The notes: a model not told the origin generated them from the sequence alone. A stretch of DNA of 64,000 nucleotides from an uncultured virus (IMG/VR IMGVR_UViG_3300002140_000103) (IMGVR_UViG_3300002140_000103), one strand, 5' to 3'; positions 1 to 64,000 are shown, counted from the stretch's first letter. Made by a program: numbers and translations.

Positions 1-643
1 TATTGATTTCAAATTTATAACGTTGTCCTCTATACAACTTAATGATAGGGTTTCTTTCAATTCCTGTAGTAGGATAATCTGTTTCTGTGAATATATAAGA
101 CGGAGTAGCAATATCATAAACTAGACTTATCGAATATGTACTTACTACACTTCTTGATGTTCCGTATACAGTTATAGAATCCGGGCCCATAGGTAGCCAA
201 TAGTATTCTCTAAAGTTTGTAAACTTATCCCAATCGATATGAGGGTTCCATGTATAAAATTCTTGACTGTTTGTTAAACTATGATTACTAGTTGTACCTT
301 TAAAGTTTTTAATTTGAGATATATAATCATTGTAATTCTTTAAAAAGTTTACATTGTTTAATTCATCTTTATAAACTGCAACTGGCTCAAACTGATAGTT
401 TGATCTATCTGCTGATACGTCCTCAAGGTAGCTATCATCAACTGATCTAGTTTTTGAATGTCTTCTTCCTGCAAAAACATTAAGTTTTTCAACAACACCT
501 GGTGCAAGCATTTGATCAATAGTACTACTGATAAACTTTTTATTAATGTCTGTTCTAAAGTATTTTGGTAGAAAGTTTGATGAACTTCTGTCAGTGTTAT
601 TGCCTGCAGGAAGATTAAATTCGTCTTGATTACTGTTAGCCAT
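1..643 (-). CDS. Large baseplate wedge protein, gp7-like (5' part only; runs off the window start; absent from the ORF track)
   Basis: ATG at 643-641 overlaps the gp6 TAA (TAATG). Reads open as MANSNQDEFNLPAGNNTDRSSSNFLPKYFRTDINKKF...DWDKFTNFREYYWLPMGP...KLYRGQRYKFEIN to the edge. Lies directly after gp6. Confidence 0.6.
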   Translation of the reverse strand, partial: MANSNQDEFNLPAGNNTDRSSSNFLPKYFRTDINKKFISSTIDQMLAPGVVEKLNVFAGRRHSKTRSVDDSYLEDVSADRSNYQFEPVAVYKDELNNVNFLKNYNDYISQIKNFKGTTSNHSLTNSQEFYTWNPHIDWDKFTNFREYYWLPMGPDSITVYGTSRSVVSTYSISLVYDIATPSYIFTETDYPTTGIERNPIIKLYRGQRYKFEIN

Positions 644-3600
644 TAGTAAATAAAGCCCCCGGTTGTTGTTGTTGCAGTACTAATGCCACTAGTAACTGTA
701 TTTGGTGTGGTAGCAGTTGTTGATGTTACTATGCTACCACTTGCTTTTAATCTCTCAGCAGTTATTGAAGAAATAATTTCTACATCTTTAACTGTTGCAG
801 CACTTATGAAGATTTCATCTGATTCTGCTTTTATTTCAAATAAACTACCAAAACTACTAGTAGCATCTCTCGGAACAAGAACAATACTGCTTATATCTGG
901 TGCTAAATCTTGCATAATATAAGTAGACAATTCACTCCAATAAAAAGTTTCTCCAAAGTCCCAATTGTCTAATGCAAAAAACTTGTTAATAGCACCAATT
1001 GTTCTAGATTTTAAATCATTGTCATCAGTTACACGCCCGGCATTTTTTACTATTTTAAATGTAGCTTGCATATTTGTATCGCTCTTACTTCCAAATAATA
1101 TTTTATATTTTACAGGATGATAAATTACTTCATCGCTTATACTTTTAATTTTATTAATTGCAGTACCGTAACTTCTATAAAGTTGGTCACTACTTTGTGC
1201 CAACGGTTTAACAGCTAATACTCCATTAAGATAATATCTAAAGTTTGTATCATATTGCTTTGTTAAAATATATGTGTCTATGATATTAGTACTACTTGGA
1301 TCAATACGACTATTTTCATCTGCTGCATGAAGATATTGGAATTTTATATTATCTCTTCCAATGTATGCTGTATAATCGTACAATTGAGTTAACGCTCTTG
1401 TTGAGCTGTTTAGTTGTTTAAACACATTGTCGTCAACTATGTAATATATAGGATTGCCTTCAGCTAACAAGTTTGGCGATGAGCCAGTTGCTACTGTTAC
1501 TATGTTCTCTGTAGTTGCGTTAACATATACATTAAAAACATTATTGTTTATAAGAATATTTTTAGTAAAGACAAAGTTAGTTGGACTTACAATAATAGCA
1601 AAAGTATCAGGATCATCAACTACTCCATCATCATCAAGATCTGCAAATGTTACTTCAATTTTTTTACTATCGATGTACCCTGCTGTATCACGATATTCGC
1701 TAACTATTTTCCATTCTAAATCTCTACTAAAAGGACGTCCAACATATGTGTTTACGTCACTGTTAATACTTAAAACAGATACAGTGTCTTTAATAATGCC
1801 GCCGGTCTTACTATCGTATATTTTTTTACTGCTATCATAATAAAATCTACATTCAGTGTCGCTTTCAAAAATATATCTTAATGTTTTGTAAGTCATTTCG
1901 TAATCAAAGCCGTTTGTTTCAAACAATATAATCCAACTACTATCAAGTTGTTGACCTGTTGTGTCTCCTGCTAACCCAAGGCTAAAATCGTCTATTAAAT
2001 TAAGATCTGTAGGAAGAATAACTGTCCAACTTCTAGTTTCTCTATCATATCTTATTCCAAATGTTCTGTATGAAAACATATTATCAATAATTTGTATTTT
2101 TGTATCGTCATTTAAGTCTCTTACAAATTTTGGTTTTGCAAAACTTAATAATGCACCGTTTGGTATTATATCGTTAAAAACGATAGGTCCAAGTCCAGTT
2201 GTACTACTAACTTCTGTACCTGTTTCAAATACACTTACAACTTTTGTCCAAATATAACTTACCATGCCGGTATCATACAGATTAGTTGGTGTTACTAGTT
2301 TATTGTTATTTTTAGTATCAAACATTTGAGAACCCGGTGCAATAAATTTCACCATAGCATTTGGTTCAACAAAACGTAAAGGGCCTTCAGTAGAACTTCC
2401 TACTGTATAAGTTATTCCGGCTGCATCAACTAATTTACCAGTTGAAAGATTAACTGTACTAGTAATAGCGTTCCACGTTAATCCTAAGTCAATATAATTT
2501 TGATCTGGGTATTGATCTAGATAAAAACTTCTTACATTTTTATCTTCTAATATTTCAGTTATTTGATTATCAATTATACTTTCGATATCGGTTCTTGTTA
2601 AGAAAGAAAAGTTAGTTTTTTTATCTAGGAATTCTTTATAAAGTATGCCGTCTGTGCCAAAAATATTTGTTGTACTATATTTTCCAGTTGCATCTAATAT
2701 ATCATAGTATCTACTGATACCACTTGCTGTTCTATTAACTGCTTTAACTTTAATAATATCTTGACTTACTCCTAGCGGACCTATGTTATAGTCTTCGCCA
2801 GTAATTAAACGATTTTGTGTATAATAAGTTGCAGGAGCATTACTTTTAATACTGTCAGTAGATTCTGAACTACTAGCATTATCTACTGTAGTTTTTAGAT
2901 CTAACATAACTGTTAAAGTTTCTTGTCTTCCAATTTTACTTACATAAGGCAATTTTAACGTAATGTTACTCATACCTTGTGGAAGTATAGTGTAATCTGT
3001 ATTTGCACTAGTTCTATAATATGTTCTAAATGTTCCTTTAGGAAGATTTCCAAATATACCATCAGAGAATATTAAACTAATTCTGTCGCTTACTCTAGTT
3101 AACACACTATAAATATTTCTAAGTTTTTTATTCAAACTATTGTAAACAACATTGTTGCCTTCTACTGCGTCAACTTTTGACCACAGTTCAGATTCATTGC
3201 CGTTTGCATCTAGTGAATAAAGCCATACATCGTCATGGTTTATGTTTTCTGCATCAATGTCAACTGTTTGACTAGGAACGGGAGAATCGATTGCAAAGTC
3301 TCCTCTTTGCAATGTTCCTTGTCTAAAGTGTGCAAAGAATCCAGTTGTGTTACTGCCTGCACCTTGGCCGTTATCTCTGTATAAGAATCCAAATTGTTGT
3401 CCAGGAAGAGGTGCTTCTTCAACTACATTACCGTCTGACATACCGGTACTAACAACTTCAAAGTCTAATGATCTACTATTAACAGACTTGTTAAAAGAAA
3501 ATACAGAAACACTATTAGTTATGTTGTTAATACGATATTGCTCAGTTGGTATTCCGCTTATGTTTTCAAACTTTAACGGTCTTCCAAACGTGTTTTGTAC

Positions 3601-4101
3601 AGGCAATGCTGCATTTAGAATTTTTGTAAAATGATCAAACCAGTCTGGATTAGTAGTATCGTTCCATACTGCTGATCTATTACTTAAATTAAGGCCGTTA
3701 CTGTCTAATACAGATTCAGATGTTTTAACACTGGTGAATTTTAATAGACCATTTGCTGATTTGTTTCTAGTAGGATTATAACTTAATAGTCTTGCTAAAC
3801 GCAATACGCTTTCTCTGCGTTCTGCTAATTCAATAAAGTTTTCTCTAGCATTTAGATCAATACGGAAACTTATGTTTTGCCCGAGGAAAGCAATCATGTC
3901 AATTAATGCAAGGTACTCTGAACTTTCAATGTAATCATTGAAGTCTTCAGGGTAGTTTGTACGAAGATATTCAATCATTGTTCTTCGTAGATTGTCAAAG
4001 TCATAGCTTTTGAAATCGGCATATTTAAAACTTTGATAGACTTTTTTCCAGTCTTCTGCAAGCAATAATCTGTTTTGTCTGTCAGTTGATGACATGGGCA
4101 C
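643..4101 (-). CDS. gp6: Baseplate wedge subunit, T4 gp6-like (start may be ATG 4095)
   Basis: DFDNLRRTMIEYL...DFNDY..SS...LIDMIA...NARENF...A.RRESVLRLARLLSYNP and APATYYTQNRLITGEDY, typical of gp6/baseplate J. Follows gp25. Confidence 0.88.
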   Translation of the reverse strand: MPMSSTDRQNRLLLAEDWKKVYQSFKYADFKSYDFDNLRRTMIEYLRTNYPEDFNDYIESSEYLALIDMIAFLGQNISFRIDLNARENFIELAERRESVLRLARLLSYNPTRNKSANGLLKFTSVKTSESVLDSNGLNLSNRSAVWNDTTNPDWFDHFTKILNAALPVQNTFGRPLKFENISGIPTEQYRINNITNSVSVFSFNKSVNSRSLDFEVVSTGMSDGNVVEEAPLPGQQFGFLYRDNGQGAGSNTTGFFAHFRQGTLQRGDFAIDSPVPSQTVDIDAENINHDDVWLYSLDANGNESELWSKVDAVEGNNVVYNSLNKKLRNIYSVLTRVSDRISLIFSDGIFGNLPKGTFRTYYRTSANTDYTILPQGMSNITLKLPYVSKIGRQETLTVMLDLKTTVDNASSSESTDSIKSNAPATYYTQNRLITGEDYNIGPLGVSQDIIKVKAVNRTASGISRYYDILDATGKYSTTNIFGTDGILYKEFLDKKTNFSFLTRTDIESIIDNQITEILEDKNVRSFYLDQYPDQNYIDLGLTWNAITSTVNLSTGKLVDAAGITYTVGSSTEGPLRFVEPNAMVKFIAPGSQMFDTKNNNKLVTPTNLYDTGMVSYIWTKVVSVFETGTEVSSTTGLGPIVFNDIIPNGALLSFAKPKFVRDLNDDTKIQIIDNMFSYRTFGIRYDRETRSWTVILPTDLNLIDDFSLGLAGDTTGQQLDSSWIILFETNGFDYEMTYKTLRYIFESDTECRFYYDSSKKIYDSKTGGIIKDTVSVLSINSDVNTYVGRPFSRDLEWKIVSEYRDTAGYIDSKKIEVTFADLDDDGVVDDPDTFAIIVSPTNFVFTKNILINNNVFNVYVNATTENIVTVATGSSPNLLAEGNPIYYIVDDNVFKQLNSSTRALTQLYDYTAYIGRDNIKFQYLHAADENSRIDPSSTNIIDTYILTKQYDTNFRYYLNGVLAVKPLAQSSDQLYRSYGTAINKIKSISDEVIYHPVKYKILFGSKSDTNMQATFKIVKNAGRVTDDNDLKSRTIGAINKFFALDNWDFGETFYWSELSTYIMQDLAPDISSIVLVPRDATSSFGSLFEIKAESDEIFISAATVKDVEIISSITAERLKASGSIVTSTTATTPNTVTSGISTATTTTGGFIY

Positions 4102-4149
4102 GTTTCCTCATTATATCTTATATTTATGAGATTTATAAAGTGCGTAGAT

Positions 4150-4596
4150 TTAATTCAATCCATTATTTTGATCAAATGTAAAACGTAATTTTTCACTAAT
4201 GTTGTATTCTAAGTACGTTAATTCACATTCAATTTGTATTCCTGATTCGTAGCTATCTACAACTACTCTGTCTACTTTAACTCTTGGTTCATGCACTGAC
4301 ACTATTTCGGTAACATTTTGAACTATTATATCTTTAAGAGAATCAGTTAATGGTTCATATAATATATCCCATATTATAGTACCAAACCCAGGGTTTTCTA
4401 ACTTTTCACCTAATCGAATATGAAAATGATTTACAATGTCTTGTTTTATTAATGCAAGGTCATATAATTTAAATTCTTTACTGTTTGAATTAACTGTGCT
4501 AATTCCACGATAAGCACCTGCAGTAACTAAAGGAAGTTCTTTCTTTGGCAATTGCAATCTTAAATTTTTATAAAGATTTTTTTCTAATGTACTCAT
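4150..4596 (-). CDS. gp25: Baseplate wedge / sheath initiator, gp25-like
   Basis: DLALIKQDIVNHF..RLGEKLENPGFGTIIWDILYEP...EPRVKV motif; 148 aa; upstream of gp6. Confidence 0.9.
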   Translation of the reverse strand: MSTLEKNLYKNLRLQLPKKELPLVTAGAYRGISTVNSNSKEFKLYDLALIKQDIVNHFHIRLGEKLENPGFGTIIWDILYEPLTDSLKDIIVQNVTEIVSVHEPRVKVDRVVVDSYESGIQIECELTYLEYNISEKLRFTFDQNNGLN

Positions 4597-4603
4597 ACTA
4601 TAT

Positions 4604-6142
4604 TTACCTTAAATATGACGGTGGCTTCCATCCACCGGTATTTGCTTCTGTATTGTCACTGTAATTTACTGTTTGATCAGGACCTTTTCCAATAGACGCG
4701 GTTTTTGCATTATTTACTGTAGCACTACGATATGTTGTTGCTCTATCTATTGCTGCTTGAGTTTGCTGTATTAATCTGTCGTTAGCGAAGTTTCCTGTTA
4801 TTCTGTTTATACCACTATCTGTATTATCGTTATTTAAATAAGTTACTGTAATAGGAGATGTTGCTGTATTTGTTGGTCTTGACGAAACTGTAATTGTTTT
4901 AGCATTAGTTTTAGGAGAAGATTGTCTGCCTGTAGATAATTTAACTGGTTGAGCGTTTAATAAGTCAGTAGAAACACGCCCACCTAACGCACCCGCTAAA
5001 ACACTGTTTAAACTTCCGTTACCTCCTATTATGGCGCCGATTGCACCGCCGATAGTTCCGCCAAACAGTTTACCAGCAATAGCACCGCCAATAGCTCCCT
5101 TTAAACCGCCGCCGGATAATAATCCTCCAAGTGCTCCGCTGACAGCGCCGCCACCTCCTAACACGCTTCCAAGTGCTCCGCCTAATGCACCATTTGCTAA
5201 GTTAGATTCTAATCCACCTAATGCTTTAGAAAGATTAGCACCTAGCACGCCTGTGCCTTTTGCAAGGTCTAAAGTTCCTACTGATATGCCTTTAGCTGAA
5301 CTAGCAGTTGTAGCAGTTTTTGGTAATGGAGTGTTTGGTGAAACCCAACTTCTTCTTACTGTACTAATTCTTAATCTTGGATCACCGACACTGAATGGTA
5401 TTTTCATAATTTTCACAGTTCCGGCTTGATTACCACCTAATATTTCTATAGTTTTAGTATCAGGATTAAATGCTCTTACAAAGCCTATATGTGAAGACCC
5501 AAACAAACTATCAAGTATTATAATATCGTTTAATCTAATTTCGGCACCAGAATGGAACTTTATAGCATCTCCGTATTTTAAATATGCTCTTGGACTCATT
5601 GTTTCAAGAGACGGCAAGCCTGATTTATTTAATATCCAATTTACATAACATGCTGCCCAACTAAACTGACCTGTTCTTCCGTCTTTTGTAAAACCTCTTC
5701 CACTTATTTTATATGCTTCAATTATATTAGGATTTCCAGGATCGGCATTTTTAGTTTTCCAGTCCATAGTTAAAGATTTATTAATCATAAAATCTAAACT
5801 GTCAAATCCTATTTTTTTGTTTGATTTTGTAATTTCAAGATCTGGCGTGATTTTTGGATTAAATCTTATAGAAGATCCATTGTTATTTAAACCACCTGCA
5901 GCTTGATCGCTACCAAAACCAATATCGGTATTACCAGCCAAATCGCTTATAAAAAAATCTTTTGGAAAACTATTAGTAATTATAATCTCATCAAACAATT
6001 CTGATATCGGGACAATTGATGCAGAGGTAACGACTCCATTAAGACTATTTGTTACACCCTCAACATATTCTATAATTTCGTCTGCGCTTGGCAATGCTGC
6101 TACTGCATCTCCTACTAAATCTCCTATTGGTCCTAGTGCCAT
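4604..6142 (-). CDS. Baseplate-operon protein with TIGR02594-like (NlpC/P60-CHAP-type) peptidoglycan hydrolase domain and glycine-rich C-terminal region
   Basis: NPNIIEAY..., WAACYVNWILNKSG, SHIGFV, ILGGNQ motifs, then GG(A/L)-rich repeats. Confidence 0.7.
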   Translation of the reverse strand: MALGPIGDLVGDAVAALPSADEIIEYVEGVTNSLNGVVTSASIVPISELFDEIIITNSFPKDFFISDLAGNTDIGFGSDQAAGGLNNNGSSIRFNPKITPDLEITKSNKKIGFDSLDFMINKSLTMDWKTKNADPGNPNIIEAYKISGRGFTKDGRTGQFSWAACYVNWILNKSGLPSLETMSPRAYLKYGDAIKFHSGAEIRLNDIIILDSLFGSSHIGFVRAFNPDTKTIEILGGNQAGTVKIMKIPFSVGDPRLRISTVRRSWVSPNTPLPKTATTASSAKGISVGTLDLAKGTGVLGANLSKALGGLESNLANGALGGALGSVLGGGGAVSGALGGLLSGGGLKGAIGGAIAGKLFGGTIGGAIGAIIGGNGSLNSVLAGALGGRVSTDLLNAQPVKLSTGRQSSPKTNAKTITVSSRPTNTATSPITVTYLNNDNTDSGINRITGNFANDRLIQQTQAAIDRATTYRSATVNNAKTASIGKGPDQTVNYSDNTEANTGGWKPPSYLR

Positions 6143-6159
6143 GTTATTCTCCTGTTAAG

Positions 6160-7311
6160 TTACAATATATTCTTAAGAGCAAATGCTTTCTCTGCAGCGT
6201 TAGCGCCGCCCGCTGACAGCTTGCCGCCGCCGCCGATACCTGCATTGAATGCTGCTACTTCAGAAAGTGTAGATTGTCCTTTTGTTGCCAATGCATCTGC
6301 TGCTGTAAATTTTGATAGCTTAACAGGTGATCCTGTTGCACTTGTAAATTGAGAAGCTGCACTTTTTGTTAAAGGAACTTTTCCAGTTGCTAATGCGTTC
6401 ACTGTATTAGTAGCAAGTTCTGGACTTTCTGCATCGTTATCAAATAGATTACTAGTATTATTAGGATTCCTTAGCTGTCTAAACGCAGATTTTATAGGAG
6501 TACTAAGCCATGTAGGCATTTCTGCATGTGGATTATCATTTCCCCAAAGTCCAAGAAGGCTTCTATTAAATCCGTTACCTGACTTTCCGCCTAGCATATC
6601 TATGTGGATTGCATCTGTAGTCATGTAACTTCCGTCACTATTATGTCCAAAGGCTCTGGCACCGTATTTTAATGCAGCAACACAGAATCTTATTATTGCG
6701 TTTTTGCCTTCTTGATTTTTAGAATCAGCTCTTACAACAGATCCACTAGTATTTTTAAAAGATATATAAATATCTCCTGCTAATCCGCTGTCGTGTCTTA
6801 CAGATCCAGTTCTCCAAGGCGTTCCGACGGTACCGGGCCTATTTTGGAAAGTGCCATCGACTAATTTTTGCCAGTTTTTTGTACCAGGAATTAATCGTAA
6901 GTCTGTACGATCAGGCTTAGTAGCAAAATTTTCCCAATCTTGCTTTCCAGTTCCAAAGTTTTTTAAAACTTCTTGAGCTGCAGAAAATAACACTATGTTA
7001 ACAATTCCCGAGTCAGCAGCGGCTGCATTTAACATGTTAATAAACTGATTTTTAGGTGGATCTGCTCTAGTGGCACTCGCGTACTTATGTTCTACAACGT
7101 TTGTAAAAGTGCCGCCGGATGCTAGTCCAGGATCAGCACCACTGCCCGGTGTCGGTGGCGAATATGTTGTAATTGCCGGTACAAATCCTGCACCTGGTAG
7201 TCCTGGAAGACTAAGAGGAACTCCTCCAAAACTAGGAATAGAACTTGCGCCACCGCTTATTGGAAACTGTGAGTTATCAATGATCGGGAATATTGAACTA
7301 TCTTCTGCCAT
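6160..7311 (-). CDS. Putative peptidase M15-like Zn peptidoglycan hydrolase
   Basis: GSVRHDSGLAGDIY (H-x6-D) and AIHIDM match M15/LAS zinc-ligand spacing. Start overlaps the gp5 stop. Confidence 0.6.
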   Translation of the reverse strand: MAEDSSIFPIIDNSQFPISGGASSIPSFGGVPLSLPGLPGAGFVPAITTYSPPTPGSGADPGLASGGTFTNVVEHKYASATRADPPKNQFINMLNAAAADSGIVNIVLFSAAQEVLKNFGTGKQDWENFATKPDRTDLRLIPGTKNWQKLVDGTFQNRPGTVGTPWRTGSVRHDSGLAGDIYISFKNTSGSVVRADSKNQEGKNAIIRFCVAALKYGARAFGHNSDGSYMTTDAIHIDMLGGKSGNGFNRSLLGLWGNDNPHAEMPTWLSTPIKSAFRQLRNPNNTSNLFDNDAESPELATNTVNALATGKVPLTKSAASQFTSATGSPVKLSKFTAADALATKGQSTLSEVAAFNAGIGGGGKLSAGGANAAEKAFALKNIL

Positions 7312-10073
7312 TATTGTTGATTTCCTGTTGATTGTGTTGCTTTACTAAAATTTGTAAATAAGGACGTAGCTGCTTGTTGTCTAGCACGTAATCCTTGATT
7401 ACTTCTTTCAAAGAATCTATCCCAAGCTAACGCTGTGTTACTAGCATCTAGTAAACCGTTGCCGGTGTTAATACGTAAACGTTGAACATTTCTAGCTGCT
7501 ATAATATCAAGTACGTTTAGTTCTTCTCGTATTGCAGTTAGTTGTTCTTCAAAGGTTGCATTTACAAGTCCTACTCTTACGCCGTTTGCTCTAGTTTCAC
7601 TTACAGGACCTCGCTGGCTTCTTCCCATCGAAGCATATCCAGCAGCAAAGACGTCCATTTCGTTTTGTACTAAGATTGGTTTTCCTAAGAACTGCTCAAC
7701 CAGTGTTAATCGTTTGCCGCCGTTTCGCCATTGTACCAATCCACGAGCACCCAAGCCGCCGCCGGCTGGGTTCCAGGCGCCTGGCTCTAATGTAAATCCA
7801 CTTTCAATTTGCATTGCTCCGACAATTCCACATGCTTGTGCTAATGTAAATTTAAAAATAGGGGGGTGGCCAATTTGTTTGCCTTCTTCGTTTAAAATAT
7901 CAGATCCAAATGTATTTTCTTGGAAGAAAGCAATTGCTATAAGTGCTCTTTCAGATATAGTAGTGCTGCTTGATCCACTAGAAAAAGTTACTGGATCTTC
8001 TTCGCCGCCATCTGAGTCATCTTCACCTACTAATCCTCGTTGAGCTGCTCGTTGAGATGAAATTATTCTTGTTTCAGATGCTGTATTAAGACCAATTAGA
8101 TTGAATGTATCCATTAATGGTGTCGGAGTCGACGTTATCTGTTCTACTCCGGCTGCAGTTTCAGAAGGAGCAAATGCTTCTGGATTAAGATTTTCGTGTC
8201 CAAACCACGGTTCATGCATAGGTACTCTTGCTGCTATAGGTGCAGGAGTAGGAGTAATAGTTTCATCTAAGTTAGGAGCATCAGCATCAATACTCCATTC
8301 AGCTGCAAGTTCTGCAGATGCTGCTTCTGTAGCTGCAGTTGCATCCCCTGCTAAATTGGCTTGTATTTGTATTTGTCCTGTGGCGTCAATTGCAACAATT
8401 CCTGCTGCTTTTAAATTGATGTTTGTGGCTGCTTGATTATATATACTTTGATCTGATTTATTATTAATAGTTGCTACAGCATAATTGTAAATAGCATCTC
8501 CAGAATATGTATGAACACTGCCGCCGGTTGTATTAACAAACATATTAGTTTCGGCTTTTATATTAGTGTCTCCTTGTGACCATGAATTTACCGTTCCGGT
8601 AGTAAACAAATGACTATCACCGATTACTGTTGTACGAGAACTTCCATCAATATAAGAATCATAAGAAATTGCTTCAATTTTAAGACCAGCTTTGCCTTTT
8701 AATCCTATAATGCCATCTGTTGTAACTGATATTGCAGTATTACTATCAATTGTTATTTCGCCTAATGCTTTACTTTTTATAGCATTACTACTTGATAGAT
8801 TTAAATCTCCAGCGCTGGTTATTATAGAAGTACCTGTGCCGGCTCTAAATGCCGAAAATGTTCCAGATTCTAAAGTTGTGCTTTCAGCAGAGTTAGTAGC
8901 AATATGTCCACCTGCAGTAAGGTCGTAATTAGAACCCACTGTATTTTTAAATTCAGAAGTTGCATTTATATTAACGTTGTTTCCAGCAGTAAAATTAATA
9001 TCTCTGTCTGCTGTAAAGTTAATATCTTGTTGTGTGTGAAAACTAATACTGTCAGCAGCAAATACATCTATTTTACCATTGCTAGATAGTTCTATCCAAG
9101 CAGTTCCTCTAGCATTTGCAATGTAAATTAAATCTTCAGTATTGTGTAATAAGATTTGATGACCAGTTCTAGTTCTAATTCTAAAAAGTTCGTTTGCTGG
9201 AAACATTTCAGAACCGGGCGGTATATCAGATGCTCGTGAAGTTTCTACAGCAATGTATTCTGCAGGAGTATCTTTGGCTGGACCTTTTCTTAATATTTTA
9301 TCATCACCATCGTCCATAACAATACTGTGTCCAGTAAGTCGACTCGACGGTACTAAAACTGACTTGTCTTTTGGGCCGCGATCAATTGTTGGAGAACCTG
9401 GTCTTTTATCCATAGGCCCTGGAGTGTTGATACCAAATACACTACTAGGAATCTCTCTTCTAGCACTACTACTTGTGAGTCCTCTAAAGTCATCTTCTAG
9501 TAATCCTGCGTCGGTTAGTACATTAACAAAATCTTGATTTACTGGTTTTATATATGTTGTAGGTTGTTGATTTCCTGAAGGGTCGTTGATGTTTTTATTA
9601 AATTCGCCAACTGGTAATCTTCTTCCATCTTGTGAACTAGTTCCCGGAGTTGTAAAAACAGTAGTTGGTCTACCATCAGGTATCATAAAGTTCATAAAGT
9701 CATCAGGTACACATGCAAACCAATAACATAGATCTGCACTTCCTTCAACAAACGTAACTAAAACTTTTGTATCAATGTCTGGTGGAATAAACCACATACC
9801 GTAACTTTGTTGTGTATTTTTAAAATCGTCTTGTGATCCTAATCCGGTATAAGAAGTAACTCCATAAAACGGACTTGCATAAAATGCATCGAAGAATGAA
9901 GAATCTACATCTCTACGATCATTAGAAGTTGTTGATGCAAGTAGTTGCACTTTAAGACTTCCGGAAAACTTACTATCAAGATGGCTTACAACTCTTGCAA
10001 GATAAGTACCATTCTTAGGTTGGTTTCTACTTGTAAAACTTGGGCGTGTATCTTTTGATGTAGACTGGTTCAT
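7311..10073 (-). CDS. gp5: Baseplate central spike gp5/VgrG-like with C-terminal phage tail lysozyme domain
   Basis: N-terminal OB-fold motif (YGMWFIPPDIDTKVLVTFVEG), GHSIVMDDG and RIRTRTGHQILLH, beta-helix repeats, then AQACGIVGAMQIESG...GARGLVQWR...EEQL...FFERS. Confidence 0.82.
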   Translation of the reverse strand: MNQSTSKDTRPSFTSRNQPKNGTYLARVVSHLDSKFSGSLKVQLLASTTSNDRRDVDSSFFDAFYASPFYGVTSYTGLGSQDDFKNTQQSYGMWFIPPDIDTKVLVTFVEGSADLCYWFACVPDDFMNFMIPDGRPTTVFTTPGTSSQDGRRLPVGEFNKNINDPSGNQQPTTYIKPVNQDFVNVLTDAGLLEDDFRGLTSSSARREIPSSVFGINTPGPMDKRPGSPTIDRGPKDKSVLVPSSRLTGHSIVMDDGDDKILRKGPAKDTPAEYIAVETSRASDIPPGSEMFPANELFRIRTRTGHQILLHNTEDLIYIANARGTAWIELSSNGKIDVFAADSISFHTQQDINFTADRDINFTAGNNVNINATSEFKNTVGSNYDLTAGGHIATNSAESTTLESGTFSAFRAGTGTSIITSAGDLNLSSSNAIKSKALGEITIDSNTAISVTTDGIIGLKGKAGLKIEAISYDSYIDGSSRTTVIGDSHLFTTGTVNSWSQGDTNIKAETNMFVNTTGGSVHTYSGDAIYNYAVATINNKSDQSIYNQAATNINLKAAGIVAIDATGQIQIQANLAGDATAATEAASAELAAEWSIDADAPNLDETITPTPAPIAARVPMHEPWFGHENLNPEAFAPSETAAGVEQITSTPTPLMDTFNLIGLNTASETRIISSQRAAQRGLVGEDDSDGGEEDPVTFSSGSSSTTISERALIAIAFFQENTFGSDILNEEGKQIGHPPIFKFTLAQACGIVGAMQIESGFTLEPGAWNPAGGGLGARGLVQWRNGGKRLTLVEQFLGKPILVQNEMDVFAAGYASMGRSQRGPVSETRANGVRVGLVNATFEEQLTAIREELNVLDIIAARNVQRLRINTGNGLLDASNTALAWDRFFERSNQGLRARQQAATSLFTNFSKATQSTGNQQ

Positions 10074-10085
10074 AATTATTCCTTA

Positions 10086-12572
10086 TTATGGTTTACGAAG
10101 GTTTGCTATCGACGCAGGTGTTACTTGCTTAAACTTTGGAAGTGTTAGATTTGGAAGATTTAATGTATTTGCAAAGTTTCTGTATTGCGTTTCTAATGCA
10201 GATGCACTGGCAAAGAAAGAATCTAGACTATCTAAGGCGCCTCCGATATTACTAAAATCTCCACTTTGTATTGCGCCTTTAAAGGTATCGCCTGCTTGTG
10301 CTAATCCTAATAAACTGTTAGCAACCGGAGCAGCATCTACCATAAACCCGTTGAGCTTAGAACTTACTCCAGTGGCTCCTACGAGTCCGGCTAAAGTTGA
10401 AACAGCGCCTAAAGTTGCAAAGAACGAGTCGACTACACTTTTTAATCTCGAAATACTACTAGCACTTATATTTTTAACTTTATTCATGTTTAGTACTTGT
10501 TTAAATGTTCCATTCTCAAAAATACTTTCTATTATGTTTACTTCATAGATTCCTGTAAACATATCAGCAGGATCTGGCGCTAATGTGTTTTGTTTATAAT
10601 CAACTGCTGAATTAAATTTAACTAAAACGTATACTTGCGATCTTGCAAAATCGGCATCAAGATTTTGAGTTATAAAAGGATTTAATGCAGGCGAAACATA
10701 ATTCCCCATGTCGCTATCACTTAAAAAATATGGATCGCCTAATATTGTAAGATTTAGTGTTGCAAGAGTTACTTTATCTTCTATTGCTTTTTTAAATAAT
10801 TGTGCTACTCGTGTTCTATTGTTATCAATACCTGCGCCGCCAAATATTCCAAATATGTTTCGTAGTTCTGCAACAACTTGAGATGCGTCATCTGTAAATG
10901 ATTGGAATGCGTTTGGCTCAAGCGCGGCCTTAGCTATTGCATCGGCAGATAGATTGCCGCTGGATCCTGTAGCAATTCTTCTTGTTAGTACTGTATTAGT
11001 TTTTGCTACTACAGTACTACCTACAGAGCTTAATGCTGAAGGATTTCTTTGTCCGTCATCTACTAAGGTAGACAGTCTTAATGCAACATTATTAAGATCA
11101 ATTTCAAAATCTAATATATCTCTATTTAAACCAGTGTACATATAGTTGTATGCTTTTACTGCATCATCAACTAATACACTTGCATCAATTTTATCATCAG
11201 GCAAAGATACAACAGATTGATGTATAAAATAAGGATATACTTCATATATATATCTTAATGCAGGTCTACCAATATTGTCTATTTCATCTAGTGATATTAT
11301 TTCTACTTTTGCATGTATTCTAAAATAACGAAACATTCCGGCTTTATCAACAGTTGAAGCTTGAAGACCTTGTCCAAACTTACTTATTAATGCAATCTGT
11401 TGTATTACATCTTCTATCATTGTGCCGGCGTGGAAGGTGTACGTTTTATCAGTACCGCTAAGTGTCATACTGCCACGAGTAAAAATTTGTTTTTCAGGAT
11501 CCCATGTTCCAATTTCTGTTTGAAACGGTTCTGTACCAAATTCTGTAAAGTCGTCAATAAGTTTTGCAGCACCAATTTCATTTTGTTCGCCGGCTGATCC
11601 AGACGAATCGTTAATATCAATTGCACCTGATATAGAACTTATTACGCTTCCTAATTGCTTGACATTTGAATTATTTGAAAAGTTTGATACAACAGATCCT
11701 AAATTTGATACTGAATTAGATAGAGTATTAACTGCTGCTAAAGCAGTATCTACTTTGTTTAATCCGTTTTGTACAGTATTTAAAATATTACCAACTGTGC
11801 CTCCGGAGAATCCTCCAGCATTTGGACTACCAACTTCTGTTGCAATATCAAGTGGAAATCTTATTCTATATTGATCAGCAACGATTCTTTTATTTTCGTT
11901 TACTAAAGATTCTTCTCTAGAATTTAAAAGTCTTTCTAAGCTCGATTCTCCAAGACTTAATAATTCTGCTACTGTACTTCCTTTTAAACTAATATTTTCT
12001 TTTACTGATTGTGCTACACTACCAAATGCTGTATGATTAAACGGATTAGAAGATATCTCGTAAGTACTTCCGCCTGTATCTGCAGTAAAAGATACAGTAT
12101 TAATTTTTATTACAAAACTTTTTTTAATTACACTTAAAGGAGTGCCGTCGTCTTTAAATCCTTTAAACTTTAATGTTAACAAATAAGGAGCAGTGACGTA
12201 GTTTTTAAATCCAGCACGAAGTGCAGCTTGTGATAAAGATTGTATAAACAATCCTAAACTATAAGGTTCTGTAATTGTAAAGTCTATTGTTGTATTAGTA
12301 GATAGAGGACTTTGTTTATTTGGAGTAGGATTAGAAGATATACGAACATTATCAATATGAAATTCAACATTTGAACCAACTTTATTTTCAGCAGCAGTTA
12401 TAATTGTTTTTCTATTACCTACTCCTCCCGAACTTGCAATTATAATTTTTCCATCACTGTTATTGTTTCTATAAGATCTCGGATCGTTGAGTTCTCCGGG
12501 ATACATTGCACTCAATGACCATACGTAATTGTGTGTTGCATATTTGTGTAGTGGATTTGCTAGTAACGGCAT
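10086..12572 (-). CDS. Baseplate hub protein (gp27-like by position and motifs)
   Basis: 828 aa between gp53 and gp5; LNLTILGDPYFL and FTGIYEVNIIESIFENGTFKQVL resemble the C-terminal barrel of hub proteins. Confidence 0.5.
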   Translation of the reverse strand: MPLLANPLHKYATHNYVWSLSAMYPGELNDPRSYRNNNSDGKIIIASSGGVGNRKTIITAAENKVGSNVEFHIDNVRISSNPTPNKQSPLSTNTTIDFTITEPYSLGLFIQSLSQAALRAGFKNYVTAPYLLTLKFKGFKDDGTPLSVIKKSFVIKINTVSFTADTGGSTYEISSNPFNHTAFGSVAQSVKENISLKGSTVAELLSLGESSLERLLNSREESLVNENKRIVADQYRIRFPLDIATEVGSPNAGGFSGGTVGNILNTVQNGLNKVDTALAAVNTLSNSVSNLGSVVSNFSNNSNVKQLGSVISSISGAIDINDSSGSAGEQNEIGAAKLIDDFTEFGTEPFQTEIGTWDPEKQIFTRGSMTLSGTDKTYTFHAGTMIEDVIQQIALISKFGQGLQASTVDKAGMFRYFRIHAKVEIISLDEIDNIGRPALRYIYEVYPYFIHQSVVSLPDDKIDASVLVDDAVKAYNYMYTGLNRDILDFEIDLNNVALRLSTLVDDGQRNPSALSSVGSTVVAKTNTVLTRRIATGSSGNLSADAIAKAALEPNAFQSFTDDASQVVAELRNIFGIFGGAGIDNNRTRVAQLFKKAIEDKVTLATLNLTILGDPYFLSDSDMGNYVSPALNPFITQNLDADFARSQVYVLVKFNSAVDYKQNTLAPDPADMFTGIYEVNIIESIFENGTFKQVLNMNKVKNISASSISRLKSVVDSFFATLGAVSTLAGLVGATGVSSKLNGFMVDAAPVANSLLGLAQAGDTFKGAIQSGDFSNIGGALDSLDSFFASASALETQYRNFANTLNLPNLTLPKFKQVTPASIANLRKP

Positions 12573-12573
12573 A

Positions 12574-12873
12574 TTATACTCCTAACAAGGAAGTCAGAGT
12601 CGATCGTTTTGGCAAATAGATACTGGTTCCTGGTAAAAAATCAAATACAGGATCTTTTAATACTTCCATATTCCTTTGTGTAAATACCCACCAAAGTTTT
12701 GGAGTTCCGTATAAGTCAAATGCTAATAGATCTGGTCTATATATATATTGAGAAGTAATTTCGTATAATATATCTTCTGCATTAATAGGAATTGGTCGCT
12801 TTTGTAAAAATCCTAGATAGTTTCCTCTAGTAACCAATGTATCATGATATGGACTTGTTGATGCATATACCAT
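12574..12873 (-). CDS. gp53: Baseplate wedge protein gp53-like (LysM-like)
   Basis: YRPDLLAFDLYGTPKLWWVF..RN...DPVFDF.PG..IYLP motif. Confidence 0.82.
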   Translation of the reverse strand: MVYASTSPYHDTLVTRGNYLGFLQKRPIPINAEDILYEITSQYIYRPDLLAFDLYGTPKLWWVFTQRNMEVLKDPVFDFLPGTSIYLPKRSTLTSLLGV

Positions 12874-13742
12874 TATATTATTCCTTTTCCGCCGCCAATA
12901 TACCCACCTCGGACATATGTATCTAGACTGAATCTTCTTACTGTATCTCTACTGTATGCAGGAGATACTGTAACGTTTAATCTACTCAAAGTTGGAACAT
13001 AGCTGTATCCACCCGGAACGTTTACTCTAGTTAATTCCGGAACTGAACTTAAATCTAGTCCAGTTGAAATTGGTACTTGCAAATAATCTACAGAATCTGG
13101 TAGATCTAATGTGAACAGTTTTATTACTACTGGTGTTTTATTAAAAACAAAATCACCGTACCCACTTAAATGAACCAGTGGTGGTGGAGCACCTAAGTTA
13201 CTGCTATTTCCGTAAAACATTTTAGTTGCACTTCTTAAAAAATGAACTGCAGCAATCCAATAACGTCCGTCTGCTTCATTTTCAACTGGAAATTCTGCTG
13301 TGATAGTGATATCTTCAACTGAACTATTTTGATAAATAGGATATGAATAATTAGTATGTGTAGGTGATAAATTATTATAGTTTGCAGCATGTGTAACCAG
13401 TATCTGCGGAGTAGTAGGAAAAACCATGCTGTTGTTAGAATCATATAAAGGTTGTAATATAGGTGAACTCATAAAACTAGAAAGAGAAGTTGGTAAGTGT
13501 AATCTTACTCTCCAATCATTTCCAGTTGATTTAGAGCCTGAACTCCACGAAACTGGAGTATACGATTCGTATGTTTCTTCTGCACCGGCAGGTAATCCGC
13601 CTAAACGTGCAAGACTAGATATTCCTAAAGCACTTCCTAACCCGCCAAGAGCAGAAGTTACGCCGCCAACTGCACCTAGTACTCCGCTTACTTTTCTAGA
13701 AGTACTTGACACTGTTTTTAGAAAATTAATTAGTCCGGCCAT
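12873..13742 (-). CDS. Baseplate-tail tube initiator/cap-like protein (gp48/gp54-like)
   Basis: First gene of the baseplate operon; tube-fold-like motifs VFPTTPQI and GAPPPLVHLSGYGDFVF..PVVI. Confidence 0.45.
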   Translation of the reverse strand: MAGLINFLKTVSSTSRKVSGVLGAVGGVTSALGGLGSALGISSLARLGGLPAGAEETYESYTPVSWSSGSKSTGNDWRVRLHLPTSLSSFMSSPILQPLYDSNNSMVFPTTPQILVTHAANYNNLSPTHTNYSYPIYQNSSVEDITITAEFPVENEADGRYWIAAVHFLRSATKMFYGNSSNLGAPPPLVHLSGYGDFVFNKTPVVIKLFTLDLPDSVDYLQVPISTGLDLSSVPELTRVNVPGGYSYVPTLSRLNVTVSPAYSRDTVRRFSLDTYVRGGYIGGGKGII

Positions 13743-13786
13743 TGTAAGTTTCCTGCTTAATAAAAATATAAAGATTATTCATATTG

Positions 13787-13793
13787 TATTTAG
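13787..13793 (-). promoter_or_regulatory. T4-type late promoter (CTAAATA) for the baseplate operon
   Basis: Variant of TATAAATA, about 45 nt upstream of ATG 13742; the same core recurs before most structural operons. Confidence 0.6.
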
Positions 13794-13822
13794 TTGACAA
13801 AATTAAGTATGTATATTATTAT
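13794..13822 (+). promoter_or_regulatory. Sigma70-type promoter for gp55
   Basis: TTGACA (13794-13799), 17-nt spacer, TATTAT (13817-13822); SD AAGGAG before ATG 13842. Confidence 0.75.
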
Positions 13823-13841
13823 AGTAGTATAAGGAGTCATA

Positions 13842-14672
13842 ATGGCCAAAAGAGTAAATTATCTTAACAATAAAGACATGTTATTAGAAATATATAAAAG
13901 CAAGAATTCTTTTTCTAGCTTTGTAGAACCATTGTATCAACAATACGACACAATTTTACCAAGTTTAGACAAGATCAACATTAGAACTGTTGCCGACGCT
14001 AAGAAGAATCGTGCTAAAAAACTAACTGCTGATACATACGAAACAAAAAAAGCTGCTGGTGAGAAGGTTAAACTATCAGAAGTTGAAGTTGATTATCGAA
14101 AAATAGAAAAAACTAATTTAATTTTTCGTATAATGACATATGAACACATTCCTGACGAACCTGGAAGAAAAAAGAATCCAAAAACAGATGCAGACCATAA
14201 AGTAAAACTAAACTTTCCTCCTTATCAACATTGGAAATTTGACGAAGATGGAAATCTAATGTGTGTAGGTAAAAGTCACTGGACTGGCGGAATGGAGAAC
14301 GGTTACTTTAGTAAGGAAGACGGCAAAGTTACCAATAAACTTGCACTTATGTGGATGAAATTGTGTGAACGTTATGCTACTCGTGGTAATGTTCGTGGTT
14401 ATACTTATAACGACGAAATGAAAGGGCAAGCAATTCTTCAACTTTCACAAATTGGACTACAATTTGACGAATCTAAATCAAACAACCCGTTTGCATATTA
14501 CACAGCCGCAGTAACCAATAGCTTTGTTCGTGTAATCAACTTAGAAAAACGTAATCAAAACATTCGAGACGATATTTTAGAAATGAATAACTTAAATCCA
14601 AGTTATACAAGACAAAGTGCAGGCGAGTTTGAAGCTGGGTTAAAAAGATTTAATGACAGTTATGAAAAGTAA
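13842..14672 (+). CDS. gp55: Late-transcription sigma factor, gp55-like
   Basis: NYLNNKDML, GYTYNDEM, FDESKSNNPFAYYT...SFVRVINLEKR; immediately upstream of gp47/gp46. Confidence 0.88.
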   Translation: MAKRVNYLNNKDMLLEIYKSKNSFSSFVEPLYQQYDTILPSLDKINIRTVADAKKNRAKKLTADTYETKKAAGEKVKLSEVEVDYRKIEKTNLIFRIMTYEHIPDEPGRKKNPKTDADHKVKLNFPPYQHWKFDEDGNLMCVGKSHWTGGMENGYFSKEDGKVTNKLALMWMKLCERYATRGNVRGYTYNDEMKGQAILQLSQIGLQFDESKSNNPFAYYTAAVTNSFVRVINLEKRNQNIRDDILEMNNLNPSYTRQSAGEFEAGLKRFNDSYEK

Positions 14673-14675
14673 TCG

Positions 14676-14704
14676 TTGACAACTTGCATAATATTTGTTA
14701 TATT
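14676..14704 (+). promoter_or_regulatory. Sigma70-type promoter for gp47-gp46
   Basis: TTGACA (14676-14681), 17-nt spacer, TATATT (14699-14704) with extended -10 TG at 14696-14697. Confidence 0.65.
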
Positions 14705-14729
14705 ATAAACTAACCCGGAGTAATCTAAT

Positions 14730-15743
14730 TTGTTTAAAAAAGCAGCAGTATTTACTGACATCCATTACGGTATGAAAGGTAATAGTCGTGTTCACAATCA
14801 AGATTGTGAAGAATTTGTTGATTGGTTTATTAAAAACGCAAAAGATAACGGTTGTGAAACTGGTATCTTTTGTGGAGACTGGAATCATAACCGTAATGCA
14901 TTGAATTTGACTACTATGGATTCAGGGTTACGTGCATTAGAAAAACTAGGTGCTGCATTTGAACAGTTTTATATGTTTGCAGGCAATCACGATTTGTATT
15001 ATAAAGACAAACGTGATGTAAAAAGTACTGAATTTGCAAAACATATTCCTGGTATTACAGTAATCAACGAAACATTTGTTAAAGACGATGTTGCACTAGT
15101 ACCTTGGTTAGTCGGCGATGAGTGGAAAAGCATTCCTAAGATAAAAGCAAAGTATCTTTTTGGACATTTTGAACTTCCTAGCTTCTATATGAACGCTATG
15201 GTTCAAATGCCCGATCACGGAGAACTTAAAAGTGAACATTTTGTTAATCAAGAGTACGTGTTTAGTGGTCACTTCCATAAAAGACAGGTTTTAGGTAAGA
15301 TTCATTACATAGGAAATGCTTTTCCACATAACTATGCTGATGCATGGGACGATGCACGTGGTATGATGATACTTGATAAAGAAAATAACAAAGATCCAGA
15401 GTACATTAACTGGATTGATTGTCCTAAGTATCGTACAACAACACTATCAAAGCTAATTGATGACAAAGATACACTTGTTAAAGACAAAATGTATCTAAGA
15501 GTTATAATCGATCTACCTATTAGCTATGAAGAAGCTACTTTTGTTAAAGAATCGTTTATTCAAGAGTATAATTGCAGAGAGATTACACTGATTCCTCAGA
15601 AGAACATCGAAGAATATAATTCTGCTGTAGACATTGGACAGTTTGAGAGTGTAGATCAAATTGTTAGTAATGAAATTATGTCTATCGACAGTGAAAATTA
15701 TAACAAATCACTTTTATTAAACATTTATAGCGGATTACAATGA
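14730..15743 (+). CDS. gp47: Recombination nuclease, Mre11/SbcD-like (TTG start)
   Basis: Metallophosphoesterase motifs TDIHYG, CGDW, GNHD, GHFE, SGHFH. Confidence 0.93.
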   Translation: MFKKAAVFTDIHYGMKGNSRVHNQDCEEFVDWFIKNAKDNGCETGIFCGDWNHNRNALNLTTMDSGLRALEKLGAAFEQFYMFAGNHDLYYKDKRDVKSTEFAKHIPGITVINETFVKDDVALVPWLVGDEWKSIPKIKAKYLFGHFELPSFYMNAMVQMPDHGELKSEHFVNQEYVFSGHFHKRQVLGKIHYIGNAFPHNYADAWDDARGMMILDKENNKDPEYINWIDCPKYRTTTLSKLIDDKDTLVKDKMYLRVIIDLPISYEEATFVKESFIQEYNCREITLIPQKNIEEYNSAVDIGQFESVDQIVSNEIMSIDSENYNKSLLLNIYSGLQ

Positions 15744-17518
15744 TCAAAATTCAAGACTTAACAGTTAAAAACTTTATGAGTGTGGGCAATGTTACTCAGG
15801 CCGTTAACTTTAATCGAGAACAGCTTACTTTGGTGCTTGGAGAAAACTTAGACCAAGGCGGAGACGATAGCGGATCACGCAACGGTACTGGTAAAACTAC
15901 AATCATCAACGGTTTAAGCTATGCATTGTACGGTCAAGCATTAACTAACATTAAAAGAAACAATTTGATTAACAAAACTAACAGCAAAGGCATGTTGGTT
16001 ACGTTAAACTTTGAAAAAGACGGCAACAGTTATCGAATTGAACGTGGAAGATCACCAAACGTACTTAAATTTTATGTAAATGACACAGAACAAGTTGACG
16101 ATTTAGACGATCACAGCCAAGGCGACAGTAGAGAAACACAAAAAGCAATCAATACACTGTTAAACATGAGTCACGATATGTTTAAACATATTGTAGCACT
16201 TAATACTTACACAGAACCGTTTCTTAGTATGCGTACCAATGAACAACGAGCAATTATTGAACAGCTTCTTGGAATTACCATGCTTAGTGAGAAAGCAGAA
16301 CTGCTTAAAGAGCAAGTTCGTATTACAAAAGATACTATCACAGAAGAAACTCTAAAGATTAATGCTATTCAAGCAAGTAACGAGAAGATTAAACAAAGTA
16401 TTGACACACTTATTGGTAGACAACGTGCTTGGGAAAGTAAGCGTAGACAAGATTGTAACAACCTTGCAGCTGGTATTGAAGAATTAGAACGAGTAGACAT
16501 TGACAAAGAGCTTGATGCACATGAAAAATTATCAAATTGGACTGAACATAATAATGCTATTAATGCTCTTAGAAAAGAATTAAGTACATTGGAGCCAGCA
16601 CTGCAACGTGCAGACAAAAGTGTTGAAAAACTTGTTAAAGATATTGCAGAACTTAATGATGCAATGTGTTATACATGTGGTCAAGCACTGCACGAAGATA
16701 AAAAAGCAGAAATTGCCGACTGTAAGTCTAAAGAACTTGCTGATGCAAAGACATATGCTCAAGAAGTTAATGCAAAATGTTCAGAAGTTATACTAGCACT
16801 AGCTGAAATTGGCGATATTAACGGCAAGCCTAATACATTTTACGAAAATGCTAAAGAAGCATACGAACATCGTAACAATGTAGATAATCTTCGTGTAGCA
16901 TTAGATAATAAACAAAAGGAAGATGACCCTTATCAATTACAAGTTGATGATTTAAACAACACAGCTATACAAAAGGTAAACTGGGAAATAATAAATCAGC
17001 TAACGTCACTGAAAGAGCATCAAGATTTCTTGTTGAAACTGTTAACAAACAAAGATTCATTTATTAGAAAAAAGATTATTGATCAAAACTTAGCATATCT
17101 AAACAACAGACTTACATATTATCTTGATAAGTTAGGCTTACCTCATCTAGTTGTGTTCCAAAATGACTTAAACGTTGAAATTACTCAGCTTGGTCAAGAT
17201 TTAGACTTTGATAACTTGTCACGTGGTGAAAGAAATAGACTCATCCTTGGGTTGAGTTTTGCTTTCCGTGATGTTTGGGAAAATTTATATCAAAATATCA
17301 ACTTGTTGTTTATTGACGAATTGATTGATAGTGGTATGGATGCGTCTGGTGTTGAGAATTCGTTGAGTGTTCTTAAAAAGATGGGTCGCGAACGTAATAA
17401 AAATATTTTTCTTATTAGTCACAAAGACGAACTGATTGGTAGAGTTAACAATGTTCTTAAAGTTATTAAAGAAAACGGTTTTACTAGCTACGAAAACGAT
17501 GTTGACATTGTAGAATAA
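15740..17518 (+). CDS. gp46: Recombination ATPase, Rad50/SbcC-like
   Basis: KNFMSVG, Walker A NGTGKTT, zinc hook CYTCG within coiled coil, signature LSRGE, Walker B LLFIDE, ISH. Confidence 0.94.
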   Translation: MIKIQDLTVKNFMSVGNVTQAVNFNREQLTLVLGENLDQGGDDSGSRNGTGKTTIINGLSYALYGQALTNIKRNNLINKTNSKGMLVTLNFEKDGNSYRIERGRSPNVLKFYVNDTEQVDDLDDHSQGDSRETQKAINTLLNMSHDMFKHIVALNTYTEPFLSMRTNEQRAIIEQLLGITMLSEKAELLKEQVRITKDTITEETLKINAIQASNEKIKQSIDTLIGRQRAWESKRRQDCNNLAAGIEELERVDIDKELDAHEKLSNWTEHNNAINALRKELSTLEPALQRADKSVEKLVKDIAELNDAMCYTCGQALHEDKKAEIADCKSKELADAKTYAQEVNAKCSEVILALAEIGDINGKPNTFYENAKEAYEHRNNVDNLRVALDNKQKEDDPYQLQVDDLNNTAIQKVNWEIINQLTSLKEHQDFLLKLLTNKDSFIRKKIIDQNLAYLNNRLTYYLDKLGLPHLVVFQNDLNVEITQLGQDLDFDNLSRGERNRLILGLSFAFRDVWENLYQNINLLFIDELIDSGMDASGVENSLSVLKKMGRERNKNIFLISHKDELIGRVNNVLKVIKENGFTSYENDVDIVE

Positions 17519-17533
17519 AGAGCATATAGTTAA

Positions 17534-17782
17534 ATGATAAACAACGATATACATGATCAACTTGTAAAAGAATATTTACAATATTTTAAGGCAAACGAGG
17601 CATTTATAGCAAGTCCTTCGGAGTTAAAACGTAGGACTGCTCGAAAACACTTGAGTAACATTAGGCAACTAGCAAAAATTAGGCGTAAAGAAATTATTGA
17701 TCACCATGTTGATAAGTCAAGATGGAATAAGGCAGGACTAGATCCAAAAGTGGCACGTGAGGCTAAAACTAAAAATAACTAA
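17534..17782 (+). CDS. Small basic helical protein, possibly Hc1/histone H1-like DNA-binding
   Basis: 82 aa; KRRTARKHLSNIRQLAKIRRKEI basic amphipathic helix. The family call is tentative. Confidence 0.4.
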   Translation: MINNDIHDQLVKEYLQYFKANEAFIASPSELKRRTARKHLSNIRQLAKIRRKEIIDHHVDKSRWNKAGLDPKVAREAKTKNN

Positions 17783-17785
17783 TGT

Positions 17786-18217
17786 ATGAATTGGACATAC
17801 AAAGGTAAAGAAGTTACAGAAATCTCTGAGGAGTTTGAAGGCTTTGTATATCTAATAACCAATTTAACAAATAACCGCAAGTACGTAGGCAAAAAGTTAG
17901 CAAGATTTAAAACTACCAAACCACCACTCAAAGGCAAAAAAAATAAACGTAGAGGCTACAAAGAAAGCGATTGGCGAGACTATTGGGGATCGTCGGATAA
18001 ACTTAATGAAGATGTAGCAACACTAGGCACTGTTAAATTTACAAGAGAAATAATTTATTTTTGTAGAAGTAGAGCTGAACTAAGTTACCTTGAGGCAAGA
18101 GAACAATTCGAACGTAGAGTCCTAGAGACAGATGAGTACTACAATGGTATCATTAACGTTCGTGTAGGCGGTAGTAAAATATTAATTGAAAATTTAAAGG
18201 CACAACAGGCTATATAA
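17786..18217 (+). CDS. Minimal GIY-YIG (Seg-like) nuclease, catalytic domain only
   Basis: GFVYLITNLTNNRKYVGKK, YWGSS, F.REI, LEAREQ, YYN; 143 aa with no C-terminal DNA-binding repeats. Confidence 0.8.
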   Translation: MNWTYKGKEVTEISEEFEGFVYLITNLTNNRKYVGKKLARFKTTKPPLKGKKNKRRGYKESDWRDYWGSSDKLNEDVATLGTVKFTREIIYFCRSRAELSYLEAREQFERRVLETDEYYNGIINVRVGGSKILIENLKAQQAI

Positions 18218-18694
18218 GGGACACTGAAGAAACTCCAAGAGTCAGCCGAGGTAATGCTCGTAGCCGGTGGTGTGGAGAGTCCCCGTGCAGAAGCATACGT
18301 AGGCTTTAAAAGATTTGGGCTCTGAGAAAAAGCAACCCGCAGGCAAGTGATTTCGCTTAATAAGGATTAACTGCCTTCCGTTGATATGTCGAATCGAGAA
18401 TAGGGGGATACCGGTCAACCGCCTCCACTTAATGTTAAGTCAAGATTACATTAATCAGTTTAATGTAACGTTGAGATAACATTAAAATTTCTTTTATTAA
18501 GATGATTGAAGCAACTCGAATGATGTTATTCAGTTATGTTCGCCCTTGCGCGGGCGAATTATGACTTCACAATCTGAATGATATTAAAAGCATATGCCGT
18601 TAGCATATGCCTTAGTAGTATTGTAATCACAAATACTTAATACGAAGTAAATGTATTGAGCGATAGCGATAATACAGTTGAACGTAGTTCGACT
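18218..18694 (+). ncRNA. Putative large structured non-coding RNA/DNA element, family not recognised
   Basis: Largest intergenic gap in the window (521 nt); many nested stems, several with G-U pairs on the + strand, and a loop-to-distal 8-bp complement (see findings). Confidence 0.65.
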
Positions 18695-18738
18695 TAAAAG
18701 AACATAAATAATAAAAACAAGTTTAAGGATAGTTCAGA

Positions 18739-19365
18739 ATGAAAATACATGATCTTAATGAGAATATCGAAATTGATGAATTTCTAGGTTTACCTGCATT
18801 GACTAAAAAAGGTAGAATGATTCAACAAGGAAATAAAGCAGTCAAGGGTGTACTAAAAGATGAACTACGTCAGATGGAAGTTGAATTGGCCATCTGGATG
18901 AAACAAAGCGGAATAGCGCAACTAACTGCTGATGACTTACAATCATATCTTGATCAAAAAGGATTAGGCGAAATAGGTCAGCCGGTTATAGCTGCATTAC
19001 CTGCTAAAGCAGATGCTAAAGCAGCTAAAATTAAATCAGCAGCAGATGCTAAAGCAGCTAAAATTAAATCAGCAATTGCAGCAAAACAAGCAGCAATGGC
19101 ACGAGGTGGAATCAAAACTCCAACTGTTAACAACCCTGCACCTACTATGGCAACTGTAATGTCAAGTATGTATTCTGAGAACATTGAAGAAGCTCAAGGG
19201 ACTAGTGCGTTATCTAAAAGAGAAGTACGTAATATATTGAGTACTGTTTTACAAACAGCATATAAAAAATCAGCTGGATTTAGTAAAAGTTCATTTGCAA
19301 ATCAACTTGTTGCAAAAACAAAACCACCTGCTTTTAAATCTTCAAGACCTAAAGCTAAAGCATAA
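18739..19365 (+). CDS. Hypothetical Lys/Ala-rich late protein (possible internal head protein)
   Basis: 208 aa; late promoter CATAAATA at 18703-18710; SD AAGGA; N-terminus MKIHDLNE. Confidence 0.6.
   Translation: MKIHDLNENIEIDEFLGLPALTKKGRMIQQGNKAVKGVLKDELRQMEVELAIWMKQSGIAQLTADDLQSYLDQKGLGEIGQPVIAALPAKADAKAAKIKSAADAKAAKIKSAIAAKQAAMARGGIKTPTVNNPAPTMATVMSSMYSENIEEAQGTSALSKREVRNILSTVLQTAYKKSAGFSKSSFANQLVAKTKPPAFKSSRPKAKA
19008..19073 (+). repeat. Perfect 33-bp tandem duplication (ADAKAAKIKSA x2)
   Basis: agcagatgctaaagcagctaaaattaaatcagc at 19008-19040 and 19041-19073. Confidence 0.9.
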
Positions 19366-19366
19366 T

Positions 19367-19597
19367 TTAAAAAAACGGTTGATTTGTTTTCTTAGCAGTG
19401 TCTAAGTTCTCTTTAATAAGAGTAGCAATAATTTCTCTTTCCTCGGGACTAGTATTATATGCCTCGTCAAGAGACATACCGCCTCGCATAAACCAGCACA
19501 TCTTAGTTAAGTCGTATTTGAGTTGTTTACTGTTGTCTTCAAGGATCTTAACTTCAGCAAGAATCTGCTCAATTGGCCAAGTTAAGATCCTTAGGCG
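19367..19597 (-). CDS. gp51-like baseplate/tail assembly ORF, probably the -1 frameshift extension of the gp26-like gene (absent from the ORF track)
   Basis: Open 76 codons RLRILTWPIEQILAEVKILEDNSKQLKYDLTKMCWFMRGGMSLDEAYNTSPEEREIIATLIKENLDTAKKTNQPFF*; first ATG only at 19501. Confidence 0.7.
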   Translation of the reverse strand, partial: RLRILTWPIEQILAEVKILEDNSKQLKYDLTKMCWFMRGGMSLDEAYNTSPEEREIIATLIKENLDTAKKTNQPFF

Positions 19598-19606
19598 AAA
19601 AAATTT
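19541..19606 (-). promoter_or_regulatory. Candidate -1 programmed ribosomal frameshift signal
   Basis: A AAT TTT TTC at 19606-19597 in the gp26 frame, followed by a perfect 14-bp inverted repeat (19592-19579 / 19554-19541). Confidence 0.75.
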
Positions 19607-20436
19607 GATTGGTCAAACGTAATTGGAATATCCATTGTAGCTGGTGCACCGCGACTTTGTTCGTCTTCATCAAATGTAATTGTCATTGGTTTAATACTAA
19701 ACTTTTCTCTTTGTTTGTCAATGTGAGAAATTATTCCTGCATAAACAGTTTTGTCAATGTTGCTGAGAAATTCATCTATGTGCTTTGGATTATCAACTAC
19801 ATCTTCATCTTGAAACTGAATTGCTTTTACACTGTTTATTACTTGTTTGATATTTAAATCAGTAAGTCTACTAAATGCTTCGTTAAACTTTTGTAATTTA
19901 TCTAATTCAGACATAGTGTCGTCGTTGACAATTTTAAAAAGTCTTTGTTCTTCAAAGGACTTTAGTGCAACTTCGGTAAATTTCTTATAAGATATCGGTG
20001 CTACTTCAAATTTAAAATCATCTAAAATAATTAAATTGTCGTATGCAGCACTGGATAATCTATCTAACAAAATTCTTAAATCTAAAGAATAAGTTTTTTC
20101 TTCTTCTATTCCTGGAACATTAATACTCATATCCATATTTTCGCCATACGTAGCAATGCGTATTGCTATCAGTATAGCATCAATGTCAATACTCGGAACG
20201 TTCCAGGCATTTTTAATATTCGGAATACAACTTTGTATAACACTAACTGTACTCTGTCCGTTTAATAATGCATCTGGTGTTTTAATCATCAACTCGTCTT
20301 TTGCAGTCATTGCTAAAACAGGATACTCATTATTTTCAGATATTTCAATACTACCCTTGGGATAAAATTCACCGTTACTGGGTAATCTAATAAACAATTT
20401 AGGTTGTCTAAAGTGTTTTAGTAAAGGATTGTTCAT
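19591..20436 (-). CDS. gp26: Baseplate hub assembly chaperone, gp26-like
   Basis: LPSNG, MTAKDELMIK, IQSC, IDIDAILIAIRIATYGE; ends in NFFA. Confidence 0.75.
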   Translation of the reverse strand: MNNPLLKHFRQPKLFIRLPSNGEFYPKGSIEISENNEYPVLAMTAKDELMIKTPDALLNGQSTVSVIQSCIPNIKNAWNVPSIDIDAILIAIRIATYGENMDMSINVPGIEEEKTYSLDLRILLDRLSSAAYDNLIILDDFKFEVAPISYKKFTEVALKSFEEQRLFKIVNDDTMSELDKLQKFNEAFSRLTDLNIKQVINSVKAIQFQDEDVVDNPKHIDEFLSNIDKTVYAGIISHIDKQREKFSIKPMTITFDEDEQSRGAPATMDIPITFDQSNFFA

Positions 20437-20516
20437 CTATTATTTTCTCCGGATAAATATAGTATAAGTATATATCTGAAAAAAATTATATATGCATTTA
20501 ATTTGGAAGAAGTAAT

Positions 20517-22730
20517 TTGGCTGATCAAATAGAAATTAGTAATGTAGGCGGTGGCGGTGTAGCCAGCGAAGCTACACTATTATCGTTAGTAAACGCTGTT
20601 AGAAATTCTCGTGGCGCAGTTGCTGGCGTTGCAGGTGCTTCTAACGATCAAACAGCAATTCGATTACAACAAGCATATCAACGTTCTCAAAAAACACAAA
20701 CATCTCAAACAAAAGAATACAACACAGTTTTAAAATCTACAATTGACGGAGCAATGCGTGCCGGTAAAGCATATGCAGCTGGCGCAGATCGAATAAGTGA
20801 TTTTAGTAATGCAGTGTTTGGCGGTCAAAGTATAATTTCAAAATTTGTAGGATATATTGATAATAGTCTTGACAGTTTTAGATCATTAGCCAGCGTTGGC
20901 GCATCATTTAGCAATAATATGTTTGATTTTATGCTTGCAGGTGCCGATGCTTCTATGTCTTTAGATAGCTTTGTAGGATTTGTTAGAAGCAACAGTAGTG
21001 CATTAGCAAAACTTGGAGGTACAGTTTCTCAAGGTGCATCAAGTTTTGCCAATCTCAGTAGACAGTTTCGTTTAGGCATCGGAAGTACTTTCTTTGAAAT
21101 GGGAATGACTATAGAAGATGTTAACAGCGGATTGTTAGGATACATGGCCTTAGAAAATAGAAGAGGCAATAGTCTAAGATTAAATGACAAACAACAAATG
21201 TCAGCAGCACAAGATTATATTTTCCAACTAGATAAATTAACAAAACTAACTGGACTACAAAGAGAAGCACTAATAGACACTCAGATGGCATTACAAACTG
21301 ATGCAAAAGTTAGAGGACAAATTACAAGACTTGAGCAATCAGGAAACGGCGCTCGTGCTAGAGAATTAGAAGCAATATATACACTTCAAAAAACAACACT
21401 GCCCGGCTTCCATGATGCATTGCTAGATTTATCAGATGGCGTAGCACAAAGTCCGATAGGTCAAGCATTAAGAAATGCAATTCCGGGCATTGACGACTTT
21501 GCAGTATCAGTGGCAAATGGAAACGTAAGTCAAGACGAATATGTTCGTCAGATGCAAAAGTATGGACCTCAGCTTGTTAACTATGCTAATAATCTTGACG
21601 GTGCAACACTCGATGCGTATAGAGCTGCTGGCGGATTTTATGCAGAAATAGCAAACTTAGCAGATAATGCATATCAATTCAGTGAGATAATGCAATTAAA
21701 CACAGAAGCTGCTAAAGAACAACAAAAAGATAGAGATAGTTTTACTTCAACTATTGGAAAGTTTCAACAAGCAATACAAGAATCTCGAGCTGCATTATTT
21801 CGTTTATTTGTTAGAAGCCCGTTTGCAGAAGCAATAAAAGAGTTAGGTGTACAAATTTTAAAACTAATAAAACCAGTAAAAAACGGAAGTAGTATATTTG
21901 AATCTTTTTTTGAAAAACTAATGGGAAAAAACGGAACCCTTACCAAAGGCGTTAAATCTTTAACTAAGTTTCTTGATCCAGAAAACCCAGACGGGATAGA
22001 ATCAGCGTTAGATTCGTTTAACGAATCTTTAAAAGATATTACAGAATTTATTAAAAAGTTTTTAAGTGATGTTAAAACTGACGGCTTCTTTGCTGCTATT
22101 ACTAATTCATTTAATAGATTATTTGGCGAAGATGATCCTAATGGCGATCCTAACCGTCCACCAACAGGAAGTCAACCTGGGTTCTTGGAAAACATGTTTT
22201 CTAAATTAGAACAAACAATAACAACCACACTAGTAAGTGCATATGATACTATTATAGAAAAATTTAAAACAGTATTTGATGACATTATAAAAAGGGCGTT
22301 AGCTCATGTTGTTATTACATTTGGTTCGCTGAAAAATCCATTAAATTCAAAACCATTAGGTATAGTTACTCCGGAACAAATAGCCGCAGCAGAAGCATTA
22401 TTAGAAAATTCCTTTGCTAATGGCTCTGGAGGCTTTAAAGAGTTTGGCGCAGGAACTCCGGCAATATTACACGGTAACGAAGCTGTTGTTCCTAGAAACT
22501 CGTCAGCAGGTCAAATGTTAGCAAGTTCTGGATTGAGCAGTACACCAGGCACAGCTAGTGGTACATACAACAATACTGCCAGCTCTGGTATATTAGATGG
22601 CTTAAATAGGTTAAATACTACAATGCGTAGTGTTGAGTCATTATTACAACAAGGTAATACTATACAAAAAAGAACACAACGCAATACTGCAGGATTAGGA
22701 AATGATATGTTTGTAGGAGTGCCGACATGA
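20517..22730 (+). CDS. Tail tape-measure protein (TTG start)
   Basis: 737 aa, Ala/Gln-rich helical; LDKLTKLTGLQREAL; C-terminal FANGSGG...G.PAILHGNEAVVP; late promoter GATAAATA at 20452-20459; divergent from gp26. Confidence 0.7.
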   Translation: MADQIEISNVGGGGVASEATLLSLVNAVRNSRGAVAGVAGASNDQTAIRLQQAYQRSQKTQTSQTKEYNTVLKSTIDGAMRAGKAYAAGADRISDFSNAVFGGQSIISKFVGYIDNSLDSFRSLASVGASFSNNMFDFMLAGADASMSLDSFVGFVRSNSSALAKLGGTVSQGASSFANLSRQFRLGIGSTFFEMGMTIEDVNSGLLGYMALENRRGNSLRLNDKQQMSAAQDYIFQLDKLTKLTGLQREALIDTQMALQTDAKVRGQITRLEQSGNGARARELEAIYTLQKTTLPGFHDALLDLSDGVAQSPIGQALRNAIPGIDDFAVSVANGNVSQDEYVRQMQKYGPQLVNYANNLDGATLDAYRAAGGFYAEIANLADNAYQFSEIMQLNTEAAKEQQKDRDSFTSTIGKFQQAIQESRAALFRLFVRSPFAEAIKELGVQILKLIKPVKNGSSIFESFFEKLMGKNGTLTKGVKSLTKFLDPENPDGIESALDSFNESLKDITEFIKKFLSDVKTDGFFAAITNSFNRLFGEDDPNGDPNRPPTGSQPGFLENMFSKLEQTITTTLVSAYDTIIEKFKTVFDDIIKRALAHVVITFGSLKNPLNSKPLGIVTPEQIAAAEALLENSFANGSGGFKEFGAGTPAILHGNEAVVPRNSSAGQMLASSGLSSTPGTASGTYNNTASSGILDGLNRLNTTMRSVESLLQQGNTIQKRTQRNTAGLGNDMFVGVPT

Positions 22731-24436
22731 GTTGGAAAAAATACTTTACCCCAGTACCTACTAGTATGAATAATTCTGGAAGTTATAGCCCGTTTAGTTT
22801 TAAAGGTGGCACAGGTGTTGGTCCTGCTGCTGCAAATTATAGTTCACATCTTCCTGACGTATATCTAGGATCGCCAAATCGTGTTGAACGTTATGGCCAA
22901 TACAACACTATGGATAACGACAGTGAAGTTAATGCTGCCCTTGATATTCTAGCAGAATTTTGCAGTCAAAAAAATAAAGAAAACAATACTCCGTTTCGTA
23001 TACAATTTAATACCAATGCAACAAACAGTGAAATTCAAATACTTGGACAATACTTAAAACAATGGGTTAAAATACAAGAATTTGAAAAAAGAATATTTAA
23101 AATTATTAGAAACGTCTTTAAGTATGGCGATCAGTTTTTTATTAGAGATCCAGAAACTAAAAAATGGTTTCATGTTGATCCTGCAAACTTATCAAAAATT
23201 ATTGTTAACGAGAGTGAAGGCAAACGTCCTGAGCAATATATAGTTAAAGATCTTAATATTGCATTTGAAACATTAAGTGCAACAAAAATTAACACAACAC
23301 ATGCATACGGCCCTGGCGGCGGCTTACCTGGTTATGAAACTATTGACCAAAAATATATGACAGGTCGTACGCCAGATGCTAGTACAGGTAGATTTGGCAA
23401 CAATACAAACGAAACTGCTATTGATGCCGAACATGTTGTACATTTAAGTTTAAACGAAGGATTAGACAACAATTTTCCGTTTGGAAATAGTCTACTAGAA
23501 ACTGTATTCAAAGTTTACAAGCAAAAAGAATTACTCGAAGATGCTATTATCATCTATCGAGTACAACGTGCGCCAGAACGCAGAGTGTTTTATGTTGATG
23601 TAGGTAACATGCCAAGTCACCTTGCTATGCAATTTGTTGAACGTGTTAAAACTGAAATACACCAAAGACGTATTCCAAGTAAAACCGGTGGCGGCACTAA
23701 CGTAATTGATAGTACATATAATCCATTGAGTATTAACGAAGATTACTTCTTTCCGCAAACCGCAGAAGGGCGTGGATCAAAAGTTGAAACACTACCAGGC
23801 GGCACTAACTTAGGAGAGATTGATGACTTACGATACTTTACTAATAAGTTACTACGCGGCTTACGTATCCCAAGTTCGTACTTACCAACTGGAGCAGATG
23901 ATTCATCTTCACAATATAATGACGGACGTGTGGGCACAGCATACATTCAAGAATTACGATTCAACAACTATTGCGAACGTTTGCAAAGTTTAATTACTGA
24001 AGTATTTAATAGTGAATTTAAATTATATCTAAGCAACAAAGGTGTAAACATCGACGTATCAATGTTTGATCTAAAATTACAACCTCCACAAAACTTTGCA
24101 AGCTATCGTCAAGCAGAACTTGATAGTAATAGAATTGCTACATTTACACAAATGCAACAAGTTCCGTTTATGTCAAACAGATTTGCATTGAGTCGTTTCT
24201 TAGGACTAAGCAAAGAAGAAATTGCAGAAAACGAAAGACTATGGCGTGAAGAAAATGATGAGAATTTTGCAGTTGATGGTCAAAATGCAGATGCTAGTAT
24301 GAGAGATGCTGGTATTACAGGAGCAGATATAAGTGCAGATTTAGGAGCAGCCGAAGGTGATTTAGCACCTGAGGATATGGAAGCACCTGCCGAAGGAGAC
24401 GTAACCGCTCCTGAAGAAACAGCGCCGGGAGTATAA
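22727..24436 (+). CDS. gp20: Portal vertex protein
   Basis: LLEDAIIIYRVQRAPERRVFYVDVGNMP, EDYFFP..GRGSKVETLPGG.NLGEIDDLRYF..KL..GLRIPSSYL. Confidence 0.96.
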   Translation: MSWKKYFTPVPTSMNNSGSYSPFSFKGGTGVGPAAANYSSHLPDVYLGSPNRVERYGQYNTMDNDSEVNAALDILAEFCSQKNKENNTPFRIQFNTNATNSEIQILGQYLKQWVKIQEFEKRIFKIIRNVFKYGDQFFIRDPETKKWFHVDPANLSKIIVNESEGKRPEQYIVKDLNIAFETLSATKINTTHAYGPGGGLPGYETIDQKYMTGRTPDASTGRFGNNTNETAIDAEHVVHLSLNEGLDNNFPFGNSLLETVFKVYKQKELLEDAIIIYRVQRAPERRVFYVDVGNMPSHLAMQFVERVKTEIHQRRIPSKTGGGTNVIDSTYNPLSINEDYFFPQTAEGRGSKVETLPGGTNLGEIDDLRYFTNKLLRGLRIPSSYLPTGADDSSSQYNDGRVGTAYIQELRFNNYCERLQSLITEVFNSEFKLYLSNKGVNIDVSMFDLKLQPPQNFASYRQAELDSNRIATFTQMQQVPFMSNRFALSRFLGLSKEEIAENERLWREENDENFAVDGQNADASMRDAGITGADISADLGAAEGDLAPEDMEAPAEGDVTAPEETAPGV

Positions 24437-24444
24437 ATATTACT

Positions 24445-24687
24445 ATGATAATAAGAGAATTATATTATTTTGACAAAGACACAATGGAACCAGTTGAGGA
24501 CAACAGGTATGAAGCGTCTGATGACGATAGCATTGTAAGTATCACTGACACAAGAAAAACTAGACTAACATTAAAAGATATTAATAAAGCTAGACGTGCA
24601 GACGATATACATAGAAAAGAAAAAAGCAAAGACTTAATACAAGTTCGTTCAATGTACGGATTAGCTGCACAAGAACCAATGGCATAA
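24445..24687 (+). CDS. Small hypothetical head-region protein
   Basis: 80 aa directly after the portal; TATAAATA at 24432-24439. Confidence 0.65.
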   Translation: MIIRELYYFDKDTMEPVEDNRYEASDDDSIVSITDTRKTRLTLKDINKARRADDIHRKEKSKDLIQVRSMYGLAAQEPMA

Positions 24688-24697
24688 AGAGGTAAGG

Positions 24698-25453
24698 TTG
24701 TCTAAAACATACATTGCTGGCGAAACAAAAGAACAAAGAAAAATACGAAAACGCCAAGAAAAAGGGTTACCGACTAATATTATTACTAAACCAGTTACTA
24801 CTCCTGCAGTTGTAACTAAAACTCTTACTGTCTTTGATAATAACAATAAAGAAACAGTAAAAGATATTTCATTTGTTTTAGGGAACGGTGTTAGTAGAGC
24901 TTCTATACCGCCAGCACATTTAAAAACACATGGAAAAGTATACGGATGCAATGCATTATACAGATCTTTTAAACCTGATTACTTAATTGCAGTTGATACA
25001 AAAATGATAAGAGAGATAACCACAGCGGGATATCATCGAGATAATCAAGTATGGACTAACCCTAATAAATTTTCAAGAGAGATATCCGGATTGAATTTAT
25101 TTCAACCTAACTTAGGATGGAGTAGTGGACCTAGTGCATTAAATTTAGCAAGTATGCATTCTTATAATACAATTTACATATTAGGATTTGATTATACGGG
25201 TATTGGAAGAAAACAGGAATTAGTTAATAATTTATATTCAGGTACGTTAAATTACAAAAAAGAAAATGAAAGATCTACGTATTTTGGAAATTGGAGTAGA
25301 CAAACAAGCATTTGTATAAAGAAGTTTCCTAAGATAAAGTATATTCGTTTAGTAGAAAACATAAATAGTTTTATACCAGAACACTTAATCGGAATTGAGA
25401 ATTTAACACACATAACACTTGAAAATTTTAAGAAAAGATTCAACCTTGAGTAA
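24698..25453 (+). CDS. Maf/MptE-like or sialyltransferase-like protein (putative glycosyltransferase)
   Basis: VLGNGVSR, VYGCNALY, PDYLIAVD, WSSGPSAL, IYILGFD motifs. Confidence 0.55.
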   Translation: MSKTYIAGETKEQRKIRKRQEKGLPTNIITKPVTTPAVVTKTLTVFDNNNKETVKDISFVLGNGVSRASIPPAHLKTHGKVYGCNALYRSFKPDYLIAVDTKMIREITTAGYHRDNQVWTNPNKFSREISGLNLFQPNLGWSSGPSALNLASMHSYNTIYILGFDYTGIGRKQELVNNLYSGTLNYKKENERSTYFGNWSRQTSICIKKFPKIKYIRLVENINSFIPEHLIGIENLTHITLENFKKRFNLE

Positions 25454-25463
25454 TAAAATTACA

Positions 25464-25487
25464 AAATAGGCTCGTTTGAGCCTATTT
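25464..25487 (+). terminator. Hairpin, probable terminator
   Basis: aaataggctc-gttt-gagcctattt, 10-bp stem just after the stop at 25453. Confidence 0.6.
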
Positions 25488-25554
25488 CTACGCACTTTTA
25501 TAAATAAAGTGTAAATATACTAGACAGCCTTACTAACACATATAGGAGATAGAC

Positions 25555-26463
25555 ATGACTGATCGTAACAAGTTTGAAGAAATGCTTGAGCGTCTTGTAA
25601 ATGAAGACCGTGCAGGTGCAGAAGAATTATTCCACGAGATTGTAGTAGAAAAATCACGTGAGATTTATCAAAACATTATTGAGTCTGAAGACCAAGAAGA
25701 AGATGACGAAGAAGTAGAAGAGTCAGCAGACGAAGAGTCAGCAGACGAAGATCTTGATGAATCATCAGAAGAAGATGATTTAGATGAATCAGAAGAAGAT
25801 GAACTAGACGAAATGTTTGGTTTAGATGAATTTGAAGTAGAAGCAGATCCAATGATGGGTGGCGATGAAACTGACGACATGATAGGCGATGTTGAAATGC
25901 CTGCTATGGACGGCGAAGATGGCGGCGAAGGCGATGTTGAAGATCGTGTAGCTGATCTAGAAGATGCATTAGACTCGTTAAAAGCAGAATTTGAAGCACT
26001 AATGGCCGACGAAGCTGGCGAAGAAGATCACAGCGACATGGACATGGACGACGAAGACAGCGAAGAAGCTGATGACGAAGAAGCTGATGACGAAGAAGCT
26101 GAAGAATCATTTGTTCCACAGTTTGAAAACAAAAGTAAACAATCTTCAACTGAGCAAATGCGTGAATATGTTGAAAAAGTAACAGCAAAAATGGGCGACA
26201 ACGGTGCAAGCACAACGTCAACTGTAGCTAAACCAAACAACATGGGCGGAACATCTGCTAACATCGCAAAAGGCGGAACAGCAGATACCAAAGGAACAGC
26301 TGGTGGCTTAGCAAGTAATAAACCACAAGTAATGAATACCAAGAACGTAAACGTTGTTGGTGCTAAGGGCGCGACAAAAATGTCAAGCCAACCTGGTCAC
26401 GGCGCTGAGAAAAAGGGCAAACCAGAGACTGCTGCTAATACTAAAAGTATTGTCGGCAAATAA
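25555..26463 (+). CDS. Highly acidic prohead core/scaffold-like protein
   Basis: Asp/Glu-rich with short coiled coil; upstream of the prohead protease; SD AGGAG; TATAAATA 25499-25506 and GTAAATA 25511-25517. Confidence 0.6.
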   Translation: MTDRNKFEEMLERLVNEDRAGAEELFHEIVVEKSREIYQNIIESEDQEEDDEEVEESADEESADEDLDESSEEDDLDESEEDELDEMFGLDEFEVEADPMMGGDETDDMIGDVEMPAMDGEDGGEGDVEDRVADLEDALDSLKAEFEALMADEAGEEDHSDMDMDDEDSEEADDEEADDEEAEESFVPQFENKSKQSSTEQMREYVEKVTAKMGDNGASTTSTVAKPNNMGGTSANIAKGGTADTKGTAGGLASNKPQVMNTKNVNVVGAKGATKMSSQPGHGAEKKGKPETAANTKSIVGK

Positions 26464-26477
26464 TTAAGGACAAGCGG

Positions 26478-27101
26478 ATGTATGCACTACGCGAAAATTT
26501 GAGTTTCGACCAGGCTAGGATAGTCGTTGAGTCTGCTGATGAAGGCAAAAACCTTTACATGAAGGGTATTTGCATTCAAGGCGGAGTACGCAACGCTAAC
26601 CAGCGTGTTTATCCCGTAAATGAGATTGGCAGGGCTGTCACCACACTTAACGACCAGATAGCCGGCGGGTACTCAGTGCTTGGCGAAGTGGATCATCCAG
26701 AAGGCCTTAATATTAATCTTGACCGTGTAAGCCATATGATTACAGAAATGTGGATGGAAGGACCAAACGGTTATGGTAAACTAAAAATACTACCAACACC
26801 GATGGGACAACTAGTTAAAACAATGCTGGAAAGCGGAGTTAAACTAGGAGTCTCATCGCGTGGTAGCGGCAATGTCAAAGATGATGGCAGTGGCGAAGTA
26901 AGCGAATTTGAGATAATCACTGTAGACGTAGTTGCACAACCAAGTGCGCCCGGCGCTTATCCTACACCAATTTACGAACACCTAATGAATGAAAAAGGTG
27001 GATACAAGGCATTTCTCACATCAAGAGAAGTTACAGGCGACAAAAAGGCACAGAAATATATTGCAGAGAGCTTATTAACCATAATAAGCAGGCTCCAATA
27101 A
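26478..27101 (+). CDS. gp21: Prohead protease
   Basis: NANQRVYP, LGEVDHP, LDRVSH, TPMG, LGVSSRGSG, DVVAQPSAPGA. Confidence 0.95.
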   Translation: MYALRENLSFDQARIVVESADEGKNLYMKGICIQGGVRNANQRVYPVNEIGRAVTTLNDQIAGGYSVLGEVDHPEGLNINLDRVSHMITEMWMEGPNGYGKLKILPTPMGQLVKTMLESGVKLGVSSRGSGNVKDDGSGEVSEFEIITVDVVAQPSAPGAYPTPIYEHLMNEKGGYKAFLTSREVTGDKKAQKYIAESLLTIISRLQ

Positions 27102-27113
27102 AAGGAGAAAATA

Positions 27114-28202
27114 ATGGAAGCACTAAGAGCCCTTTTAGAGAGTGATGCAGTTTCAGAAGCAATGAAAACTGAAATACAAGAAGCATGGGATGTAAGAGTT
27201 AAAGAAAATAAACTTGCTGTAACATCCGAGCTTCGTGAAGAGTTTGCTAAAAAATACGAACACGACAAAGGTGTTATGATTGAAGCAATTGATGCGATGA
27301 TTGGCGATAAACTTGCTGAAGAAATGGCAGAATTTCACGAAGACCGTAAGCAACTTGCGGAAGCAAAAGCAAAATATGCAATAGCTATGAAAGAAAATTC
27401 AAATCTATTAAAAAGATTTGTAAGTGAATCATTAGTTAAAGAAGTTTCAGAACTACACGAGGATCAAAAAATGATGGCAACCAAGTTTGGTGTGCTTGAA
27501 GATTTTGTTGTAGAACAACTTGCTAAAGAACTTGCAGAGTTCCAAGAAGATAAAAAAGATCTAGCCGAAACAAAAGTACGTCTAGTACGTGAAGCTAAAT
27601 CACACTTCGCTAAAGTTAAACAAAACTTTATCGAAAGAAGTGCAAAAGCAGTATCCGAAACAGTTGCGAAAGGTCTACGCTCAGAGATTTCACAACTTAA
27701 AGAAGATATTGACACAGCACGTAGTAACGACTTTGGTAGAAAGATTTTTGAAGCATTTGCAGGTGAGTATTTAAATAGTCATCTAAATGAAAAATCAGAA
27801 ACCAATAAACTATTAAAAGTTTTAGAAACAAAAGATAAGCAACTACAAGAAGCTAAATCTATTGTAATTAAAGCAAGAACTATTGTTGAATCAAAAGACG
27901 CACAAGTTAAGAGTTTAGTAGAATCACAAGAACGTTCAAAAGTAATGAACGAGTTGACTGCGCCGTTAAGCAAAGATCAACGCGAAATTATGACAGACTT
28001 ACTGGAATCAGTTCAAACTAATAGACTACGTCTATCGTTTGAAAAATACCTACCAGCAGTTATTGATGGTAATTCTCCAGCGAAGCAGAAGGCAATTTTA
28101 TCAGAAGGCAAAGAAATCACAGGCAATAGAGAAACTAGTTCGAATTTAAAAGCAGATGACAGTAATGTATTAGACATCCGTCGTTTAGCTGGATTGAAAT
28201 AA
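27114..28202 (+). CDS. gp22: Prohead core scaffolding protein
   Basis: Long Glu/Lys coiled coil between protease and major capsid genes. Confidence 0.8.
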   Translation: MEALRALLESDAVSEAMKTEIQEAWDVRVKENKLAVTSELREEFAKKYEHDKGVMIEAIDAMIGDKLAEEMAEFHEDRKQLAEAKAKYAIAMKENSNLLKRFVSESLVKEVSELHEDQKMMATKFGVLEDFVVEQLAKELAEFQEDKKDLAETKVRLVREAKSHFAKVKQNFIERSAKAVSETVAKGLRSEISQLKEDIDTARSNDFGRKIFEAFAGEYLNSHLNEKSETNKLLKVLETKDKQLQEAKSIVIKARTIVESKDAQVKSLVESQERSKVMNELTAPLSKDQREIMTDLLESVQTNRLRLSFEKYLPAVIDGNSPAKQKAILSEGKEITGNRETSSNLKADDSNVLDIRRLAGLK

Positions 28203-28212
28203 GGAGATAAAA

Positions 28213-29385
28213 ATGTCAGAACTACTAGAAAGTCGCTGGCAGGAGACAAAAAGCGCCCTACTTGAAGGCCTAACAGGCAACAAAAAAGCTGTTATGGCAA
28301 CTACTCTTGAAAATACACGCAAGTATCTTTCAGAGAGTGCAACAGCTGGCGCTACTTCTGCAGGTAATATCGCAACTCTAAACAGAGTTATTCTACCGGT
28401 TATCCGCCGTGTTATGCCAACTGTTATTGCTAACGAGTTGGTTGGTGTACAACCAATGACTGGCCCAGTCGGTCAAATCCACACTCTACGTGTACGTTAC
28501 TCTGATACATTCACTGGTGGTGCAGGTGGTAGTACAACAGCAGGCGAAGAAGCACTAAGCCCATTCAAAATTGCTGAAGGATACTCAGGTGTAACTCCAG
28601 GTAAGCCAGCTAGTACTGCGGCACTCGAAGGCGCAGCTGGAAACAGACTAAGTATCCAAATCTTGAAGCAAACTGTTGAAGCAAAATCACGCAAGCTATC
28701 AGCTCGCTGGACTTTTGAATCAGCACAAGATGCTCAAGCAATGCACGGTATTGATGTCGAAGCAGAAATCATGGCAGCTCTTGCACAAGAGATTACTGCT
28801 GAGATTGACCAAGAAGTTATCCGTAGTTTGACTTCACTAGCAGGAACTGCTATTGAAACATACAATCAAGCTGCTGTTTCTGGTACTGCTACTTTCGTTG
28901 GTGACGAACATGCTGCACTAGCAGTTCAAATCAACAGAACTTCAAACGTAATTGCACAACGTACTCGTCGTGGCGCTGGTAACTGGGCTGTTGTTTCACC
29001 AACTGTTCTAACACTTCTACAATCAGCAACTACAAGTGCATTTGCACGTACAACTGAAGGTACTTTTGAAGCACCAACTAACACTAAAATGGTTGGTACA
29101 CTAAACAGTGCAATGAAAATATATGTAAACACATATGCAAGTAGCGACGATGTAATCGTTGGTTACAAAGGTACTAGCGAATCAGACGCAGCAGCATTCT
29201 ATTGCCCATACATCCCATTGATGTCAAGCGGTGTTGTTCTTGATCCGTCAACGTTTGAACCAGTAGTTAGCTTCATGACACGTTATGGTTATGTAGAACT
29301 AACTAACGCTGCAAGTTCGCTTGGTAACGCAGCTGACTACCTAGGTCTAGTTTCCGTAACTACTGCTAACCTAAGCTTCAGCTAA
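28213..29385 (+). CDS. gp23: Major capsid protein
   Basis: GVQPMTGPVGQIHTLR, VEAKSRKLSARWTFE.AQD..AMHGID.EAE, GYKG....DAAAFYCPYIPL, FMTRYG. Confidence 0.97.
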   Translation: MSELLESRWQETKSALLEGLTGNKKAVMATTLENTRKYLSESATAGATSAGNIATLNRVILPVIRRVMPTVIANELVGVQPMTGPVGQIHTLRVRYSDTFTGGAGGSTTAGEEALSPFKIAEGYSGVTPGKPASTAALEGAAGNRLSIQILKQTVEAKSRKLSARWTFESAQDAQAMHGIDVEAEIMAALAQEITAEIDQEVIRSLTSLAGTAIETYNQAAVSGTATFVGDEHAALAVQINRTSNVIAQRTRRGAGNWAVVSPTVLTLLQSATTSAFARTTEGTFEAPTNTKMVGTLNSAMKIYVNTYASSDDVIVGYKGTSESDAAAFYCPYIPLMSSGVVLDPSTFEPVVSFMTRYGYVELTNAASSLGNAADYLGLVSVTTANLSFS

Positions 29386-29408
29386 TAGCTGAAATTATAC
29401 TAAACATT

Positions 29409-29433
29409 AAAGGCCCTTCGGGGCCTTTTTTTT
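29409..29433 (+). terminator. Rho-independent terminator after gp23
   Basis: aaaggccc-ttcg-gggcc followed by T8; C(UUCG)G tetraloop. Confidence 0.92.
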
Positions 29434-29481
29434 ATGGACATAATAACCCAATTTTACAAAAAGGATAAATACTATTGTCAA

Positions 29482-29536
29482 AGGTGTGCTGCAGAGCAGA
29501 CTTATGCGGAAACCCGCCGCGTAGACCTAGAACGTC
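29482..29536 (+). ncRNA. Putative structured 5' leader RNA (three-way junction)
   Basis: GC-rich stems between late promoter GATAAATA (29464-29471) and SD AAGGAG (29541-29546); see findings. Confidence 0.55.
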
Positions 29537-29552
29537 ATTTAAGGAGAAAACA

Positions 29553-29930
29553 ATGGGACGTCCACTAAGAAAAGATATACTTGGAGTAGATGTTATCGGT
29601 ACATACGTAAGTAATACCGGTGTAAGAGTTGAGTTATACGATGGCTCACTAAGAACAGATGGTATTATTATTAAACAACGCGGCGCTTTAACTTTTGTTG
29701 TAGCAAGAGTAGGAACACCTACTGTACTATCTACGTGCGTATTACAAAATAGTACACCTAATGCGTTAAACGAAATGCGTCTATTTGGTTATGCAGTATC
29801 AAACTCAGGTACTGAAGTAAACATTGCTAAAATTACTAAGCGTTTAGCAACTGACTTCTCAGGCAATAGATACACTTGGGTATTAGAAAACGATAGTTCA
29901 AACGATTATATTGTATTAACTGCAATCTAA
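29553..29930 (+). CDS. Hypothetical virion/head-associated protein (125 aa; start revised from 29475 to ATG 29553)
   Basis: Strong SD AAGGAG 6 nt upstream of MGRPLRKD...; the upstream extension is the structured leader. Confidence 0.7.
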   Translation: MGRPLRKDILGVDVIGTYVSNTGVRVELYDGSLRTDGIIIKQRGALTFVVARVGTPTVLSTCVLQNSTPNALNEMRLFGYAVSNSGTEVNIAKITKRLATDFSGNRYTWVLENDSSNDYIVLTAI

Positions 29931-29946
29931 TTAGGAGCGCATAAAA

Positions 29947-30987
29947 ATGACTGCTAAAATATCCAACTACGGTGTAGATCTATATAAAATTGCTGTTAAT
30001 CCCGGCGGTACTATTCAGTTTGATATAGGAAACGGCGAATTAATAGTTAATGGCGATCTTACCGTAAATGGAAATACAACTATAATAGAATCATCAGAAT
30101 TAGTTATTGCAGATAATACAATAACTGTTAATGCTGGTGAAGCAGGTTCCGGAGTTACATTAGGAACTGCAGGAATGATTATTGATAGAGGCAGTTTGCC
30201 AAATGCACAGATTCTATTTAATGAAGATATAAGTTTTTTAGATTCTAGAATTGGTTCAAATACAATTGGCGCTCTTACATTTGCAAACGAAGATGATAAC
30301 CTAGTAGGATTATATACTAATTTTATCGGAACATATGACAACTATAATCTTATATTGTTAGGTAACGGTTCAACTGGATCAGGTACTATATTAAGTCGTG
30401 TAACAGTAGCTGGTACTACAGACTATGAAAAAAATATATTTTCATATACCGGCGATGACATAACGTTTAACGGTTCTAACGAAGATAGATTAGCATTACC
30501 AGTTGATGATGATGCTATACCTAACGTTGCGTTGTTAAAAGACTATGTAAGAAGTTATCATCTTTATAATTGGCAAAATAAGATTGTATCACCACTACCT
30601 GATGGCGATACTTCAATTAGTGTGTTTACAATAGCCGATGGCGCCGCTTCAAACGGTGCTAAAGTAGCTGTATCAGGAATTGACGTTATTACAGTTTCTG
30701 CTACTCAAACAACAATTGAAGAAATTAAAATAATTGATAACTCAATTACACCATTAGGAACTAATACAAATTTAGTATTACAAGCAGCAGGAACTGGAAG
30801 TGTTGAATTTCCAGATCCGTTAAACTTAACTAAAGATACAGATCCAGTTGCACCAGCAGACGGTGTTAAACTTTATAGTAAAGCTGAAGCTGATGGCGGA
30901 ACTGGATTGTTTTTTATAAACGAAAACAACACTAACGACGAAATTATTAGTAGAAATAAAGCTCTGCTATATAGTATAATATTTTAA
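29947..30987 (+). CDS. Virion structural protein (fibre/collar-associated)
   Basis: NGDLTVNGNTT...IADNTITVNAGE..G....AGMIIDRG fibre-type motif, similar to a segment of the 3919-aa protein. Confidence 0.55.
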   Translation: MTAKISNYGVDLYKIAVNPGGTIQFDIGNGELIVNGDLTVNGNTTIIESSELVIADNTITVNAGEAGSGVTLGTAGMIIDRGSLPNAQILFNEDISFLDSRIGSNTIGALTFANEDDNLVGLYTNFIGTYDNYNLILLGNGSTGSGTILSRVTVAGTTDYEKNIFSYTGDDITFNGSNEDRLALPVDDDAIPNVALLKDYVRSYHLYNWQNKIVSPLPDGDTSISVFTIADGAASNGAKVAVSGIDVITVSATQTTIEEIKIIDNSITPLGTNTNLVLQAAGTGSVEFPDPLNLTKDTDPVAPADGVKLYSKAEADGGTGLFFINENNTNDEIISRNKALLYSIIF

Positions 30988-30997
30988 GGAATAAAAA

Positions 30998-31330
30998 ATG
31001 GCAATTGACAGTGTATTAATATTAGAAACAGATACTACTCTGCTAACTGTTCCTGCAAGCAAAAAATATGCTATTACAACTATTCTAGTAAGTAATTATT
31101 CTACTAGTACAGCTATTATAAATGATAGTAGTTTTAGTATGCATGTTTTAAAAGGAAGCGGAGACACAAAGGCAGACAAGAATAAAATTTTAAATAATAT
31201 TCCAATGCCTGCACAAGAAACTTTCACATTTAATGTAGAAAGATTGATATTAGAAGAAGGTGATAGAGTAATAGTAATTGGTGCTAGCTCTGACAAACTT
31301 AACGCAACTATTAGTTATCTGGAAGTATAA
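30998..31330 (+). CDS. Small beta-rich virion structural protein
   Basis: 110 aa, ERLILEEGDRV...ATISYLEV; stop overlaps the next ATG. Confidence 0.55.
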   Translation: MAIDSVLILETDTTLLTVPASKKYAITTILVSNYSTSTAIINDSSFSMHVLKGSGDTKADKNKILNNIPMPAQETFTFNVERLILEEGDRVIVIGASSDKLNATISYLEV

Positions 31331-34300
31331 TGAGTTACATTAAAGAGCAAAATCTACATACGAGAAAATTTAAGGACAGACAGTTCCTCATAAAAGCTGA
31401 CGGTAGTATCGAACTAACTCCGAGTAGTGGAACAGTTACTATTAACGGTGATTTAAACGTTACTGGGTCAAGCAGCGGACCGACAAACTCATTAACATAT
31501 TATGTTTCCAAAGAAGGAAGCGATCTTAATGACGGATTAGCCTCAGGACCAGATAGAGCAAAGGCATCTGTTAAATCTGCAGTTGAAGCTGCTCCAATAG
31601 GTGCTACAATTCAAATTGCACCTGGTGACTATTATGAAAACAATCCAATTACTCTAAAAGCACGTCAAACTGTACGCGGCGATAGCTTACGTAATACACA
31701 GCTTTGGCCGTTAAATAACACTTCAGATTTCTTTTTTGTAGATAATGCTTGCTATATATTCCAAGTAACTTTTAGAGGACTAGCAGATCCAGGTTGGTGT
31801 GTAAGAATTAGACCAGGTGCTTTAGTAACTACATCACCATATGTACAAAACAGTTCTAACATCAACGGTCCGTGGTTAAATGATGGTACAGAATTTGTTC
31901 CGTTTGAAACTGTACAAATTGAAGGTATTGTACCTACATCAAGACCAATTATTAACAATGAAAATGTTCCTTTAGGAAAACGTGTTAACGAAATTGGCGG
32001 CGGAAATGGTATGCTTGTTGATGGTAACGATTACGATCAGCGTTCTCTTGTATTTTCGATGGTTGCAGATGCGTTTACTCAAATTGCACAAGGTGGTATT
32101 GGCTTCCATATTACTAACTTTGGTTATACACAGATTGTTAGTTGTTTCTCGGTCTTTACAAGAATTGGATTCTTAGCCACCAATGGCGGCTATCTGAGTA
32201 TTTCAAACTCAGTTAGTGACTTTGGGACTTATGCACTAGTTGCTGACGGAGTTTTTGATAAGGTTTATACAACTGCAAGACCTGTACAAGACTATTATTC
32301 AAATGTTGGTAGTGTTACTATTGGTAGCCAAGGTGCAGGGTATACAGGAGTTCCAGCAGTAATTTTTGAATCTCCTACTTCTCCTGGTGGTGTAACAGCA
32401 ACAGGTACAGCTAGTATTGATGCTGCTACCGGTAAAGTTACATCAGTTGCTATTGATAATCCAGGTAGCGGTTATGACTTTGTTCCATCTTTAACATTCG
32501 TAGGCGGCGGCTACAGTGTTATTGCAACTGGTATAGTTAACTTGGTTACTAATCGAATAATTGACGTTAACAGTTTACGCGACTTGCCACAAGTTGGGTC
32601 TGTTATAAGTTTTGATGGCGACCCTATAAAATACTATGTAACAGAAACAAGTGTTGCAACACAGCCTTTTACATATAACGAAACTACTTGTAGACGTGAC
32701 GTACAAAGAATTATTGATGCAGTTATGGGAGACGTAGTCCTTGGAACTAACTATCAGTCAATTGCTGCAGGAAAAAGTTATTTAAGATCAACATCTGCAA
32801 TTGTTTTACAACAACAACTTGCACCAACTATATACGGCATTGAAGCAATAAGAGATGAAATACTTATTAGAATAGGTGACGAAGATAGTACTTCTATTAT
32901 TGAAAAGTTTGCACTTATTACAAACATACTAGAGGAAGGTGATAGTGCCGGAGTACCTGATATAGATTATAATGAGCTATCAGGCATTGATGCTGGAGTT
33001 ATTAATGCAAAAGATAACATTATTGCAAACAAAGAATTTATTATTGAAGAAATTACAAATTATATTGCTGAACAATTTACTGATCTTTCTTATGATCAAG
33101 ATAAATGCGAAAGAGATGTAAGATTAATTTGTCAAGCAGTAGCATACGATGTTGCACTTGGCACTAACTATAATGCAGTTACAGCAGGACTATCTTACAA
33201 ACGTGCTAACGCTGTTGATGTAACTGAAAAACAATTAACACAAACTCTTGCTGCCTTTGCATATTTAAAAACACAAATACTAGCATTGAGTAATGTAATT
33301 GCAAGTCCAACTGCTACTAGTAGAGCAACTGCAGCTATGGATGAAATTATTGATATTGTATCAGGTGTTAATTTCAACGAAGCTGTTTGTAGCAGAGACT
33401 TAGGATATATTATTGATGCAACTGCTTATGACATTGCATTAGGGACAAACTATAACAGTGTAACTGCTGGAATTTCTTATCAAAGAGCTCCTAGTGCATA
33501 TGTATTAAGTGCGCAATTCCAAAAAACTATTGCATCAATTGAATACTTAAAAACGTTAGCTGCAACCGATTACTTGTCAGCCGACGCAACAGCAGTTAGT
33601 AGATCAAATGCAGCATTTAATGAAATTGTTGATATTGTTACTAATAATACACCAGACGCATTAACATGGTCAGATCCTGGCGTTGATGCTAATAAAGCAT
33701 ATGCAAGAATATTACTACAAGCAAATAGAGCATTTATTGCAACTGAACTAACTGGTTGGATTAATACAACTTATCCTTCATTAGATTACAACGAAGTAAC
33801 ATGTGCAAGAGATGTCGGTTATATTGTTGATGCATTATCGCATGATGTGCAGTACGGAACTAACTTTGCAACAAGAAAGGTAGCCGATGCATATTTTTCT
33901 TATGCAGTTAGCATATTACCTGCTGCACAAAGAATAGAAACAGCAGCAGCATATGCTCAATTAGCAACTATTGTTGCTGACATTGTTGAAGAAACTTATG
34001 CAGGACAAACTACTACTGGAAATCCAGCAAGTGGTACCGAAGCAACCGAAGTAGACGGATTAGTACAAATAATTGAAGATGTTATAACTGCTAACAGTCT
34101 AAGTGGACTACCAGCATTAAGTTCTCCAAGTACTTCATGGGTTGATAACGATATATTAACTGCAAGAAATAACTTTTATAATAGTAAATTAGCTATTATT
34201 GAAAATGTTTTAAATGAAATTAATATAAACTTATCAAACGCCGACACACTTACATGGACTAACCCAACCGGTGGTATTACAGAAAAAGCAAATGCAAAAG

Positions 34301-37300
34301 ATCAGTTAATTGCAAATAGAGAATTTTTACAAGCTGAAGTAATTGCATGGATAGCTATAAATTATCCAAGTCTTTCTTATAACGTAGATAAGTGTAATAG
34401 AGATGTTGGATACATTGTAGATTCATTAACATATGATATACTATATGGCGGTAATACAGCTATTCGAAATTCAGCAAGTTCGTATTTTGTAGGAACAGCA
34501 AGTCAACTAGGAACAAACGAAGCAACTGCTACTGTTAATGCTTATGAAAGATTACAAGCTGCAGTATCTTCAGTTGTACAAGGCGTAACTTTCTTAAAAT
34601 CTTCAGGTAACGCTCTAACACAAGATACAAGCAGTGGTAACGCTACTGGAGTTGAAGGTCTTAGAGTAGATAGCTTAATTAATGAAATTATTGTTGTAAT
34701 AGAAGATGGCAATTTAGATAATTTAGTAGCTGAAGTGTTACCAAGTGTTGTATGGGCATCAAGCGACTTACAAAACGCAAATGCATCAATATATGCAGCA
34801 AGAAACAACTTTGCAACTTCGGTAACTGCTTATCTTTTAGCAACATACCCGACATTTACATATGATAGAACAAAATGTCAAAGAGACGTTGGATTGATCG
34901 TAGATGCTGTTGTAAGAGATATTAAAATTGGAACTAACTTTAACGGAATACAAGCTGGACAGGCATATCGTAGAGGTTCTGCAAGAGTAGTCGACGCGGA
35001 TCAACTACCTGCAACTATAATAGCTTTAAGATATTTAAAAACTCTTATATTAGCTGACTTAACAACTCCTGGTCGTGAATTTGCATTAACAAGAGCTACC
35101 GAAAGTCTAGATGCATTTTTACAAGTAGTCGAATACGGTACGTTACCAAGCGAAGGTATTACATATCCATCAATTAACTCTGCAAGCCAAGCATTGATTG
35201 ATTCTGCAAGACAATTACAAGATAACAGAACTTTCTTAATTGAAGAAACTATTGCATGGATTGCTGATAACTATTTTGTATACGATGCAACAAAATGTGC
35301 AAGAGACACACAGATAATTTTAGACAGTGTTGGGTTAGACTTAGTTTTAGGAACTAATTATAATTCTGTAACAGCAGGTATTGCTTACTATCGTGCAGCA
35401 TCTAGTTATGTTATTAGTGATCAAATTACACAAACAATTGCAGCAATTACACATTTAAAATCTGCAGTTTCAACACTAATTACAGCAGATGCAAACTCAG
35501 TAACTAGAACTAATGCTGCATTTGACGAGATACTTGACATTATACAAAATGGCATAGGTAATGCTGATGCACTAACATGGAGTGATCCAGGCGTTAATTC
35601 AAATAAGCGTTTTGCACGTGAACAACTACAAACTAATAAAGTTTACATTGGTACAGAACTAACCGACTGGATTGATGCACAAATAATTGCAAATGCTGCA
35701 ACTCCGTCAAGTATATGGTATAGCTTTACATATAATGCTGTAACTTGTAGAAGAGATGTTGGTTATATTGTTGATGGATTATCACATGATGTTCAATATG
35801 GTACTAACTATGGCACAAGAATAGCTGCAACTTCATACTTTGTTAGTGCTGTTCAAGTACTTCCAGCAGCACAACGTCCAGCAACGGCTGCTGCTATGGC
35901 ACAGCTTGCAAATATTGTAAGTAGTATTGTACAAGAAACTTATGCAGGACAAGACGTAACTGGAACTGCTGCAACTGGTACTGAAGGAACAGAAGTAAGT
36001 AACTTGGTTGGATATGTCGAAGATGTAATTACAGCAGGCGAATTAGATTCTTTACCGGCACTGTCGGAACCATCAACTGCATGGGTTGCTGCAGGATATG
36101 TTACTTCTAGAAACTTAATACGTTCAAGCGGTGATAGTACAGATGCAGATCTTGTACAAGATTTAATCGATTACATTAACACAAGTCTAAATGGATTAGA
36201 TTACAACGAAATAAATTGCCGCAGAGATACAGGATATCTAATTGATAGTGCAACACACGACTTACTATACGGCGGAAACAGAGCATCGTTGATTTGTGCT
36301 AGAGCATACTTTGATGCAGGTGTACTACAAGTTTCAGATTATACAGAAACTTCTGCAGCATTAGTACATTTAAGAGACGTATCTGAAGACGTTATTGAAG
36401 GTGTAAGTGTTACTCCAACAACAGGAAATAACGAAAGTCAATCACTTGTTAGTGGGTTTGGTACAGCTACACAAAGTGCTTCTGCAACAACACTTTATAA
36501 CATAACTATTAACGCATTGGATGCAGGCAGTTTATTAGGAACACCTGCAAACTTAGATCCTAGTTATACATTGTTTGTAGCAACAGCTACATTGGAAGCA
36601 GCAGATGTAGTATTAAATTCAAGTATTACAAAACAAACACAAGTAATTAATTATATCACAGATAATATACTCGGACTTACATATAACATTGAAAAATGTC
36701 AAAGAGACACTAGTTATATTATTGACGCTGCAATTTACGATATGATGTATGGCGGTAACAAACAAACTCGTCGTGCAGGCGAAGCATACTATAATGGTGC
36801 TATATTAGGTAGTGCAACTTATGGTACAGTTAATCAAACTGAAGTTACAGAGTTTACATATAAAAGACTTGCAAAAGTACTAAGTGATGTTGCTCAAAAC
36901 ATTGAAATTAGTACAAGTGAAGGTAATATATTAACTCAAACTATCGGGTTAGGTCTTAGTGATGGTAGTTCTGCAGCTGGTTCGTATATCTATACTATGG
37001 TTGAAAAAATTGCAGAAGTTGTAAAAACTGGTACTACTGCTATTCCAACAGAAGTAGATCACTCTTATGATGTCCTTGGCGACGGCGATCTTAATATTAA
37101 ACGAAATGCAATACTTGCAGTAAAACAAGAAATTGAAGATAATGCAATTGCTGCACTTAATTTAGAATTTGGAGGCGTAGCTACATTAACACTATTCCCC
37201 GGAGTACTTTCTGTATTAGAAGGTACGTTGTCTAACATGCAAAATGTTAGTACTATTAGTACAGCAGGACACTCTTTTGAATATGTAGGCGCTGGTATTA

Positions 37301-40300
37301 CATATAATGCACTTCCATTCTTTGGTGGCTCACCGATTGTAGAAAATCAAGTAGTTGAAACAAACATAGGAAAAGTATTCTCAACATCAAGCGATCAAAT
37401 TGGTAACTTTGCTGTTGGTCAATTCTTTAATGTTAATGCACTAACAGGTGCTATTACACTTAATGCTAACCAACTTAACTTATCTGGTCTTAGTGCAATT
37501 GGTCCATTCCAAAGAGACGGTATCCCAGTTGGCGTGGTACTTAGAGAAGTTAGTAACAGTACAAACTTAGTTGCAAGTACAGGTATTTCAGAATCAGATA
37601 CTGCTCCAACACAAAATGCTGTTGTACAATATGTAGAAAACAGATACTTAAACAAGATAACAGGCGGCACAGTACAAGGCGATACACAATTTGACACTAA
37701 CATTACAGTTAATGGCGGCAATATAGAAACTATTAATACAACATTTAATCTAATTAACGATAATGCTAGTACTGTTAACTTTGCAGGCGGTGCAACTGAA
37801 ATTAATATCGGTGCATCAATTGGTACAACAACCTTTAATAATGATGTTGTAATTGATGGTACTGTTAATATAAATGGCGATACTGTTATTATTGGTGATA
37901 TAAGTATGGTTATTCCAGACGAAGCACCGCAAGCATTTAGTATAACAGAAGGTACAGAAGACTATATTAGTATTGATACTCGTGTAGGTCTTGAACAAAT
38001 TACATTTGGCGAACAGCCAAGAATTGAAATTAATAATTCAACACAAGCAGAAACTGATACAACAAATACAGGTGCATTAGTAGTTGCAGGCGGTGCATCA
38101 GTTGGTAGAAATCTTAGTATTGGCGGAGATTTGTACTTTGAAGGCGAAATCATCAGTGGTAATGCTGGAAATATTTCGTTGTTTAACAACGCTGCTGGTG
38201 TTATTGAAGCGTTTGGTGCAGCTACTGAAATTACTATAGGTAGTTCAGGTATTGTTCCTGGTACGTTTGAAGTTAAAAACGACTACATTCGTTTTAGTAG
38301 TGTGTACAACTTAGCAATTCCAACCGGTAACGTTGGCGAACGTGGAACATCTATTGCAGGATCAATGCGTTTTAATACTACAATAGGGCAGTTTGAAGGT
38401 TATGACGGTAGTAACTGGAATAGTCTAGGCGGCGTTCGTGATGTTGACGGAAACACATTTATTCTTCCTGAAAGTGCTCCGGGTGCAAACGAAAACGAAC
38501 TAATGTTCTATACTAATGCAGTTGAACGTATGAATTTAAGTACAAGTGCATTAACAGTTGACAGTACTATTACAAGTATTATATTTTCAGGTGTAACACA
38601 ATCAACTTCAAAAGACACTGGTAACCTAGTAGTTGAAGGCGGTGTTGGTATTGAAAGAGACGTCTTCATAGGTGGTAGTATAACTGCAGGTGTTAATGCT
38701 ACAATTGATGGCAATCTTATTGCAAATGGCGATGTAACTTTAGGAACTATAGAAGATTCAACTGTTAATACATTAACTGTTAATGCTAACAGTGTGTTTA
38801 ATCTTCTAGACAACACAGTACAATCATTTGAACTTATAGAAAGTGCAAACGGAGGCGGTGGAGGCAATAGCTACTTTAAAGTGTCCACAACTAACGGCGA
38901 CGAAAAAATAAGTATACAAACTCCAATTGTAAAAATAGATAATACTACTCAAAGTACAAACAGCTCTAATGGTGCTCTTGTAGTAGCAGGCGGCGTTGGC
39001 ATTAGTGGAAACTTGTTTGTAGATGGCGGCTTTACAGTTGGTGGTAGTATTGCATTTGGCAACGATGTAGATGTTGACACATTTACAGTAATTGGCGATA
39101 CAGATTTTACAATTCCTGATAACAACAGTGAAGCATTTAGAATAGATCAAGGTACTAACAACTATTTTAATATTGCTACAACTGACGGTAGTGAACTTGT
39201 AAGTTTTGGAACTACTCCAAAAGTATTCATTGGAAATACTACAGATGCAAGTAGTAAAGATGCTGCTGCTCTTGTAGTAAACGGCGGTGTTGGCATCGAA
39301 CTTAATACTTACATCGGTGTTGATTTGTTTGTTGGACGTAATACTGTATTAACAGGCGACTTAGCAGTTAACGGCGCCGACTTAACTACTACTGCAACAA
39401 CATTTAATCTTGTTAATACTAATGCTACAACTGTTAATTTTGCTGGTGCTGCAACTGCAATCAATATTGGTGCTGCAACTGGTATAATAACTATTAACAA
39501 CGAACAAGTTATCTTTAACAGTGTTAAATCAATTCAAATACCAGTTGGCGGTAATGCAGATCGTCCAAGTGCAATTACTGGTCAGATTAGATTTAACAGC
39601 GATGCATTAGTATTTGAAGGATACGATGGTATTGCATGGGGATCACTAGGCGGTGTTAAAGATGTTGATCAAAACACATTTATACGTCCAGAAACTTCTC
39701 CAGGCGCAAACAATAACGAATTAGAATTCTACACCGATGGCGTTAAAAGAATGGGCCTTGGTACTAGTGAGTTAATTATTGACAGTACTATTAATACTAC
39801 ATTTGAAGCAACAACAACTTCAACAAGTGATGTAACAGGTGCATTAGTAATTGCAGGCGGAGTTGGCATTGCTGAAAACTTATATGTTGGCGGGCGCATT
39901 GGCGGCGATATACAAATTGGTGAAGATATTACAAGTATCTTAACTATTATAGGCGAAACAATACTTGCACCAGATTCGTTGCGTATTATTTCAAATGCTC
40001 CTGATAGTGCAGCTGATGATATAGTATATCCAGTTACATTTGCACACCATAGTATAAGTGGTACTCCGACTGCAGGAAGCGGAACTGGTGTTAAATTTGA
40101 ACTTGAAACTTCAAATGATAACTTTGAAACTGGTGGTAAAATTGATGTAGTAGTACAAGATGTAACTGGTACGCAAGAAGACTTTGATATGGTCTTCAGC
40201 ACAATGATCAGTGGCAGTGTTGCTGAGAAGTTTAGAATTGGCGAGCTAACAGCAACATTTGAAGATAATGTAGCAATAAAAGGCGGCAGCTTAACAACAG

Positions 40301-40650
40301 ATCAAACTACGTTTAACCTGTTAAATACAACTGCTACTACTGTTAATTTTGCTAGTGACGGTACAATTATTAGTATAGGTAGTATTAGTGGTACTACAAC
40401 TGTAAATCACAATTTACATGTAACTGGAACAATCAGTACCGATGTAGATCTCGAAGTACAATACGGTGGTACTGGCGTAAGTACATTTACTACAGACGGT
40501 ATACTATACGGAAACGCAGCAGACCCACTACAAGTAACAGATGCAGCCGGTACAAGTGACACAAGTGTATCGTTCCAAATACTAACTGTAACAAGCGATG
40601 TTGATGCAACACCAGTTTGGACAGACACAATAGATGGTGGTAGCTTCTAA
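31330..40650 (+). CDS. Giant virion fibre-like protein (3106 aa): beta-helix, 10 CxRD helical repeats, fibre-shaft repeats
   Basis: YYVSKEGSDLNDG...GDYYENNPI...GDSLR beta-helix start; GALVVAGGVGI and RFN....FEGYDG..W.SLGGV repeats; ends IDGGSF. Confidence 0.75.
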   Translation: MSYIKEQNLHTRKFKDRQFLIKADGSIELTPSSGTVTINGDLNVTGSSSGPTNSLTYYVSKEGSDLNDGLASGPDRAKASVKSAVEAAPIGATIQIAPGDYYENNPITLKARQTVRGDSLRNTQLWPLNNTSDFFFVDNACYIFQVTFRGLADPGWCVRIRPGALVTTSPYVQNSSNINGPWLNDGTEFVPFETVQIEGIVPTSRPIINNENVPLGKRVNEIGGGNGMLVDGNDYDQRSLVFSMVADAFTQIAQGGIGFHITNFGYTQIVSCFSVFTRIGFLATNGGYLSISNSVSDFGTYALVADGVFDKVYTTARPVQDYYSNVGSVTIGSQGAGYTGVPAVIFESPTSPGGVTATGTASIDAATGKVTSVAIDNPGSGYDFVPSLTFVGGGYSVIATGIVNLVTNRIIDVNSLRDLPQVGSVISFDGDPIKYYVTETSVATQPFTYNETTCRRDVQRIIDAVMGDVVLGTNYQSIAAGKSYLRSTSAIVLQQQLAPTIYGIEAIRDEILIRIGDEDSTSIIEKFALITNILEEGDSAGVPDIDYNELSGIDAGVINAKDNIIANKEFIIEEITNYIAEQFTDLSYDQDKCERDVRLICQAVAYDVALGTNYNAVTAGLSYKRANAVDVTEKQLTQTLAAFAYLKTQILALSNVIASPTATSRATAAMDEIIDIVSGVNFNEAVCSRDLGYIIDATAYDIALGTNYNSVTAGISYQRAPSAYVLSAQFQKTIASIEYLKTLAATDYLSADATAVSRSNAAFNEIVDIVTNNTPDALTWSDPGVDANKAYARILLQANRAFIATELTGWINTTYPSLDYNEVTCARDVGYIVDALSHDVQYGTNFATRKVADAYFSYAVSILPAAQRIETAAAYAQLATIVADIVEETYAGQTTTGNPASGTEATEVDGLVQIIEDVITANSLSGLPALSSPSTSWVDNDILTARNNFYNSKLAIIENVLNEININLSNADTLTWTNPTGGITEKANAKDQLIANREFLQAEVIAWIAINYPSLSYNVDKCNRDVGYIVDSLTYDILYGGNTAIRNSASSYFVGTASQLGTNEATATVNAYERLQAAVSSVVQGVTFLKSSGNALTQDTSSGNATGVEGLRVDSLINEIIVVIEDGNLDNLVAEVLPSVVWASSDLQNANASIYAARNNFATSVTAYLLATYPTFTYDRTKCQRDVGLIVDAVVRDIKIGTNFNGIQAGQAYRRGSARVVDADQLPATIIALRYLKTLILADLTTPGREFALTRATESLDAFLQVVEYGTLPSEGITYPSINSASQALIDSARQLQDNRTFLIEETIAWIADNYFVYDATKCARDTQIILDSVGLDLVLGTNYNSVTAGIAYYRAASSYVISDQITQTIAAITHLKSAVSTLITADANSVTRTNAAFDEILDIIQNGIGNADALTWSDPGVNSNKRFAREQLQTNKVYIGTELTDWIDAQIIANAATPSSIWYSFTYNAVTCRRDVGYIVDGLSHDVQYGTNYGTRIAATSYFVSAVQVLPAAQRPATAAAMAQLANIVSSIVQETYAGQDVTGTAATGTEGTEVSNLVGYVEDVITAGELDSLPALSEPSTAWVAAGYVTSRNLIRSSGDSTDADLVQDLIDYINTSLNGLDYNEINCRRDTGYLIDSATHDLLYGGNRASLICARAYFDAGVLQVSDYTETSAALVHLRDVSEDVIEGVSVTPTTGNNESQSLVSGFGTATQSASATTLYNITINALDAGSLLGTPANLDPSYTLFVATATLEAADVVLNSSITKQTQVINYITDNILGLTYNIEKCQRDTSYIIDAAIYDMMYGGNKQTRRAGEAYYNGAILGSATYGTVNQTEVTEFTYKRLAKVLSDVAQNIEISTSEGNILTQTIGLGLSDGSSAAGSYIYTMVEKIAEVVKTGTTAIPTEVDHSYDVLGDGDLNIKRNAILAVKQEIEDNAIAALNLEFGGVATLTLFPGVLSVLEGTLSNMQNVSTISTAGHSFEYVGAGITYNALPFFGGSPIVENQVVETNIGKVFSTSSDQIGNFAVGQFFNVNALTGAITLNANQLNLSGLSAIGPFQRDGIPVGVVLREVSNSTNLVASTGISESDTAPTQNAVVQYVENRYLNKITGGTVQGDTQFDTNITVNGGNIETINTTFNLINDNASTVNFAGGATEINIGASIGTTTFNNDVVIDGTVNINGDTVIIGDISMVIPDEAPQAFSITEGTEDYISIDTRVGLEQITFGEQPRIEINNSTQAETDTTNTGALVVAGGASVGRNLSIGGDLYFEGEIISGNAGNISLFNNAAGVIEAFGAATEITIGSSGIVPGTFEVKNDYIRFSSVYNLAIPTGNVGERGTSIAGSMRFNTTIGQFEGYDGSNWNSLGGVRDVDGNTFILPESAPGANENELMFYTNAVERMNLSTSALTVDSTITSIIFSGVTQSTSKDTGNLVVEGGVGIERDVFIGGSITAGVNATIDGNLIANGDVTLGTIEDSTVNTLTVNANSVFNLLDNTVQSFELIESANGGGGGNSYFKVSTTNGDEKISIQTPIVKIDNTTQSTNSSNGALVVAGGVGISGNLFVDGGFTVGGSIAFGNDVDVDTFTVIGDTDFTIPDNNSEAFRIDQGTNNYFNIATTDGSELVSFGTTPKVFIGNTTDASSKDAAALVVNGGVGIELNTYIGVDLFVGRNTVLTGDLAVNGADLTTTATTFNLVNTNATTVNFAGAATAINIGAATGIITINNEQVIFNSVKSIQIPVGGNADRPSAITGQIRFNSDALVFEGYDGIAWGSLGGVKDVDQNTFIRPETSPGANNNELEFYTDGVKRMGLGTSELIIDSTINTTFEATTTSTSDVTGALVIAGGVGIAENLYVGGRIGGDIQIGEDITSILTIIGETILAPDSLRIISNAPDSAADDIVYPVTFAHHSISGTPTAGSGTGVKFELETSNDNFETGGKIDVVVQDVTGTQEDFDMVFSTMISGSVAEKFRIGELTATFEDNVAIKGGSLTTDQTTFNLLNTTATTVNFASDGTIISIGSISGTTTVNHNLHVTGTISTDVDLEVQYGGTGVSTFTTDGILYGNAADPLQVTDAAGTSDTSVSFQILTVTSDVDATPVWTDTIDGGSF

Positions 40651-40664
40651 AAAGCTACCACTTT
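40637..40664 (+). terminator. Hairpin overlapping the stop codon, probable terminator
   Basis: gtggtagctt (40637-40646) / aagctaccac (40652-40661), then ttt. Confidence 0.55.
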
Positions 40665-40760
40665 AACTTCCTAGATAAATAACATACAACGATTTTTATC
40701 GTATAGTTTTGGGCGACTTATATAAGTTTTGACCCGTTACCTAAATAGGAGGCGGCCTTA

Positions 40761-43700
40761 ATGGCAACTAGAATTAAACACAAACGCAGCAGTGTGGCTG
40801 GTAAACAGCCAATAGTTTCACAATTAGAATCAGGTGAATTAGCAATCAACACAGCAGACGGTAAGGTATTCTTACTGCGTGATGATAACACAGTTCAAGA
40901 TATTACAAAACGAATTTTTGAAAATAATAGCGAAATTGTTGTAAACGATCCTGGCGATAGTGTTGGTGCAATCACTGTAACAGTTGATGGCGTAGACAAA
41001 ATTTTAGTTACTCCTTCTGGTATTAGTTTACAAGATGACACCACTGTAGAAGATGCAGGATACATTACTTTTAAGGAATTAACCGCTAGTGGTAATGACG
41101 GTATTGGTATTAAAGCACCAAATACACTTGATGCAGGGTACAACTTAACACTTCCTTCTTCTATTGGTGTTAAAGGTAACTTGCTTAAATTAGGTGCTAG
41201 CAATCAACTTGAATTTACAGACGCAGATGCGTTTGGCGGTAACGTTGTCTACGTGTCTGCAGAACAAGGTGACGATGCTAACGATGGTAGAAACGAACCA
41301 GTTAAAACAGTTAAACGTGCTTGTCAAGTTGCTTCTGGATTAGTTTATAATGCAGATGGGACTATAAACGGTACTAGAATCAACATTAAAGTTGCTGTTG
41401 GTGATTATACTGAACAGAATCCAATAGTTGTCCCGGATAACGTTGTTATCAAAGGTGATGGGTTACGTGGATGTATTATTCGTCCTGCAAATGAAGATCA
41501 AGATATGTTGCGTGTTCGTAACGCTTGTTACTTTGGTGAATTTACATTCCGTGATGGTGTTGATGCAAACTTTGTTCCAATAAGAACTTGGGGTTATGCT
41601 GTTGCATTTGATGATCCTACCGATGTTACTGTTAGCAGAGTTGGATATACTAACTTACCGACAACACGACCAAACATTACAACATCGCCGTATATTCAAA
41701 ACACAAGTATGATTTCGTTCCTAGGCGGTAGTGGTGCTAGAATTGACGGTAGTTTAGTTAACACTCCTAACACTCCAATTTATGCAATCGAAGCAGAAAA
41801 TCCAGTTATTGGCGCAACACCTGAACAAGGTAAGTCCATGGTTGCAAACGCATTTACTCACATTAGTTTTGGTGGCACGGGTTGGCGTTTAACAAACGAT
41901 GCCTATGCTCAGCTGGTTAGTTGTTTCCAAATTTTCCTACTCAACGGTGTTTATTGCCAAAGCGGCGGCTACTGCTCAATTACTAACAGTGCTACAAACT
42001 TTGGTTTATATGCATTGCGTAGTAGTGGTTATTCGGCTAAGACATTTGATTTTGACCGTTCATATGTAATAGCGTCAGGTCTTAGTAGTGGTGAACGTAC
42101 AATATCAGTTGTGGGTATTAATCGTGAAGAACCAGTTCAAGAATTTATTGTACGCTTTAGAGATCCTGATCTTAAAATTGCATACGATTTAATACAATCA
42201 GAAAAAGGCAATATTGCTCAAGACACTGTTAATTGGATTAATACTCAAGTATCTGGTGCTGCTTCAAGTATATGGACAAGTTTTTCATACAACGAAGAGA
42301 AATGCCGCAGAGATGTTGGATATTTATTAGATGCTATTAAATGGGATATTATGTTTGATAGTAACTATAGAACAGTTGCTAGTGCGATAAGATATTATGC
42401 TGCATCAGCAGCGGCTGTTGTAGGAGCACAAAAAGATCAAACTATAGCTGCTTTTGGCCAAGCTAAGACTTTGACTGTTAATGCGTTAAGCAATGCTACT
42501 ATGAAAACTAGAGCAGGCGCTCTTTGGGACGAAGTAATCGATGTTGTAACCAACGGTGAAGGCGCAGCAGATGCTTACAGCTATCCAAATCCGACAGACT
42601 ACAATACAAGTTATCTAATTGGATATGGCGATGCTAGAGCACAACTTATTGCTAACAAAACATTTATTCAAGACGAAGTTGATGCTTGGATTGCTGTACA
42701 AGTTGCAAGTGAAATTGCTCCGTTTACATCTTCGTTTACTTATAGTGCTGAAACATGTCGTAGAGACACTGGTCTTTTAATTGATGCACTTGTTTACGAT
42801 TTAACATACGGCGGCAATTTACAAACTTATGATGCTGCACTTGCTTATTTTATAGGTGCTATTGCACAATACGGCGCAGGTAAAAAAGCAGAAACTATTG
42901 CGTCATATTTAAGACTAAAAGAAGTAATTGAACAAGTTATTGCTGAAACTACAGTAACAGCATCTACTGGAAACAGTACAGCACAAGACACAGCAGGTAC
43001 AGCAGGTAGTGCCGGAAGTATTACTTTTGCAGGCGATAGAATACAAGAAATCGCTGATTTTATAACAAATGATGGCACCGGACTTACAAGAATTGAACCA
43101 GGCACTGCTTGGGTTAGCGCAACATTTGTAACTGATGCTACTGTAAATCTAAGTGCTACTAACATACTCAATATTTCACAAAATGTAACACAATGGATTA
43201 ATGAACAAATACAAAATAATTTATGGTATAACTTTACATATGATCAAGCAAAATGTTTAAGAGACACATTGTTAATACTTGATGCTGTAGCAAGAGATAC
43301 ATGGAGTACAGGTAATGCATTAACAAGACAATCAGCGTTAGCTTATTATAATGGAAGATTGGCTGACAGTGCTACTATAACTATCAGTGGTCAAGAATTA
43401 CAAACTATTGCAGCAATTGAACAAGCAAGTGTGTATACAGCAGCAGTAGTTGCTGCATTAAATAGTAGCACTAAAACAAAAGTTGACTCGTTATTTGATA
43501 TTGTAAAAGAAGCCATTGCTGACCCAGAGTCTATCCCAGACGCACTTGATGTAAGTGCAACTGGTGATATTACAAATGATTTTAAAACTGCACCTACTGA
43601 AACTGAATTTAATCCAAGCACAGATGTTAATCCAAGCACAGATACTTTTACAATTATAGGGCACGGATTTACTAATCTACAAGCTGTGGTATATGATTCA

Positions 43701-46700
43701 AATAGCAATCCAAAAATCGGCGGACTAGATACAGAACAAACGTACTATGTTGGAATTATTAACGAAGACGAATTTACACTATTCTTTGATGAAAGCGGCA
43801 ATATTCCAGTTAACATACTGTCAGTGCCTGCTAGTAGTACTCATAAGTTTTTAACAGACATAACAGAATTCTTTGTTAAAGAAATATTATCAAGTCACAC
43901 AGTCTATCAAAGACTTATACTAGCAAGTTCTGCTGCTAGTGCAGAATTTGTTCCTGGTAGAGCCATTTCAGCTGCTACGGGCGCAGTTAACAACAGTGCG
44001 ACTGTTTATAGTTGGAAACCAACAGATCTAGAACTAATTGTCAGTGTTGAGCTAGTTGCATCAGGTACTGGTACTGTAAGAAATCAATTTAGTGACGCAA
44101 GTGTGATTGCAGAAGACCATGCATCCAGTCCTAACACAGCCATTGACGTTAACGAAGTATCTCCTATAACATCTCTAGGTACTGCAACATTTACAATAAA
44201 AGGTACCATTGATGGAATTGACTTAACAAACTTATCAAACTTACCTGAAAGTCAGTGTTGGTTCCACAGACCAAGTATTGTTAACAGTTCTTCGCACACA
44301 TGGGAATATGCCGGTTCGGGCATTGACTATAACGCATTACCACAAAACGGCGGTAATACAGTTGCAGCATACGAGCAGTATTCAGAACTTCCAGGTCGTG
44401 TTTACTCATCGGGTACAAACGAACTTGGTGACTTTAAAGTTGGTAACTTTATTACAGCATTCAACAGAACTGGTAACATTACATTCCAAAACAAAGTTAC
44501 AGTTGATACCCTTGATGCACTGCGTTTAAGTTTATCTAGTGTTGCTATTGAAGAAATTTCAACAGATGTTAATTTAGGCGATAACGAACTTGGTGGACCA
44601 AGTGATTCAAGATTAAGTACACAACTTGCAATGAGAAGTTTCTTATCAAATAGACTTGGTGGCTTTATTGACAAATCTGTTAGTACTGCGGCAGTTCCTG
44701 GTGCAATTGTTCAACTTAATACCAACGGACAACTTAATCCAGATCTAATTCCTGCAACACGTCAGTTTACAAGTACTACAACAAATGGTTACCGATCAAA
44801 GCTAAGACAAGTTGATAATATTCCTGCGGTTGATTTAAAAGCTGGGGACATTGCAACAGAAGAATACGAACAAATCGAACTTACATTTGCTAGTGGAGTT
44901 ACTGCAGCAGACGGTGCGTTGATTACTCAAGCAACCACAGGCGCACAGGGTTATGCTAAAGGCACATATACTAGCAGTCTTAATCTGTTGGTTGCAAGTG
45001 TTGGCGCAGAGTTTAAAGCAGGTGACGATAGTACCGGTACTGATTTTGATACAGGTAGTATCATTAGTATTGATGGTGTTTCAACTAGTCAAGCACCAAC
45101 TGAATTAGGAAGCAGCTCCGGAATTGTAGATAACTATTTCTTAAAAAGTTCAATATCTAGCCAATATCTAGTATTGTCAAACGACGACGATTATACACTT
45201 ACTGCTGATGTAGTTGCAGATCAAGTAACTCGTACATCAAATGTTGCAACAATTAGAACTGAAACAGCACATGACTTACAAGTAGGAAATACTGTACAAG
45301 TTATTACTACAGTTGACACTACATTTAGTGTAAATGGAACAGTATTGAGTACACCTACTACTACAACATTTACTATTTCAAATGTAGGCAGTGATAAAGT
45401 TGCAACTTCAGATGTAGGTACAGTAAGAACTATTGTTACATCGGCTGATGGTAACGCACAAGGTGCTGTTACAGAAACAAGATATGGCGTATTAACAAAT
45501 GTTGACAACGCAACTATTACTGGAGGAAGTGGCTATACACCAGCATCCGGTACATTAACATATTCAGATGTAGCATTCTCAAACAACACAGGTGTAGGCG
45601 TAGGTGCAACTTGCGATGTAACAGTTAACAACGGAACTGTTACTGACGTAGATATTAAAACTGGCGGTACTGGTTATGCAATTGGTGATATTTTAAGCGT
45701 TGAATCAAACTATTTAGGCGAAGACAGTGCAGGAGCAGGATTTGAAATTGAAGTTACTGCTATTGAAAAAAGAGCATACGTAAACATACTTGGCGGCGAG
45801 TTATTTGTTGCTAGTACTAGTTCGGTTGACTTTGTTGAAGACAATACAGCCCCTGCAGGCGCAATTACTACAGTATTAACTGATGTTGTAAGTACTAACT
45901 TCTTAGCAGGTGATTCTGGTTCAGGTGGTGCAGTTGACTATTCACTTAGCCGTATTAGTATTACTACACACGGCTTGACCAACGGCGATCCGCTTACATA
46001 CGACACTTTAAGTAATGTTAGTATTGGCGGATTAATGAATGGTAGTGTATATTATGCAAAAGCCATAGATCCTGACGTAATAGAATTATATGCAGACTTT
46101 AGTCTATTAAATAAAATCTTGTTTACTAGTACACCATCAAACAACAACCATAATATTACACGTCATAATGTTAACATTACTGATAACAGTGTAATAGTTT
46201 TAAATCACGGTTACAATACAGGTGATGCTGTTTCGATCACTGGTAGTGATTTATTTCAAATAACTGCTACAACTGTACCAAGCCGCAGTCGTTTCTTTAT
46301 CGGTTCTAAAACAACAAACAGCTTTACGCTACATGAATTACGCAGTGATGCACTAGCATCTATTAATTCGTTAGTTGTAAGTGCAAAAGATATTACTGCA
46401 AAAGGAACTGGCAATGCAATCTATCAGCTACAAAGCGTACAAGTAAACAGTGTAGTAAACACTAGTAGTAGATTAAACAGTAACTGGAATAGTCTTGCAG
46501 CTACAAACATTGATGCAAGTAACATTATTTCTGGTACAGTTAGTCCGACTAGACTTGCTTCTTCCGGTGTTGCAAATACTGATTCATTCTTAAGAGGCGA
46601 CAGTAGTTACCAAACAGTAGTGCAAAGTCTTAAGAAATCAACTACAACAGATAACCCTATAACACTTACAGGATCAAACGTTGCTGGAGAATTTTACGGT

Positions 46701-49700
46701 GATCCAGTTAATATTGGTATTTCTAATGTTGATAATGACATTGGCGCAGCTTATTCAACATTGGGTGTTGCACGTTTCTTACAAGCACAATTTGATGTTG
46801 ACGTAACCGCTACCGGACAAGTGTTTATTAAAGATGGCGTAGTTGATGCAGGTACACTTGATGCACTAGATAGTGCATATTTCTTAAACCCGGCTAACTT
46901 AACAAGTGCTGTTCCGGTATCACGCGGCGGTACTGCTATTACAACTTATGCAATTGGTGATTTGATTTATGCTCAGTCAACTGGTGCATTAAATACTATC
47001 AATATTGGTAGAAATAATTCATTCCTTAAATCAAACGGAACTAATCCAGAATGGGGTACAGCACTTGACCTAGCACAAGGACTTGATGTTGGATCGGCTA
47101 GACTAACATCAACTAGTACAGGTACTGGTAAAGTTTACAATGAAAACGTTACTAGTCTTGAATTAGGAAGTGCTGCTAGTGCAGTAAAAATTGGTACAAG
47201 TAGTGCTACGAGAAATATAAAAAGTTTTGCACTAGGATTTGAAGCAACGTCAAGTACTGATGTTGCCGTTAACCTTGCATCAAATAATGTTAATACCAAC
47301 GGCGCTGTTGCTAATGGCGAAAACGAAGTACCGATGACTAGTACAAGCGGTATTCTTACAGGTATGTTGGTTACAGGAAGTGGAAATATTCCATCAAACA
47401 CAACTGTTAGTGGGGTTACAACTGAATACATCTACCTAAGTGTAGACACAGTTGGTTCAATCATAAGCGGAACAACACTTACATTTACTTACACACCAGA
47501 AACATTAGGAATTAGAGCAGGCGATACTGTTAATTTAGGATCAACTGGTATAACCAATCTTGATGGGAGTTGGCCAGTAAGTGGTGCAACATTTAATGCA
47601 ACCAGCTTTACAGTTAGAACAGATCTAGCAGTTACAGCAAATGCAGGCGATGCAATTGCAGGTGGCGCAACAATTACCAAAGACAATACAATTCTTCTTA
47701 GAAATAGAAGTGTTGTTTTTGGCAGTGCAGAAACAAGTGCAAGTCCAGTAGCAGCTACATTAAAAGGTGAAAGCGGTCTTGGTACTGACGTAGCTGGCGG
47801 CGCATTTGTTGTACAAGCAGGTCTCGGTACAGGTGATGCTACAGGCGGAAACATTGTATTAAAAACAGGTCAAGTAGGTACAACCAGCGCACTTGAGCAT
47901 GTATCAACTACACGTTTAACTATTGACACTGTCGGTAAAGCACAGTTTACTGGTGAAGTTGGCATTGCTACAACGTTAAGCACAACTCAAACAACTGTAA
48001 ACTTGTTAGACACTACAGCAACAACAATCAATATGGGTGGCGCAGCTACCGTTGTTGAGATTGGTGCTGCTACTGGTACAACTACTGTACATAACAATGT
48101 AGACATTGATTTAGATTTAAATGTTGACGGTGGTGATATTACAACTAATGCTACTACATTTAACTTGCTTAATACTAACGCAACAACACTAAACGTTGGT
48201 GGTGCTGCTACAACACTTAATATGGGTAACGCAAGCGGTACAGTTAATATTGCTGGTAACCTAACAGTTAACGGTACAACTACTACTGTTAACAGCACAA
48301 CATTAACAGTAGATGACAAAAATATTGAACTAGGAAGTGTAGCATCGCCAAACAATACAACAGCAGACGGCGGCGGCATTACACTTAAAGGTGCTACTGA
48401 CAAAACACTTAATTGGGTTAATTCGACTGCTGCGTGGACGTCAAGTGAAAACTTTAACTTAGCAAGCGGAAAAGTTTATCGTATTAACAATGCTAGCGTA
48501 CTAAACAGTACAACACTTGGTAGTGCAGTAGTTAATTCAAGTTTACAAACATTGGGTACTATTAACACTGGTGCATGGCAAGGTACAATCGTTGATCCAA
48601 CATACGGCGGCACTGGTATAAACAATGGTAGTAAAACTATTACACTTGGCGGCAACTTTACACACACTGGTGCTCATACACTTGGAGTAACAACCACAGG
48701 TGCAACTAGTATAACACTGCCAACAAGTGGTACGCTGGCTATTACTGGCAATCCATTAAGTCAATTTGCTGCAACTACAAGTGCGCAACTTGCTGGTATT
48801 ATCAGCAACGAAACTGGCACCGGTTCATTAGTATTTGGTACAAGCCCGTCGTTTACAACAGGTATTAATGCTGCAAGCACTACAATGGCATTGTTTAATA
48901 CAACTGCTACTACTGTTAACTTTGCTGGCGCTGCAACTAATATTCAAATTGGTGCTGCAACTGGTACTACAAATGTTAATAACAACTTAGATGTTGACCT
49001 TGATTTAAATGTTGATGGCGGCGATATTACAACTAATGCTACTACATTCAACTTAATTAATGCTACTGCTACAACTGTAAACTTTGCAAAAGCAGCAACA
49101 ACATTAGATATTGGTGCAGCAACAGGTACTACAAGTATTAACAACAATGTTGACATTGATTTAGATCTAAATGTTGATGGTGGTGATATCACAACTAATG
49201 CTGTAACATTTAATCTTATTAATACCAATACATCAACACTAAATATTGGTGGCGCTGCAACTTCAATCAACATTGGTGCTGCAACAAGTACTACTACAAT
49301 TACAGACGACTTACTAGTAAACGGTAATATTACAATTGGCGCTGGCGGCACATTCTCGCTTGATAGTATTAATAACACACCAATTGGCAACACAACCCCA
49401 AGCTCGGGTGCATTTACTACATTAGCATCAAGCGGATTAACAACATTTACTAATAATACTGCATCATCTGGTACAAGTGTTGGTGCTGTTGTTATAACAG
49501 GCGGCTTAGGAGTAGGCGGCGATGTACATGCATCTAGCTTTACTGGTAGTATTGCTGCAGCAAACATTAACAGTGGTACTTTAGCAGATGCTCGTATTGC
49601 AGTTTCAAATGTTACACAACACCAACTTAGTATTACAGGAACTGGAGCATTAAATGCAGGTAGTATTACAAGTGGGTTTGGTAGCATCAACATTGGTTCA

Positions 49701-52520
49701 AGTATATTCACTGGTGATGGTAGTGGTTTAACAACACTTAACGCAAGTAATTTAGCAGCTGGCAATGTTGCAGGAGCAAGGCTCGGCGGTAATCAAAGTA
49801 TGTCCGGTGTTAAAACGTTTACTGATACAACAAATGCAAGTGCGTATACTACTGCTGCATTCCTTATACAAGGTGGCCTTGGCGTTGCACTAGACATTAG
49901 AACAAATGGTACTATATATGGTAATGGTAGTGGATTAACAAGTTTAAACGCAACTAACTTAACATCCGGTACCATTACTGATGCTAGACTTCCAACTTCA
50001 CAAGCTGGAAAAACGTTTACTGGTGATCTTACTGTAAACAGTCATAAAGTCGGACGCGGTGGCGGCAACAGTGCAACTAACCTTGCTGTTGCTGGCGGAC
50101 AAGCAATCAGTACAGGAACCGATAACAGCGTGTTTGGTGTTGCTGCAATGACAGGAATTGTTACAGGTAACAACAACACTGCAGTAGGTAATAGTTCACT
50201 TGCTGCATTAACCAGCGCAACACACAACACTGCAGTTGGTAACGATAGTCAAGCACAACGTACAACCGCTGGTAACTTTAATACCAGTGTTGGTGCTCAA
50301 TCAATGAGTAACTCAACCAACGGTTCAAATAATACAGGTGTTGGATATCAAGCATTAGAACTTGTAACAGGCGGTAATAACACTAGTATTGGTGGAAATG
50401 CTGGCGACAGTTTAACAAGCGGTGCTAGTAATATTATTATTGGTTATAACGCACAGGTTACTGCAGCTACTACAAGTAACGAAATTGTAATTGGTACTGC
50501 AACACAAAATAATTTAAGAATACCGGGTGTAAATTTAACTGTAAATACAACTACGTTTAACTTCACTGGTACAACCGGTTACAGTGGCGTTGGTACTAAC
50601 TTAACTGCACTAAATGCAACTAGCTTAACAAGCGGAACTGTAGCAGATGCTCGCATTGCTGCAACTAGTATTACACAACACCAAGCAAGTATTACCGGAA
50701 CAGGTGTTCTAAACAGCGGTAGTATTAACACCGGCTTTGGAAACATCAATATCGGTACAAGTACATTTACTGGTAACGGTAGTGGACTAACAACCCTTAA
50801 CGCAAGTAACTTATCAAGTGGTACAGTTGCCGGCGCACGGCTTGGTGGTACTCAAAGTATGGCTGGTATTAAAACGTTTACTGATGCAACAGATGCAACT
50901 ACAACTGCTAACGGTGCTGTAAGACTAACAGGCGGGTTGAGTGTTGCTAAAGCTATTGTTTTTGGCGGAATTGCAACAGGTAATGGTAGTGGACTAACAA
51001 CCCTTAACGCAACTAACTTATCAAGTGGTACTGTAGCAAACGCTCGTATTAGTGGAACATACAGTAACTTAACAGGATCTGGAGCATTAAACGCTGGTAG
51101 CATTACAAGTGGCTTTGGCAACATTAACATTGGCACAAGTACATTTACTGGCAACGGTAGTGGGTTAACCAACGTTAATGCTGATCTACTAGACGGTATT
51201 GATAGTCTTAGTTTCTTACGCAGTAATGCAGATGATACTGCTACCGGCGTTATTACATTGTCAGGTGATAATGAAAGATTAAAAATTGTTGCAACTACTG
51301 CAACTAACTCGCCGTACATGGGCTTCTACCAAGGTGCTACACGTCGCGCCTACATACAGATGGTCAACGGTGGTACACTGCGTCTTGCTAGTGATCAGTT
51401 TGCAAGTAGAGTTGACATTGGCAACGGCACAACTGGTCTAACATACACAGACGGAACTACTTGGACTGTATGGCACAGTGGTAACGACGGTGCTGGTTCA
51501 GGACTTGATGCCGATCTACTAGACGGTCTGACTACTTCATCAACTAACATAATAAACACTGTTGTTACACGTAACGCTAGTGGAAACTTTGCTGCAGGCA
51601 CTATTACTGCAACATTGACAGGTAATGCATCATCAGCATCATATGCATCTGCAGTAACTTTAACTGCTGATAATACTACAGCCGCAACAAGATATCCACT
51701 GTTTGCTAGTGCTGCAACAGGCAACCTTAGTCCGCGGACTGATACAGGATTTACATACAATCCAAGCACAGGTGCATTAACAACTACAACATTTGTTGGT
51801 GCATTAACAGGAACTGCATCAAATGCCAACTTGCTTGATAATATTGATAGTACAGCATTTATAAGAAAAGATATTGCCGGTGATTGGAATCTTGCAAGTA
51901 GTTCAACTGCATCCACCTACACCGGTTCGGCACTAGAATTGAGAGAATACAACTTTGGCGGCGCTCAAGCTGATACTGCTGCTATATCTCCAAGATTAGG
52001 GTTCCATTGGGGCGGTCGTGTTGCTTCTCAAATTACTATGACAAGTAATGGTTGGATTAATATTAGAAACAATCCTGGCACAGGATACGAGAATTTTATA
52101 GCAGCAGGTGTTTATGCTACTGGCGAGATAACTGCATATTATTCAGACGAAAGACTAAAAACCAAAGTAGGCAATATTGATAATGCACTTGATAAAGTGT
52201 TAAGCATAGAAACATTCTTGTATAAAAACAACGAAATAGCTAACGAATATGGGTTTAGTGATGATGATATACATGTTGGTGTAAGTGCTCAAAGTGTAGA
52301 AAGAGTATTACCTGAAGTTGTAAAACATGCTCCGTTTGATATTCAAAGTGTTGATGGTGTAGAAACAAGTAAATCAGGAGAATGGTATAAAACTGTTCAA
52401 TATGACAAAATTGTACCTCTATTAATTGAAGCTATTAAAGAACAAGATGCAAAAGCTGAAGCTCAGGCATTAGAGATTGCAGAACTCAAAGCAATGGTAA
52501 AGGCACTGTTAGAAAAATAA
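40761..52520 (+). CDS. Giant tail fibre (3919 aa) with C-terminal peptidase S74 intramolecular chaperone
   Basis: N-terminal IKHKRSS...GELAINTADGKVF anchor; beta-helix; 3 CxRD repeats; Thr/Gly-rich shaft and YadA-like NTAVG repeats; YSDERLK...GVSAQ.V..VLPEVV...YDKIVPLLIEAIKE. Confidence 0.85.
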   Translation: MATRIKHKRSSVAGKQPIVSQLESGELAINTADGKVFLLRDDNTVQDITKRIFENNSEIVVNDPGDSVGAITVTVDGVDKILVTPSGISLQDDTTVEDAGYITFKELTASGNDGIGIKAPNTLDAGYNLTLPSSIGVKGNLLKLGASNQLEFTDADAFGGNVVYVSAEQGDDANDGRNEPVKTVKRACQVASGLVYNADGTINGTRINIKVAVGDYTEQNPIVVPDNVVIKGDGLRGCIIRPANEDQDMLRVRNACYFGEFTFRDGVDANFVPIRTWGYAVAFDDPTDVTVSRVGYTNLPTTRPNITTSPYIQNTSMISFLGGSGARIDGSLVNTPNTPIYAIEAENPVIGATPEQGKSMVANAFTHISFGGTGWRLTNDAYAQLVSCFQIFLLNGVYCQSGGYCSITNSATNFGLYALRSSGYSAKTFDFDRSYVIASGLSSGERTISVVGINREEPVQEFIVRFRDPDLKIAYDLIQSEKGNIAQDTVNWINTQVSGAASSIWTSFSYNEEKCRRDVGYLLDAIKWDIMFDSNYRTVASAIRYYAASAAAVVGAQKDQTIAAFGQAKTLTVNALSNATMKTRAGALWDEVIDVVTNGEGAADAYSYPNPTDYNTSYLIGYGDARAQLIANKTFIQDEVDAWIAVQVASEIAPFTSSFTYSAETCRRDTGLLIDALVYDLTYGGNLQTYDAALAYFIGAIAQYGAGKKAETIASYLRLKEVIEQVIAETTVTASTGNSTAQDTAGTAGSAGSITFAGDRIQEIADFITNDGTGLTRIEPGTAWVSATFVTDATVNLSATNILNISQNVTQWINEQIQNNLWYNFTYDQAKCLRDTLLILDAVARDTWSTGNALTRQSALAYYNGRLADSATITISGQELQTIAAIEQASVYTAAVVAALNSSTKTKVDSLFDIVKEAIADPESIPDALDVSATGDITNDFKTAPTETEFNPSTDVNPSTDTFTIIGHGFTNLQAVVYDSNSNPKIGGLDTEQTYYVGIINEDEFTLFFDESGNIPVNILSVPASSTHKFLTDITEFFVKEILSSHTVYQRLILASSAASAEFVPGRAISAATGAVNNSATVYSWKPTDLELIVSVELVASGTGTVRNQFSDASVIAEDHASSPNTAIDVNEVSPITSLGTATFTIKGTIDGIDLTNLSNLPESQCWFHRPSIVNSSSHTWEYAGSGIDYNALPQNGGNTVAAYEQYSELPGRVYSSGTNELGDFKVGNFITAFNRTGNITFQNKVTVDTLDALRLSLSSVAIEEISTDVNLGDNELGGPSDSRLSTQLAMRSFLSNRLGGFIDKSVSTAAVPGAIVQLNTNGQLNPDLIPATRQFTSTTTNGYRSKLRQVDNIPAVDLKAGDIATEEYEQIELTFASGVTAADGALITQATTGAQGYAKGTYTSSLNLLVASVGAEFKAGDDSTGTDFDTGSIISIDGVSTSQAPTELGSSSGIVDNYFLKSSISSQYLVLSNDDDYTLTADVVADQVTRTSNVATIRTETAHDLQVGNTVQVITTVDTTFSVNGTVLSTPTTTTFTISNVGSDKVATSDVGTVRTIVTSADGNAQGAVTETRYGVLTNVDNATITGGSGYTPASGTLTYSDVAFSNNTGVGVGATCDVTVNNGTVTDVDIKTGGTGYAIGDILSVESNYLGEDSAGAGFEIEVTAIEKRAYVNILGGELFVASTSSVDFVEDNTAPAGAITTVLTDVVSTNFLAGDSGSGGAVDYSLSRISITTHGLTNGDPLTYDTLSNVSIGGLMNGSVYYAKAIDPDVIELYADFSLLNKILFTSTPSNNNHNITRHNVNITDNSVIVLNHGYNTGDAVSITGSDLFQITATTVPSRSRFFIGSKTTNSFTLHELRSDALASINSLVVSAKDITAKGTGNAIYQLQSVQVNSVVNTSSRLNSNWNSLAATNIDASNIISGTVSPTRLASSGVANTDSFLRGDSSYQTVVQSLKKSTTTDNPITLTGSNVAGEFYGDPVNIGISNVDNDIGAAYSTLGVARFLQAQFDVDVTATGQVFIKDGVVDAGTLDALDSAYFLNPANLTSAVPVSRGGTAITTYAIGDLIYAQSTGALNTINIGRNNSFLKSNGTNPEWGTALDLAQGLDVGSARLTSTSTGTGKVYNENVTSLELGSAASAVKIGTSSATRNIKSFALGFEATSSTDVAVNLASNNVNTNGAVANGENEVPMTSTSGILTGMLVTGSGNIPSNTTVSGVTTEYIYLSVDTVGSIISGTTLTFTYTPETLGIRAGDTVNLGSTGITNLDGSWPVSGATFNATSFTVRTDLAVTANAGDAIAGGATITKDNTILLRNRSVVFGSAETSASPVAATLKGESGLGTDVAGGAFVVQAGLGTGDATGGNIVLKTGQVGTTSALEHVSTTRLTIDTVGKAQFTGEVGIATTLSTTQTTVNLLDTTATTINMGGAATVVEIGAATGTTTVHNNVDIDLDLNVDGGDITTNATTFNLLNTNATTLNVGGAATTLNMGNASGTVNIAGNLTVNGTTTTVNSTTLTVDDKNIELGSVASPNNTTADGGGITLKGATDKTLNWVNSTAAWTSSENFNLASGKVYRINNASVLNSTTLGSAVVNSSLQTLGTINTGAWQGTIVDPTYGGTGINNGSKTITLGGNFTHTGAHTLGVTTTGATSITLPTSGTLAITGNPLSQFAATTSAQLAGIISNETGTGSLVFGTSPSFTTGINAASTTMALFNTTATTVNFAGAATNIQIGAATGTTNVNNNLDVDLDLNVDGGDITTNATTFNLINATATTVNFAKAATTLDIGAATGTTSINNNVDIDLDLNVDGGDITTNAVTFNLINTNTSTLNIGGAATSINIGAATSTTTITDDLLVNGNITIGAGGTFSLDSINNTPIGNTTPSSGAFTTLASSGLTTFTNNTASSGTSVGAVVITGGLGVGGDVHASSFTGSIAAANINSGTLADARIAVSNVTQHQLSITGTGALNAGSITSGFGSINIGSSIFTGDGSGLTTLNASNLAAGNVAGARLGGNQSMSGVKTFTDTTNASAYTTAAFLIQGGLGVALDIRTNGTIYGNGSGLTSLNATNLTSGTITDARLPTSQAGKTFTGDLTVNSHKVGRGGGNSATNLAVAGGQAISTGTDNSVFGVAAMTGIVTGNNNTAVGNSSLAALTSATHNTAVGNDSQAQRTTAGNFNTSVGAQSMSNSTNGSNNTGVGYQALELVTGGNNTSIGGNAGDSLTSGASNIIIGYNAQVTAATTSNEIVIGTATQNNLRIPGVNLTVNTTTFNFTGTTGYSGVGTNLTALNATSLTSGTVADARIAATSITQHQASITGTGVLNSGSINTGFGNINIGTSTFTGNGSGLTTLNASNLSSGTVAGARLGGTQSMAGIKTFTDATDATTTANGAVRLTGGLSVAKAIVFGGIATGNGSGLTTLNATNLSSGTVANARISGTYSNLTGSGALNAGSITSGFGNINIGTSTFTGNGSGLTNVNADLLDGIDSLSFLRSNADDTATGVITLSGDNERLKIVATTATNSPYMGFYQGATRRAYIQMVNGGTLRLASDQFASRVDIGNGTTGLTYTDGTTWTVWHSGNDGAGSGLDADLLDGLTTSSTNIINTVVTRNASGNFAAGTITATLTGNASSASYASAVTLTADNTTAATRYPLFASAATGNLSPRTDTGFTYNPSTGALTTTTFVGALTGTASNANLLDNIDSTAFIRKDIAGDWNLASSSTASTYTGSALELREYNFGGAQADTAAISPRLGFHWGGRVASQITMTSNGWINIRNNPGTGYENFIAAGVYATGEITAYYSDERLKTKVGNIDNALDKVLSIETFLYKNNEIANEYGFSDDDIHVGVSAQSVERVLPEVVKHAPFDIQSVDGVETSKSGEWYKTVQYDKIVPLLIEAIKEQDAKAEAQALEIAELKAMVKALLEK

Positions 52521-52529
52521 AATAACAAG

Positions 52530-52553
52530 ATAGCCAGTTTAACTGGCTATTTT
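52530..52553 (+). terminator. Rho-independent terminator
   Basis: atagccagtt-t-aactggctat followed by ttt. Confidence 0.7.
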
Positions 52554-52555
52554 AC

Positions 52556-52583
52556 TTGACAATATTAAATAATATGTTATTAT
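52556..52583 (+). promoter_or_regulatory. Sigma70-type promoter with nested late-promoter-like TTAAATA
   Basis: TTGACA 52556-52561, TG at 52575-52576, TATTAT 52578-52583 (16-nt spacer); TTAAATA 52565-52571. Confidence 0.5.
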
Positions 52584-52604
52584 AAAACAAAATAGGATAC
52601 GCAA

Positions 52605-52769
52605 ATGGCATTACCCCCTACTGGTTCTCAAATTACAATGAGTCAGATAAGAAATTATTTTGGCAGTGCAACTACTCCTATTACTATGAGTGGGTTAGGC
52701 ACTTATAGAGGAATCAGTGTAGGTACAACAATTGCTATGAGTATTACATTTGGCGGCCTAGGAACATAA
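52605..52769 (+). CDS. 54-aa protein resembling fibre-tip attachment modules (absent from the ORF track)
   Basis: MALPPTGSQITMSQIRNYFGSATTPITMSGLGTYRGISVGTTIAMSITFGGLGT*; SD AGGA; fills the gap exactly. Confidence 0.7.
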   Translation: MALPPTGSQITMSQIRNYFGSATTPITMSGLGTYRGISVGTTIAMSITFGGLGT

Positions 52770-52772
52770 ACA

Positions 52773-53162
52773 ATGGAGCATATTATGAAAACATTATACG
52801 AAGTATTAAACGTAGACTTATCACAGCAATATACTAAAGAAAGAAAGTTATCAGTACTAAGCACTATGGGACTTGATAGCGACTTAATGCTAGAAGTAGA
52901 AGATGCTGTAGCAGAAATGGATATACCCGAAGACGACGATCGTTATCATTGGATTCAAATTTTTGGACGTCAATCAGGTGCAGACTTGCTGACAATAGGC
53001 AAAGTACAACCTGAAAACATGTTAGCAATGGCAGGCCTTGGCGCAGACGACTTTAAAGAAGCTGTTAAAGTTGCTACAAGTTTTGCTCGTAGTTTAAACA
53101 CACAAACTATCGAAGCAGAAAAAGAACTCAATACAAACACGATTGACGAAGCAATAGTATAA
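52773..53162 (+). CDS. Hypothetical protein
   Basis: 129 aa acidic ORF; start may be the second Met (MKTLYE), which follows GGAG. Confidence 0.65.
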   Translation: MEHIMKTLYEVLNVDLSQQYTKERKLSVLSTMGLDSDLMLEVEDAVAEMDIPEDDDRYHWIQIFGRQSGADLLTIGKVQPENMLAMAGLGADDFKEAVKVATSFARSLNTQTIEAEKELNTNTIDEAIV

Positions 53163-53164
53163 CA

Positions 53165-53767
53165 ATGAAGATAGCAATTTGCGTTGCTACTAGAGATACA
53201 GTGCATGTAGGATTTGCTAAATGTTTAGCAAACCTTACTGCATCTTTAGCACGTGACAATATCGATTACGAATTAATTATTAATTTAGGATCGGTTATTC
53301 CGCAACAACGAAATACATTAGTTGATGTTGCATTGGAAAAAGATGCTACTCATTTGCTTTGGTTAGATAGTGATATGCATTTTCCTGACTCGGTTGTTAA
53401 AGATTTTCTCAAACACAATTTGGATATTGTTGCTGCAACTTACAGCACAAGAGTAAAGCCACAACGCAGTGTTGCATTTTTAGATAAAAATAATTTAGAT
53501 CTTAGGTTAAAAAACGATACAGGCTTAAACAAAGTGTTTGCCGTTGGAATGGGCTGTATGTTAGTAACAAGACGAGTATTTGAAAACATTCCTAAACCTT
53601 GGTTTCAATATGTTTGGAATGAAGACACACAAGATCTAAGCGGTGAAGACATTTACTTTTGCAGTCAAGCAAATGACACAGGATTTGAAATTTATATAGA
53701 CAGTGATGTAAGCAGAAGTGTTGCACACTACGGAGTTAAAGCGTATCTAATAGGCGAAACTACATGA
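53165..53767 (+). CDS. Glycosyltransferase, GT2/GT-A-like
   Basis: QRNTLV..AL...ATHLLWLDSDM (DxD), GMGCMLV, PWF, GEDIYFC. Confidence 0.75.
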   Translation: MKIAICVATRDTVHVGFAKCLANLTASLARDNIDYELIINLGSVIPQQRNTLVDVALEKDATHLLWLDSDMHFPDSVVKDFLKHNLDIVAATYSTRVKPQRSVAFLDKNNLDLRLKNDTGLNKVFAVGMGCMLVTRRVFENIPKPWFQYVWNEDTQDLSGEDIYFCSQANDTGFEIYIDSDVSRSVAHYGVKAYLIGETT

Positions 53768-56703
53768 ACGTAATAGATAAGTTTGAACGTTATGGAAGAA
53801 AAATCTATAATGGCCAAGATGTACTTAAAAATCATATTTTAAAAAAATACCCTATCCACTTAACTGATGATACAAATGATCACAGTATTGTTGATCAGTA
53901 TGATGCTGATTACGTTTGGATAGTTGATAAAAACATCAAAACATTAAATACATTTCCTTGGTTTTTTAAACCTACAGAAGTTGCTGTACACAAATTTCCT
54001 TACATATATAAATCAAGTACACGCATTAGAAGTTGGGATGCTGTAAAGTTGGTTCCTACTAAAGCCAATACAGACAAAGTAGTTGAACACAAACATATCT
54101 GCGGAATTTATGATTTCTATAATGGTAAAGAATTGTTTGATATTTTCTTTATAGGTGATAAGTCTACAGTTGTGTGGGATAACCTAATTAAAAGATTTCC
54201 TAATACAACACATGTAAAAAGTTATAATGAAGCAGCAACATTATCTACAACTAATATGTTTTGGTTAGTACCCGACGATGTTGAAATATCTGCATGGTTT
54301 AGATTTTCGTATCAGCCCGACGATTGGAGTCATGATTTTTCTCATATGTTTGGAAATGGGTCTTTAGAATCAAAAGATGGTATTGTATTATTTCCTAAGA
54401 ATTATAAACCTACAGATAACGAATTAAAATATAGATATTATGCTAATAAAAAAGAAATGAGAGTTATTGCAAGTAAGCCGATTGAATATGAAAAGTTTAC
54501 TTTTAAAAATTATAAAGAATATTTAGATGCATTAAAAACTTCTAAAACAGATTTGTTTTGGCATATACCCGACGATGTTATTATAAAAGATAATTTTAAA
54601 TTCAATATATATTTTAATCATCAGAATCAATACGACCGAAGTATTAATCATGTTTATTTGAATAACGAAACATATGACGGTATTGTATTGTTTAGTAAAA
54701 AATCACCTATAACAGAAAAAGAATTTAATACTAGGTTTTATATAAACAAAAAAGAATGGGATATTGTTGCAAGTGTTCCTAAACCTTTTGATTTATTCAA
54801 TGTTGAAACATATGAAGATTATAAACTAGCATTAAAAAATACTACTACAGAAATGTTTTGGTTAAGCAGCGCAAATTTAAAACATAATAAAGACCTAGTT
54901 GATAACTTTTATATATCGCATCACGAGTTACAACTTAGAAAACAAACACACGCATTCAAACACAAAGTTGATAATGAAACAACATATAATGGAATGTTTT
55001 TATGCAGTAAAAATACTTTATTAAATAAACAAGAAGTTGAATACAGATTTCCTATAACTCGTATTGAATACGATATAGTTGTTAGTGGACCAACAACGTA
55101 TGATACATTTGTAGTAGACAATTACGATGAATACGTTTATGCATTAGAAAATACTACTACAGAAATGTTTTGGGCTACTAGTCGTAACATTTCTGTAGAT
55201 GATTTTAAATTTGATTTATATTTTATACACAGTAACAAATATGATAGAAAACAAAATCATGCATTTCGGCATTTAGTAAATGACGAAGTTTATTATAATG
55301 GAGTTTTTCTTTTTAGTAAACATAAGCCAGTAACACAAAAAGAAATTGAACATAGATTTGTTGCTGATCGTAAAGAATGGAATATAGTTGCTAGTACAGT
55401 TAAAATGTATGACACATTTTATATCGATACATACAAAGATTATCAAACAGCATTAGATAATAGTACTACTGAAATGTTTTGGAGTATTCCTTCAAACATT
55501 GAAATAGATCCTGCCTTTGATTTTAAATTATATGTAAGCCATGACAACTATGATAGAAAAGAAAATCATGCATTTATACATCGTGTAAAAAATACTGATT
55601 TATTTAACGGGGTTTTTCTTTTTAGTAAACACAAGCCAATAACTCAAAAAGAAATTGAACATAGATTTGTTGCTGATCGTAAAGAATGGAATATAGTTGC
55701 AAGCGGGCCTTGTAAATACGAAAAGTTTTATCCTAACAACTATAACGAATATCTAACAGCATTAGAAACTTCTAAAACAGAAATGTTTTGGATTATACCC
55801 GAGTATGTAAATGTTACAGATAGATTTAAATTTGATACTTATTTTTCACATGATCAAAGTTTTGAAAGAAATATAAATCATGTTTATTTAAATGGAAAAT
55901 ATTACGATGGTGTTGTACTGTGCAGTAAGTATGCAAAGTTTACTGAAAAAGAATTTGACTATAAATTCATTGCTAATAAAAAAGAAGTTCCTGTAATAAT
56001 TTCTACTCCTAAACCGTTTGATGTTGTTTTCATAAGTTATCAAGAACCCAACTGTGAAGAAAACTATGAAAATTTATTAACTCAAGTACCTTATGCAAAA
56101 AGAATACACGGAGTAAAGGGAATTCACCAAGCACACATTGCTGCTGCAAAATTATGCAATACTGACATGTTTTGGATTGTTGATGGTGATGCAGAAATAG
56201 TAGATGACTTTGAATTCAATTATCAAGTTGCACAATGGGATAAAGAAACAGTGTATGTATGGAGAAGTCAAAATCCAATAAACGATCTTGTTTATGGATA
56301 TGGTGGTATAAAATTATTTCCACGTGATTTAACAATCAACATGGATATTGCTAAACCTGACATGACCACAAGTATCAGTAACAAGTTTAATGCAATGAGT
56401 CAAATTAGTAATATTACCGGATTTAATACTGATCCTTTTAATACATGGAAAAGTGCATTTAGAGAATGTTGTAAACTCAGTGCAAAGATTATTGATAGAC
56501 AAAAAGAAGATGAGACAAACACACGTTTACATACATGGTGTTCTTTAGGCGAAAATAAATTATATGGAAAATATGCGATTGCTGGTGCTAAGTCTGGTGC
56601 ATTGTACGGAGCCAGAAATAAAGACAATATAGAAGCACTTGCTAAGATAAATGACTTTGACTGGCTAAACAACCAATTTACACAATTAAATCAATCACTT
56701 TAA
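53764..56703 (+). CDS. Repeat-expanded glycosyltransferase-like protein
   Basis: Six ~100-aa internal repeats, then a terminal GT-A-like domain (DVVFISYQE, GVKGIHQAH, FWIVDGD, GYGGIKLFP, WKSAFREC.KL). Confidence 0.62.
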   Translation: MNVIDKFERYGRKIYNGQDVLKNHILKKYPIHLTDDTNDHSIVDQYDADYVWIVDKNIKTLNTFPWFFKPTEVAVHKFPYIYKSSTRIRSWDAVKLVPTKANTDKVVEHKHICGIYDFYNGKELFDIFFIGDKSTVVWDNLIKRFPNTTHVKSYNEAATLSTTNMFWLVPDDVEISAWFRFSYQPDDWSHDFSHMFGNGSLESKDGIVLFPKNYKPTDNELKYRYYANKKEMRVIASKPIEYEKFTFKNYKEYLDALKTSKTDLFWHIPDDVIIKDNFKFNIYFNHQNQYDRSINHVYLNNETYDGIVLFSKKSPITEKEFNTRFYINKKEWDIVASVPKPFDLFNVETYEDYKLALKNTTTEMFWLSSANLKHNKDLVDNFYISHHELQLRKQTHAFKHKVDNETTYNGMFLCSKNTLLNKQEVEYRFPITRIEYDIVVSGPTTYDTFVVDNYDEYVYALENTTTEMFWATSRNISVDDFKFDLYFIHSNKYDRKQNHAFRHLVNDEVYYNGVFLFSKHKPVTQKEIEHRFVADRKEWNIVASTVKMYDTFYIDTYKDYQTALDNSTTEMFWSIPSNIEIDPAFDFKLYVSHDNYDRKENHAFIHRVKNTDLFNGVFLFSKHKPITQKEIEHRFVADRKEWNIVASGPCKYEKFYPNNYNEYLTALETSKTEMFWIIPEYVNVTDRFKFDTYFSHDQSFERNINHVYLNGKYYDGVVLCSKYAKFTEKEFDYKFIANKKEVPVIISTPKPFDVVFISYQEPNCEENYENLLTQVPYAKRIHGVKGIHQAHIAAAKLCNTDMFWIVDGDAEIVDDFEFNYQVAQWDKETVYVWRSQNPINDLVYGYGGIKLFPRDLTINMDIAKPDMTTSISNKFNAMSQISNITGFNTDPFNTWKSAFRECCKLSAKIIDRQKEDETNTRLHTWCSLGENKLYGKYAIAGAKSGALYGARNKDNIEALAKINDFDWLNNQFTQLNQSL

Positions 56704-57112
56704 AAACAGTTTCAAGTTTTTGTTGGTTGATTTTACTGCGTAGTGTATTTGCTAATCCGTTGTGCAACGGCTTTGGCCATTTACCAAAACTAACCCACGC
56801 ATATCCATCGTGTTCGATGTTTAATGTTGGGATAAACTCTTTCTCAACTACACATAGATATGTATAAAAACTAAAGTGTTCGTCGTTACTGATAAATGTT
56901 TCTAACGGAATAGTTTTTTTAATTTCAGGAAGGATGCCTATTTCTTCTTGAATTTCTCTTTTTAAACCTTCCCACGGAGTCTCTTGATCTTCATTAGTTC
57001 CGCCGACTAATCCCCAAACATTACTTTGTTTACTTTGCGTTCTATGTAATAACAAAAATCTATTAGTGTCTAACGTATAAAATAATGCACCACTACAAAT
57101 TATCTTCTTCAT
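56678..57112 (-). CDS. NUDIX hydrolase
   Basis: Nudix box WGLVGGTNEDQETPWEGLKREIQEEIG; EHDGYAW. Confidence 0.9.
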   Translation of the reverse strand: MKKIICSGALFYTLDTNRFLLLHRTQSKQSNVWGLVGGTNEDQETPWEGLKREIQEEIGILPEIKKTIPLETFISNDEHFSFYTYLCVVEKEFIPTLNIEHDGYAWVSFGKWPKPLHNGLANTLRSKINQQKLETVFKVIDLIV

Positions 57113-57120
57113 AAAAATAA

Positions 57121-58530
57121 TTATCCGTCTAAGTCAAGTCTCCACGTAGCAACTGGATAAAATCCGTCAACACTTTGACTCCATTCTATGCCATCCCACA
57201 TATATTGAATACCCGTTGCTAAGTTTTGAGTATATACAACATCAGCTGTTTCGCTTGCATTAAGAACAATACTCCAATTGTTTCCATCATATTCTACAAT
57301 GTCATTTTCGCTTGCAACAAAGTCAGTACCGGTACTGTTTTTCCATGCAGTAGGACCGCTTGTGTTTGTAGTACTTCCAATATTATCTAATAATAATAAT
57401 CTAGTTCCGGGTGTTGTATCTGGAACAGTTCTTTGAGGATCTATAATGTAATCAATTGAACTTCTACCTGAAATAACAGTGTTAGTTGAAAAACTATCCT
57501 GGTCCCAGTCTACTATCAATCGAGTCTCGTCTAATTCGTTAAGTGCAAAGCTGCCGGTTATTATACTACCAGTATCTACTCTAGTAGCATATACTCTACT
57601 AATGCCAGCTTGATAAGTACCAGGTGTTGCTTCTAAAACGCCTCTCCAATTGATTTGTCCAACGACTCCGTTTTTAACTAGTTGTGCAGACCCAGCTAAA
57701 ATATATAATCCGTATTGTTGATAGTTAACACCAATTACTTTATCAGTGATTGAACTTTTTGCAATACTATTTCCTGAATCACTTAAACCTTTTCCTGTTT
57801 GTATACTATCATTGTATTGATTAATTTGCGGAGTACTGTTGTTTAAAACTATAGTACCTTTTGATTCGTCGTATATGCCCATTAATACATTTGTAATTAC
57901 GCCTAGACGTTTTACCTTTGCTGGCGGACTTATATATATCGGAGTGCTAAAGATCAAAGTTGCTACATCAATTTCGCTGTCTGTTCCAACAGGAATAGTT
58001 TTATTAGAAAAGTTTATATTATCTAAGTTGACCACAGTCAAACTAGTCCAGTCTACATAGTTGTCTGTTGTTTGTATTTCTAGACTTGGGTTAAACATAA
58101 CCAAAAGTTGTTCCATAATTTGTAATTTTTGTTCAGTATTACTAGTCCATATATCAACGTTCATTGTTAAAATATACGGAGTAGGCATCAGACGTTCAAC
58201 TGTATAATTTTTACCTTGCGTATTTAAATATTCATTTCCTTCGCTATCATAAGCACGTTCTCTAACATTAACTTTGTTAACATAACTACTATCCGAAAGT
58301 CTTGCTCTGTCTAATTCCATTGCAGTCATATAAACTGCCATGCGAGGCGCACTAGGCAATTTATTCTCACTGTTATCTCTTAAAATATGAGCAACTTGTC
58401 TGTTTAAATCGCCATATGCTACAGGCACGCGACGAAGAGCTCCGTCACCGTCTTTGTAAGTAAACCCGCTTAATAATCGAATTACTTGTGTAATATATCT
58501 TCTAATCTGACCATCATAAAAATGAAGCAT
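57121..58530 (-). CDS. gp15: Tail sheath stabiliser/terminator, gp15-like, with C-terminal extension
   Basis: HFYDGQIRRY, VPVAYG, PRMAV, PTPY, LQIMEQLLVMFNPS. Confidence 0.82.
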   Translation of the reverse strand: MLHFYDGQIRRYITQVIRLLSGFTYKDGDGALRRVPVAYGDLNRQVAHILRDNSENKLPSAPRMAVYMTAMELDRARLSDSSYVNKVNVRERAYDSEGNEYLNTQGKNYTVERLMPTPYILTMNVDIWTSNTEQKLQIMEQLLVMFNPSLEIQTTDNYVDWTSLTVVNLDNINFSNKTIPVGTDSEIDVATLIFSTPIYISPPAKVKRLGVITNVLMGIYDESKGTIVLNNSTPQINQYNDSIQTGKGLSDSGNSIAKSSITDKVIGVNYQQYGLYILAGSAQLVKNGVVGQINWRGVLEATPGTYQAGISRVYATRVDTGSIITGSFALNELDETRLIVDWDQDSFSTNTVISGRSSIDYIIDPQRTVPDTTPGTRLLLLDNIGSTTNTSGPTAWKNSTGTDFVASENDIVEYDGNNWSIVLNASETADVVYTQNLATGIQYMWDGIEWSQSVDGFYPVATWRLDLDG

Positions 58531-59690
58531 TAATTATCCGCCTTTGGTCTAAGAGCTTTACTCAGGCTTTGTCTTTCTTCTGTCACTTCGCCACCTATGT
58601 TATTTGTATTTGTATTATTGATAAATGTAGCTTTTTGTGTAATTCTACTATCAAGGTTGCTCAGCGTCATACGTACATCGTCTGTGACTTTAACCCAACG
58701 TGTTCCATCAAATCTAAACAAACGTTTTGGTGAAAAATCTGTTCTTAAAAAATAATCATTTGATTGACTACCTGGAGGAAAACTTATACCCATACCGTAT
58801 GGAGCACCATTTGGTGCATCCGCTACTCCAAGTAAGTATCCATCATATCCGTATCTTTTAGGAGTGTCAACTATTGCATCAGCAGAAGTATTAAAATTAC
58901 TAGCATCAATATCAGATTCGTCTGCAGTTTGCAGTGCTACAGTACCATCGTTATTTACAGCAAGTGTATAAAAACTTGAAGTGTCATATCCACTTTTTGT
59001 AGCAGTGGCTTCGGCTTGTGCAACAATAGCATCATTGATTTGCATTTCTTTTTCGTATGTAGATAATACATCACGCAATGTGTTGTTACTACCTTCTTCT
59101 GCCGGCAAGTCTAATATATCTTTGTATTCTTGGCTATCAATTATTTGTTTTAACTTTATTCTATATAAATGAGGATACCAAGTTTGGCTAAACCCTTCAC
59201 TTGCACGATTAACATCTTCTACAACATAAAATCTTTTAAGTGCTACACTATAATCATTAAGTGCATATTCGTCTTTTAAGTGAGGTAGTTCAATTACATC
59301 ACCTGGCATAATTTTTCTACCTAATGTTTTAACACTGCCATTAATATGTATTGTACAATACAGTGTATCGTTGCTGAGGAATAATCCAAATTGACTTAAA
59401 TTAAAGTCTGCATCAGTTACACTGTATATGCCGCGGATAACATATATATCTTCATCATACTTTCTATCACGGTTTTCTAAAAACAACATATCTTGTATGT
59501 TTGTTTCTTTAACACCATTACTATAAAATGGCTGATCAGCAGTGCTTTCGCCTTCTGGTGTATTTTTAGGACCTAAATACTTGTGTATATAAAAGTCAGT
59601 TCCGCCTACAGAAAATTGTTCAAGGATAATCCTATCCATAAATTCGTAGTCTCTTGTTTTTTCGGGTCTATATAAACTTAAACGTGGCAT
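58530..59690 (-). CDS. gp14: Neck protein gp14-like (start revised to ATG 59690, MPRLSLY)
   Basis: LSQFGLFL, IMPGDVIELPHL, FYVVEDV; lies between gp13 and gp15. Confidence 0.7.
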   Translation of the reverse strand: MPRLSLYRPEKTRDYEFMDRIILEQFSVGGTDFYIHKYLGPKNTPEGESTADQPFYSNGVKETNIQDMLFLENRDRKYDEDIYVIRGIYSVTDADFNLSQFGLFLSNDTLYCTIHINGSVKTLGRKIMPGDVIELPHLKDEYALNDYSVALKRFYVVEDVNRASEGFSQTWYPHLYRIKLKQIIDSQEYKDILDLPAEEGSNNTLRDVLSTYEKEMQINDAIVAQAEATATKSGYDTSSFYTLAVNNDGTVALQTADESDIDASNFNTSADAIVDTPKRYGYDGYLLGVADAPNGAPYGMGISFPPGSQSNDYFLRTDFSPKRLFRFDGTRWVKVTDDVRMTLSNLDSRITQKATFINNTNTNNIGGEVTEERQSLSKALRPKADN

Positions 59691-59695
59691 GCATA

Positions 59696-59710
59696 TATTT
59701 AGCATAAATA
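59696..59710. promoter_or_regulatory. Back-to-back divergent late promoters
   Basis: CTAAATA on - (59702-59696) and CATAAATA on + (59703-59710) between gp14 and gp13. Confidence 0.7.
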
Positions 59711-59727
59711 CATATGGAGAACATATC

Positions 59728-60492
59728 ATGGCCGATAATGAATTAGTAACACAAAAACAAGAAGTATTTGATTATGTACACGCTATGTTAGGTGGCGGCA
59801 TGGTTGATGTTGAACTTGATCCAATACATTACGAAACTGCTTTAACCAAAGCACTAACTCGTTATCGTCAACGTAGTGATGCTAGTGTAGAAGAAAGTTA
59901 TATTACATTAAAAACAGTACAAGAACAAAATAGTTATATTCTTCCTCAAGAAATTATGGAAGTAAGACAACTATTTAGACGCAGTGTCGGTAGTCGCAGC
60001 GGCGGCGGCGACGGCGGTAGTTTGTTTGAACCATTTAATCTTGCATATACAAATACCTATTTGTTATCTGGATCTGGTATGGGCGGACTTGCTACATATG
60101 AGTTATTTTCACAACAACAAGAACTTGTTGGACGTATGTTTGGTAGTTTTATCGAATTTACATGGAATTCAAGCACAAAAAAATTAACACTGCTTCAACT
60201 ACCAAGAGCAGAAGAAGATATATTAATGTACTGCTATAACTATCGTCCAGACGGGCAGCTATTAATCGATTATCTTGCAAAACAGTGGCTTAAAGATTAT
60301 ACACTTGCAGCTTGTAAGTATATGCTAGGCGAAGCACGTAGTAAATTTGCTACTATTGCAGGCCCGCAAGGCGGTACTAGCTTAAACGGTTCGGATTTAA
60401 AATCTGAAGCACAAAGTGAAATGGATAAATTAGAACAAGAAGTATCAATGGCAGTCGCGGGCGGCAACGGTTACGGATTTTTAATTGGCTAA
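59728..60492 (+). CDS. gp13: Neck protein gp13-like (start revised to ATG 59728, MADNEL)
   Basis: LGGGMVDVEL, WLKDYTLA.CK..LGE.RSKF.....GGTSLNG; SD GGAG. Confidence 0.85.
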   Translation: MADNELVTQKQEVFDYVHAMLGGGMVDVELDPIHYETALTKALTRYRQRSDASVEESYITLKTVQEQNSYILPQEIMEVRQLFRRSVGSRSGGGDGGSLFEPFNLAYTNTYLLSGSGMGGLATYELFSQQQELVGRMFGSFIEFTWNSSTKKLTLLQLPRAEEDILMYCYNYRPDGQLLIDYLAKQWLKDYTLAACKYMLGEARSKFATIAGPQGGTSLNGSDLKSEAQSEMDKLEQEVSMAVAGGNGYGFLIG

Positions 60493-61054
60493 AGGTACTC
60501 GCATTGCTGTCAACATGACAGTTCCGTGGAACGGTCCAGGCAATAGACGAGACCCTCCTGACGGGCCTCGCATTGCTGTCAACATGACAGTTCCGTGGAA
60601 CGGTAAAGGCAATAGACGATATTATCTCTCTTGGCTAATAAAAGAACACAATATTAAAACTATGGCAGAAGTAGGCGTTAGGGACGGCCACACTACATTT
60701 TACTTGTTAGACCAACATCCTGAGCTAGTAATATACGGAATTGACAAAAGTATTGCTGGGTTTTATAATAACGATATAAAATCTAAATACGTCAATAGAT
60801 TAATACCTATTGAAGCACTGAGTGTAGATGGTGCTAAAAGCATTGCCGATGCTAGTTTAGATTTAGTGTTTATAGATGCCGATCACAGCTACGATTGGGT
60901 TAAAAAAGATATAGCAGCATATACTCCTAAACTTAAAAAAGGTGGATTTCTTTCAGGACACGATATAGACTTTCCGGGTGTTAATCGTGCTGTAAATGAA
61001 GTTATTATAAAATATGATGTAGGTCCTAATAATGTTTGGTTGACAAATGTCTAA
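60485..61054 (+). CDS. Class I SAM-dependent methyltransferase (Methyltransf_24-like)
   Basis: AEVGVRDG, YGID, LDLVFIDADHSY..VKKDI....PKLKKGGFLSGHD. Confidence 0.85.
   Translation: MAKGTRIAVNMTVPWNGPGNRRDPPDGPRIAVNMTVPWNGKGNRRYYLSWLIKEHNIKTMAEVGVRDGHTTFYLLDQHPELVIYGIDKSIAGFYNNDIKSKYVNRLIPIEALSVDGAKSIADASLDLVFIDADHSYDWVKKDIAAYTPKLKKGGFLSGHDIDFPGVNRAVNEVIIKYDVGPNNVWLTNV
60498..60619 (+). repeat. 53-bp direct repeat x2 (51/53 identical), 69-bp period, internally palindromic
   Basis: ctcgcattgctgtcaacatgacagttccgtggaacggt(cc/aa)aggcaatagacga at 60498-60550 and 60567-60619. Confidence 0.9.
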
Positions 61055-61068
61055 TTTTATTATAATAT
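61040..61068 (+). promoter_or_regulatory. Sigma70-type promoter for the kinase gene
   Basis: TTGACA 61040-61045; TAATAT at 17-nt spacing, overlapping TATAAT at 61061-61066. Confidence 0.6.
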
Positions 61069-61086
61069 AATAAAAAAGGATTAGAA

Positions 61087-61587
61087 ATGTCTAAACTTAA
61101 ATTATTAGTAATTGGTCATGGCCGACACGGTAAGGATACTGTATGCGACCTGCTTCGTGATAAGTATGCTTATAGTTTTGAAAGTAGTAGTCAATTTTGT
61201 TCAAAGCTCTTTATCTATAACGATTTAAAGGACAAGTATGGATACGCTAACGAGGAAGAGTGTTATGCTGACAGGCATAATCACAGAGCAGAATGGTATG
61301 ATGCTATCTGCGCTTATAATGCATTTGATGCAGCGACTCTAGGCAGAGAGATTTTTAGAGAACATGATATCTATTGCGGCTTACGTAACAAGCGCGAGTT
61401 CTTTGCAATGCAAAACACAGGTGTATTTGATTATGCTATTTGGGTTGATCGTAGCAATTATCTTCCCCCTGAATCTAAAGACTCAATGAGCCTTGAACAA
61501 TGGATGGCTGATTTTACTATTGACAATAATAGTACACTGGAGTCTTTAGAATCTAATACTTGCAGATTAATGGATTATCTACATTAA
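61087..61587 (+). CDS. Deoxynucleoside monophosphate kinase-like P-loop protein
   Basis: N-terminal LVIGHGRHGKDT; GLRNKRE; SLEQWMADFTIDNN. Confidence 0.65.
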   Translation: MSKLKLLVIGHGRHGKDTVCDLLRDKYAYSFESSSQFCSKLFIYNDLKDKYGYANEEECYADRHNHRAEWYDAICAYNAFDAATLGREIFREHDIYCGLRNKREFFAMQNTGVFDYAIWVDRSNYLPPESKDSMSLEQWMADFTIDNNSTLESLESNTCRLMDYLH

Positions 61588-61676
61588 CTGCGTATTTTTC
61601 TCTTATAAAACGCCTTTTTCTTGGGGTATGTGCTAAATAATAGTAATAATACATATCCACAAGGAGAAAAACAACA

Positions 61677-64000
61677 ATGGCTTTAGTATCACCAGGCGTA
61701 CAGGTTACAGTTATAGACGAAAGTTTCTATACACCGGCTGAACCAGGTACAGTACCAATGATCTTTGTAGCAACAAAGGAAAACAAATCAAATCCGGCAA
61801 GTACTGGAATTGCTCCAGGTACACTGGCAGCAAATGCAGGAAAGGTTTACTTAGTAAGCTCACAACGTGAACTTTCTGAAACATTTGGCGATCCTTCGTT
61901 TTACACTGATGCAAGTAACAATCCAATACACGGCGGCGAGCAAAACGAGTACGGACTTCAAGCTGCTTACTCATATCTTGGTGTAGCAAATAGAGCATAT
62001 GTTGTTCGTGCAGACTTAGATCTTAATGCAATAACTGCAAGTTCTACTGCAACTGCAGGCGATCCTACAAATGGGTCGTATTGGTTTGATACAGACGATA
62101 CTAAATTTGGTATATTTGAGTGGAACGGTGCTGCAGCTACCGTAACAAACGGTCAAACATTTGCTAATAAAGTTCCTTTACTAATTACCGATGTTGCTAA
62201 AACAAGTGGTTCTGATCCTTATACTCCAAGCGGCACAGTTGGCTCAATTGGCGATTATGCAGTTGTTGCAGTATCAAACGTAAATCGCATTTGGTATAAA
62301 TCAAATGGCTACGGCGTAGATCATAATGCAACTAGAGGTACATGGGTAGAAGTAGGTAGTGAAGATTGGAAAGCAAGTATTCCGTTTGTAATTGGTACAG
62401 GTATTTCAGGAATTACTACTAGCAAAACTATTACATTTAGTTTAACTAGTGATAGTTCAGGTACACAATATGATGTTGTAACATCTGGTACTACTGTAGC
62501 AAGTTTAGTAATTGATATCAATACTACATCTGCTTTAGTTGCTGCAGGTATTACTGCTGCAAGTGTTAATGGAAAATTAGCACTTTATAATAACGGAACA
62601 GCCGATGTATGCGAAATATACGGCCACGATTCTACACTTACTGCACTAGGCATTGTACAAGATACATATTATGCTCCTGCTATTAGTATTGCAGGACATA
62701 CAAGTGTTCCGTTATACAAAGCAATTAATCCACAGCCACGTCCAACTGGAAGTGTTTGGATCAAAACTACAAGTCCAAATCTAGGTGCAGTATGGAATGT
62801 AAAACAATACAGTTCTGCAACAAGTGCATGGACAGCAGTTAATGCACCGATATATGCAACTAATCATGCTGCAATTTACGGCCTAGATAGTACAGGCGGT
62901 GGCGCAAATATTGCAGAGGGTGCAGTTTATGTACAAAGCAATGTAGCAGAATCAGTGGATCCGCTTGCTACATTCAAACTATATCGTAAAAATGGCGCCG
63001 GCGCAGTAAGCGCAACAAGTGCTAAAGTTACTTCTAGTACGTTTGGTTCGGGTTCGAGCACATTTACATTACAAGCAACAGCTAGTGGCGCAGGTGCATT
63101 ATCAAATGCAGAAACTATAACATGGGTACCAACTGGTGCTACAACTGATGCAGACTTATTAGCATCTGCTATTAATGCTAAAGGTATTACAAACGTTGGT
63201 GCTACAGTAGACAGCCAAAACAGAGTGGTTATATCACATGCATTAGGCGGAGATATTAGAATTGTAGATACTGATGGGTTAATTGACAATGCATTTACAC
63301 CGTTTGATGCTGCAGTTGCTTCTTCAACTACAAATCTTTATTATGTGCCAGGTACTGACGTAAGTACTTCACCTAAAGAGTTTATGATTACACATTGGAA
63401 AGTTCTTACATATACAGCAAGTTCAACTGCACCAACTACTACTCCAGCAGACGGCGCTCTATGGTACAGCAGTATAGTTGACGAAGTTGATCTTATGATA
63501 CACAACGGTACCACATGGGTTGGTTTACACAATGTTGATCCATTAGGCGGTTCGGCAACAGGTGCTAGTAGTATTTTAGATCCAAACGGTCCTATTGTTT
63601 CCGCTACTGCTCCAACTGAGCAATCAGATGGATCTGCACTAGTTGAAGGCGATGTTTGGATTAGTACAGCAGATGTTGAAAATTATCCATTAGTTTATCG
63701 TTGGAATAACAGTACAAGTAAATGGGTAGCAATTGACAAAACTGATCAAACTACCGACGAAGGTATTCTATTTGCTGATGCACGTTGGAGTACAGGTGGC
63801 GGCAGTGCTACAGCACATGTCGAAGGTGATATCGTTGAAATGCTTACAAGTAATTTCCTCGATGTAGATGCTCCAGATCCTGCACTATATCCAACAGGCA
63901 TGTTACTATGGAACTTACGTAGAAGTGGCTTTAATGTTAAGAGATTTGTACGCGATCATGTAGACGTAGATGCACTTAATATTAGATTTGGTGATGCGTC
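61677..64000 (+). CDS. gp18: Tail sheath protein (partial; runs off the window end; absent from the ORF track)
   Basis: MALVSPGVQVTVIDESFY...SQRELSETFGDP...NEYGLQAAYSYLG..NRAYVVRAD; late promoter CTAAATA 61633-61639; SD AAGGAG. Confidence 0.9.
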   Translation, partial: MALVSPGVQVTVIDESFYTPAEPGTVPMIFVATKENKSNPASTGIAPGTLAANAGKVYLVSSQRELSETFGDPSFYTDASNNPIHGGEQNEYGLQAAYSYLGVANRAYVVRADLDLNAITASSTATAGDPTNGSYWFDTDDTKFGIFEWNGAAATVTNGQTFANKVPLLITDVAKTSGSDPYTPSGTVGSIGDYAVVAVSNVNRIWYKSNGYGVDHNATRGTWVEVGSEDWKASIPFVIGTGISGITTSKTITFSLTSDSSGTQYDVVTSGTTVASLVIDINTTSALVAAGITAASVNGKLALYNNGTADVCEIYGHDSTLTALGIVQDTYYAPAISIAGHTSVPLYKAINPQPRPTGSVWIKTTSPNLGAVWNVKQYSSATSAWTAVNAPIYATNHAAIYGLDSTGGGANIAEGAVYVQSNVAESVDPLATFKLYRKNGAGAVSATSAKVTSSTFGSGSSTFTLQATASGAGALSNAETITWVPTGATTDADLLASAINAKGITNVGATVDSQNRVVISHALGGDIRIVDTDGLIDNAFTPFDAAVASSTTNLYYVPGTDVSTSPKEFMITHWKVLTYTASSTAPTTTPADGALWYSSIVDEVDLMIHNGTTWVGLHNVDPLGGSATGASSILDPNGPIVSATAPTEQSDGSALVEGDVWISTADVENYPLVYRWNNSTSKWVAIDKTDQTTDEGILFADARWSTGGGSATAHVEGDIVEMLTSNFLDVDAPDPALYPTGMLLWNLRRSGFNVKRFVRDHVDVDALNIRFGDA

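Follow-up and report, generated by a model that had tools for sequence, protein, structure and literature searches.

What occupies the 520-nt gap that follows a small nuclease gene in the DNA of an uncultured virus, and does it act together with that nuclease? The gap lies in a stretch of 64,000 nt (IMG/VR IMGVR_UViG_3300002140_000103), referred to here as the window, and contains a conserved structured RNA of ~480 nt on the + strand (18218-18694), the first base of which directly follows the stop codon of the nuclease gene. Comparative evidence firmly places this RNA in a family of large structured RNAs that is both new and modular and that occurs in uncultured aquatic giant T4-like phages. 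The window itself is taken to be a piece of the genome of an uncultured aquatic giant T4-like phage, since the nearest cultured phages by gp46 are the giant phages Phosso, PA5oct and Atu_ph07 (identity at most 49%) and one of the related RNA-carrying records is a complete genome of 346,856 bp that bears terminal repeats.

Upstream of the RNA, genes for gp47-like (14730-15743) and gp46-like (15740-17518) nuclease subunits are followed by ORF82 (17534-17782, +), encoding a basic protein of 82 aa without a known family that is present in close relatives only, and a single-domain GIY-YIG nuclease gene of 143 aa (17786-18217, +). In front of ORF82 stands a strong sigma-70-like promoter (17502-17530, +), which is a consensus match only (11 of 12 positions, 17-nt spacer). 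Downstream, the gap is followed by a 208-aa ORF and then by an opposite-strand baseplate-hub gene; gene order in the neighbourhood of gp47, gp46 and this hub gene is conserved. A small conserved ORF of ~44-75 aa on the - strand (19367-19501) abuts the terminal hairpin of the RNA in a divergent group of relatives, and in the subgroup of the window the 208-aa ORF sits between the two. Within the 208-aa ORF, 33 nt (19007-19041) are skipped by the RNA contigs of two runs; the skip, where a stretch rich in alanine and lysine is repeated in tandem, is a length variant between strains. The sole Rfam match in the window is a freshwater-2 RNA at 29485-29555 (+), which scores 55 bits against a cut-off of 49.9 and lies directly 5' of a Shine-Dalgarno-like stretch and an ATG.

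The + strand of the RNA folds at -104.9 kcal/mol (z = -3.48), a stability equalled by 1 of 100 shuffles, and the - strand gives z = -2.69; the G+C content at 18100-18400 is 0.44-0.48, compared with ~0.27-0.37 in the flanks. Covariation was assessed in a MAFFT alignment (A1) of 72 non-redundant sequences, in which sequences more than 92% alike were merged and one locus with a large insertion (L145) was left out. In the named structure 85.3% of cells are paired, compared with 73.9% in shuffles, and doubly changed cells number 420, compared with 121 in shuffles and 87-116 in slid controls; neither value was reached in any of 500 shuffles. Double changes are numerous in P3, P4, P5, H1 and P2 of the 72-row alignment. 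At five pairs G-U prevails (61, 55, 62, 61 and 70 of the 72 rows), and the many mainly G-U pairs identify the folded strand as the + strand. A preliminary description, made before any relatives had been compared, had proposed a large multi-stem non-coding RNA that begins at the base after the nuclease stop and had favoured the + strand on account of its G-U pairs; these proposals are borne out, and every stem that it listed is present in the sequence.

All elements of the structure lie on the + strand. The 5' domain (18218-18283), which is common to the type-B RNAs described below, comprises P1 (gggac/gtccc, 18218-22/18279-83), P2 (ctcca/tggag, 18233-37/18273-77; 82.5% paired) and P2a (cgag/ctcg, 18245-50/18257-64; 77.4% paired). 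It is followed by the P3 hairpin with a conserved 8-9-nt loop (18291-18306; 92.8% paired, double changes in four of four pairs), by P4, a stem that encloses a near-invariant internal loop (18316-18339; 97.9% paired, double changes in three of four pairs), and by the P5 hairpin, aggca/tgcct with an extension (18341-18376; 94.9% paired, double changes in 9 of 11 pairs). The P5 loop (18356-63) forms the 5' strand of a long-range pseudoknot, PK1, whose 3' strand lies at 18494-18501. In the MAFFT count P1 and PK1 are low (45% and 58.6% paired) because MAFFT shifts both, and alignment-free duplex tests of native against mismatched partners support both. Native P1 strands pair at -4.50 kcal compared with -2.24 kcal for mismatched ones, and the 59 distinct loop/strand pairs of PK1 give -5.41 compared with -1.84 kcal, with 0 of 1000 permutations reaching the native value in either case. 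PK1, which the preliminary description had noticed as an exact complementarity, is thus among the best-supported features of the RNA. The most conserved stretch is a core H-type pseudoknot (18380-18426), in which Pa (gttgat/gtcaac, 18380-85/18414-19; 98.8% paired) is interleaved with Pb (ggggg/cctcc, 18403-07/18422-26; 99.7% paired). Pa has no double changes and replaces U-G by C-G in 11 rows; Pb replaces G-C by A-U in 20 rows. The AT hairpin P6 that follows (18429-18485) is of variable length: every relative has a hairpin here whose length and sequence differ, short hairpins of other sequence being found in its place.

Behind the 3' strand of PK1 lie two modules, M1 (18502-18524) and M2 (18561-18582), each of which opens with a short a-block; a spacer and then CUC or UCU separate this from a b-block of 7-8 nt. 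In the window, M1 consists of an a-block at 18502-06, CUC at 18515-17 and the b-block X at 18518-24 (GAAUGAU), and M2 of an a-block at 18561-65, UCU at 18573-75 and the b-block Y at 18576-82 (GAAUGAU). Between X and Y stands the G+C-rich hairpin H1 (ttcgccc/gggcgaa, 18539-18558; 98.2% paired, double changes in three of seven pairs). Further 3', a hairpin at 18590-18610 is kept in 17 close relatives and absent from the divergent group. It is followed by H3 (18653-18675), where two GA dinucleotides flank a 2-bp stem and a 3-4-nt loop, a motif found in 90 of 92 members; the outer stem of H3 scores -4.51 compared with -0.39 kcal (0 of 1000 permutations) and its inner 2 bp covary. The terminal 8-bp hairpin H4 (18676-18694) has no U run behind it and folds in the 14 rows viewed; its 39-nt stretch has a mean MFE of -8.47 kcal over 90 rows. 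The stem that closes the X-bearing loop is supported (-3.23 compared with -2.30 kcal, 0 of 1000 permutations), and a closing stem for Y is not, the native value being reached by 146 of 1000 permutations; X appears to lie in a hairpin loop closed by a short covarying stem and Y appears single-stranded. Two further pairings were tried and rejected, namely a helix between M1 and M2 (native -5.27, mismatched -5.11 kcal) and the pairing of the b-blocks with an AAUCUC stretch proposed by RNAalifold, which is compensated in only two of nine close relatives. There is no conserved reading frame in the RNA, the median longest ATG-ORF being 30 aa, and a 20-aa ORF of the window's subgroup is out of frame in relatives, which excludes it as a conserved small peptide. 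In two respects the preliminary description needs amendment. Its 12-bp stem 18522-33/18574-85 is not conserved, as the closest relatives lack the 5' strand and the 3' strand is the Y block, and the end that it placed at 18590 falls short of the conserved element, which continues through H3 and H4 to ~18694. Its AT hairpin is retained as P6, with the variability noted above.

The two b-blocks are identical to each other within all 92 real members of the family. These members derive from 123 extracted RNA copies, which reduce to 110 distinct sequences and to 93 after merging of those at least 96% alike; one of the 93, L112, is a chance match. A pattern search recovers X = Y in 90 of the 93; two more have the identity with another flank, leaving L112. 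In the alignment X and Y are identical in 71 of 72 rows, and the odd row is a MAFFT shift that carries the same block twice by pattern search. Between members the block varies: type A shows 15 versions and type B adds another four. The identical alignment rows hold 14 block states, and a tree constructed with the X/Y columns left out requires no fewer than 28 changes of state. Position 6 of the block is invariably A, most members have UGA or UAA at positions 4-6, and five block types are without a stop codon. The X-to-Y unit measures 49-64 nt, and its lengths are not multiples of three. Mutual information between X and Y amounts to 0.70-1.08 bit, compared with at most 0.47 bit for any other column.

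A partner for the blocks was sought in cis and in trans. No complement of the block occurs at a consistent place within 555 nt or within +-1.5 kb, and a block pairs with its own RNA no better than foreign blocks do (-4.65 compared with -5.14 kcal); together with the mutual information, these complement searches and pairing comparisons rule out a cis partner. In the nearest genome the window's 7-mer has 20 sites in 146.6 kb, neither enriched nor depleted, at a density equal to that in three of four other records and about twice that in the fourth. For this one combination of genome and 7-mer, the 18 sites outside X and Y share no common context, and no complementary target was found in the 146.6 kb. 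A/G differences between X and Y are absent from all 92 members; as pairing of both blocks with one common RNA would permit A/G wobble differences, their absence counts against such pairing. No described RNA with twin identical variable blocks and no cis partner was found in the literature. The identity of the twin blocks points to a sequence-specific step, be it guidance, templating or twin-site processing.

Other loci have a different central core, type B. The 3' domain attached to it is that of type A, and several of these loci share the 5' domain as well. Two alternative central cores on the same 5' and 3' domains define a modular RNA family, and the type-B core appears to be conserved equally to that of type A. 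A model of the type-A central core (R1, 142 positions) gives 18 complete matches, 2 incomplete ones and 1 weak one (L068, 17.5 bits) in 80 close GIY-YIG loci. When two core patterns were applied to the 55 loci with at least 700 nt of downstream DNA, 17 proved to be of type A, 33 of type B and five of neither; by eye, four of these five are type-B variants and the fifth, L068, is a distant A-like form. Examples of type B are found at L001:3427-3990 and L005:3424-3790, and this core occupies the locus in at least 33 of the close relatives L001-L080. Six type-B loci yield a single, spurious snoRNA row in Rfam, and types A and B never occur in one genome among the five records tested.

Viral contigs from lakes and oceans carry the family in abundance. 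A 17-mer taken from the most conserved stretch, the region of the core H-type pseudoknot, retrieves at least 120 viral contigs. Relatives of the GIY-YIG protein in viral contigs number at least 597; 80 loci were kept, and in 17 of them the gap behind the nuclease gene is 70-82% conserved over ~480 nt (blastn). The RNA core is present in one copy per record in all five records counted, including the complete 346,856-bp genome. In bacterial genomes the 17-mer occurs at 121 places, and of the 80 examined 79 are chance matches, mostly in G+C-rich genomes. The sole real match among these 80 (L266, 155.9 bits) lies on a 148,417-base contig filed with a Haliscomenobacter sp. MAG, which is either a phage contig binned there or a hint of the host. 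Among cultured phages, none of 50,697 phage records matches by DNA (blastn with 591 nt and with the 91-nt core); at the PA5oct, Phosso and Melnitz loci model R1 reaches at most 10.3 bits with filters off, and X/Y-type repeats are absent. In Sinorhizobium phage Phosso an unannotated stretch of 1,015 nt near gp46 (L343:6910-7925), between a Holliday-junction resolvase gene and RNase HI, is G+C-rich and structured-looking and has no match to model R1. The RNA matches none of 4227 Rfam families at the gathering score; in Rfam 15 at E <= 10, the region 17400-18800 gives four weak matches, every one of them well short of its cut-off, the best at 20 bits against a cut-off of 36. No published description of the family was found in the literature. 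A 2023 catalogue of IMG/VR RNA motifs of 29-151 nt (PMC10690425) may hold fragments of the RNA.

The protein encoded directly upstream matches PF19835 (SegE_GIY-YIG) at E = 9.8e-34 over residues 3-123 and consists of the GIY-YIG domain alone, the minimal nuclease that had been recognised beforehand. Its AlphaFold model has a pLDDT of 82; the best Foldseek rows are the I-TevI catalytic domain, matched weakly (E ~1), and phmmer finds no solved structure at E <= 1. The preliminary description had suggested that the RNA and this nuclease could form a ribonucleoprotein, with a ribozyme or a replication-primer RNA as alternatives. A linkage of the RNA with a nuclease gene extends across genomes. In 70 type-A loci that were found via the RNA sequence alone and have enough upstream DNA, a same-strand small nuclease gene lies upstream in 66, being of the GIY-YIG type in 58 and of the PD-(D/E)XK type in 8. 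The GIY-YIG gene directly adjoins the RNA in 47 of the 70 and is separated from it by one unrelated ORF in 11; four have no nuclease. Conversely, among the close GIY-YIG loci the 3' domain of the RNA is present in all 55 whose downstream DNA extends for 700 nt or more. The small nuclease genes to which the RNA family is tied encode two folds that are unrelated.

The PD-(D/E)XK gene, of 168-185 aa, stands in place of the GIY-YIG gene in L094, L100, L108, L127, L145, L148, L152 and L155, with its stop codon abutting the RNA; it matches PF24608 at E ~1e-25 in the three loci scored, the other loci having been assigned by tblastn. In L087, L096, L101, L133 and seven further loci, unrelated ORFs of 276-356 aa that match no Pfam family separate the RNA from the GIY-YIG gene, which makes this a variable cargo site. 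Homologues of the GIY-YIG protein occur in 551 cultured-phage records. The closest cultured homologue belongs to Melnitz (72.6% identity), and in all five isolates viewed (Melnitz, S-SRM01, P-HM1, phiN3 and ACG-2014f) the next gene begins 0-148 nt after the homologue, so that there is no room for the RNA; in cultured phages the protein family does without it.

Metatranscriptome contigs from three studies contain the RNA contiguous with the nuclease gene. These are assembled contigs from libraries that may include DNA, and they do not show transcript ends or strand. In one of four runs the contigs end at 18517 and resume at 18577, that is, at X and Y, which is at most a hint of possible processing. 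No X-to-Y joint is present in the contigs of the four RNA runs, contigs being apt to drop rare forms, and no intrinsic terminator was called.

The preferred reading, given a probability of roughly 0.3, is that the RNA works with the upstream nuclease and that the twin blocks provide a sequence specificity matched in both copies. The RNA would be made as the tail of an early ORF82/nuclease transcript, with its 5' and central folded part serving as a scaffold. X, in its hairpin loop, and Y, single-stranded, would form a matched specificity pair that is read in trans by base pairing or templating, and the upstream-encoded nuclease would use this specificity as a dimer with one block per protomer. 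An unlikely further proposal casts the RNA as the specificity subunit of a novel type of RNA-directed nuclease, with two 7-8-nt blocks, one per protomer of the dimer. Here a GIY-YIG or PD-(D/E)XK dimer would be mounted on the pseudoknotted scaffold, the target would be repeated or two-fold symmetric, and phages would retune the specificity by altering both blocks jointly. Counted against a role with the nuclease are the length of the blocks, 7 nt being short for a guide, the absence of any target found, the occurrence of the protein family without the RNA in cultured phages, the 11 loci with an ORF in between, and the four of 70 RNAs with no nuclease upstream.

Those four RNAs, and the 11 loci with an intervening ORF, lend some weight to an autonomous trans-acting RNA (regulator, sponge or decoy) whose adjacency to the nuclease is conserved gene order only, the twin blocks being two identical seeds or target mimics. 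The protein family is widespread without the RNA, and the genes near gp47, gp46 and the baseplate hub keep their order in any case, which also suits this possible, if doubtful, explanation; against it, 66 of 70 loci retain a same-strand small nuclease gene, and in eight loci an unrelated nuclease fold takes exactly the same place, stop codon abutting the RNA. The RNA might instead act in cis, as a 3' untranslated part of the nuclease operon; it would stabilise the message and end the transcript at H3/H4, with a host endoribonuclease cutting at single-stranded X and Y. Its first base directly follows the stop codon, contigs assembled from RNA libraries span both the gene and the RNA, and the two end hairpins stand where transcription converges from both sides. 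The contig breaks at 18517 and 18577 would also fit, although they come from a single run of assembled contigs. Such an element is nevertheless improbable, as a pseudoknotted covarying core of ~350 nt in two versions would be needless for message stability and the identity of X and Y through at least 28 changes would go unexplained.

That identity, which in 92 of 92 members extends over each of the 7 positions and is free of A/G differences, is what a template-jump or copy-choice element would require, in which a polymerase product of the X-to-Y unit (49-64 nt) re-anneals on the second block, and a stable hairpin does stand between the blocks. Its chance is nonetheless slim: genes for a reverse transcriptase or an RNA-dependent polymerase are absent from the stretches inspected, the length of the unit is not a multiple of three, and no joined form was seen in four RNA runs, though contigs drop rare forms. 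At the level of DNA, single-stranded hairpins and the twin 7-mers could serve the nuclease as its cognate site, or they could be the target of a homing endonuclease or the iterons of an origin. The locus alternates between two unrelated nuclease genes, and the Ssn/SRM pairs are a known case of single-domain GIY-YIG nucleases that have cognate hairpin repeats next to the gene (PMC11893778). A DNA site is very unlikely all the same, given a fold that includes pseudoknots and conserved loops, many G-U pairs peculiar to a single strand, nuclease genes that are near-universal and inherited with the RNA, unlike patchy homing genes, one copy per genome with no dispersed repeat, and the lack of any match to the published SRM pattern in the window. 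Translational bypass is known from phage T4 gene 60, where matched take-off and landing sites, with a stop after take-off, are separated by a gap of ~50 nt that contains a hairpin. The present RNA has the same sequence features, namely X = Y, UGA or UAA at block positions 4-6 in most members, and a gap of 49-64 nt with the hairpin H1, and many members have an AUG 15-17 nt 5' of X, so that ribosomes might start a mini-ORF at the a-block AUG and either stop at X or take off there, landing again at Y. This is extremely unlikely. The distance from AUG to X is 15, 16 or 17 nt, which does not keep the frame, and no frame leads into the take-off site or beyond the landing site; type-B RNAs have no AUG at that place, the same stop codon recurs at the landing block and leaves nothing gained, long ORFs are lacking (the median longest ATG-ORF being 30 aa), and five block types have no stop codon.

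With respect to known systems, the immunity RNAs c4 of phages P1/P7 and CI of P4 carry direct-repeat target boxes twice per transcript, with complementary boxes between them. The present blocks resemble these in being short direct repeats that change together between related phages, and differ in having no cis complement; nor does Rfam match the RNA. A group I intron is rejected, there being no Intron_gpI row even at E <= 10; in the divergent group the downstream gene is on the opposite strand, so that there is no 3' exon. The preliminary description had not recognised a tRNA or tmRNA, and ARAGORN likewise reports 0 genes in the 64 kb; a tmRNA in one or two pieces is rejected on this count and by the absence of Rfam tmRNA rows even at E <= 10. 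Methylophilales phage Melnitz and pelagimyophages have a two-piece tmRNA, in Melnitz gene 86 (PMC9004378); it too is a large pseudoknotted RNA of marine T4-like phages, and it lies at another locus.

Ssn nucleases are very small GIY-YIG proteins (94 aa, cd10448) that derive their specificity from a structured element beside the gene, with which they co-evolve, and that act on single-stranded DNA hairpin repeats of 20-50 nt present in many copies per genome (PMC11893778). The present locus is similar in setting a small GIY-YIG protein without a DNA-binding domain beside a structured nucleic-acid element, and different in that its protein is a PF19835 member and its element is ~480 nt long and single-copy. 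A search of both strands of the window with the degenerate SRM pattern as published gives 0 matches, shuffles giving 0.1. An Ssn/SRM pair is rejected, as no SRM motif flanks the gene and each of five records has one copy of the RNA core.

The OMEGA pairs, IscB with HEARO RNA and TnpB with its RNA, likewise set a structured RNA beside the gene of a nuclease without its own target-recognition domain, and a short variable stretch lies inside an otherwise conserved RNA (PMC9755519, PMC11061315 and PMC13565253). The nucleases are GIY-YIG or PD-(D/E)XK here and RuvC/HNH there, and the variable stretch is internal, 7-8 nt long and present twice here, whereas the OMEGA guide is terminal and ~16-20 nt long. 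No transposon ends were found. As in an RNA-guided nuclease, the RNA is encoded beside the nuclease gene (66 of 70 and 55 of 55 loci); the protein family is not RNA-dependent everywhere, the RNA having no space in five of five cultured phages.

Large RNAs of elaborate structure whose function is not known are a rarity, and several of those described earlier proved to be ribozymes, guide RNAs or self-assembling particles. GOLLD, ROOL and OLE are large ornate non-coding RNAs of bacteria and phages whose biochemical function is given as unknown (PMC12286853 and PMC9723947). They share with the present RNA a length of several hundred nucleotides, covarying helices, pseudoknots, invariant loops, a partly phage-borne distribution and their discovery by comparative analysis. 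The present RNA differs from them in having no match in Rfam 15 and in its interchangeable cores, its place behind a nuclease gene and its twin variable 7-mers, and the specificity step to which these twin blocks point is directly testable with synthetic RNA and two small proteins.
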